Part shown: piece by piece, positions 1-64,000 of the stretch
Layout: each line of letters starts with the position of its first letter
Numbering within the stretch: position 1 is the first letter of the stretch
Source: the human T2T-CHM13v2.0 reference genome, Homo sapiens
Length of the DNA stretch: 64,000 nucleotides
Reading direction: 5' to 3' (one strand)
Assembly: GCF_009914755.1 (NCBI RefSeq)
Contig: NC_060930.1
Made by a program: the position numbers and the translations under genes
The notes under the pieces: generated by a model
Database searches by the model: none
What the model was told of the DNA's origin: nothing
Seen by the model: the letters and a program-made list of their open reading frames with translations, nothing else

Positions 1-399
1 AGACCAAAGAAATTCATTAATGAGCTAAAGAATGCAGTTTCTGAATAGAGAGCACTTTCCCTCAACAAATATTTAAGTGCCCACTGTAGGCTAGTAACTG
101 TTCTAGATACTAGGCTAGTAACTGTTCTAGATACTAGAGATACCGTTGGGAACAAAACAGGCAGAGTCCTGTCCTCGTGCAGCTTAAGGTCTAGTGGGGA
201 AGACGTGACATGCAAGTAGTCACAAGTGCTAGAGGTAGAAATCATGGGGCCAGGGTGCTGTTAGATCTTGTGTCCAGTAAGAACCTCTTTGAGGAGCCCT
301 TTGCACAAAGGCTTGAGTTAAGTGAGAGAGTGAGTTGTGATAAGGAAAACTTTAAGAGTGTTCCAAGCAGAGAAATAACAACATTCAAAGACAACGTGT

Positions 400-2940
400 T
401 TTGCTATTGCTGTGATATGATTCACAGCCAACCTTCAAGATCAGCTTTAGCCAATGAAGCTATTTTTTTACAGGAAATTTATGTTCTCAATTGAAAGAAC
501 ACAGAATATCACTTGCACATATTAAAAAGCATACATGCAATTTCTGGCACTGAAAAAAAAATCGAATAAGCAGCCAAACAATGGATTCAACAAAGAAATT
601 AAATGTCAATATAGAATATTAGCGTAAACTGGGTGTGGTGGCTCATGCCTTTAATCCCAATGCTTTAGGAGGTCAAGGCAGGAGGATCATGTGAGCAAAG
701 GAGGCGGAGGCTGCAGTAAACCATGATTGCACCACTGTACTCCAGCCTGGGTGACAGAGCAAGACCCTGGGGGTATTTTTTTCCTCGGGGGCGGGGGGGG
801 GGGGGGGGGCGGGAAATAGGAAGAGAAAGAAAAAAGACTATTAGTGTAATGTTATTGAAAGAATATTATGTAAATATTGTTAAAACAAATGTCAGAACTG
901 TGGGTATAATATATACAGAAAACAGTGGAATATATCTAGATTTAATAGAAAGGATTTCAAAATGCAGTGGTAGAATGGCCAAACATTTAAGGTAGATGAA
1001 AGATGGTCATCATAAAGCAAATGATCACTGTCTAGTGTGGAGAATTCAAAATGGGATTATTAGTTTAATGAGCACAAAAATGAAAGAAAATTTTCATAGA
1101 TATAATTTGAAAAAGTAATTGTTATTCATTTCAACTGGCCTGTACCAGGGATAAAAGTCATGTTGAAAATTCACATTGATTTCATGTACTTTTAAGCTAC
1201 TAGAGAAGAAAACAAGAATATCACAATTAATTAGTATTTCCTTGGTTCTGAATTATGTGAAGAATGAGAAAATAAATTTAGGGATCAATTTTTAAAGTTT
1301 TAAAGGGGAAGCCTAAGATAATGACACTAACGTTGCTGGTGAAGAAAAACGTGTAGAAACCAGAATCTTAGCTGAAAACCAGAAAACATTCTTTCCGCCA
1401 GGTACAATGCATACTTTGAATTTGTTACTAGGAGACATAAACTCTACTGTGAAGATAATAAATCTGGGGAATAATTTTAACAACTACGTACAATATTTTC
1501 TGGATCTGCTCAAAGATAGAACATCTTGATTAAAAGAATGTGACTTTTAAACCACTCTCAAACACATGACAGGAATTTTGACAAAATGTTGTTAAAGCAA
1601 TTAAACTTAATTTAGCCGAGATATGAGATGCACAAGGAGAGGTAAGCCAAACCACAGAAGATCCACAAAGAGTGAGTCATGGACATTGACAGGAAATGAA
1701 CTAATTTTGAATTTGTGATAGCCACAGCTATTGGTATGAACTGTTGCTTGCTATTAATAATATTAGAAAATTTATCTTAAAAAAGATATAACTTTAGTAG
1801 TTCCACTTTTTAATAAATTTAATTTTTTAATTTAAAGACAAATGTTAAATTTAAAAATATAAAATACGTTCCAAAAGTAACATTCCAGTAAACTACAAGG
1901 AAGTTCAAACATGGGGGAAATCTACGTGACTGTGAAATTGATGATTCGCATGTGAATAATTCTGAAATAAACTTCTATTTGTACTATTTTCTGGCCAATA
2001 TAGATCAAGTTGTCATTGATCAATGTACTGCTATTTTTAAATTTTCTTTACAATATATTGCTATTAAAATTTCTGAAGGAAAAATAACTTAATAAGTACT
2101 GTTTGAGAACCAGATACTGCCATAAGAGATGATGACTGTCACAACCAAAGTGCTAGCAATTCATATGGTGAAATTAAAAATATCATCTAACATTGTCTGT
2201 AATAATTTTTCATATGCTAACCCATAAAGATGTTTAACCTGATTCATAAAGTTCATGGTTCATTTTCAAATCTAATATTCTTTCAAATTAAAACTAGTAA
2301 AAACTATCAAAGAACTACAATGACTCAAGAAAAGTTGTGTAGTTTGACATTATTAATAGAAAATAAATTACGTTAAAATCTTCGTGATAACAACCTAATT
2401 AGCAATTTTGCTGAAATAAAGGCAAGAAAAATCCATTTTGTCATTTTTGGCTATACTGTTACTCATCCAAACATCATCAGGGTTCTTAAATGTGTGCAAT
2501 AACAATTAAACCCAGTTGTCTTTTATTTTTTGACAAATGTGAGTCCCACAAATATAGTTTCACACATTATTTTGTATTTATTGTTATGAAGTATATTTTT
2601 GAAGTAGGAAGTGGAACCTATTCTACTGAGCAGTTTCTTAGCTTGATTTTTAATTGTGAAATATTTAGACAAATGGTACATGGGTTGCCATTTGCCCTCT
2701 CATCCCAGTCCCCATATATGCTTTTACCCAACAGAGTAAGGAGACTCGGGCTTCAGATTCTTCCACCTCTGGAGCTGTTTTAGACTGAGGAATTTCATAA
2801 CTAATCTTCCCAGGTCTTTGTCTTCTTTTTGTCCTCCAGATGCTGCTTCTCAGATCATCTAATGCATGTCCTTTCCTGCATTGCCACCAACACTCCAACT
2901 TATCCCATGCCCTGGGGCTTTTAAGTCTCCACCAGCCCTG
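400..2940 (+). mobile_element. Degenerate hAT (Tip100/Zaphod-like) DNA transposon with transposase remnants; boundaries approximate
   Basis: 1317-1439 reads DNDTNVAGEEKRVETRILAENQKTFFPPGTMHTLNLLLGD (hAT DN..G...P.xxH.LNL motif); KPLSNT ~1550; dimerisation-domain remnant (K)LKLVKNYQRTTMTQEKL...NFAEIKARK ~2283-2430. Confidence 0.75.
627..770 (+). mobile_element. Old Alu monomer (FLAM/AluJ-like) followed by a G-run (786-813)
   Basis: GGGTGTGGTGGCTCATGCCT...CCAGCCTGGGTGACAGAGCAAGACCC. Confidence 0.8.
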
Positions 2941-4078
2941 GCTGCCTGAGAGGGGAAGGCAGTCAGATGGGACAGTAATACAAAGTGATGACTCCTAGAA
3001 GATGGAGAACCACATGTCTCCAAGATGAAGGGAAGCAGTAACTAGAGGAAGAGGAGGAAAAAGAGAGAAAAAGAGAATACTGGAATGATTTATATAACAA
3101 GGTACCAAAGGATTTAGGGAGAGTGGTAAGAATGATAGTAAGGAGACGAGAGAAGGGGTTAGCCATGAAGGAAATGATAGGCATTTCTTCTTCTGAGAAA
3201 AATATAAATAGACAGAGAGGCAGACAGATAGATAGAAGAAAGACAGATAAATGAATGAATAATTTTGAGATGTGGAAGATGAGATGGACTCAGAAATGCA
3301 CTAAGGGAAATCATTTGCTTAGAGTAATAGTGTGAGGATTCATACCTTCCACAAATACTTATTGAGAGCATACTGTGGGCTCTGTGTTGCGTAAGGTCTT
3401 AGGGTAATAGTGGTTGGCAAAAGGAGATAGGGCCTCCTTCCTATGGAGCTTAAAAGCAATTGGAAAGCATAGAAATTGATCAAATATTCAAACCACTGAA
3501 TATATTATTGTAACTTGAGTTCTGAGATAAGGTCAGGCTTCCATGAAAGGAAGATCAGTGTGGAAAGGTTGGAAAATGCAATTTCAAGTGCATCGTAAGA
3601 CAGAAACTCTAGAACTTAATAGGCAAGCAAAAGGAAAGCACAGGTAAGTGAAAGGATCAGCAATGTATCTGAAGGCAGCTCACATTCACTATGTGACTGG
3701 GAAGTAACCTGTAACATACTTTTATTCATGTATAAATAGTGGCTTAATTTTAAATCTTAGAAAATGAAAAATATAATACAAATGAAATATACAAAAATTA
3801 AAAAAACAAATGTTCTTCATCTGGGGAATGGATAAGCAAATTGTGGCACATCATTACAATAGAATACTACTCAACAATAAAAAGGAGCAAACGTTTAATT
3901 CACACAACAACTTAAATGAATCTCAAATATATATTGCTAATTTAAAGCAGCTACATCAAGAAAAGCTAGACATTGTATTCCATTTATACGGCATCCTAGA
4001 AAAAGCAAAACTACAATGACAGAGAATTGCCGAGGTGGTTGCCAAGGTCTGGGAATGAGAGATGGCAGGGGTTAACTA

Positions 4079-6771
<2,693 letters not shown>

Positions 6772-8874
6772 TACAAAGCAGAGTGAGGGTTTTTTGTTGT
6801 TGTTGTTGTTGTTTGTTTGTTTGTTTCTTTTGAGTGGTGAAATTGTTCTACATCTTGATTGTGGTAGGGGTTATACTTTTTTATGGCTTTGTCAAAATTA
6901 GCTATACACTGAAAAGAGTTAACTTTTCTGTATGCAAGCTATACCTTAATTTAAAAATTTTAATACCCCAAAAGAAAAGGGAAAGAAAGAAAATATTTTA
7001 AAATGTTGCAATACTGCAACATGGTAGGTAATTTTTCTCCAACTTCTTACATCTTCTATTTTTGACACTCTATTCGCTGCCTATATTTAGATAGGTCTTA
7101 ACTGCAAGTTGGAAATCAAGAGTAGGTATAAGTAATTGTTGTATTTTCAGACTCTCTTGACAAACCTGAATAGTTAGACTGAAAATGCAGATGCAGGTGA
7201 GGTCACTCTTACATGGTTCACTTATTTATTCCGCTATATTTAAATTCCGAAGTGCACTTAAATCTCAAATTTAACCCCAGACAAGAAAGGCATCTCATTT
7301 GAAGCCTGTCTTGTTTACATAGAAATGGAATGTGTTAAGCAAAATGTTTTGAAAGTCCTTGTTATGAGACTGAAGAACGTAAGTGAGCAGTTACTAGAAG
7401 TGGTAACCTAATCCTCTAACAATTGTAAAGGAGTTGAACTTTTACAATAATGGTTTTATGGGAAATGTTTCTCTGAATTGGTTGCAATCATAATCCACTG
7501 AAATAAATTGGTATGGGGACCCAATCTAACATCTGTGGGCTTCAACCATGCAATAGTTAAACAAGGAACACTTGCTCCTGAAGAAGATGCTGTGTCCCCT
7601 GAATTTCTGAGGACAATGTATTTGATGAGCTACTGTAAAGTAGATCTTCCTTTTCTATCAGCTGAGGATTGGAACACTTGAGGTATAATTGTCGTTCCCC
7701 TTTTCCTAAAAGCCCTGAAAATAAAACCCACCTAAAACCTAAAAACCTAAAACCTCACCCTCCTCAGCAAGAAAATCCAAAAAGTTTAACAAGCAGAATT
7801 TTTTTCTCAAATCGCTGGATACTTTCCGAGACTATTGATGAGTTAGAAAATGGTAAATTAATACCTCCCTTTTCCTCTGTATCTAACTATTATAAGCCTT
7901 CATATACAATCAGACCTCACTGTATAGATGTGAATTACTTCCATCATAAAGAAATGTGTAGGTGACAGAGGCTAGGAAAAGATGAATATACTTTCTCTGC
8001 TGCTATAATAAGCCCAAAATCTAATCTCTTAAAATGCCAATATTTAAATTTCCTATAAACAGGCAAATACAATGTCTTTAAAAATGACTTCAGGAATAGT
8101 TTCAGCTGCTTTGGTGTTGACCCCTGCAAGCAATAGTGCTAGAACATACATCATAAGCAACTTCTTTCAGAAAATAAAAAAGAGAAAACATTCCCAACTC
8201 TTAACATGAGGCTAGCATTGTCTAGGTAACAAAACAACCTAAGGATACTATAAGAAATGAAAATAACAGTACAGTTTCACTCATAAACATAGATGAAAAA
8301 ATCCTATAAAAGACATTGCCAACCAAATAAAAAAGGTATGGAAAAAAATGAGATATGACAATGATTGGTTAATATTAGAAAATCAATTAATGTAATTTAC
8401 TGCATTAACAGATTAAGTAGAAAATCCATTGGGCCATCTCAATTGATGCAGAAAAATTGTTTGATAAAACTCAACAGAGATTCATAATTAAAAATTAAAT
8501 TTTAGCAAACTAGTAACAGATGAAAACTTATTTTCCCTAATAAAGAACATCCACAAAAACTGAGAGAAAATTACATACTTAATGGTAAAATATTTGATAC
8601 ATTCAACTTAAGATTAGGAACAAGGCAAGAATGTTACCTAGGGGGAGGAGCCAAGATGGCCGAATAAGAACAGCTCCAGTCTACAGCTCCCAACGTGAGT
8701 GACGCAGAAGACGGTGATTTCTGCATTTCCAACTGAGGTACCGGGTTCATCTCACTAGGGAGTGCCAGACAGTGGGCGCAGGTCAGTGGGTGCGCACACC
8801 GTGTGCGAGCCAAAGCAGGGCGAGCCATTGCCTCACTTGGGAAGCGCAAGGGGTCAGGGAGTTCCCTTTCCGAG

Positions 8875-9090
8875 TCAAAAAAGGGGTGACGGACGGCACC
8901 TGGAAAATCGGGTCACTCCCACCCGAATACTGCGCTTTTCCGACGGGCTTAAAAAACGGCGCACCACGAGATTATATCCCACACCTGGCTTGGAGGGTCC
9001 TACGCCCACGGAGTCTCGCTGATTGCTAGCACAGCAGTCTGAGATCAATCTGCAAGGCGGCAGCGAGGCTGCGGGAGGGGAGCCCGCCAT
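8875..9090 (-). CDS. L1 antisense ORF0 (71 aa), intact
   Basis: MAGSPPAASLPPCRLISDCCASNQRDSVGVGPS... from ATG at 9090 in the antisense-promoter region of the L1 5'UTR. Confidence 0.75.
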   Translation of the reverse strand: MAGSPPAASLPPCRLISDCCASNQRDSVGVGPSKPGVGYNLVVRRFLSPSEKRSIRVGVTRFSRCRPSPLF

Positions 9091-9545
9091 TGCCCAGGCT
9101 TGATTAGGTAAACAAAGCAGCCAGGAAGCTCGAAATGGGCAGAGCCCACCACAGCTCAAGGAGGCCTGCCTGCCTCTGTAGGCTCCACCTCTGGGGGCAG
9201 GGCACAGACAAACAAAAAGACAGCAGTAACCGCTGCAGACTTAAATGTCCCTGTCTGACAGCTTTGAAGACAGCAGTGGTTCTCCCAGCACGCAGCTGGA
9301 GATCTGAGAACGGGCAGACTGCCTCCTCAAGTGGCTCCCTGACCCCTGACCCCTGAGCAGCCTAACTGGGAGGCACCCCCCAGCAGGAGCACACTGACAC
9401 CTCACACGGCAGGGTATTCCAACAGACCTGCAGCTGAGGGTCCTGTCTGTTAGAAGGAAAACTAACAAACAGAAGGGACATCCACACCAAAAACCCATCT
9501 GTACATCACCATCATCAAAGACCAAAAGTAGATAAAACCACAAAG

Positions 9546-10562
9546 ATGGGGAAAAAACAGAACAGAAAAACTGGAAACTCTAAAAAGCAGAGCGCCTCTC
9601 CTCCTCCAAAGGAACGCAGTTCCTCACCAGCAACGGAACAAAGCTGGATGGAGAATGACTTTGACGAGCTGAGAGAAGAAGGCTTCAGATGATCAAATTA
9701 CTCTGAGCTACGGGAGGATATTCAAACCAAAGGCAAAGAAGTTGAAAACTTTGAAAAAAAATTAGAAGAATGTATAACTACAGTAACCAATACAGAGAAG
9801 TGCTTAAAGGAGCTGATGGAGCTGAAAACCAAGGCTCGAGAACTACGTGAAGAATGCAGAAGCCTCAGGAGCCGATGCGATCAACTGGAAGAAAGAGTAT
9901 CAGCAATGGAAGATGAAAGGAATGAAATGAAGCAAGAAGGGAAGTTTAGAGAAAAAAGAATAAAAAGAAATGAGCAAAGCCTCCAAGAAATATGGGACTA
10001 TGTGAAAAGACCAAATCTACGTCTGATTGGGGTACCTGAAAGTGATGGGGAGAATGGAACCAAGTTGGAAAACACTCTGCAGGATATTATCCAGGAGAAC
10101 TTCCCCAATCTAGCAAGGCAGGCCAACGTTCAGATTCAGGAAATACAGAGAACACCACAAAGATACTCCTCGAGAAGAGCAACTCCAAGACACATAATTG
10201 TCAGATTCACCAAAGTTGAAATGAAGGAAAAAATGTTAAGGGCAGCCAGAGAGAAAGGTTGGCTTACCCTCAAAGGGAAGCCCATCAGACTAACAGCGGA
10301 TCTCTCGGCAGAAACCCTACAAGCCAGAAGAGAGTGGGGGCCAATATTCAACATTCTTAAAGAAAAGAATTTTCAACCCAGAATTTCATATCCAGCCAAA
10401 CTAAGCTTCATAAGCGAAGGAGAAATAAAATACTTTACAGACAAGCAAATGCTGAGAGATTTTATCACCACCAGGCCTGCCCTAAAAGAGCTCCTGAAGG
10501 AAGCGCTAAACATGGAAAGGAACAACCGGTACCAGCCACTGCAAAATCATGCCAAAATGTAA
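9546..10562 (+). pseudogene. L1 ORF1 (338 codons) with a single nonsense change R49* (CGA>TGA, 9690-9692)
   Basis: ATGGGGAAAAAACAG at 9546; 1017 nt with no frameshift; in frame with the 248-aa ORF ending QNHAKM. Confidence 0.93.
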
Positions 10563-10610
10563 AGACCGTCGAGACTAGGAAGAAACTGCATCAACTAACA
10601 AGCAAAATAA

Positions 10611-14453
<3,843 letters not shown>

Positions 14454-16240
14454 ACAATAAGATCACATGGACACAGGAAGGGGAATATCACACTCTGGAG
14501 ACTGTTATGGGGTGGGGGGAGGGGGTAGGGATAGCATTGGGAGATATACCTAATGCTAGATGACGAGTTAGTGGGTGCAGTGCACCAGCATGGCACATGT
14601 ATACATATGTAACTAACCTGCACAATGTGCACATGTACCCTAAAACTTAAAGTATAATAAAAAAAAGACAAAAAAAAAAAGAATGTTACCTATTACCATT
14701 TCTATTCAACATTGTATTAGAGTTACCAGACAGTAAAGACAAGAAAAAGAAACAAAAGGTTTAAGTATGGGAAGAAAGGAAGTTACAAAGAGATTGAAAG
14801 AAAGAAAATTGTCACCATTTACAGATATTATTGTTCACATGGAATATATAAAAACTATATGTAAATTATTGGCCTTTAAAAGCAAGTTTAACAAAATAGC
14901 AGATACAAAAAATAATGATATGCAATTATGTCTTTCTTTACCAGCAACAGTAAATTAAAACATATAATTTCAAAAAGATAGTATTAACAAGAACAACAAA
15001 ATATATAAAGTGCCTAGGAATACATCTTGAAAAACAATTTAAAAGACCTAAATGAATCAAGGGCTATTTCACATTCTTGCATTGAAAGACTCAACAGCAA
15101 AAATATGTCAGTTATTCCTAAAATGATATAGAGGATTTTTTGTAGAATGTAGCAAGATAATTAAAAATGTTTTATGATAATTCAATAATCCAAAAATAGC
15201 CAAGATACTCTAAGTATGAAGAACAAGGTTTGAAAACATATCCTACCACATATAAAGATCTATTATAAAGCTATACTAATTAAGACAGTATGGCATTGGT
15301 AAAGGAAGAAATAATCAAAGTAATCAGTAGAAGACAGAGTCAGGAAACAAACCCATGCATATATAAAAACTTGGTTTTTCTCAGACAGTAAATTGCTGGA
15401 AAAAGAGTAAGCTAGTCAATAAATGCTGGGGTGATAGATTATATAGAAAAATATGAATCTCTACCTCACACTCTAATAAAAACCACTAGAAATTAATTTC
15501 TGGTAAGTTAGAGAAATAAATGTAAAAGGGAAAATTTTAAATGTTTAAAAGACAACATGTAACAATATTTTGTTATGGTTTCAGGAAAGTGAAGAATTTA
15601 ATAAGCAAAGCATGACAACAAAACAACAAAGGAATAAATGGTAATTTTTCAACATTAAAATTAAGAGCTTCTGTTCATCAAAAGAAACCATGAAAGAGTG
15701 GAAAGGTGAGTCAAAAATAAGAGGAGATATTTACAGCACATATAACAAAAGATTAGTAACCAATATGTATGTAAAACTCCTATAAATCTACAAGAAAAAG
15801 ATAAGCAACCAATTAGAAAAAAATGCACAAAATAAATAACAGACATTTCACAGAAGCAGAAACATTAATGGCTTATTGTCATCAGGAATCAGGGAAATGA
15901 AAATGAAAATAAGATTTCAATATACATATCACATATTGGCCAATTTAAAAATTGACAAGGCAGTGTGCTCGAAAAAAATACTTGGAAATAGGAATTTCTT
16001 CATCCTTTATCAGTAGAAATATAAATGAGTACAATTAGAAAAACACTGTGGTATTACTCAGTAAAGTTAAACCTGCATAAACCCTGTGACTAGCAGTTTC
16101 ACTATCAGGTATATACTTTAGAGAACTTCTTGTACACATATGTACCAGGAGACATGTTCAAAGCTGCATTTTTTAATATCAAAAAGTTAAACAGCTCGAA
16201 TGACCTTAACTATAGAATGAATAAACTATAATAATGCTAT

Positions 16241-16605
16241 TGATATGGTTTGGCTCTGTGTCCCCACCCAAATCTCATCTTGTAGCTCCCATAATTCCCA
16301 CGTATTGTGGGAGGCCTGGTGGGAAATGACTGAATCAAGGGGGTGGGTCTTTCCCATGCTGTTCTCGTGACAATGAATAAGTCTCATGAGATCTGATGGT
16401 TTTAAAAACGGGAGTTTCCCAACATAAGCTTTCTCTTTGCCTGTGGCCATCCACATAAGATGTGACTTGCTCCTCCTTGCCTTCCACCATGATTGTGAGG
16501 CTTCCCAAGCCACATGGAACTCTGAGTTCTCCATTAAACCTCTTTCTTTTGTAAATTGCCCAGTCTCAGAGAAGTCTTTATCGGCAACATGAAAATGAAC
16601 CGGTA
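16241..16605 (+). mobile_element. THE1 (MaLR) solo LTR
   Basis: TGATATGGTTTGGCTCTGTGTCCCCACCCAAATCTCATCTTGTAGCTCCC...AAATTGCCCAGTCTC. Confidence 0.88.
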
Positions 16606-16860
16606 TTAGTATATAGTAAATTTTTGCAATAGATTATTAAACAGTAGTGAATAGAGCACAATTTATATATCAATATAGATGAATGTCAAAAACCCAAATT
16701 TGAGTGTAAGAAGCAGGTCACAGAACACCACATGCAGTATGAATCAATTTACATGTAATTAATAAAAGACAAAACTACACAATATGTTATTTAAGAATAT
16801 TTATCACAAATGATAAAACTAGGAAAAATATGTAAGGAGCTATTTATTTAAAAATTCAGC

Positions 16861-16964
16861 AGCGCACCAGCATGGCACATGTATACATATGTAACTAACC
16901 TGCACAATGTGCACATGTACCCTAAAACTTAAAGTATAATAAAAAAAAAAGAAAAGAAAAAAAA
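16861..16964 (+). mobile_element. Extremely 5'-truncated L1PA2-like insertion (about 80 bp plus A tail)
   Basis: Matches the young L1 3' end; 11-bp TSD AAAAATTCAGC (16850-16860 / 16965-16975). Confidence 0.9.
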
Positions 16965-16973
16965 AAAAATTCA

Positions 16974-17395
16974 GCTAGGCACAGTGGCTCACACCTGTAA
17001 TCTCAGCTGCTAAGGAGGCTGAAAAGGAGAGATTCCTTTAGCCCAGGGGTTTGAGACCAGCCTGGGCAACATAACAAGACCCTGCCCTCTAGGTAGTGAG
17101 TGAGTTCTGTCCTCACGATAGTGAGTGAGTTCTCAAGAGATCTAGCCATTTAAAAGTGTGTGGCACCTCCCCCATCTCTCTCTCTTATTCTTGCTTTCGC
17201 CATGAGATGTTCCTGCTGCCTCTTCACCTTCTGCCATGATTGTAACATTCCTGAAGCCTCCCTAGAAGCTGAGCAGGGGTCAGCGCCACGCTTCCTATGA
17301 AGCCTGCAGAACCGTGAGTCAATTAAACCTCTTTTCCTTATAAATTACCCAGTCTCGGGTATTTCTTTCTAGCAATACAAGAGCAGAGTAATACA
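16974..17395 (+). mobile_element. Old Alu left monomer (16974-17088) followed by a partial MST LTR (17091-17395)
   Basis: GCTAGGCACAGTGGCTCACACCTGTAATC; MST 3' end ATAAATTACCCAGTCTCGGGTATTTC...AATACA. Confidence 0.8.
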
Positions 17396-20120
<2,725 letters not shown>

Positions 20121-20122
20121 TG

Positions 20123-20477
20123 TGATATGGTTTGGCTCTGTGTCCCCACCCAAATCTCATCTCAAGTTGTAATCCCCAAGTGTCGACACACCTGGCGGGA
20201 GCTGACTGGAATATGGGGACAGTTTCTCCTTTGCTGTTCCCATGATAGTGAGTGAATTCTTATGAGAGCTGATGTTTTAAAAGTGTGTGGCAGTTCCGTC
20301 CCCAACTCCTGCCGCCATGTTAAGACGTGCCTGGCTTCCTCTTCGCCTTCTGCCATGATTGTATGTTTCCTGAGGCCTCCCCAGCCATGCAGAATTGTGA
20401 GTCAATTAAACCTTTTTTCTTTATAAATTACCCAGTCTCAGTAGTTCCTTGTAGCAGTGTGGAAATGGACTAATATA
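20123..20477 (+). mobile_element. MSTA-like MaLR solo LTR
   Basis: TGATATGGTTTGGCTCTGTGTCCCC...GGACTAATATA. Confidence 0.85.
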
Positions 20478-21292
20478 GGCTGAAATCTATTTAAGATTTT
20501 TTTCATCAATGTTTCCAACTGATCTGGTCAATAACCTCATTTTCTTATCATATCTTTGTCCAGTTTTGTTAGTAAGGCCATCTATTCTCTCAGACATTTT
20601 ATTTAAAAAAGGATTTGGTAACATTTCTCTGTGGAACAATATGTATATGTTGTAGTTTGAATGAAATAATATGATTTTTAAATGCCTCATTATTTTGTAT
20701 AAGATACTTCTAGTTGTCTACCCAATATCATTCTCCCTTCTTTCTTGTTGAGAGAACCCTGATTTGACATATACTTGTTTTGGGAGGTATCCTTACTTCC
20801 ATTATTATTACTAAATAATAATAATGTCTTTTAGTATATAAGCAATTACTCCCTTATCTTCCCTGCTAACACTTTTCCATTTGCACCTGCCCCTCCCATC
20901 ACCACATGCACATGTCTCAATCCACTACCTGTTCTTATGTGTGTATTTCAGAGCTCCTGCTCTGCTATGATAGCAGAGATAATGCAAATCCCAGTACAAA
21001 GTCAGAGGACCATCTAGCCCAGTTCTTGATCATGAGTCTATGGCTTTTTCCTCCTGCTTGTTCAGGGCAAAAGCTTTAATAAAGATATAGTCAGGGCAGC
21101 AAGTCAACAGCAATCATTTCACTCTCCTTGTAGGCATGAGAGCCCCAGAAAAGCCAAGCCTTTCAGTAAGTGAGCCCAGCTCAGGACTTTTAGTCTTATT
21201 CCCCTGTAGGAGCCCAAAGCCTTATGGCCATCTTCCAACCCAGAGCCCAGCAAGCCCATGGTACCAACTCTGCTTATCACTTTGTGTCTTTT

Positions 21293-21785
21293 GGTTATGG
21301 TTTGAATGTGTTCATGTATGTTGGAAACTTAATCCCCAAAGCAACAGTGTTGAGAGATATGGAACTCTCAAAGGTGATTAGGTCATGAGGGCTCTGCACC
21401 CCTCCCGCCATGTCATACCTCTCACATGACATGGTGGAAGGCATCTCATGGTGAGAAAACATGTGAGAGCTGAGCTCATCCTTCATAAGGACATTTCTTC
21501 CATAACAGATTAATGACATTAATCTATTCATGAGTGCAGAGCCCCCGTGAATAGATGAATGCCATTATCAAAGGAGTAATGTCCTTATGAAGGAGGAGTT
21601 CAGCTCTCACAAGTTTTCTCACCATGTGATGCCTCTTGCTATGTCATGACAAAACAGGAAGGCCCTCACCAGATGTGTCCCCTCAACCTTGGACTTCCCA
21701 GCCTCCAGAACCACGAGCAAAATAAATTTCTGTTCATTATAATTACTCAGTCTGTGTTACTCTGTTGTAGCAGCCTAAAATTGGC
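21293..21785 (+). mobile_element. MST(C/D)-like MaLR LTR carrying an internal inverted duplication
   Basis: TATGGTTTGAATGTG...GGAAACTTAATCCCC...CTTGGACTTCCCAGCCTCCAGAACC...AATAAATTTCTGTTC. Confidence 0.75.
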
Positions 21786-23225
21786 TTTTGAATTTTTTGC
21801 CTCAAAATGTTTACCTAGTTTGGGGGTCTAGTCATGTTTTCTGGTTGTCTCTTTCTACATTTTATTTATTATTTCCATTTGCTTGAAACAAAATGGGTGA
21901 GTCTAATGGTAAATTTACTGTCAGCTCTGCAGGAAATGATTTTCAAATATTCTTTAGAATAAACAAAGTAACAAAATTTCTAACTAAGCTAAGAACCCTA
22001 ATAAAATGTGTATTATTGCTCATTTTCTTCCAGAAATCTATTGTTTAAGTATTCACCTATCCTAGGCAGGAGGATTTGGGGGTACTAATCACCAAAAAGG
22101 ATGTTGTAATTAATAATGCTAGTAATTTCCTCTATTAAATAGGCTATATATTACTGCACATTGAAATATACATTAACTATATAATAGGATGAACATGAGA
22201 AAGTTCTAGTTTTGAAGACCCAACTTTACTAAATACAAGAATGGGTATCTTTTGCTCTTAGTCTCATGAAAGTTAGAAAGGTTGAACTTTTATTTCTCAA
22301 GGAGCAGATAGTAGATATACATACCATGTTGACTCAAGCCCACAGGAAACACATGGACACTTTGGCTTCTGAAAATGGATACAAGAGACCTCAACTTCAT
22401 TCTCTGAAGCTTGGAAGACATGGCTCATTTTTGAGTTACACTTCCCTGGAATTCTAAAGAATATCTGGCTATTACTGCCAGGTCTTTAATAATATGCCCC
22501 ACAGAATTACTGGTTTTCCAGTAAAGTTTATAATATGCTATTCTTCAAGAAAGATCTCAGGTTGAAAATATCCCTCATGTCAGAAATGTTTGCAAACATT
22601 ATATACTACTTTCAAATCTCAAATTTCAGAGTCTGGTGCCATAAACATCTGTAGAGATCATCTAGTCCAGTTTCTTTATTGCACAGATGAATAAACAGAG
22701 GGCTAAAAGGGTGACTCCATTTCTCACCATGGGTCCAAACCCAGTGTCTTGATATCCAGTTCATCAGACTTTCCATGGTATTCTTCAGGCTCCTACATTC
22801 TTAAGAAAGTAGCTAAGATAATTTCATCTGGTTGAAGCTGTAGGGCTTTCCCAGAGAAGGTAGGGCAATGTCCCATGAAATGAGACCAGTAGGCCGAGTT
22901 CCCAAAACATGTGACCTTTAGAGCTCTGGGCATCCAGGGATCAGGGCTGCCACTTTGTGTGCTTCAAAGGTGGCAATCAGCACCAGGTTTCCCTTTTTCC
23001 ATTCCGCTTTTAAAACCTGGGGGTTCTCTCCAGTTCTCCAGTTACTCGCCTACATAACTATTTGACAACATGTGCTTTGACATGTCTTCTTTTTAACACC
23101 TACTATTGGGAACTTCCTTTCTGCTGAGGTAATTCTCCATAGCTTTGAGGTCTGCTACCCAAGGTAAAAAAGCGTATTTGTTTCTTTCTAACTTGTTGGT
23201 ATGGTTGCCTCAATTTAGCACTTCG

Positions 23226-23505
23226 TTTTATTGCTTTTTAATTGTCAAATAAAAATTGTATATATTTATGTGTGTATACACAGTGGAATAACTAAGTCTA
23301 GCTAATTAACATATATATCAATCACCTCACATGCTTATGATTTTTTTAGAGGGTGAAAAAACTTAACATCCACTTCCTTAGCAATTTTTAAGTACAATTT
23401 ATGAACTATAGTCACCATGATATACAATAGATTTCTTGAACTTATAACTCCTGTTTGTGGAATTTTGTGTCCTTCGACCAACATCTCTCAATCTCCCCAC
23501 CCCCA
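23226..23505 (-). mobile_element. L1MA-type 3' end fragment
   Basis: Reverse-complement L1MA 3'UTR; flanked by TAGCACTTC direct repeats (~23216 / ~23506). Confidence 0.7.
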
Positions 23506-26500
23506 TAGCACTTCACTTTAAATGCGCAAATACGGCCTCTTTTTCTAAAAGCAATAGTTGTTTCATAATGGAGCTATTACGTTGTATTACTGGAAGGATG
23601 TTTTACCACATTCATTACCAAAAATAATAAAAGGCATTAATTGCCTGGTAATAGCCACTCCCTCATACACACAGGGGCAAAGTTATATAAATTGATACAG
23701 ATTACAACCTTAATTTATTTTGCCACTGAATATCCCCAGAGAAAAAGAAAGCTCAGGGGTAAAAATATGTAGTCATTTTGAAGCACTTCAGAATTACTGT
23801 GTTCTTAAAACATTTCCAAATACCAATAAACATGACTAAGGTCATGGCTATATTCTGAGAACATGTATGTTTGAAGAAAGAATTAGCTATGCTTAGGAGT
23901 ATAGGCATTAATTTACTAAATGGGAAGAACTTTTCTTAGTGAAAGCCTACTCTGAGACCTGAATTGCTCAGTATTATTTCTTATATGGTCATATTTAGCT
24001 GTTTTGTTTTTTGAATTATCTGGACAACTGACAAATTTCCACTCTGATTCACTGTGACAATAGACTGCATAGGTCATATAAAATGACATTTTTTAAAAAT
24101 TTACATTGCAATGTTTTAAATTTGTTGGATAATGCTGCGAGTTTAATTATTTTAAAAATTAGTTGTCTCATGCTTCTCCTAAAGAAAGATGAAACAATAA
24201 TACCACCTGGGGAGGTTTAATTTCATAGTCCACAACTGGACTTTCATCTTCAAATATGATGTGAAACATTTATAGTATGAAGTTAAGAACAAAAATTAAA
24301 AGTATTTCAATTTAACGACTACTATTCACACTTCCTTTCTGCCAAGGTAACTCTCCATAGCTTTGAGGTCTGCTTTCCAATGTAAAAAGGACCTTTGTTT
24401 CTTTCTAATGTGTTGGTATGGTTGCCTCCATTCAGCACTTCGTTTTATTATTTTTAAGTGCCAAATAAATAAAACAAACAATGGCAGTGTAGCATTCCAT
24501 GCTAAAAATTATTCCATGCATGCAAAGAAAAACTTCCTATGAGAATTGTTTAAAAGCTGTTTTAAGAGCTCTTGATACAAGTGACAGGACACCACACTCC
24601 ACACTCAGATGGATATCTTCACCTTCAGTCTGTTATTGCTGTGGTCTCCTTTTAATCCCTTCAGCATCCTGCTGAAATCAAGTTTATAAACAGAAGTTTG
24701 AGAATGGATCAACACCAACACTGTCAAATATCTAAGTCAACAGTTTAAATCCTTTAAGTCTACTTCCACTTTCTGAATCTGTAAATTCCTCTATCTCCCT
24801 ATATCTTACAAAAGTAGTTTCACAAATATGTTAGTTGTGAGGCTTTCTCCAAACTGTGTGTCTTTAAAGAAAAGCAAATGATAGCATCAGAAATTATAAG
24901 CAATTAGAGCTACTTTTCCAGGCAAAGCAGAGATGAAAGGCAATTTCTTCCTATTAAGAAATAATTGATATGTGCTCTCAGACTTAGCTATGCATGTCCA
25001 AGTATATCTTATACAATGTAAATTTCCTTCTAATTTTTTCTCTTGTGAAAATATGACAAGGCAAAACATTTGACACACATCTATTTTAAGTGTCCCTTTT
25101 TTGCTATTTGTAAGTTACCATTGTTAAAGGATTGGGTCACATGAATTGTATTTGTATAATCTTATCTTTATATAACCATTTCATAGAGACTCATTAAAAA
25201 GAACTCATTTCTAAAAAGATGAATACGGTTTTAGTTATATTCCCCAGTCTTAGAAATGGGCACAAATGTTAACATGAATACAAGATAAACTAAATTCAAA
25301 AGATTGCAATTATTTCACCAAAGCTAAAGTTGACATGTACATAACATAAAAATAGGGTTTTAAATATGTAAAGAAGGAAAAGTTCAACATTCTTTTAATA
25401 ATCCTCTATATGTCAATAAAAGTAACTTTATCTATTCATTTGAACTGACTATAGAAGATTTTTACCTGGAAGCACTGTTAAGAGCTACTCAAAGTTTGTA
25501 TGAAAATAACTGAACCATCTTTTACTTATTTTTTTCACTAAGTCAAACTGTAATTCCTCCCCACTTAGCTTTTTAGTGAGGTTTCAGGATGCGTGGATTT
25601 CTCTATTTCCCCCTTTTTTTCTTTAAAATTAAATCACCATTCAGTCCATTACTACAGTATTATTCCTAACTAACAGATCATGCCTGAAAACCCTGGCTTT
25701 TACAGAAATGTTTTTAACTAATATTGTTAACAGCTTGAATCCACAAAATCTTCTCAGCTACTCTCCCAAATCCAAACACAACTCCTGTCAGTAAAACATG
25801 AAAAAAATGAGTTTGTGGGGGAAAATCTGTGAGGTTACCATTGTGTTTATCCCCCTCGGTTGGCAACATGAAATGCCAACTCATGATTTAAATAAACCAC
25901 TGGCAACGAAGGGCCTGGCTGGCTGCAAGTCAGTTCTCCAAATCAGTTCTATTCAAGTATCCTTGCTAAGCAGTGTCTTTGCGGTTTTCAGAATAAGACG
26001 ACACAAGTGACAGATAGATTCAGAGATAATGAAATCAGCTAGTTTACGAAAGTGAGAGGTAAACCTTTCTGAAGAGAAAACAGGTATTTCATTGAGTTGC
26101 TATCTTGAAACATTTACTTGTGCTAAAGTAATTTAATTTCACTTATTAACTTCAAGACTAAAGGTGTCTTTATTTTCACAGTATAGATGCTGTTAGAATT
26201 GCAGAATAGAACTAGGATATTAAAAAAGAAATTTTGGTGCAATTTACTTTCATATAGCTCTTTCCTAGCAGTTCAATAAATGGCCATTAATCGATCATAA
26301 AGTGAAATTCTTTTCAAAGAGAAGTTTTGATACTCCCTCTGCCCAGTTAAGGAGTTAAAAGCCAATTCCACGCAACTGGGAACAGTTTATCTCACTGGGG
26401 GCTTCGGGCCCAAATTCAGGGACATCTGTTTGTTTTTCAGTCTCTTCTTGAGGAAGAGGACTCCAGAGGGAAGGAAAGAGAATTTTCTCAACCTGTAGCC

Positions 26501-28499
26501 CATTCCCAAGACTCTGAATCTAAATCTAACTTCTTCAACCTTGATAATGTGCTGGTGGTTTGAATGGCTGGGAGAGTAAAGGGGATCAAATTTAGCTGTG
26601 TTTTACTTTCCGCTTCAGCGTAGAAACAAGAGGCAATCTCATGCGATTGAGAAGTACCACCCTCCTGTAAATGACAACTTTTCAGACATAGAGAAAAGAC
26701 GAAACATTCTCCAATCTTTGGGACGTGTTTTAAAACTCTGGGATGTTTGTTTTTCTCCCTTCACTGTGGATTTAGGGGGAATAAAATGGTTTCCTTCCTA
26801 AATTCTAGATTGATGCTCACTGACCCAATTCCTTGTGTTCCTTCGAACTCCTGTGCAGTCCATACCCTCACTTAGCTTCAGTGAGATTTTTAAAATTGTT
26901 TCAAGTAAGAGGAGATTGAGTAATGTGAATGTAAAGCAGCCTTAGGCAACTAGAATAATGTTCTCTTCAATTTCTTCGTCTGAGATACGCAAAATCGTTC
27001 TTCCTGTAATCCTTTCCGAAAATAACTTTCTGTTGGGCCTTGTTGGACTTGGAGAGGTTGTCATGATTTTCTCTGGAAATTGCAAATAAATAAATAAATA
27101 AAAAGGTCTTCTAGTACTATAGCCATCGTAAAACTTAAAAATGTCAAAGTGACCGGGTACTGGGAATAGGAGGTAGCTACTGGAAGGTGAGCAAGGACAA
27201 AAGCAGGGTTTCCATGCATTGGTTGGACATGCTAGTGGAGCTTGCCTTCCGCCGCTTCCCACCCACCAACCCCCATTCCCCCTGCACAACACTGCCAAGC
27301 CCAGGCTGCTCGAAAAGGAGCCGGCTTCAGCCACCGATGTTCACGCCCAGAGATGTCCAAAACGGAACCTCCGTGTCCAAGGAGGGACTGCGGGACTTGC
27401 GCGAAAGTGGGGGACCGGACCCTCCGGGGCCACACCCACCCGCCCCGTGGAGTCCCTGGTGCGATGGTTGCGTTGACACCTGTACTCCTGCGGGCCTGGG
27501 TGAAGCCGACCCAGCAGAAAGGGTGCGCAGCAGCGGCCAGCGAGACTGGGACCTGAACTCCCCATCTCCCGCACACAGAAGAGCGTACTGTGGCTCTTTG
27601 GATGAGGGTTTCCTCTCTTGCCCCAAAGAAAATGATGATAGGTGGTTGTACCTATCTTCAGAAACGCCTAGGGAGGGCACATTGGGGTGGAGGTGGGATG
27701 GATGTTCTGCTTCACCCTTGCGCCTGGATAATCAGAAGCTCCAGAAGCTGGCAGATTTCATCCAACAGGCAGCTTGGCCCCTAAAAAGAGGCTTGCATGG
27801 AAATGTACTAGAAGAGTGTCTTTATTTTAACTTTTCATTGATTAGAAAACTTTACATAGATTACATTGTTGTTAATTAAGGAAATTGTCGAATCGCTCAA
27901 GATGGCTCACCAGTTACAAGCATTTGGAGACACGGAGCCATTTCCCATCTATAAATTGGGCAACACCAAAACTGCAACCCTAAAACAATTTGGCTTAAAA
28001 TACTCACTTTTAAAACACAAATAGATCTTCAAGGGTTCATTTATTCACAGTCTTATAGCCTGAGACTCTATAAAGACTTTCTGTTGTATTTAAGCTGGGG
28101 AATAACTAGGGTTTGAAATCCATGCTGCCTCTTTCTTGAGTCTAGACTCTTAATGCTCCCAACCTGTTCCCTTGGTCCCCCCAAGTCTGGCCCGCCTCTA
28201 TTCCCGTAATGCCCCTTCCGTCACCTGACCCAGCCATGGAGATAGCCTTGTCTCAATGCATTCCTAAACTTATAGAACTGAAGACTCCACTGTTACACCC
28301 CCTTTCCAGAGAGCTTGGTGGGGGGTAGGCTTGAGAAGGATGGGTAGGGTCGCAGGAAGGAGGGCGAAGCCAGCAGACCTCTCAGGGAGGGCCGGAGAGA
28401 GAAAGGGGTGAAGGTTTTATAGTTGCAGTGCATATACTTCCAGCTCTCCAAAATGAAACATACCATCGCAGCTGGTATTACCGGCTGAATAGGCAGCAA

Positions 28500-29950
28500 A
28501 AGACCTCTCTGTGTACGGGTCCTAGTATGCTTCTTCTTAGCGCCAACGAGTCCTTGTCCCCAAAGTTGCCAAAACTTTAAAGGACCCCGGCCAAGGAGAC
28601 CCCAGCATGAAAAGCCAGACATCCGAGGCCGGGTAAAGCCTCCTGGACTCCTCGAAAGCAGCTCACACCGGGAGCAGCCGGAAGCGGGCGCGATCTATGC
28701 GAAGCTAACGGGTTCCGGTGGAGAACATCAAAGAGAAAGGAGCAGGATCGAACTTTAGAGGGGCAGAAGGGCACGGCCCAAGAGAGCAGAATTGGGGTGT
28801 GGGACAGGCGGCGGGAGGACCAGGTTAGAGGGAGCGAAAGGAAGTGGATTAGAGGACAGCGGTTACAGGTTTCAGCCACTGCCATTTCCCCGCAGAGGTA
28901 GCTCTTCTGCGCCCTGGAGGGGTACCCGGACTCCCACATCCTGTCTGCCACGACCCGGACTCCCTAGGGGATTCCAAGGGACAGCACCGTCCTCCCCATA
29001 CATCATCAGGAACCGAAAGCAGAGAATTTGCCCCACCTCGGCACTTCTGGAAGCACCCACTCAACTACAGTATGAGACAAGGGCTTTCCTAAGAGACCTT
29101 TCTCCAACTTTCTTTCTCTGCGTGTATGAGCCCGGATCCCTTCGTCCCCGCCTCCTTCTCTCTCTCTCTTTCTCTCTCTCTCCTATTTTGTCCTGGGAGA
29201 TTCCTACTCGCGGTGCGAAGCCTCGGATCCGCTGGGAACCGCATAGTCTCCGGCACCCTTGGCCGCATGCTTGTCAGAGGTGGGCCCCGGGAAACACACT
29301 CGCTGCCCCTCCAACAAGCGTCCCTCGCTCCCCATTGGCCCCCCGGTCCCCGCCCCCCACCGCCCCCTCCCGCTCCGCAGCCCCCGAGTGGCGTCAGCAC
29401 GCCCGCCGGGCATGGGCTTTAAATGCCCACTAGCGGGAGCTCAGGCGCTTCTGCCCTGGAGCGCGGTCGGGAGTAAAATCGCAGGAGTGGGAGGGTAGCG
29501 AGCCAGCTGGATTCCGAGCCGCGGAGCGCGCTGGCTTTGCTCCGCCTGATGACTCCAGAGCGCGGGTCCAAGCGCCGCCCATGCAGCACCCCTGAGCTCC
29601 GGGGAAGGAGAGTTAATGAAAAAACACTTAACCGTCTCCGCTGCGGAGAGTCATGAGCTGTCTGGATGTTATGTACCAAGTCTATGGTCCTCCGCAGCCC
29701 TACTTCGCAGCCGCCTACACCCCCTACCACCAGGTACGTGTCTCCTCTGGGGACTTTGGGAAGGAGTGCGCGCCCCCCGCTTGCGGCGGCATGGCCTGTG
29801 CGCCAAGGTCTGCTGTGCCTCCGCGCGTCTCGGGCGTCCGACCACGACCGGCGCAGCCGGGATGCGGGGATTGCCGGAGCCGCCCCCAGTTGGTAGTGCA
29901 ATTAGCTAACCCCTTTAGCTCGCCTGTTTGCTCTCGGGAAGCAGCTAAGC
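28500..29950 (+). promoter_or_regulatory. VGLL2: VGLL2 CpG-island promoter and 5'UTR
   Basis: High GC and CpG density; reverse CCAAT (ATTGG ~29334), GC boxes ~29348-29370, CRE half-site CGTCA ~29392, TATA-like TTTAAAT 29418-29424 (implies a TSS near 29450). Confidence 0.85.
29653..29733 (+). CDS. VGLL2: VGLL2 (vestigial-like 2, TEAD cofactor) coding exon 1, MSCLDVMYQVYGPPQPYFAAAYTPYHQ
   Basis: ATG at 29653; 81 nt matching the VGLL2 N-terminus; donor CAG|GTACGT at 29733/29734; lies in a CpG island. Confidence 0.97.
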
Positions 29951-32070
29951 CCTGCTAATGTGAGCCTAGGTCTTCCCTGGAATAATCAGAGGAAGATGGC
30001 ACGGGCTGGATTTTCTTCTTAGGGTCTGTCGGACTCCAGATTCTTCCAAGCCAGGTGCAGGTACCAGGAAATGCAGGCAAAGCTGACGCAGGAAAAACCA
30101 AACTTTGGTCCCAATGGTGAGAGTAACAACAAAACCAAAAGCGAAGGCCAGCCAGCCTCTTTCTGAGATGCAAGGGCCGGTGTTCTCATCCCTGCAAGTT
30201 TATCTCAGGAATAATTTCTTCCGTTTCAATTCTCTGGCGACCAGGGCAATTAATTCCAGATCCAGAGAATTCATTTCAAAGAGCACCGCGCAGCTTTATA
30301 ATTTTTTCCTTTGCGAAGTTCTGGGAGCATTATCCGGAGTGCGAATGACCCGGCAGAGGCGAGCCTGATAGACAATACTTTGCCTTTCTCCAGCCTGAGT
30401 AGGTGAATGGGGAAGCCCTGCTTCCAACAAACACTTTAAGAAGACCACTCAACCCGGGTTCTGCAAACTCTTCAAGTTCCATTTAATTCTGCCAGTTTCT
30501 CTTGTCTTCAGGCTGCGTCTGTTTGAACCATTTTCCTTCCATTTCCTCAGCTGAGGTAGCAGAAACTGAGGACAGTAGTGCAGGAAAAGAATGAAATCAT
30601 ACACCTGGGAGGCTGTAGGGGTCCCCTCCAGGTTGGAAAGTGAGAGCTTGGTCACCTGCTTTGGGGAAATTGAAATACACCCCAATGCCCCAGTGGATGC
30701 TTTTGCTAATTTTGCCTGCAAATTTAAAATGTCTATTCGAAAATTTCCCGATAAATTAATGATGGACCGGATAGGGTTCACTTTTTGTTTTCTTACCTCC
30801 TCTTCTCTTTTAAACTTCACAACTTGCAGTTTGTTTTGCCTCAGTGTTAATTTTAAGAATCACCAGAGTTCCTCTTGTAGGGAAGGTGGCATTTAGGAAG
30901 TGGTGATATTGCTAAATCTTACATCGTTTTGTCCCCAATTATTTCAAACCTTTTGGCTCCAGCTTCTGAAATGTACTTCTTCCCAGGGTGGGACTATGGC
31001 AAGCAAAGAGGAGAGAGGTGGATTGGTTTTCTGACTGGCCCTTTCTTCTCCCAGACCCCGAACCAATCTATTGCATGAAGATCTCTGTTCATTTTTGTAT
31101 GACTCGGGCCGCCTCTTCAAGGCCATCTCTGCCTGCAGAATGCTTTAACACTTCATTCAGTCCATTGCTCATTTCTAAGAAAATGTTCACAGAAGCTGCG
31201 CCTGCTTTTTAAAATCACTATGAGACATACCGATTTACCCCACCTCACAGCCAGGATCTTAACTTTCTTCTGTCTGCTCCTTTTTATCATTTCCTCAATG
31301 TGTGTGGAGATGATGGGGGTGGAAATACTCGTAATCCACTGGTCTTTCGTTATTAAAGAGAAGATCTGTTTAAAAACTGATATAGGGATAATAAAAAAAA
31401 AATCAACTTGCATTTATTAAAATGATCCGTGTTTCCCCAGTCATGTTACCCCAGATTTTTACCCCACACAATTCATTACTAAATGTAATTATTTCAAACT
31501 TTTTGTGGCATTTCTTCCTTTACATTCCTGTTGCTTTCCTTCACACATTCCTAGTTGCAGGGAGTGGATTTTGTAGGGGTAGGGGGTTGCCCCCCGCTCC
31601 TATTTCATCAGGAGGATGTTTATCCTGTATCCTGTGCTTCTGCCCTGGATTCTCAGGCAAGGAACAGTCAGGCTCTATCTGGACTTGGGTGCCCTTTACC
31701 CTTGGAGTCTGATTTTAAAAATATATCTGCCCTGAGCCCAGCTATGAGGTCAAACTCAGCTCTAAACCTAGCTGCTTAGGTGTCTCCTGAAACCTTCACC
31801 CAGACATTTTAGGAGAAATTTTCTAGGAGTCAGAGGGACCAAGGACAGCAATCTTCCTTTAAGGAAGCCCGTCCTTGCTTGGGTGCAGGTTGGGAGGCCT
31901 GCTAACTATGTTGCCCCGCTATTGCTAGTTTTATGCTAACAGCACAAGGCTTAAGCCCATATGCCAGTTTCCCCATAAATACCTTAGAGATTAGGATGAG
32001 GGAATCAGTCTGAACCGAATTTGCCATCGCTTTTGAAATTGATATCTCTGTTCTTTCTCTCTCTGAACAG

Positions 32071-32380
32071 AAACTAGCCTATTATTCCAAAATGCAGGAA
32101 GCGCAGGAGTGCAATGCCAGCCCCAGCAGCAGTGGCAGCGGCAGCTCCTCATTTTCCAGCCAAACCCCAGCCAGTATAAAAGAGGAAGAAGGCAGCCCAG
32201 AGAAAGAGCGCCCACCAGAGGCAGAGTACATCAACTCCCGCTGCGTCCTCTTCACTTATTTCCAGGGGGACATCAGCTCCGTGGTGGATGAACATTTCAG
32301 CAGGGCCCTGAGCCAACCCAGCAGCTACTCTCCTAGCTGTACCAGCAGCAAAGCACCAAGGAGCTCTGGGCCCTGGCGAG
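32071..32380 (+). CDS. VGLL2: VGLL2 coding exon 2 (Tondu/TEAD-binding domain: RCVLFTYFQGDISSVVDEHFSRAL)
   Basis: Acceptor ttctttctctctctgaacag|AAA at 32070/32071; donor GAG|GTGAGT at 32380; 310 nt in frame with exon 1; Vg signature VDEHFSRAL. Confidence 0.97.
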
Positions 32381-34019
32381 GTGAGTATAGGGCCCTGCTG
32401 GGAAGGACCCATAGGGGGTCCTCTCAGCCTGGGGTTCACCTACAGGAGCCTAAAAACATGCAGCTGAAAAGAATATTAGGTGTCAGAGAAGGTGTGCAGA
32501 GGAGCATTTGGAAAGGGTAAGGAAAACGCAGGGGTAAAGGGCATGGATATAAGAAAAAACTCCTTGGAAAAAACACTATCCTTGGAATTGGAAGACCTAG
32601 GTTTGTGTGTTGGTTCCACCACTTCCTAGCAATATAACCTTGGGCAAGTCTCAACCTCTTTGAGGTCACTCTATTTACTGCTCTCTTAAAGTAGAATAAC
32701 ACTTACCCTCCTAACCCCAGAGAAGGCTGTAAGACTCCAACAAGAAAATGGATGCAAATATGCCGTCAAAAACGTGAGGTTTCCAGCACCCTCCCAAACC
32801 AGTGAGTGAAGGAGCTTCACTCTAAAGAGCACTTTCCCAATCTGCCAACATTTTCCCAGAGGAAACAGTTCTAGAGCTCCATGCAAGCAAAACCTGTTTG
32901 AGAATGTCTCCTAAAACCTACCTTTGCCTTTCACCAGGCTCCAATTGCTTGAGAAATCTTGAAGCAGAAGCGTCTCAATAGCAAGTAAAATAACAAAGAA
33001 ACAAAAATTTAGATACAGCCAGAACACCTCTAAGAGTTTTCCCAAAACACATCCCCTTTTTATTTTTCTACCTTCCCCCACAAAGCACTGCTTTTTTCTA
33101 CCCTAGGACAATTATTTGTTGGACAACTCAACTAAATCTCCCTTCTATTCTGAAATCTCAACTTCCCTTTATTACCAACAAAACAAAGGTGGGGGAACCA
33201 TTAAGTAAACTTGGCTCACTAAGCTGTATTTGATGTGTACCAAGCTGAGAAAGGGGGACTTTGTTGTAAAAACAAAAACAAATTTTCATTTGTCTTTGGG
33301 AGGGAAATTACAACCTTCACCCCCTTTTTTCCCCCTTAAGAGACGCTGGCAGTTTGCATAAGGCTTGCCCTTAGACAAGATCCAAAAAACATTCATTTTA
33401 AATACAGAACATTCTTTTTATTCTCTGCCTAAATATGTTTAACAGGAAGACTCTTCACCACTTAGAATGCATTTTCAAATCATTTAAAATTCTCTAGTTT
33501 ATCGTGCAGATGCCTTCCACAGAGGAGGTGTTCCATAAAGGTTCCATGAATTAAATATCTGTCTTTCTCTCCCTTCTTACTAATGGCAACAAATTTGATC
33601 TAAACGCTGTTCTCTTAAAATGCTGTCACGGGCTAGGAACCAACAGTGACACTGACAATAGTAATAATAATTATTATTATCCCTGGCGTCCTCGTTTTGA
33701 TACAAAAGTTAATGAAAACTTAGGATAAAAGACCTGTCTATTCGTGTCCTTCTGTGCAAATAATAGAGCTGCCCTTTAATGCGACTAGTTTACTCTTTTG
33801 CTTGAGTTTTTGGAGAAAAATATTTGAAAGAAGGTTTCTAGAAAGAAAACTAACAATAGCAAGACTTCAAAATATGTCGATGGACTTTCAGTCTGTCAGA
33901 GACGTTAGGTGGTGGGGGGCACATTTTCTGGAGCAAGAAGGCTGAAACGCGAGAGGGGGTAGTGAGATCACTAGGCGGCCGACCAAGAGTGGGAAGAGGT
34001 ATCGTTAGCTTGAGGAGAG

Positions 34020-35030
34020 GTTAAGGCTAGGAAAGGGAGGCCGTGCTGCGCTGAGTCGCGGGAAGCTCCTTGAGCTTCAAGGACTTGAGTCGGGGAGGGA
34101 GTCTCTCCGCTCTTGCTACTCTACCCGCCACTTGGTTTCCGCACTGAGGACTCGGCTGCGAAATGGGAGGAAGCAGGCCTCCTTTTCGTGGGTTCCCAGA
34201 AGCCCCCATTTTGCAGTTCCCCCACCTCGCTTTCACAGGTTGCAGCCCCCTTAGAAAAACGCCGCTGCAGAGGCGGGGGCTGCCCATCAGCCCCGGCCAT
34301 GGCTAGCCAGCCCTGTGCCCGCCCGGCGCCTTCGTCTCTCGGGCCGGACGTGCAGGTCGGCGCTGAGTCCAGCCGCAGTGACACGCACCTCTTTTCCTTT
34401 CCTCCACTCCGCCTCCCCGGCCGGCCTACAGACTGCTCCTTCCCGATGAGCCAGCGCAGCTTCCCCGCCTCCTTCTGGAACAGCGCGTACCAGGCGCCAG
34501 TGCCCCCGCCGCTGGGCAGCCCTCTGGCCACCGCGCACTCGGAGCTGCCCTTCGCCGCCGCCGACCCCTACTCGCCCGCCGCGCTGCATGGCCACCTGCA
34601 CCAGGGCGCCACGGAGCCCTGGCACCACGCGCACCCGCACCACGCGCACCCGCATCACCCCTACGCCCTGGGCGGCGCCCTCGGCGCCCAGGCCGCCCCC
34701 TACCCGCGCCCCGCCGCCGTGCACGAAGTCTACGCGCCGCACTTCGACCCGCGCTATGGGCCGCTGCTGATGCCAGCCGCCTCGGGGCGCCCGGCCCGCC
34801 TCGCAACCGCCCCGGCGCCCGCGCCCGGCAGTCCTCCCTGCGAGCTCTCCGGCAAAGGCGAGCCGGCGGGCGCCGCGTGGGCCGGGCCCGGGGGACCCTT
34901 CGCGAGCCCCTCGGGGGACGTGGCCCAGGGTCTGGGCCTCAGCGTGGACTCAGGTAAGCAGAGGAAGAAGTTTGGTCTCCGCGGAGCCGCTCGGCCCCGT
35001 ACCCGACCCTGGGCTGTGCCTAGACCCCTT
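34020..35030. promoter_or_regulatory. Intragenic CpG island over VGLL2 exon 3
   Basis: Very high GC content and CpG retention. Confidence 0.8.
34432..34953 (+). CDS. VGLL2: VGLL2 coding exon 3 (FPASFWNS motif, His/Pro/Ala-rich region); 522 nt, symmetric phase so it can be skipped in frame (143-aa isoform)
   Basis: Acceptor cctacag|AC at 34431/34432; donor CAG|GTAAGC at 34953; phase 1 at both ends; encodes DCSFPMSQRSFPASFWNS...GLSVDS. Confidence 0.96.
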
Positions 35031-35185
35031 AATCCTCCTTGGAGACCTTGAATTCTGTGGCCCAAGGATCTGCATGCCACGGTCGTGTTTCCACTGATAG
35101 ATGGCCCTGTGCCATGCGTGTAGGCGGGATGAGAAAGTAGGACCCTACCCTAACCTGGCTGGTAAATGTTACAGAGGACTTTTAA

Positions 35186-35220
<35 letters not shown>

Positions 35221-35242
35221 TAATAATAATAATAATAATAAA
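35186..35242. repeat. (AAT)n microsatellite
   Basis: About 18 AAT units with one GAT interruption. Confidence 0.95.
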
Positions 35243-35264
35243 ATTTAGTGGAAAAGTTCTAGCT

Positions 35265-35572
35265 CTGCGCTGTTCAGTACTGTAGCCGCTAGCCACTTGG
35301 GGCTACTGAGCACTTGGCACGTGGTGAGGCCGAATTAAGATGTGCTGTCAGTGTATAATACACACTGGATTTCCAAACCTTTGTGCAGAAAAAGAATGTA
35401 AAATTCATCTCGTTAATACTTTTACATTGATTACATGTTGAAATATTTTCAACACATTGCATATCGATTATAAAAAGTTTCATGTTTCTTTTTACTTTTT
35501 TTCCAATTCTGGCTACTAGAATATTTAGAATTATGCTTATGGCTCCCATTGTATTTCTATTGGACAGCGCTG
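35265..35572 (-). mobile_element. MER33 (hAT-Charlie MITE) in VGLL2 intron 3
   Basis: Termini CTGCGCTGTTCAGTAC...CTATTGGACAGCGCTG; TCTAG target motif on both sides. Confidence 0.85.
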
Positions 35573-36008
35573 ATCTAGAGTAGCTGCTGAGAGTACAATT
35601 TAAAATCTTCTGTGGCTTGGGGGATCTTGTCACCTAGTGATAGTTGTAAGGAAAGAAAAATGTGATCCTGGTATCAAGTTAATTGCCAAATAAAATAGAT
35701 CTCTTAAAAATGTAAATCTTAAAGAATATTTTAAAATGACAATCCTAAGTCTTTGGCTTAAAGTATTTGCAACGTACAGTCTAATAAGGGCTTGCTTTTT
35801 TGCCTTCTTTTCTTATTTTTAGGGCAAATGAAAGAAATAGTTATATAATAAGTGCAATCACTGGCTTTATAGTCTGCCCACTGCCCCTTTCCTCAAGTGA
35901 TTTGACTTTTCGGTTTGCTTTGCTTTTACTTTCGGTCACCGCCCCCCTCCCCACCCCGCCCCCAACTTTAGGTGAAGTCTGTGACATTCACAATAAAACA
36001 GTGGTGTT

Positions 36009-36198
36009 TTGTCCTTCTTTCCTTAAATATCTTGTGCCTTCCCTCCCCCATTCCTTCTTTCTCCCTCCCTTTCTCTTCCTCCTCCTCCTCTTCTTCTTTG
36101 TTCTCCTCCTTCTCCTTCTCCTTCTTCTTCTCTCTCTCCCTCTCCCTCTCTTTCCCTCCCTCTCCACCTCCTCTCTCTTTTATCTTCTCTCTATTTTC
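36009..36198 (+). repeat. CT-rich polypyrimidine tract
   Basis: About 190 nt, almost entirely C/T. Confidence 0.95.
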
Positions 36199-36200
36199 AG

Positions 36201-36244
36201 GTTTGCAGCCTCAGGACAAAAGCAAGGATGTGTACTGGTTTTAG
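36201..36244 (+). CDS. VGLL2: Alternative VGLL2 terminal coding segment GLQPQDKSKDVYWF* via upstream acceptor (318-aa isoform)
   Basis: Strong acceptor ctctctattttcag|GT after a ~190-nt pyrimidine tract; correct phase 1; peptide resembles Vestigial-family C-termini. Confidence 0.7.
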
Positions 36245-36345
36245 ACCGCCCACCTTCTTCCCTGTAGGTCTCTGCATAGTGCAATTGATGGCACTCAGAG
36301 CTGAAATGGAGTGGGTTTGTAACAGCTTCTGATCTTGGTTTGCAG

Positions 36346-36386
36346 CTCGTCGTTATTCCCTCTGTGGTGCATCCCTCCTGAGCTGA
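36346..36386 (+). CDS. VGLL2: VGLL2 terminal coding exon, reference-type C-terminus ARRYSLCGASLLS*
   Basis: Acceptor ggtttgcag|CT at 36345/36346; exons sum to 81+310+522+41=954 nt = 317 aa, the known human length. Confidence 0.88.
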
Positions 36387-37433
36387 TCTGCTGACCCAGG
36401 GTTTCCCCTTCCCCTTCCCTTCTGACCAGCCTTGGAGGCTCAGCATCTGTGCCTCTCACTCCGTGGATGAGGACATGGGGGAAGGCAGAGACTTCAGACT
36501 TCTCAGTGTGTTGGGAAAACCAAAAACCACAACTACAGAAATTCATCTAAAAATAAGTCCTGCTGCTGAAAGAGCAAATCCAAAGACTGAGTTATGTTTA
36601 ATGACTTTTGGCCGAATCACTGGAAATATCTGTGGTGAGATTGCTGAGTCAGGTGATGTGATATCATAAGCTTTCTTGGAACGGGGGAAAGAAAATGAAA
36701 CTTTTTGGTGTGAATATTTTTTATGCTGATGTGAATTATTTTGTTAGGTAGTGTGATTATAGCACTACTACTGTCAGATTTTAAATTGTATGTGTACTTG
36801 CATCTAAGACTGTGGTAGAGAAGTAAAGAGAAGTCAATTCCTTCTTCCTCACCTCTCAGCCTCCAGATCCCTTCCTGCCCATCCCTTCCCTACAATGCCC
36901 ACTCCAGACGCAAAGATACACTTTTTTCCTTTGGACTGTGAACATGGAAGCCTCAGCCTGAATGTGAGTGGCAAGTGGCTTATCTGGAGCCACCTGCCCA
37001 AGTCTTACTAAAATGCAGCTGTTGTTAGACAACTGTTGAAAACTCCAGAAATACATCACCCAAGGTGGCAGTTCTCAGTATTTGGCAGAACAATTGCAAT
37101 TGCACTGGGTATATTATATATATATATGTATGCATATATATCATATTTTTTACAAGGAACATTTTATGATGAAAGAAGAAACCCTTCTCTGCCTTCTCTC
37201 CCACGAATTCTGTCCCTGTATCCTCTGGATGTAAAAAGCAAGGAGAGACCCCAACTGTCTCCATGGAGAAGAACTAGGAATCACCACAAGGGGAAGAAAT
37301 GTACATGAAGTCTCCATTACCTCGAATTTTTTTCTCAGTCTCACTGGTTGTGATTTGGTCACTTTAGTGTTGGAACAGGGGAAAGGGTCTGTGCGTGGGC
37401 AAAGCTGAAGGTGATGAGGAAGAAGAGACGAAC

Positions 37434-37518
37434 ATTAAAGATGTCTATTTACTATGAGCTCACTGTGTTGTTTCATAAAAAGAAAATAAATAACTTAGTT
37501 TTTTTCTAGTAGAATAAA
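37434..37518 (+). terminator. VGLL2: VGLL2 polyadenylation signal cluster
   Basis: ATTAAA 37434-37439, AATAAA 37485-37490 and 37513-37518 with GT/T-rich sequence nearby, about 1.05-1.1 kb after the stop. Confidence 0.7.
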
Positions 37519-37561
37519 ATAACACAGTAGTATGATTTGATGTCAGTAATATTACATATAT

Positions 37562-37575
37562 ATAGATAGATAGAT

Positions 37576-37620
<45 letters not shown>
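37562..37620. repeat. (GATA)n tetranucleotide STR just past the VGLL2 3' end
   Basis: About 14 AGAT units. Confidence 0.95.
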
Positions 37621-40600
37621 CTTTCTGTGTTTCCACCGTGTTTGCTGTGCTATGAATCTGTTAGCTGTTTCCATCTCACATCAACCTTGGAGAACGAGAA
37701 GTTAGGTACCCCTGTCTGTTTTACAGATGAGAAAATTGTGGCCTACAGAGGCCAAGGGCTTGCCTGTTAACATTCAGAAGTTAGAAGCAAAGATGGTACA
37801 AAAAGCACTACCTGGTACAGATTTATTATTTTCCAGAAAAGATTTATTGTTACATGTTTAATTCTAGACTCAAGACAGTAGAGTCATCAGTTAAAAGTGT
37901 TTTTGAAATATTGGCTATTTTATATTTTAATAAGCTAGGCTAAGAAACCAAATCTCTCACTAGGCAAAAAAGATTTTTAAGAAAGAAACTGGTAGTTTTT
38001 CCCCTTGTTTCCTCTTGATACCAAAGTTATTTCTGTTCTTTCACAAAAGTGCCCAGTAGAGAGATTTTGTGTGCTGCTCAGATTACCCTTGTACCTTGTT
38101 AACACATAAAAATATTAGTTCAAATCTTGATCTTCATTATAACATGAGAGGCGAATATAATTTATCTTGGATAAGTCTCAAGAATTGGAAGCAGTTAAGG
38201 GATCTAACTCACAGCATGAGCTTGGCAGAGTTCCCCATACCCTCTTTCTGTCATTTGGCTACCTGTGAAGTACATATGATCATTCCAGGAATATGGTTTG
38301 CACTCTGATGGAAGGTACTCTATGATTATGTGCATCACATGTGATAACAATAATCATAATCATAACTAATGTTAATTGTTTATCACGTACTGGGCACTGA
38401 TCTCTATAGATTAACTCATTTAAACCTCACAACAATTCTGTATGCTATTTATTATGATGTTCTCCTTCTTACCTATTAGAAAACTCAGGCACACAGAGGA
38501 GAAATTATTTGCCCAGTCATGAAGCTCGTCAGTGGCAGAGTCAGGCTGCAAATCCAGGTAGCCCCCGTGCAGGGCTGCACTGTTATTCGCTGCGTGACTG
38601 CTTGTCCAGTTCTGATTTGTCTCTTTGATCTTCAACGTTGGGCTTATTTTCTCCACAATAGATGCATAAAGAAAGGAAAAAAGTCAGAGAAGCACAGATT
38701 GATGATGCTTTGGTAGAATTTACAGAAGCCCAAGTCTTAAAGGAACTGTCGTAGGACATTGTCCAAACTCCATCAAATGACACTACTTAGACCATTCAGT
38801 CAGGTACAGCTCTCTATTCTTCTCCAGGAGGGAATTATTATTGCTTCTCTTATTCACTTCAGTATTTAACAGCCTTCACCACTCTGAAATTCTTCACACC
38901 CAACCTAATCAAGCTGTGTAAGAGTTAGCCTGAGGTTTGGACATTGAAGCAATAACTAAAATTAACTTTGGACTTCTCTGTGGATTGTTTTAATCCATGT
39001 TCCACTGGCATGAATCCCTGGTATATTCAAGTGTAAATAAAATGCATTAAGCCCCAGTGTGCTTTTCAGAATTTGCTACTAAATATACTGTTGAAGAAAG
39101 CATGGCAGTGCATTCTCTGCTGGACATCTCCACATATTCCCCACCGGAAGAGGTTGTTTACCTGTACCCCACCTGCGTTAACACTCACAAGATCTGTGAT
39201 CAGAACCCACAGGGAACATTTTCCCACCCACAAGGTTCTGATTACTGAAACTTCTCTCCTAAGCTACATCTGACCTGAATATCAGGTTGCTGGTAAGGAG
39301 ACTCATTCACTGGAATTGGCCTTTGGGGCGGTCCTGAACAGACCGTCCAGACTGCTGAGCCAGTCCAGGCTCCAGCGACCTGGCACGTATGACACGCGTA
39401 CCACAGCGTTTCCCTCCATTCCACACCTTCCTAAGGTAGAAATGCAAGATGACCTAGATCCATAATGATTTGGTTCTGTGTAATAAGAGCATCAAAGAGA
39501 ACTTTGGAGAAATGGTAGCCCCAACTGACATTCTGCAGGCTTACTTCAAGTCACACAAAATATGAACTCTCATACCTGTCTTGCTAATAGTAGTCAAACC
39601 ATGCAGATTTGAAAAGATTCTAGCAGTTGAAAAAAGGACATCAAGGAAATGTGGGATGGCATGAGGAAAGGCAAACATGACATTTTTACATATGTTATAC
39701 CTGGTCAGGGGGCTCAGAGAAAGGTTACATTCTCCTCTAATCACCCCCGTTGGCACTAGTGTCCTCTTTGCCCACGGCTTTCCCTTTGCACTTGGCCTAG
39801 GTTGAAGGAGAGGTGATGAAAAGGAAAGAGACGGCTCTCCACCACCAAGTAATCCTTTTGCCGATTGCACTCTGGCTGAGAATTCGGTCACCCAGCTACA
39901 GGGAATTCTATCTGTTCTATTCCTTCAGTGTAAAAAGAGTTGCCATCCCGTCTCATTTCCCCTTTGAAGTTCTATTTAAATGCATGGCAAATTCTAGCAA
40001 TATCTTAAGATTGATTTGGGTCTGGATGGGAGATGGTGGGTGTTGAGACTCAGAAACCCTGACTGAACACTTCTCTTTTCACTCTTTCTGGGTAAGTACT
40101 GTATTTTCTGTGCCCTTCTGCATCTGGAAAAAGCAACTCTTTAGGTAACTTTAATTTTCATTTTGCTTAGAATCAAAAAGCCTGCATTTTTGTGCAGGCA
40201 TGCACATATTCTGTCAAAGTAAAGAAGCTCTTTTTTTAAGCACTTAGTGATCAATTACTTTGGAGTTGGAGGGGATAAAAAATAAATAGAACTTAAACAA
40301 ACTGCTTTCATGTAAATGCTATGTCCATACATTGAATTTATTAATGTAATTCATTAGGATGTCATCTAAGCATGGAAGAAAAATGGAAAGATATGTGAAA
40401 ATACTTTAAAAATAAATGAAACTGAAAAACCTAAGATCACTTTGTAAAATTGCCTTAACAGTTTGTTGACAATTCACCTGCAAATAGTTCACATTTTTAT
40501 TGTGCTTGCCAAGCTGTTTTCTCTGTATATTTCATTTTTTCTTACTAGACTTTTAAGATTTATTATATATTCCTAAAATCTGGAGTAAAGGAATAAATAT

Positions 40601-40787
40601 TAGACAGTATCATTATTACCATTGCTGTCTGTATGTAACTGAAATTGTGACATTTATACAAGCAGCAGGGTTAAGCAAACGTAAATTTCACATTTCCTAA
40701 ATAACAATTCTTGCTTATTGCCTATAAATATAAAACTCTAATAAGACAAATATGGTATCTGCAAAATAGAATCTATCCACAAATATA

Positions 40788-40826
40788 ACACACACGCACA
40801 CGCGCGCGCGCACACACACACACACA
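40788..40826. repeat. (CA)n(CG)n(CA)n alternating purine-pyrimidine tract (Z-DNA-prone)
   Basis: ACACACACGCACACGCGCGCGCGCACACACACACACACA. Confidence 0.9.
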
Positions 40827-43800
40827 GATGCAGACCTAGAGAGAAATCAGAGACATTATGCCCTCAGACAGGCACAGGCACAAATGATTATTCTCACTTG
40901 ACAGACCAACTGTACTTCTCTTTCCTTGTATTTCACTCCAGCCCCAGAGGGCTGGATCAAGAAAGAGATACTTGATAGCTGCTGTTTCCGTGGTTGAAAT
41001 ATTTGTGAAGTTAACGCATAATCTGAAAGCAGAAGCTAATAAATTATAGGGTGCTAATTGGAGCTAGAATGGAGCTGTCAATCATGTTATCCTAAACACA
41101 GAGAGACCCTCATAACCTAAAAAGGCAATGCAGCCTCCAAAAACAGCTCCCATTTGTTTCCAGCCATGACCTCCAAATATCACGTCCAGGCAAGGAGTGG
41201 CCACTGACAAGTGTCGGCAGAGGTGATTCTGCTAATCCAAGTTGACTTTAAGAGACAGGCAAATTTTCTTTTCTAGGGAAAAGAGTAAGATATTTTGCCG
41301 AAGAATTAATTTTTAATCTTTAGAGAAATACATACATTATGTATGTGTGTGTGTATATATATATATATATACACACACCTTATTAGAATGTATGTGTATA
41401 TATATATATATACCTTACTAGAATAATTATTACTTTGGTAAAGCATGTGACCCTTCATTTGGAATTTTTCACTTTAAAATTACTGAGTTAACTCAGTAGG
41501 AGAAAAATCTGAAGTTCTCCACAACGCAGTGTCAGATCTACCTCAAATTATAGTATTTCTGTGAGTTTCCGGTGTATTCTTGTGAAACTAAGTTCCTCTA
41601 AAACAAAAATGGAGACATCCAAATTTGCTCTGCCTTGCTGGAATTCAGTTATTTCACCTAGAAAAGCAGCAGCAGCATATTTCCTATTCCTTTGTTTTGT
41701 CCTTAGACTCAGTAAGCGCTACTTCTGCTTATCTCCAAGTGTTTCAAAATGGCTACAATGGCTTTGCTCAAACTATCCTCTCATAATTGTTTCCACTTTC
41801 TATCAAAAATGTATAAATGAATAAATATATTATGATTACATGTAAGAAATTTAGGTTAAAGGTAAACTAAACTTTCAACAATGAAATTAAGGAATTAAAA
41901 CTTTTTTATTCCTAATCAATATTTGCACCACTCTAAATGATCTATAGGCAATTAGAAATTTTTACCAACGTGTATTTTTGGAGTACATACTTTAATCTCT
42001 ACCGTATTTACAACTAGAAAAATATTCTATTTATGTTATAATTTGGAAGCTTCTTTAGAATACTTCAAATAAAAATTCTTTTCACTCAGAAACAAAAATT
42101 AAGGATCTTAAAATTCTAAGCACACACTTGCTAGAAACAACAGCTATGATTGGGATCATTGATGAGAGTGTCCCAAACTCATTTCTTTTCCTGCTGGTTC
42201 TCAAACTATAGTGTTGCTCTTATTTTTGGCAACTACATTATTGGCCCTTTGGCAATGATGGTATTATCAAGAAATGGGATAAAAAAATGAGTTATTGTTA
42301 AATTTATTTTTACCGGTACAACCCTATTTCACGTTTTCTTCTTCTAAGAGTATTTTACCCAATGTATAATCTGTTATACCCAAGGTATAAGTGATTGGAT
42401 TTTTTCCCTCTAGTATCAAATGACTTTTTTCCCATTGTACCAGCTTTTTTATGGAATTTCCTGATATCTTTAGAAGCACTGCCTGAAGGTGCTGTATTAG
42501 TAGTATTCCACCTTGCTTTGTGGAGTGTGAAATCCCGTTTTTACCTCAGGCAGTTTCTTCTCTACACTCAGAAACTGACAATAGGTCGCTGACAGACAGA
42601 TATTGGTAAGAAACATAGAGAACAGGGCTTATGATGTTTGTTCTTCCTTGTTCAAATACTTCTTTTAAAAACATATTATTCACTTATATTTTTTAAAGGG
42701 CATAAGAAATGATCTAGGGAAAAGGCCTACCCCCAGAGGGAAAACAACTATGAAGTTATATTCAATTGGAATTGCTGAGATGAAAAATTATTCACAATTT
42801 TTTACTTAACAGTTCCAAACTATTTAGTTAATAAATTAAAACAGTAACATCAGACACCATCATCTCACATTGAAACTTGGGATGTCTGGTCATTTGATGT
42901 TTAAGGAATGGTGTCATTATAGATAAGACTGGAAATTTTATAAATTTATCGTGGAATACTGCCATCTCTTATTTTTGCTTGAGATATAAAGTATTGAAAC
43001 TAAAAAAGAAAAATAAACAATGTTTCACAGTCATAATATATACTCATGCTGCCAATTAATGTAAGCTTTGGGTCTTAAGAGAATGAGGCAGAAAGTACAG
43101 GTACCACTGAATCTTCCTGTGTCACAGAACAGCAACAAGGGCAACACATTAAATATTAAAATAAAATAAATTATACAATTTAACAGTATATATTTTTCAC
43201 ATCATAAAAGCTTCTGGCTACATTTTCTACTGTTATTTTAGGGTGCATATTTAGTTTTTCTTCTTTATCAGAGGAGGTTCTAATTTGAACTCCATTACAC
43301 ACCCTTTGTTCTCATTGTCCTTATTGTAAACAGAAAAACTCTATAAGTGACACTAAAAACGTTTTGCATGATAGCTTTTAGTGTACTGATCTATTTATTG
43401 TGCTTACCTATCCTTTGTCTACATATCGATTATCAGATGAACTTAGAGCTATCTTGTCTAAGTTTTCAGGAGGATATCAAGCTCACCATTGGGTAAGACC
43501 TCAGCCCACTGGTACACAAGAAGTTAACCAGAGTACCTAAACACAATTGTTCCGGTTGACTGTTCCCCTGAGCAGTCTGCAACATTTTCTCTTATATTCC
43601 ACAGAAGGTCCTTGTGAATTCCTACCTCCCAGCAGGTCAGAAAACCTTCACCCTCATTGCCATCTTATTCAAATGCTATCTGTTCTTCAAGTCTAGATTA
43701 GTTCTGTCTCTTCTACAAAACCTTGTCTCCCCACCACACCGCAGTATATGGTCTCACCCTTAGGGAACTCTTTCACCTAATGTCTGTGCCACTTATTTGG

Positions 43801-45447
43801 CATTTACGTAGCAATAACATTTCATGACACAAATTTAGGAGTTCTGAGATTGCAGTAGTCCTACAGAACATTCTGTTGACACTTGACTTACAGTATTCTT
43901 TAACCTTAGCTAGATATTAAGTACATTGAGCAGCTACCACCAATTATTATGAAAAAACACAGTGTATTAAAATATTTTATTATATGTAAACAAATTTTAA
44001 AATATAGGTTGATTTGAAGTTTAGAGTACAAGTTAGAAAAAGAAAAACTGGCTGGAAGCCTGTTTCATTAAAGAAAGTCCTCTTACTAAAAGTAGTGGAG
44101 AGAAATTCTATCACATTTCATAGGAGCCAGTTAGTATTATACATCCTTTTCCTGCCCCTATATCCTGAGCCTCAATCTCTGTCTTCTGCTCAAAGGTATC
44201 ATTTCGACAGTTCTCTTCATCTTGCATCATTTCTTTTCCCTCTCTATTGAATTGCTCCCGTTAATAAACACAGGCTGCAATATTTCCTGTCTTTAAAAAT
44301 GCACACAAACCCAAGACAAAACCTCCCTTGACCCATCTTCTTCCAGTTGCTACCTCACCTCTCTGTTCCCTTTAAATGGAAAAATGCCTTAAATGAGTCA
44401 TCTTTGTTCTCTCCATTTACTTTTTAATTTTCTCCTGTACCTATTTTAATTTAGCTTCCCCTACACACAAACTTGCCAAGGGCAACCGTTAGCTCCATAT
44501 GTTTAAACTTTAAGAGCAATTATCATAAGTAGTCTTTTAAATTGTCCCATCAATAGGATGATATATCAGTTTGGATCCTCCGAGAAGCAAATGCCAAGAC
44601 ACATACCACGCACTTGAAGCCTTATTAATATATTCTAGCAAATATACTACATCTGGTATAGCAACTGTAGCTGAGGCCATTATTGGAGTTAACTTGTGGT
44701 ATTCTACACTCATTCTCCAAGATCTATCCAGTTTTGGCAGGAGCCCTAGTGAATTAAATGGAGATACGATAGAAGCCATGAACCCTGAAACCTTTAAGAT
44801 CTTTAATAGTGGTACTAATCACTGTCATCCCCCTGAGATTTGTGTTGTTTTTGATTTACAATTTGTGTTGAGGGAGGGGAAGGAAAAGGGGGCCAGTTTT
44901 AAAGGTTTCCACTTGGCCTTCCACACTATGGTATCTTTTGCCACACAGGCCAAAGATTCAGTGAGGGGGTTACGCCAATCACAAAGTATGTTGATCCCAA
45001 TTACACATTTAAAGAGTAGGAAAATGACCACTGGGTGGGGCTGTGGCCCGAGTGGACACATTATAGGTTAGGTTTTAGCCAGAATGCAATTTAATACCTG
45101 CTCCCATAAGCCCCATTTTAACAGAGGGACTATGATAATGCATCAGGTTTCTGGATGCCCATATCAACTCAGACCCTGTATCCAAGTGTCTGAAATGTCT
45201 GGGAATTCCCGCTTCCTTCAGTTGTACAGTCACTGGAGTAAGTGGCCATAGTTGCCGTTGCAGTATATGCCTGTGATGATGTTGCAGGGTCCTTCCACTG
45301 TCAGTCAATGAGTTGCAAATCCAAAAATTGGCTCAGGTCCGGGAATTGAGCAAGGATCATGATTTTTATCAGAAAGACCACGTTAGCCCCCTGTTTCTTT
45401 AATTTTGTTTTTATGATCATTAACTTTGGGTGTCACATTTTTGCCTT

Positions 45448-45963
45448 TGTGATAGTTAATTTTAGGTGTCAACTTAACTGGATTAAGAGATACCCAGATA
45501 GCTGGTAACATATTATTTCTGTATATGTCTGAAAGGGTGTTTCTGAAAGAGATTGATATTTGAATCAGTGGACTAAGTAAGAAACATCTTTCTGTATTGA
45601 ATGTGGATGGGCATCATCCAGTTGACTGGGTGCCTGGATAGAACAAAAAGGCAGAGGAAAAGCTAATTTGCTCTTACTCTTTCTGCTGCTGCTGGGACAC
45701 CCATATTCTCCTTCCCTTGGCCACTAGAACTCCAGGTTCTCTGGCCTTCAGACTCAGGAACTTGCACCAGTTGCTCCCCTCAGGTTCTCAGGCTTTTGGC
45801 CTCAGAAAGAGCATTACACCATTGGCTCCCCTGGTTCTCAGGCCTTCAGACTTGGACTGAGTCAGGCTACTAAATTCCCTGGATTTCCAACTTGCAGGTG
45901 GCAAATCGCGGGACTTCTCTGTCTCCATAATCATGAGAACCAATCCCCTTAATAAGTCCCCTG

Positions 45964-46005
<42 letters not shown>

Positions 46006-46098
46006 ATCTACCTATCATCTCTATCTGTCATATATCTATCTATCATCTATTTATATATCCTATCAGTTTTATTTCTCTTAAGAACCCTGATTAATAAA
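45448..46098 (+). mobile_element. MLT2 (HERV-L) solo LTR containing a (TATC)n STR (~45964-46050)
   Basis: TGTGATAGTTAATTTTAGGTGTCAACTT...AGAACCCTGATTAATA; 5-bp TSD GCCTT. Confidence 0.9.
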
Positions 46099-46164
46099 GC
46101 CTTCTACTGATTTTGGATGTTAAGGACTGGCTGTCCATTTATTTTGCCCTAGGGATACATGCTT

Positions 46165-46539
46165 TGATATGGTTTGGCTGTATCCCCCACCCAGATCTCA
46201 TCTTGAATTGTAGTTCCCATAATCCCCATGTGTCATGGGAGGGACTTGGTGGGAAGTAATTGAGTCATGGGGATGGTTACCCTAATGCTGTTCTCGTGAT
46301 AGTGAGTGAGTTCTCACGAGATCTGATGGTTTTATAAGGGGCTTTTCCCCTTTGCTCAGCGCTTCTCCTTCCTGCCATTGTGTGAAGAAGGACATGTTTG
46401 TTTCCACTTCTGCCATGATTGTTAAGTTTCCTGAGGCCTCCCCAGCTCTGCAGAACTGTGAGTCAATTAAACCTCTTTCCTTTATAAATTACCCAGTCTC
46501 AGGTATTTCTTCACAGCAGTGTGAGAAGAAACTAATACA
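46165..46539 (+). mobile_element. THE1D-like solo LTR
   Basis: TGATATGG...ACTAATACA; 5-bp TSD TGCTT. Confidence 0.9.
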
Positions 46540-49128
46540 TGCTTTATTAACTATCTCCACAATATCTATGGTCAAGCCCCTTTGGCTTCCTCTCTGTCAT
46601 TAGTGATAAGGGTCCCTGGCTTCTGGTGGTCAAGTGCAGCCATCTGGCCTCTATTACTTTAGGCCCGCATTGTGACCATGGATGTTAACAAGCTCAGCTC
46701 TGGATCTGCCTCTCCTGCCAAAAGCTCTGCCTGCAGAGGAGACCATCACTGAGCTTCTTCGTGATGCTTGTGAGGCTCCTTTCATCAGCACATTCCTGAT
46801 GACCTTGATGAATGCTGCATCCTCTGGTGGGTCTTCTGGCTTCACATTATATGTCCACTTCAGCATTCCCAGTCCTTAGCCTTTTAATTCCTTACTCTAC
46901 CTTTTGACAGGGAAACTCAGAAAGGGCCTTTGTTGTCTCCTGGCTTCTGAAGCCACCCTAGCCACAAATTTGCCTCATCTCCATTGGTCTTTTCCAGAAT
47001 GTTAAATCTCATGTCCCAGGAAAATCTCACCCAGTGAATGAATTCTTGCTTACCCAGTCTTACCTTCCCATCCCCTTGACCTTCAGAATGCAATGCCAGC
47101 ATTATCCCCCCCACCCCTGCCAGTGCATGTTAGCTAATTCTTGGAGCTCCTATGGGATGTAATCTCTTTCCTTCCTTATCAGATCCAGCATATCCCTAGT
47201 CAAGTTATACTGGGATTTATCCAGCATAGTTATCAACCTGGCTGTCAGGAAAGATGAATGTGGTTCCTGAGGGCACATCAGTTGCCTGGTTGAGAAGAGG
47301 CCTCTGTCACATTTTCCTCTACAGAGAAAGTGCTGGCTCTTACTTTGGAGGGGTGGGCCACCTCTACAAGCTCTGAGGGATCAGAAGGGTCTGCTGAGCC
47401 AAAATCTTTGAGGTATTTATCTAAATACCTTTATTCTGTGTTTCAGGGCACCAGGTTTTCTCAACAGACCCACCTTGAATGAGCACTTAAACGTCTCAAG
47501 CTCTGCAGCACTATAGAATGCTGAGTTTGCTCCTCACCTATATGTATATTTTTTATTTATTATGTCTCCTCCTCCAACTACAATGCTGGAATGTAACCTC
47601 CATCAAGGCAGAGACTTTGCTTTGTTTAATGCTCTATTTTTAGCACCTGTAACAATACTTTCTGCATTTTAGGCACTCTATTAAATGAGTAAATGAATGA
47701 ATGTGAAGATCTACAAAGGAGGGGTAAACTCTAATAGATCCACCCTAAGTGATTTTATGCAGCCATCAGGAACCCTCCCAAAATATTTTTAATAATTAGA
47801 GGTAAAGCTTATGTAATAATGTTAAGTGAAAAAAACTAGGAGAGGTACAACTACAACTATTCCAGCCATGAAAATAAGCTCCTATTGGGGAGAAAAAACT
47901 GGAAGGAAACATCCTAAATTATTCACAGTAGTGTTTGGGGAGTATATTTCGGCCCCTTAATTCTTCTGGTTGTATGTGAAGAAGCCCGAAAGAATCAGGA
48001 TAGGTCATCTGATTCAGGCTCCCTGTAACCCTGACCAGCTGCCAAAAGGAAAGTTGGACAGGCTTCCTTTTACCAAGGAGTATCAAAGAGAAGTCAAGGA
48101 CACCCTAACATCCATCCTACATTCATAGAAGCTATTCTGAGGGTAAAAGGTGGGTTTGGGATAGGGCAGAAACTGAGAATGCTAAAAATAAATGTTTTTT
48201 TCCTTTAGCATATGTTCACTATTACTTCAAGGGCTTCAAGAAGAAGTTTGGTCCTCACTTATGTCTGATATTAACTTCAAGGCAGTTCCCCAACTTCTAT
48301 AATCTGTCTAGGTCTCAACTGATAACTCATTATTGAAAGAATCCTCATGAGTCCCCAGTGGCATTAGATCAATTTTCTGGTATCCCTGGTATGAGCCATA
48401 AGCAAGGACTTGTCCTGTAATAGGCTGGAAGTAGATGATGAGAAAATCTATTTATCAATCCATTAAAAACAAATACCTACTTTGGCATGGAGACTATATA
48501 AAGGAATAAAAGACACCATCCTATCTTCATAAAGCTTGCAATTTATTTGAGTAGGTAAAATGCATAGAAATAGAATGGAAAAAACTTGCAGTTACTGCCA
48601 ATGAGATTTAAAGACAGTAAGGGCAAAAGTAATTCTGGGAAGGAACAGGGTTAGGGGCAGGCTTTTCCAAAGAGTTGGAATATGAGCTGGTTATAAAAGT
48701 TGAGTGAGATTTAGTAAGCAGAAAAGAATAGGCCAAGAGAGCCCAATAGGAAAGTGAAAGCCAACATAGGTAAGAAATGTAGAGTGCATCTGGGCCCAGA
48801 AACAGACTTTTTCTCAAGAACATTTGGAGTAAACCATTTTAATCAGAATTATATCAACATATTTATTTTATCTAGATAAATATTTCCTCAATTGGCAGTG
48901 TTAAACCATAAACAACATAGCATTTGCTTCCAACCCTATATCGCATTTCAACTTATTTAAATATTTTTCTTATGGATTATTTCTTTTCCTTGAACAATTT
49001 TAAATGAAGGTTAGATTCATTGATCAGCTTTTTCATATAAACTCTTTCCAGTTGTAGCTTCTGTCTTTGTGAGTTATTACTTCTCTCAAGTCTTCCTAGG
49101 TCACATTTGCAGATTTAAAAAAAATATC

Positions 49129-49429
49129 AGCAGGGTGCAGTGGCTCACGCCTGTAATCCCAGCACTTTTGGGAGGCCACGGCAGGCAGATCACCTGAGGC
49201 TGGCATTTTGAGACCAGCCTGATCAACATGGAGAAACCCCATCTCTACTAAGAATACAAAATTGCCAGGCGTGGCAGTGGGCGCCTGTAATCCCAGCCAC
49301 TCGGGAGGCTGAGACAGGAGAGAATCGCTTGAACCTGGGAGGCGGAGGTAGCAGTGAGCCAAGATCATGCCATTGCACTTCAGCCTGGGCAACAAGAACA
49401 AAACTCCGTCTCAAAAAAAAAAAAAAAAA
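49129..49429 (+). mobile_element. AluSp-like
   Basis: Full dimer; ATGGAGAAACCCC and CAACAAGAACAAAACTCC diagnostics. Confidence 0.9.
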
Positions 49430-50144
49430 TCAATAAGATTTTGTTCTTATGCTAATTTTTTTGTGAATAATATATTTAAACAAGAGCCGTTTTTAGCCAC
49501 TGTCAATTTTTTCCTTTTGATTATAAGATCTATTTTTTCTAGAATTAACTTCCAATTGTAGTACTACAATTTCAGAATTAACCAACTAACTATACTTTAT
49601 CAAATTATTTTTATCTATAATCCATTTTACACATGACATTTTTAGCCACTATTTTATTTTGAATTAAATATTTCTACCACTATTATTTATCTTGAATTAT
49701 AAAAAATACTGCTAATTTGCACTTATTTCTTAGCTGAAACATGAAAGTTTTGTAGGCTGTTCCCCTCAGATATCCTATACATTCTCTATTGCCCAAATTG
49801 TAATGCAAATGTACTATACGGCAAATCTAATTCTTCTATACACTTCTGATGTCTTTTTGTATCTTCCAGAGTTAAAGGTCCATGCCACTGTCAGAGCAAA
49901 AACCTGACTGCAAGCAACAGAAACTGACTCTGGCTGGTTTAAAAGATAAGTGTTTATTAAAGGGATATGGGGATAACTCTCAGAACCTTGGAGAAGACTT
50001 GAGAGCAGACAGCAGAACGGGTCTAGCCTGGCTGCCCAAACTATCAGAGGCACCAGGCTCTAGACTAGCTCTGCTGACTCTCCTGGCCTTGGACTCTTGA
50101 TGCCACCTCTAGCACCAGTGTCCCCTTTGTGCCAGGAGCCAGAT

Positions 50145-50503
50145 TGATATGGGTTGGCTGTGTCCCCACCCAAATCTTATCTTGAATTGTAGCTGTCATA
50201 ATCCCAATGTATGTGGGAGGGACCCAGTGGGAAGTAATTGAGTCATGGTGGATTTTCTCATGCTGTTCTTGTGATAGTGAGTAAGTCTCAGGAGATCTGC
50301 TGGTTTTATAAAGGGCAGTTCCCTTGCACATGCTCTCTTGCCTGCTGCCATGTAAGACATGCCTTTACTCCTCCTTCATCTTCCACCATGATTGTGAGGC
50401 CTCACCAGCCATGTGGAACTGTGATTCCATTAAATCTCTTTTTCTTTATAAATTACCCAGTCTCAGGTATTTCTTCATAGCAGTATGAAAATGGACTAAC
50501 ACA
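50145..50503 (+). mobile_element. THE1D-like solo LTR nested in an older MLT1-like LTR
   Basis: TGATATGG...GGACTAACACA; TSD CAGAT/CAGAC. Confidence 0.85.
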
Positions 50504-51554
50504 CAGACTATTGCAGTTGGCACCATCACCAGAGAAGACTTCCCGTGGTCTCTGATTCTTTGCATCCCTAGGTCTCAATTAGAAGGCTGGCGCAGGTGGG
50601 TGGGTGGGTCTTAGTGGTGAGGGCTGGGTCACATGCCTGCCTTCTTACTGCAAGAGACACTGGGGGAGCGAATGGAACACAGTTCCCACCCAGATTATAA
50701 AGGCAGAGGAATTACCCAGCACAGGAAGGGGCTTCATATCATGGCATAACAAAAAGAATGGCAAATGCCCATTAGACGATGAGAAGATCAGAGACAAAAT
50801 ATCCTGCCTTATTCAGCAGAATATCAGATGTGGCAGAGTGACCACAAATCCTGGACCTTAACTTGGGGGCTGTTCACCATAGAACTAACACATTCACTTC
50901 TCTGTGTTCCTTGCCAATCATCTGTGCAGGCTCTCAGGTAGTAGGCAAATTAAAAGATTAACTAAACTATCCAAGGTGGAAGTGGATACATGATCTTCTT
51001 CCACAGCAGATTTTAGCAAATGCTATAATCAAAATGTTCTTCTCTATATCTAGCAAATTTCCTGAATACTGCAACTGAATAACACACAGAATGGCTTCAC
51101 TGGTGTTGCTGTTAGAGCAATTGTGGCTTTAAGATTTAAATGGACAACTGCAAAATGTATATATTGGTTTTAAGTTAAGGTGTTTCTCTGAAGAGCTTTT
51201 TTATATAATAGTTCTCATTTAGGTATTTATTTTTTCATATGGTTGTTAAAAATCACACAGCTTGAATTAACATTGTATAATCATTTATATTTAATTTTAA
51301 GCATAATTTGATACAAAATGTAATCTTAAGTATTTTATACATAAAATAGATATGGCAAATAGCAATCTTTATACTAGTTAATTTCCATAATAGCACACAA
51401 GTCAGAGTGATTTTATACAACTGAAGATTACAGAATGCAAAACTTCAGGACTTAAAAGATCTTCACAGTCTTATTTTCAACATGACTGAATCTACTGTTG
51501 TAAGCCTCAAAACTACAAAATATTTTACAGTAGTGATTAAAGACAATATATATC

Positions 51555-51845
51555 GGCTAGGCATGGTGGCTCACACCTGTAATCCAGCACTTTGGGAGGC
51601 CAAGGCAGGTGGATCCCGAGGTCAGGAGTTCTAGACCAGCCTGGCCAATATGGTGAAACCTCATCTCTACTAAAAATACAAAAATTAGCCGGGCGTGGTG
51701 GCACACGCCTGTAATCCCAGCTACTTAGGAGGCTGAGGCACGAGAATTGCTTGAACCCAGGAGGTGGAGTTTGCAGTGCCGAGATCGTGCCATTGAACTC
51801 CAGCCTGGGCAACAGAGCAAGACTTCGTCTCAAAAAAAAAAAAAA
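51555..51845 (+). mobile_element. AluS, antisense to ROS1, between the proximal and candidate distal ROS1 poly(A) signals
   Basis: Full dimer; TSD-like AAAGACAATATATATC / AAAGATAATATATATATC. Confidence 0.92.
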
Positions 51846-52291
51846 ATTAAAAAAAGATAATATATATATCATTGCAGTAACAGCTTTCCAAGTGATTTCT
51901 CAAGTCACAGGTGCTGGTTTCTTCTGTATGTGTGAAATTATTTCTCATTTCCTTGGTCCCATTTGAGATTATCTGTAGTTCAGTTGACCCCCCTGAGCCT
52001 ACTCCTTAGCCTCTTCTTTATATCGCTGAACACACCTATTCTGTCTCTAAACATGTGGCCAAGATATTTTTATTACAGCCCAAACTGAAAGGTGGGTAAG
52101 AGCCTAAAGCACCTCAAGGGAGAAGGGAGAGCAGCGTTTCCCTTCCAGACTTCTGAGTCTTCCTAAGCTTTCCACATGCTTAGTGTTCATCTCATAATTC
52201 TACTGAAAGTCAGGCAGCTGGTATGGGGATTGCTACAACTGAAACCAAATGGCTCTCAGAACCAAGATTAGAAATCAGGAACGTTGCATTG

Positions 52292-52297
52292 TTTATT
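52292..52297 (-). terminator. ROS1: ROS1 proximal poly(A) signal; candidate distal signals at 51290-51295 (ATTAAA) and 51226-51231 (AATAAA)
   Basis: TTTATT on + (AATAAA on -) about 105 nt after the stop codon. Confidence 0.7.
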
Positions 52298-52402
52298 TGG
52301 AGTTATAGACCACCATGACATTTATCATTCTAGCAGAGTTTTCTTTCAGTAACTACTGAATGAGAGTGTTTATCTCAACTCTCTATTTCCCAAACAACGC
52401 TA

Positions 52403-52713
52403 TTAATCAGACCCATCTCCATATCCACTGTGAGTGAGACAGGCATAGTTCAGGCCTTCAGGCTTGCCAGAAGGGCAGTAAGCCACTTGTTTTTCTTGGC
52501 AGAAATCTTTGTCTGCATGTGGTTCCTTCTCTTCTTTCCTCAGACCACAAGATTCAGATTCCTGGGAGCCTAGAGGACCCTCAGACTTTTCTTCACCTTG
52601 GCCACATTCTGTAGCAAGTACCATATAGTTTAACCCTTCTCGGTTCTTCGTTTCCATTAAAGCAACTGGCATAATGTCATCTGAATTCAAACAAATCACA
52701 TCGCCATCTTCAC
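52403..52713 (-). CDS. ROS1: ROS1 receptor tyrosine kinase, last coding exon (C-terminal tail GEDGDVICLNSDD...THSGYGDGSD*)
   Basis: Minus-strand acceptor tttttttcacag|GT at 52714/52713; translation matches the human ROS1 C-terminus with both GLNY tyrosine motifs; TAA at 52403-52405; upstream exons lie beyond the window. Confidence 0.97.
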
Positions 52714-55700
52714 CTGTGAAAAAAATATGAATGTTATTCTAGCATGTATTTAATTATTTATTTGTAATAATATACAAGCTATATCAGAATTATAGCAACA
52801 CCAACTTTACACATTTGTTCAGCAAACATTTATGAAGACTACTAAGTGTTGGGAATACAAAGACAAATAAAACATGCTTCTTGTCCTTGAGGCTGCTGCA
52901 GTCTAGCAGGGAAGCAGACCATATAGATCTGCTATATGTATATATATGTCACCTATAGAAGGTGACATGCACTTTAATAAAGGAATATTTTTAAATGTAG
53001 TAGGAGCACAGGGGTGATTAACTCTGCCTTAACAAGCGGAGCAAGTCGTGGTCTTTGTGATAGGACTTAATTGGCCCTTAGAGGGCCCTTTTTGTCTAAA
53101 GTATGTACTTTTTTATACTTCCACAGCAACTGAAATATCTAATTTTAAAGATTGGTTTTTCTAGATTTAGTAATTTTGCTAAATTAATTGCTTAATGTAA
53201 TATTTACTGATGACTACTACATTCCAAGCCTGTGTTCTAGTTATTGATGGATATAGCAATGAATGAAAAACATTTCTACATTCAGCCCTGACACACATCC
53301 AGGTTTGATTTATTTTTAATGAACTTCAATTGAAATATGAGGAAAATACCATAATTTCAAAAGACTAAGGGAGGTACCAGTGTACCTATTTTTCCCAATA
53401 AAAATTTAATGGATCTACCTATTTATTAAGTTTAACACCTGAACTACAAAGCTTATTTTATAAGAACGTATGAACTACATCCCTTCTCCCCATATCATTA
53501 GGTATGCATCTCCTTTTTGCAGACCCTCCGAACTGCTGAAGAACAAGATAGCCAAGCTACAGGTTCACAGGCTCTTTGGTATCATCTAATTTTCCTCTTC
53601 ATTGTTCAAACATCATTATAGCATATTTCAAAACACATGAATAGTTAGATGTGTTGTAAAATTATCTCCCTAATAGAAAGAACTTCATCAGATGCCAAGT
53701 TTGGTTAGTACCTGGGTGTTGAACACCTGTGGAAGGTATTCAACACCTGTGGAAGGTATTCAACTGTTATGATTATTGCCAATATGCACTAATAGTCATT
53801 AAGATGCCCATAAGAATAACTTGGTATATGTAATAATAGCAATGGAAAATATTTTTAAATGTTAGGAAAAAATAAGATATTTAACTTTAAGTAGTACAGT
53901 AAACCAATAATTGGGGAAATTAGGATGTTCTTAATAGGCTTAAAGAAATCAGGCTAAAGGAAAGTTTAGAATTTCAACAAAAACTTAAATCTACAATATA
54001 GTCTACCCACTCATATCAGCTATTTCATTGTCATACATTTAATCCAAGAATGAGCATATTGGAAAACTTCCTACTAAAACATGATTTTAATTTTTTAAAC
54101 TTTTTTGCTTATTGAATTTTCTGAAAAATAATATTTTATATGAGGCAAATAAATTCTTTTTGCAAATTCTGTTGTTATGTGTCAAAGAAAAATCATTAGC
54201 TAACTACTTTATTGGTTTATAGTACTTGTAGCAATATTTAGTAACTTGACCCTGGCAAGCTTTCAGCAATTAGTACATCTTCTTGTTGCAAAAAGAGCTT
54301 ACAAGAGACTGCGATAGTAGAGATAGGTTGTCTTATTTGTTTGCTTTTGTTTAAAAATTATTTAATAAGTAGTCTATGGGTCAGATCTTAAGGCAGATAT
54401 CCTCAACAAAGATAGCATGCACTGGGCAACCTCTTTAAGAGAGAAATATTAAAATAAAGACTTCCAAGTAAGACGGGGTATTTACAGACTAGACATATGC
54501 CGGCTGACTGGCTATGTTTAGAACAGCAGAGGAGCATTTAGATTTGTTTCCTGTAGAACTCTCTGGGACTGATGAGGTGATGTTTACACAAATGTTTGGA
54601 TGAAGTCACTGGGATATTTTTACTAGATGCCCAGATATGTTACTAATCTTCTCTCTCTATCCCCTTTCCACCCCATTAGGTCAGTAGGACCACAGGATAG
54701 GCATGGTATTATTGCTCCCTGTTTTTCTAAGCACCCCCACTTCTTTGCTTTAAAAAGTCCTTTCAATAGCTTTTCTTCTCTACGTACATATCTCCAACAA
54801 CAACAATGAAGACAGTCATTTTATTGCTTTGCTAAATATGCCCACCAGTCTGCAAAGCAGTAAGCTATTATTAAACACATTATTTTTTATTGAAAAAATA
54901 ATTAAGTTTAGGTTTGCCTTGAAAGGTCTGTTGCACTATTTCTATCCTTTGCAGATATGCAAACTCCGCCTTTAATTCAGTTTTTTCTCTCTTCCCTGCC
55001 TTTCTTGCTCAGTCACAAACTCAATTATCAATTTAGTGATTTCCACATCTCTTTTCATTCCTTATCTTCAGGATTTACATTCATTGTAAATAACAGAACA
55101 GCAATTTCTCTTTTCCTAAAATTTTATTTCTGTCATGGCCCAGAAATGCTTGTTTCTTTCTAAATTGTTATAGTTTGATGATATTCCCTGTTAAATTCTT
55201 CCTGCATCATTACTTTGAATATTTGTCTGCTTCTCTATTGTTGGGAATATTACTTAGAATTTTAATTCTTTCTGCCAACAACTTGGTACCTAAATAGATT
55301 TGGTATAACCAGAAAAAAATGGTGTATATTTTCTAGCAGGTCATAAGTAATCATTGCTTTCATTATACCTAGCTGTGCAGTACACTATTGGTAACATAAC
55401 TGGGGATATTGTTTGGGCCATTTCCCTACTACAGCCAGGGATTTGTGAAGGCTGAGAGGAAAGGCTCAACAATGGAGACAAACTCTAGCCCTATTTCAGC
55501 AGTATGATTATGAGCAAGTCACTAAACCTCAGTTTTCTCATCTGTAAAATGGTGATATAGTAATATCCGCTTCATAAGGCTGTTATAAAGATTTAATGAG
55601 TTAACCTACATAGCACAGTGAGTGGCACATGGAAAAGTACTAAAATAAAATTAGCTACTATTCTAATTAAAAGCCTTTCACAGAGGTATTTTACTCTTTA

Positions 55701-55824
55701 TATTGAGTGTGAGCATTGTTTCTTACCTATCTCTGCCTCATAGATGAACTATGCAATGCAAAATGGTGAAAAGATTTTCTCAAGGGTCCGTGGAGACTTC
55801 AAGTAGAACCTAAGGTGAAGCTAA

Positions 55825-56180
<356 letters not shown>

Positions 56181-57774
56181 CTCTGTGACTTTTATAATGT
56201 ATCTTTGCACATTAGAAGGAAAGGATTCCATGAGCAAAGAGTTGAATTTTAGAATACAAGTCAACTGCAAAATCTGTGCAACCCTCTGGATTGCTTTACC
56301 TCTCTGCAGCATTTGTTCACTCTTTCCTTTCTAAGCCTCTCTCCTCTGGATTTCCATAACAACACTCCCTATGGCTTTCCTCTTCCCTTTCTGGCTGCTC
56401 CTCCCCATGTCCACCATCTTTGTAAGCCCCTCCTATACCGGCTGCTCTCTGGGTTCCACCCACTTGTCACTCTCTTCTTATTTCATACACTCTACTTTAA
56501 TGACCTAGTCTGCACCCTGGACTTCAACCATCTATATTTACAGGACAGACCTTTCAACTGAGTATGAACCCATATCTTGACTGTGTCCTGGACTTCTCCG
56601 CTTAGATATGCCAAGCCAACTCAAACCAAACATATGCAAAACTGTTCCTCTTCCTATGTTCCTCATCTCCAGGAATAGCGTTGATTTTTACCAACTTTCT
56701 CCTTTCTCTTTTTTACGCACTTAGTTGCCAAGTCCGATAGCATCTACCTCTGTGGTAACTCCGGACTCTTTTTTGTTCTCTCTACACCTGTTACCATTCA
56801 TTAATTCAGCTTTCATTACTTTTCATTCCTTACTTTTGATTAGTGTGACCAATAACCCTCCAATTTTATCACTTGCCACATTCTCATGTATAATAAACAA
56901 AGTGCAGTTCTATGAATACCTCATTCTCTATTATTCCCTGCCTTTCTACATGCTGCTTCTTCTATCCTGAAATACATAGGATACCTCAGCTTCTCTTTTT
57001 CATACCTAAGCTTCTAAGTAGGTCTCAGCTTAGATGTAACCTCCTCCCAATGGTTTTTCTTGACTCTCCCTCTGCCATAGTGTAGACTTGGCATCCTTCC
57101 TCTGGACTCCCACAGAACATGGATTTCTTCTCAATAACAACATAGAATGCTCATTTCCTGGATTCTGGCAGAAGATGTAATACAAAATCATCTTCTCACC
57201 AAATCCTTAAAAATAAGCTTATTTGTAAGAAAAAAATGCTGGAGAACCTACTACAGAATCTACAGCCCATGAATTCCTTTAGATTACCTAAATTTAGTAT
57301 CTGAATCCAGATAGTATATATACAAACATACATAAATGAGCATTTCTGTAAATGGCTATATATGCACATACAATATCTGCAAATATATAACCAAATTGTT
57401 AGCTCTGGCTAGCACTGGGGAGTGAGATAAGGATGAATTAGGAAACTTTTACTTTTTAGACTGCTTAAGTAATTTTATATTTTTTATAATAAACATAAAT
57501 TACTTTTACAATAAAGATCTTTAAAATGTAGATACAATTATAAAATAATACAGCAAGAACAGTTACTGAGATTACTGGAAAAGTTACAAGAAAAATAGAA
57601 AGGAATCAGAAGTCATTTTTATGGTTGTAAAATAACATAAAAATTGTTTTTAAACTTTTAAGAAGGTCATGATTGTGTTAATTAATAAAGTCTATAAAAT
57701 TATAGTCACAAAGAATTTGAGCCTTATCTGTCAAAAAATTTGAGCCTTATTTGTTGCTTTTAATGATAAGAGCA

Positions 57775-60700
57775 CGCTAATATCCCTGATGAACACAGAT
57801 GCAAAAATTCTCAACAAAATACTGGCAAGCCAAACCCAAGAGCACATGAAAAAGATAGCACACTATGATCAAGTAAGATTTATCCCAGGTATGCAAGGAT
57901 AGTTCAACAAATGTGTATATGTTGAAGACACATGATACATTACATCAACAGACTGAAAGACAAAAACCATATGATCATATCAGCAGAGGCAGAAAAGGCA
58001 TTTGACAAGATTTAGCATTCTTTCATAATAAAAGCTCTCAAAAAATTAGGCATGGAAGGAACATATCTCAAAATAATAGAGGTTATATATGACAAATCCA
58101 TAGCCAACATTGTACTAAATGGAGGAAAGTTGAAAACATTTTCTCTAATAACTAGAACAAGACAAGGATGGCCATTTTCACCACTCTTATTCAACATAGT
58201 ACTGTAAGTCCTAGCCAGAGCAACCAGGCAGGGGAAAGAAAATAAAAAGGCATCTCATAAAAGGCATTCACAGATAATATTATCTTATATCTAGAAAAAC
58301 CTAAAGATTCCACAAAATGTGTCTTCAACATATACACATATGTTGAACTATCCTTGCATCCCAGGGATAAATCTTACTTGATCATAGTATACTATCTTTT
58401 TCATGTGTTCTTGGATTTGGCTTGCCAGTATTTTGTTGAGAACTTTTGCATCTGTGTTCATCAGGGATATTAGCGTGCTCTTATCATTGAAACTCTGAGA
58501 TTTGATAAATAAATTCAGTAAAGTTTCAGGATACAAAATTAATGTACAAAAATTCAGTGCATTTCTATATACCAAAAATAATCTAGCTGATAATTAAATC
58601 AAGAAGGCAATGCCATTTACAAGAGCCACATAAAGAATGAAACACCTAGGAATATATTAACCAAGGAGATGAAAATTCTCTACAAGGGAAACTACAAAAC
58701 ACTGATGAAAGAAATTGTAGGAGGCACAAACAAATGGAAAAATATTCCATGCTCAAGGATTGGAAGAATCAATATTGTTAAAATGGCCATACTGCCCAAA
58801 GTTGTCTACAAATTCAATGCAATCCCTATCAAAATACCAATGACATTCTTCACAGAAATAGAAAAAAATCTGAAAATTTATATAGAACCACAAAAGACTC
58901 GGAATAGCCAAAGCTATCCTAAGCAAAAGGAACAAAACTCAAAGAATCACATTACTGGATTCAAATTATACTACAGACCTATAGTAACCAAAACAGCATA
59001 GTGCTGGCATAAAAACTCACACATAGATCAAAGGTACATATACAGAATGGAATACATAAAAAAGAACAGAATAAAGAACACAGAAATAAATTCACACACC
59101 TACAGTGAATTCATGTTTTACAAAGATGCCAAGAACATCTACTGGGGAAAAGACAGTCTCTTCAATAAATGCTGCTGTGAAAACTGGATATCCATATGTA
59201 GAAGAATAAAACTAGACCCCTATCTCTCTACATATACAAAAATCAAATAAAAATGGATTGAAGATTTAAATCTAAGACTTCAAACCATGAAACTACTACA
59301 AGAAAATACTGGGGAAAATCTCCAGGACATTGGTTGGGGCAAAAATTTCTTGAGCAACACCCCACAAGCACAGGCAGTCAAAGCAAAAATGGACAAATGG
59401 GATCACATCAAATTTAAAAAGCTTCTTCACAGCAAAGGAAACAATCAACAAAGTGAAGGGACAATCCACAGAATGGAAGAAAATATTTGCAAACTACCCA
59501 TCTGACAAGGGGTTAATAACCAGAATACATAGGGAGCTCAAATAACTCGATAGGAAAAAAGCTAATAGTCTGATCAAAAAATGGGCAAAAGATTTGAATA
59601 GACATTTCTAATAAAAAGAAATACAAATGGCAAACAGACATGTGAAAAAGTGCTCAACATCATTGATCATCACAGAAATGAAAACCAAAACTACATTGAG
59701 ATATCATCTCAGTCAAGTTAAAATGGCTTACATTGAAAAGACAGGCAAGACAAATGCTAGCAAGGATGTGGAGAAAGAGAATCCTCATACACTGTTGGTG
59801 GGAATGTAAATTAGTACAACCACTAAGAAGAACAGTTTGGAGGTTCCTCAAACAACTGAAAATAGATCTGCCATTTGATTCAGCAATCCCACTGCTGTAC
59901 ATATGCCCAAAAGAAAGGAAATCAGTACATCAAAGAGATATCTGCACTCCTATGTTTATTGCAGTACTGTTTACAATAGCTAAGATTTGGAAGCAACCTA
60001 AGTGTCCATCTGTAGATAAATGGATAGGCCAGGCTCAGTTGCTCACGCCTGTAATCCCAGCACTTTGGGAGGCAGAGGTAGGCGGATCACTTGAGGTCAG
60101 GAATTCTAGACCAGCCTGGCCAACATGGTGAAACCCAGTCTCTACTAAAAAAAATACAAAAATTAGCCAGGCGTGGTGGCACGTGCCTGTAGTCCCAGCT
60201 ACTCGGAATGCCGAGGCATAAGAATCGCTTGAAACTGAAAGGGGGAGGTTGCAGTGAGCCGAGATCATGCCATTGCTTTCTGGTCTGAGGGACAGAGTGA
60301 GACTGTCTCAAAAAAAAAAATAGACAAATGGATAAAGAAAATGTGGTATATGCATATAGTACAGTGGAGTACTATTCAGCTATAAAAAGAATGAGATCCT
60401 GTCATTTCCAAGAATATGTATGGAACTGGAGATCATTATGTTAAGTGAAATAAGCCAGGCACAGAAAGATAAATATCTCATGTTCTCATTTCTTTGTGAA
60501 ATATAAAAATCAAAACGATTGAACCCATGGAGACAGAGAGTAGAAGGATGGTTACCAGAAACTGGGAAGGGTAGTAAGGGACAGGGTGGGGGAGTTGGGG
60601 ATGGTTATTGGGTACAAAAAAGAGAAAGAATGAATAAGACTAAATATTTGATAGCACAATAGGGTAACTATAGTCAATAATAATTTAATTGTACATTTTA

Positions 60701-62258
60701 AAATAACTATAAGTAAAAAATTGGTTTGTAACACAAAGGATAAATGCTTGAGGGGTGGATACTCCATTCTCCATGATGTGATTATTACACATTACATGCC
60801 TGTATCAAAACATCTCATGTACCCTGTAAATATAGACATCTACTATGTACCCACAAAAATTAAAAATAAATTTAAAAAATAATACTACAAGGCTATAGTA
60901 ATCAAACAGTATGGTACTGGTATAAAAATAAACATATAGTTTAATGGAACAGAATCCAGAATCCAGAAATAAAGCCACATATTTATAGCCAACTGATCTT
61001 TTGCAAAGTCAACAAGAACACACACTGGGGAGAAAAACACCCCTTTCAATAAATGGTGCTGGGGAAATTGGATATATGCAGAAGAATGAAACTGGACCCT
61101 TACCCTCACCATATACAAAAATTAACTCAAAGATGGATTAAAGACTTACATGTAATAAATGAAACTGTGAAAATACTAGAAGAAAGCCTAAGGAAAACTC
61201 TTCTGGATATTGGTCTAGGCAAATAATTCATGACTTAGACACTGAAAGCACAGGCAACATGAACAAAAATAGACAAATGTGACTTAATTAAGCTAAAAAG
61301 CTTGTGCAGAAAAAGAAATAATCAGTGGAATAAACAGACAATCTGCAGAATGGGAGAAAATATTTGCAAAGTATTCACTCAACAGGGGTCTAATATCCAG
61401 AATATACAAGGAATTCAAACACTCAACAACAACAAACAAGCAAATAATCCCATTAAAAAGTGAGCAAAGGATGTGAATAGATGTTTTATCAAAAGAAGAC
61501 ATACAACTGACCAACAGGTATATGGAAAAATGCCCAAAATCCCTAATCATCGGCGAAATGCAAATTAAAATAATAATAAGATATCATCCTCCCCGAGTCA
61601 GAATGGCCATTACTAAAAAGTCAAAAATAATAGATGTTGGCGAGGATGCAGACAAAGAGGAACAGTTACATGCTGTTGGTGGGAATGTAAATTAATACAA
61701 CTTTTACAGAAAACAGTATGGAGATTTCTCAAAAAGCTAAAAATATGATCTAGCAATCAATCCAGCAATTCCATTACTAGGTATCTATCCAAAGGAAAAG
61801 AAATCATTATATCAAAAACATACTTACACTCATATGTTTATCACAGTACTACTCATAATAGCAAAGGTATGAGATCAACCTAGTATCTATCTATGGATGA
61901 CTGGATAATGAAAATGTGTTATAGACAATGAAATACTATTCAGCCACTAAAAAGGAATGAAATCATGTATTTTGTAGCAACATGGATGAAACTGGAGGCA
62001 ATTATCTTAAATGAAACAAGACAAACACAGAAAGAAATATCACATGTTCTCACTCATCAGTAGGATTGAAACAATGTGTACACATAGACTAGAGTATGAA
62101 ATGATAGACAATGAAAACTTGAAAGGGTAAGGGTGTGGGAGAGTGAATAAGAAATTACTTAATGGGTACAAGGTACAATATTCAGGTGATAGATACCCTA
62201 AAAGCCCTGACTTCATTACTAAACAATCTTGTACTCCATAAATTTATTTTTAAAAAAA
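57775..62258 (+). mobile_element. Composite L1MA/L1PB ORF2-3'UTR fragments with two 3' ends (~60880 and ~62258)
   Basis: ORF2 fragments ([23 protein letters not shown]; [11 protein letters not shown]) and two separate 3'UTR/poly(A) ends. Confidence 0.88.
60027..60320 (+). mobile_element. AluSx-like inside L1
   Basis: Full dimer; TSD TAGA(T/C)AAATGGATA. Confidence 0.92.
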
Positions 62259-63274
62259 GAGGAGTGATATAGTTAAGAAAATGTGCTTTCAGTGCCAAGC
62301 AAGCAAAACCATGTTTTGCCTGTCTTTCAGATATGGCTATATTCAATTCAACCCAGTTACTGATGTTTTTCTATCTTAGGAACAAAAGATTTAATTTTAT
62401 GTATTGGCAAACCGCTCTGCATGATTGTTCCTCTAAAGTTTCCATATGTGAAGTTATGACAAATAAGAACCAGGCCATGCTGGAGCAGATTAAAATGGCT
62501 TGAGCAAAACATTATTATTAAATAGTGAACTGGTGACACCAATATTTCCTATGGATATAGATGTAGTCTTATGACAAGGACAACTTTCAGTATCACCAGT
62601 TAAAGCTAGTTTACTACTAAACTTGGCAAACAAAATTAAAGAAACTGATTCTAGCTTCCAAGAGAAAGAAATACTCTCACCTCTTGTTTTTCTTTAAAGC
62701 AGACAAATGGAAGACATTAAATACAGGTGCTTACACTATGCCTTGCCCCCAGATCAGTAAGTGTTGAAATAATTTTTTTAATTATCAAAATTTTATTCAG
62801 AGAAATGTCTCATTAAGTAAATGCTTAGAAAATGACAAGGCCTTAATAGTACCTAGAATGGCTTAAGGGTATGTTTGCCTAATCCTATGTGATCTTCACA
62901 TAGGCAAGTATATATATAGAGCCCCCCAAAAGGATGGAGTTGCTGTGCCAGTTATAATTCCCAAGTGTTCTGCCATTGGCATTCTAAGAATCAGCTCTGT
63001 CCAGGATGATAGTGAGTAGAAACAATGTGAGACTATTAACAAGGTTTACTCTAATGAGGGTTATGACGCATGGCCAAGGCATGTGCAGCCCTTTCCAATC
63101 TGTCGCTTGGCAGTTTGTGTTGAAGAAGTTACATGATCAGAGTTTTATGCTCATATAATGGATCCAAAGTCACCCAAAATATGTAGTAAGACGCATAGAC
63201 AAGTAGATGTCTGTCCATGGGCTTCTTGTTTTTATCTGCTATTAGTCAAGTGCATCACTCAAGGTGAAGGTCTC

Positions 63275-63485
63275 ATGTGAGGGTGATCTCACTTCAACAT
63301 CTGCCACCCACTGATCACCAGGGTTGATTCAGCTGATGTCTGGCTATGCGGGTGTCCCCTTTCTCCACTGTTCCACGTGTAGCCCTCCTCAAGTTGAAAA
63401 CTTGGTTGAAGAGTATGACCTTCCCTGATAGGAAAGGACCATTCTTTAATAAAGGTGTGCAAGTAGCTCTGCAAGCTCTCAAGGT
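63275..63485 (+). pseudogene. 7SK snRNA retropseudogene (RN7SKP-type), 3'-truncated, in the ROS1 last intron
   Basis: ATGTGAGGGTGATCT...CCAGGGTTGATTCAGCTGAT...GCGGGTGTCCCCT...GTAGCT...CAAGCTCTCAAGGT is colinear with the first ~240 nt of 7SK; no Pol III promoter or oligo-U end. Confidence 0.92.
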
Positions 63486-63764
63486 AAAGGTGTCTCCTGC
63501 ACTGCCAGTCTTATAGTCAATCACTGCAAATAGCAAGAAGCCTAATTTCTGCGAGATTCTAAGTTGCGATCCATCTTGCCAGTTTCGTTTGTAAGCAAGG
63601 ACGTCTGCATTTAAATAAACAAAGGGCCTTGCAAACTTTTAATAACAAGAAGTTCTAGATAAGCTGAAGGAGAAATATTTTAAATTCATTTTTCTGCAGC
63701 CAATTAGGCATACATAACAGTAAATGTGACTTTAGAAATGAATTAAGTGACTACTGTATTTTAA

Positions 63765-64000
<236 letters not shown>

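What the first reader, a model, noticed from the sequence alone, without database searches (positions are those of the whole stretch)
36002..36386. Alternative VGLL2 3' acceptor giving the Vestigial-family C-terminus GLQPQDKSKDVYWF
Seen: an acceptor at 36200 lies 145 nt upstream of the reference-type one (36345). It is in the correct phase for the exon 2 and exon 3 donors and gives ...SVDS-GLQPQDKSKDVYWF* (318 aa). There is no AG from 36002 to 36198, so this is the first AG after a ~190-nt pyrimidine tract; the 36345 site has a much weaker tract. Recalled, not searched: human VGLL3 ends ...GLQHQDKSKESPWY and Drosophila Vestigial ends ...SSKDLYWF, while ARRYSLCGASLLS resembles neither. Inference: this may be the evolutionarily conserved isoform, with a terminal aromatic short linear motif absent from the commonly used 317-aa protein. 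Long AG-exclusion zones often indicate distant branch points and PTBP-regulated splicing.
Basis: partly seen in the sequence, partly recalled or inferred. Interest (0 to 1): 0.8.

Follow-up and report, generated by a model that had tools for sequence, protein, structure and literature searches.

The report
VGLL2 alternative acceptor, ancestral C-terminus
An already annotated alternative splice acceptor in the last intron of human VGLL2 gives the protein the short aromatic tail shared by Vestigial-type proteins from ticks to vertebrates, while the usual human tail is a second, vertebrate-wide one, so the gene has long switched between two conserved endings.

Summary
Joining the exon 3 donor (34953) to the AG at 36199-36200 gives a 318-aa protein ending G-LQPQDKSKDVYWF. 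No AG lies in 36002-36198, which is 197 nt and 92% pyrimidine.

The acceptor is not new. The hub's RefSeq table already lists an exon 36201-37457.

The tail is the family's ancestral one:
- 50 of 126 vertebrate VGLL2 models end in KDLYWF.
- Tick, acorn-worm and amphioxus proteins do too, as does Daphnia VG.
- 69 of 120 VGLL3 models end in W[FY].
- Human VGLL3 has its last intron at the same split glycine codon.

ARRY..LLS-type ends occur in 40 of the 126 models, from lamprey to mammals. They occur in 0 of 120 VGLL3 models. A third end, read-through of the exon 3 donor, occurs in 19 of the 126.

So this is an ancient choice of C-terminus. Human carries V where 66 of 66 fetched relatives carry L.

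Isoform usage, branch point, PTB control and the motif's function were not testable here. My best guess for the function is a docking or activation motif.

The parts
34432..34953 (+). VGLL2 exon 3. Its donor is CAG|GTAAGC and leaves the first base (G) of a split Gly codon (phase 1).
   Evidence: Human VGLL3 exon 3 ends in the same way, GAT ACA G|GTAAGC.
34953..35051 (+). Open frame that results if the exon 3 donor is not used. It is 32 codons, ends in PPWRP, and is followed by a stop. This is the third kind of C-terminus (type C).
   Evidence: GK..-type read-through ends occur in 19 of 126 vertebrate VGLL2 models. A mouse study describes Vgll2 as a three-exon gene (PMC5540913, figure legend passage).
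35992..35997 (+). AATAAA hexamer just upstream of the pyrimidine tract. Others lie at 35237 and 35689. These are possible poly(A) signals for an intron-retaining three-exon transcript.
   Evidence: motif scan only. Use was not shown.
36002..36198 (+). AG-free tract of 197 nt, 92.4% pyrimidine (96 T, 86 C, 8 A, 7 G). It is low-complexity TCY repeats. It serves as the polypyrimidine tract of the upstream acceptor and is a possible PTB or PCBP binding platform.
   Evidence: 12 TCTT, 6 CTCTCT, 8 CCTCC.
36179..36183 (+). TTTAT, a yUnAy match with its A at 36182, 18 nt before the acceptor G. It is a candidate proximal branch point.
   Evidence: motif match only. Not mapped.
36199..36200 (+). AG of the upstream (ancestral-type) 3' splice site.
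   Evidence: The hub annotation lists an exon 36201-37457 in another RefSeq transcript.
36201..36244 (+). Coding part of the long last exon. GT completes the Gly codon, then LQPQDKSKDVYWF and the stop TAG (36242-36244). The Val codon GTG lies at 36230-36232.
   Evidence: Conservation is shown. It is 27 of 44 nt identical to the human VGLL3 last coding exon.
36344..36345 (+). AG of the downstream (reference, MANE-type) 3' splice site. The nearest upstream AG starts at 36324.
   Evidence: yUnAy matches have their A at 36332 (13 nt upstream) and at 36288 (57 nt upstream).
36346..36386 (+). Coding part of the short last exon. CT completes an Ala codon, then RRYSLCGASLLS and the stop. This is the vertebrate-wide, VGLL2-specific type B terminus, which holds R-R-x-S-hydrophobic.
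   Evidence: It occurs in 40 of 126 vertebrate VGLL2 models and in 0 of 120 VGLL3 models.

Best explanation
The AG at 36199-36200 is a real, already annotated alternative 3' splice site of the last VGLL2 intron, and it is the ancestral one.

What is shown:
- It sits at the same split glycine codon as the last intron of the paralogue VGLL3.
- Its 14-codon reading frame encodes the tail that ends Vestigial, VGLL2 and VGLL3 proteins across bilaterians. The core is K-[DE]-x-x-W-[FY] at the free carboxyl end. In VGLL2 it is G-L-Q-x-Q-D-K-S-K-D-L-Y-W-F.
- The reference acceptor, 145 nt downstream, encodes a second tail, A-R-R-Y-[ST]-[LF]-C-x-x-x-L-L-S. That tail is specific to VGLL2 and is present from lamprey to human.
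- Failure to use the exon 3 donor gives a third tail.
- VGLL2 therefore carries an ancient choice between C-termini. All of the choices lie in the last exon, so none of them should trigger nonsense-mediated decay.

What is inferred:
- Each acceptor has its own branch point and pyrimidine tract.
- The long CU-rich tract makes the upstream site intrinsically strong, but also open to repression by CU-binding proteins such as PTBP1.
- The W-F tail works as a short docking motif that contributes to coactivator function, as does the C-terminal activation domain reported for Drosophila Vg.
- The type B tail swaps that motif for a basic, kinase-type site.
For: Sequence and frame.

Annotation: the hub table lists an exon 36201-37457 in another RefSeq transcript.

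Type A tail in vertebrate VGLL2:
- It occurs in 50 of 126 cluster representatives.
- G(-13), K(-7), K(-5), L(-3), Y, W and F are invariant in 50 of 50.

Type A tail outside vertebrate VGLL2:
- Named proteins ending KDLYWF come from Ixodes scapularis, Saccoglossus, Glandiceps and Branchiostoma.
- The Daphnia VG C-terminal peptide ends GKDLYWF (bioRxiv 10.1101/160010, methods passage).
- Of the 150 best family representatives found with the TDU exon, 22 end in W[FY]. Among the 40 of at least 250 aa, 18 do.
- 69 of 120 VGLL3 representatives end in W[FY].

Homology with VGLL3:
- Human VGLL3 has the same donor (G|GTAAGC) and a last exon that starts GT, then LQHQDKSKESPWY and a stop.

Type B tail:
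- It occurs in 40 of 126 representatives, including lampreys.
- Percomorph fishes keep the frame and the terminal LLS despite insertions of different lengths. This argues for constraint on the peptide rather than only on the RNA.
- Pogona vitticeps has named models of both kinds, P0336 and P0364.

Function:
Against: - No RNA evidence could be examined, so how much the 36201 junction is used in human tissue is unknown. RefSeq's selected transcript uses 36346.
- The human sequence has V where 66 of 66 fetched proteins ending YW[FY] have L. This could mean relaxed constraint on this tail in the human lineage.
- Most database proteins are automatic gene models. They show that the peptides are encoded and framed by splice sites, not that they are made.
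- Clusters at 90% identity hide primates, so it is unknown whether V is human-specific or polymorphic.
- No result here bears on what the tail binds. A 2013 review states that Vgll proteins have no recognisable activation domain (PMC3672182, passage).
- The study that mapped the Drosophila activation domains (MacKay 2003) is not held.
Confidence: 0.75

Rival explanations
1. In humans the 36201 acceptor is a minor or decaying relic. The ancestral tail is no longer important for human VGLL2, and the reference (type B) isoform does the work.
For: - RefSeq's selected transcript uses 36346 (hub table).
- Human has V at a position that is L in 66 of 66 fetched relatives.
- Rodent reference-type models use a third, read-through tail. 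Mammals can therefore evidently do without the type A tail in their main annotated form.
Against: - The acceptor has the consensus YAG|G and a much stronger pyrimidine tract than 36346.
- The frame, the stop and 13 of 14 residues are intact.
- L to V is a conservative change.
- Whale, goat, opossum and echidna models keep the type A tail.
Confidence: 0.2
2. The long AG-free CU tract marks a distant branch point, near 35990 and about 210 nt upstream. PTBP1/2 then repress the upstream acceptor outside differentiated muscle.
For: - The AG-exclusion zone is 197 nt.
- A yUnAy match, TTCAC, has its A at 35990, just upstream of the zone.
- The tract holds 12 TCTT and 6 CTCTCT motifs.
- That long AG-exclusion zones go with distant branch points and PTB control is general knowledge that I recalled. 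It was not checked in a paper here.
Against: - A yUnAy match, TTTAT, has its A at 36182, 18 nt upstream.
- A further A lies at 36166, 34 nt upstream (my reading). Both are at ordinary branch-point distances.
- The AG-free length is explained by the low-complexity CT repeat itself.
- Nothing here tests protein binding.
Confidence: 0.3
3. The apparent conservation of the two tails is an artefact of homology-guided gene prediction that copies human or other reference models.
For: Most hits are automatic models (names such as 'isoform X1' and 'PREDICTED').
Against: - A predictor cannot invent an open frame. The tails differ between lineages yet keep their key residues and their stop.
- The Daphnia tail comes from a cDNA-based study in which an antibody against the peptide gave the same staining as one against the recombinant protein.
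- The human VGLL3 tail was read here straight from genomic DNA.
Confidence: 0.03

Closest known systems
VGLL3 last coding exon (human, G000:C3 about 87021357-87021400, minus strand)
   Same: - The donor is the same, G|GTAAGC.
- The Gly codon is split in the same way, in phase 1.
- The micro-ORF is the same 14 codons, G-LQxQDKSK[DE]xxW[FY] and a stop.
- 27 of 44 nt are identical.
   Different: - The VGLL3 tail is ESPWY rather than DVYWF.
- Its pyrimidine tract is ordinary and T-rich, with the previous AG 66 nt upstream.
- It has no ARRY-type alternative: 0 of 120 models, and none in the 3 kb downstream.
Arthropod Vestigial C-terminus (Daphnia VG, Ixodes) and the C-terminal activation domain reported for Drosophila Vg
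   Same: - The proteins end in KDLYWF.
- Drosophila Vg is said to activate through N- and C-terminal domains (PMC3121794, abstract).
   Different: - The Drosophila Vg ending itself was not seen in any call.
- It is not known whether the last six residues are the active part of that domain.
- In vertebrate VGLL2 the tail is optional, through splicing.
C-terminal PDZ-binding motif of YAP/TAZ (ending T-W-L; recalled, not checked here)
   Same: It is also a TEAD cofactor ending in W followed by a hydrophobic residue at the free carboxyl end. Y-W-F fits the hydrophobic-x-hydrophobic class II pattern by eye.
   Different: - The position -2 class differs.
- VGLL3 has P, A or S at -2.
- No binding test was done, so this is a resemblance only.
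Exons with long AG-exclusion zones and distant branch points, often PTB-regulated (recalled general knowledge)
   Same: The AG-exclusion zone is 197 nt, the CU-rich tract has many UCUU and CUCUCU motifs, and there is a competing downstream acceptor.
   Different: Adenines are available at ordinary branch-point distances. Nothing was mapped.

Membership tests
Vestigial/Tondu family (Vg, VGLL1-3; Pfam PF07545 Vg_Tdu) | TDU / Vg motif that binds TEAD | tested here: met
   The exon 2 translation (P0001) scores 76.1 bits against a cut-off of 27, E = 1.8e-21, covering profile positions 1-31 of 31.
Vestigial/Tondu family (Vg, VGLL2, VGLL3 branch) | C-terminal K-[DE]-x-x-W-[FY] at the free carboxyl end. 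I defined this motif here. It is not a curated feature, and no Pfam family covers it. | tested here: met
   The 36201 frame ends KDVYWF. It departs at one position: V where 66 of 66 fetched relatives ending YW[FY] have L.
Vestigial/Tondu family (VGLL2/VGLL3 paralogue pair) | Last intron at the same codon and in the same phase | tested here: met
   VGLL2 reads TCA G|GTAAGC ... CAG|GT TTG CAG. Human VGLL3 reads ACA G|GTAAGC ... CAG|GT CTA CAG.
Exons with distant branch points / long AG-exclusion zones | AG-exclusion zone of about 100 nt or more upstream of the acceptor | tested here: met
   36002-36198 is 197 nt without AG.
Exons with distant branch points / long AG-exclusion zones | Branch point mapped far upstream of the acceptor | not testable with these tools
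   Only motif matches are available: A at 36182 (18 nt upstream) and A at 35990 (210 nt upstream).
PTBP-repressed 3' splice sites | PTBP binding, and a change in splice-site choice on PTBP depletion | not testable with these tools
   Only motif counts are available: 12 TCTT and 6 CTCTCT in 197 nt.
PDZ-binding C-termini (class II, hydrophobic-x-hydrophobic; consensus recalled) | Pattern at the last three residues, and binding to a PDZ domain | tested here: inconclusive
   Y-W-F fits the pattern by eye. VGLL3 ends (P/A/S)-W-[FY] do not fit at -2. No binding test was done.
Basophilic (PKA-type) kinase sites, R-R-x-S/T-hydrophobic (consensus recalled), in the type B tail | Consensus present and conserved; phosphorylation shown | tested here: inconclusive
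   RRY[ST][LF] is present in most tetrapod, bowfin and several teleost type B ends. Lamprey has G and Hoplias has A at the acceptor position. Phosphorylation was not tested.

The most novel reading that the evidence does not exclude
The two acceptors form a regulated switch more than 500 million years old. The switch decides whether VGLL2 carries the bilaterian W-F-COOH tail or a vertebrate-specific R-R-x-S/T tail that a kinase can control.

On this reading the W-F tail is a docking motif for a coactivator or a PDZ-like partner, comparable in role to the T-W-L tail of YAP/TAZ. The reference proteins used for human (type B) and mouse (read-through type C) both lack the ancestral tail. Published functional work on VGLL2 would then have missed part of how it activates transcription.
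Probability: 0.3. Interest if true: 0.6.

Novelty: already known. Interest (0 to 1): 0.4.

Why it matters
VGLL2 is a TEAD cofactor in muscle and craniofacial development, and it is the 5' partner in fusion-driven infant rhabdomyosarcoma.

Reviews that I saw say the TDU motif is the only recognisable feature of Vgll proteins, and that how they activate transcription is unknown (PMC3672182, passage). The tail encoded from 36201 is a second element, invariant in vertebrate VGLL2 and shared with invertebrate Vestigial proteins and VGLL3. It is missing from the 317-aa human form that is cloned as full-length VGLL2, and from rodent reference-type models.

Comparing isoforms could therefore reveal a partner or an activity of the family that has gone unexamined. 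The acceptor itself is already annotated, so the value lies in the evolutionary reading, not in a new transcript.

Tried and rejected
- Paper searches for the tail peptides gave only the Daphnia VG antibody peptide. The other hits were unrelated.
- Searches for VGLL2 splice variants, transcript accessions and C-terminal function found no paper that discusses the VGLL2 C-terminal isoforms or the W-F tail. The passages read in PMC5540913, PMC12650688, PMC9952742, PMC7393262, PMC3672182, PMC5665465 and PMC7566471 do not mention it.
- These searches cover only the held open-access library. The 2016 review 'From vestigial to vestigial-like', Maeda 2002 and Mielcarek 2002 were not seen and may describe the motif.
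- Guenther 2004, Johnson 2011 and MacKay 2003 are not held.
- The ESM Atlas call on the unnamed 405-aa representative P0150 returned only chordate VGLL2 clusters and a low-confidence model with pLDDT 0.42. It gave no functional lead.
- Human VGLL3's last exon was not in the first 10 kb fetched. It was found after fetching 30 kb more.
- I did not fold the proteins or predict complexes. The region is predicted to be disordered, and no partner is named.
- No splice-site scoring model such as MaxEnt was available, so site strength is described only by consensus and pyrimidine content.
- No vertebrate genomes other than the human one were available, so codon-level DNA alignments and a primate check of the V/L position could not be done.

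Full report
**1. Observation**

- Exon 3 ends CAG|GTAAGC at 34953, leaving the first base of a codon.
- The AG at 36199-36200 (TTTTCAG|GTT) opens an exon at 36201. Its first two bases complete a Gly codon, followed by LQPQDKSKDVYWF and TAG at 36242-36244. The protein is 318 aa.
- The reference acceptor (TTTGCAG|CTC, exon start 36346) lies 145 nt downstream. It gives ARRYSLCGASLLS and a protein of 317 aa.
- Both the exon 2 and exon 3 donors are phase 1. Skipping exon 3 stays in frame: 144 aa with 36201 and 143 aa with 36346.
- No AG occurs in 36002-36198. That stretch is 197 nt, 92.4% pyrimidine, with 96 T and 86 C.
- The last 19 nt before the acceptor are 89.5% pyrimidine at 36201 and 68.4% at 36346.

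Is this more than chance?

- The AG-free run is the longest on the + strand of the window. The next is 129 nt.
- In 200 mononucleotide shuffles the longest run averaged 134 nt and reached 248 nt. Length alone is therefore not decisive.
- The composition stands out. All 23 windows of 197 nt with at least 90% pyrimidine lie in 35996-36214.
- Tandem Repeats Finder reads the tract as TCY-type low-complexity repeats.

**2. Already annotated**

The hub's RefSeq table lists an exon 36201-37457 in another VGLL2 transcript. The acceptor is therefore not new. The table does not say whether that transcript contains exon 3, so I cannot tell whether the 318-aa form as such is listed for human.

**3. The 36201 tail is the family's ancestral tail**

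A search with exon 3 found 42 named or unnamed vertebrate VGLL2 proteins. A search with a lamprey VGLL2 listed the best 120 of 285.

I pooled these and dropped six non-vertebrate proteins and one protein named VGLL3. That left 126 cluster representatives, which I sorted by regular expressions:

| Tail type | Count of 126 |
|---|---|
| A, ending KDLYWF | 50 |
| B, ARRY..LLS | 40 |
| C, read-through of the exon 3 donor (GK...) | 19 |
| Other | 17 |

At least six of the 17 'other' look like partial or divergent type B.

In type A, G(-13), K(-7), K(-5), L(-3), Y, W and F are the same in 50 of 50.

Evidence from outside vertebrate VGLL2:

- Named proteins of Ixodes scapularis, Saccoglossus kowalevskii, Glandiceps talaboti and Branchiostoma lanceolatum end in KDLYWF. 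A chiton protein and a partial tick protein do not.
- A Daphnia study raised an antibody against the VG C-terminal peptide, which ends GKDLYWF (bioRxiv 10.1101/160010, methods passage).
- An exhaustive search with the TDU exon gave 455 hits. Of the best 150 representatives, many of them fragments, 22 end in W[FY]. Among the 40 of at least 250 aa, 18 do.
- Of 120 VGLL3 representatives, 69 end in W[FY]. A primate model ends GLQHQDKSKESPWY.

I then read the human VGLL3 gene from the window's own genome.

- Its exon 3 ends GAT ACA G|GTAAGC.
- Its last exon begins ...ttccag|GT CTA CAG and encodes LQHQDKSKESPWY and a stop.
- This is the same split Gly codon and phase as 34953|36201 in VGLL2.
- 27 of 44 nt are identical.

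The 36201 acceptor is therefore the counterpart of the VGLL3 acceptor. It must predate the split of the two paralogues.

**4. The reference tail is also ancient**

Type B ends are found in the following:

- two lampreys (ARRYGLCSSSLMS);
- bowfin;
- several teleosts (ARRYTLCGGTILS and the like);
- frogs, a caecilian, lizards, turtles, a gharial and many birds;
- mammals (musk deer, hedgehog, gundi, tree shrew, rhinoceros).

Percomorph fishes have longer versions (A[LR]CYGGLCSS...ALLS). These keep the frame and the terminal LLS, which points to constraint on the peptide.

Pogona vitticeps has named models of both kinds, P0336 and P0364.

No VGLL3 model has such an end (0 of 120). No such frame lies in the 3 kb after the human VGLL3 last coding exon.

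Its implied lack of conservation is wrong.

**5. Third tail**

If the exon 3 donor is not used, the frame runs 32 codons to a stop at 35049-35051. AATAAA hexamers follow at 35237, 35689 and 35992.

Such ends are the form of several rodent, whale, bear, camel and bat models. A mouse knockout paper describes Vgll2 as a three-exon gene (PMC5540913, figure legend passage).

**6. A human peculiarity**

Human has V (GTG, 36230-36232) at position -3. All 66 fetched proteins that end in YW[FY] have L there, and none of the 396 stored proteins contains the human version. The clusters hide close relatives, so I cannot say whether this is primate-wide, human-specific or a variant of this one assembly.

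**7. Mechanism**

Shown:
- two acceptors;
- two conserved frames;
- the upstream site has the better consensus and pyrimidine tract;
- both stops lie in the last exon.

Inferred:
- The sites use separate branch points. For 36201, an A at 36182 in TTTAT (18 nt upstream) and an A at 36166 (34 nt upstream; my reading) are at usual distances. A distant branch point near 35990 is possible but not needed.
- For 36346, the nearest upstream AG starts at 36324. yUnAy matches have their A at 36332 and at 36288.
- The CU tract has 12 TCTT and 6 CTCTCT motifs. It could bind PTBP1/2 and so repress the stronger site. This is untested.

On function:
- Pfam finds only the TDU motif in these proteins, and nothing over the tail.
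- A review states that the TDU motif is the only recognisable feature of Vgll proteins and that their activation mechanism is unknown (PMC3672182).
- My best reading is that the invariant D-K-S-K-D-L-Y-W-F-COOH is a docking motif that contributes to activation.
- The type B tail holds R-R-x-[ST]-hydrophobic, a basic kinase-type consensus that I recalled rather than tested.

**8. Verdict**

Novelty of the acceptor is lost. The reading should be corrected from 'the conserved isoform against an odd one' to 'an ancient choice between two conserved tails, plus a read-through tail'.

Use in human tissue is the main open point, and it could not be addressed with the tools here.

Noticed in passing
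window 36230-36232: Human has Val (GTG) at position -3 of the tail. All 66 fetched proteins ending YW[FY], vertebrate and invertebrate, have Leu there. It is unknown whether this is primate-wide, human-specific or a variant of this assembly.
   Followed up: partly
window 34953-35051; AATAAA at 35237, 35689, 35992: Read-through of the exon 3 donor gives a 32-codon tail ending PPWRP. Whale, bear, camel and bat models of the same kind end SPWRPQ, and rodent models end PTLG. The hexamers could serve a three-exon transcript like the one described for mouse.
   Followed up: partly
window 36346-36386: The reference tail holds R-R-Y-S-L, which fits a basic (PKA-type) kinase consensus (recalled). It also holds a Cys six residues from the end. 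RRY[ST][LF]C is kept in most bony vertebrates, while lamprey has G at the Ser position.
   Followed up: partly
window 36002-36198, both strands: This is the only stretch of about 200 bp in the window with more than 90% pyrimidine on one strand. It is a polypurine/polypyrimidine tract that might form non-B DNA. This was not examined.
   Followed up: no
window 34443-34481 (exon 3, residues 4-16 of P0002): There is a sub-threshold Pfam match to TEADIR3, the omega-loop TEAD-interacting region: 19.1 bits against a cut-off of 26. It sits where PMC7566471 places the VGLL2 omega loop (residues 135-146).
   Followed up: no
P0035 (Aquila chrysaetos VGLL2 isoform X3): This model reads from exon 3 straight through about 20 codons into the type A exon in another frame. 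The last intron therefore seems to be only about 60 nt in this bird, against 1247 nt in human.
   Followed up: no
window 16578-16774: This is a CT-free run of 197 nt on the + strand, which is an AG-free run on the - strand. It is the same length as the tract studied here and lies outside any listed gene.
   Followed up: no
G000:C23:134844656-134844925: The VGLL3 query also hit the X chromosome at E = 1.1e-9. This is presumably the VGLL1 TDU exon. The tail of VGLL1 was not examined.
   Followed up: no
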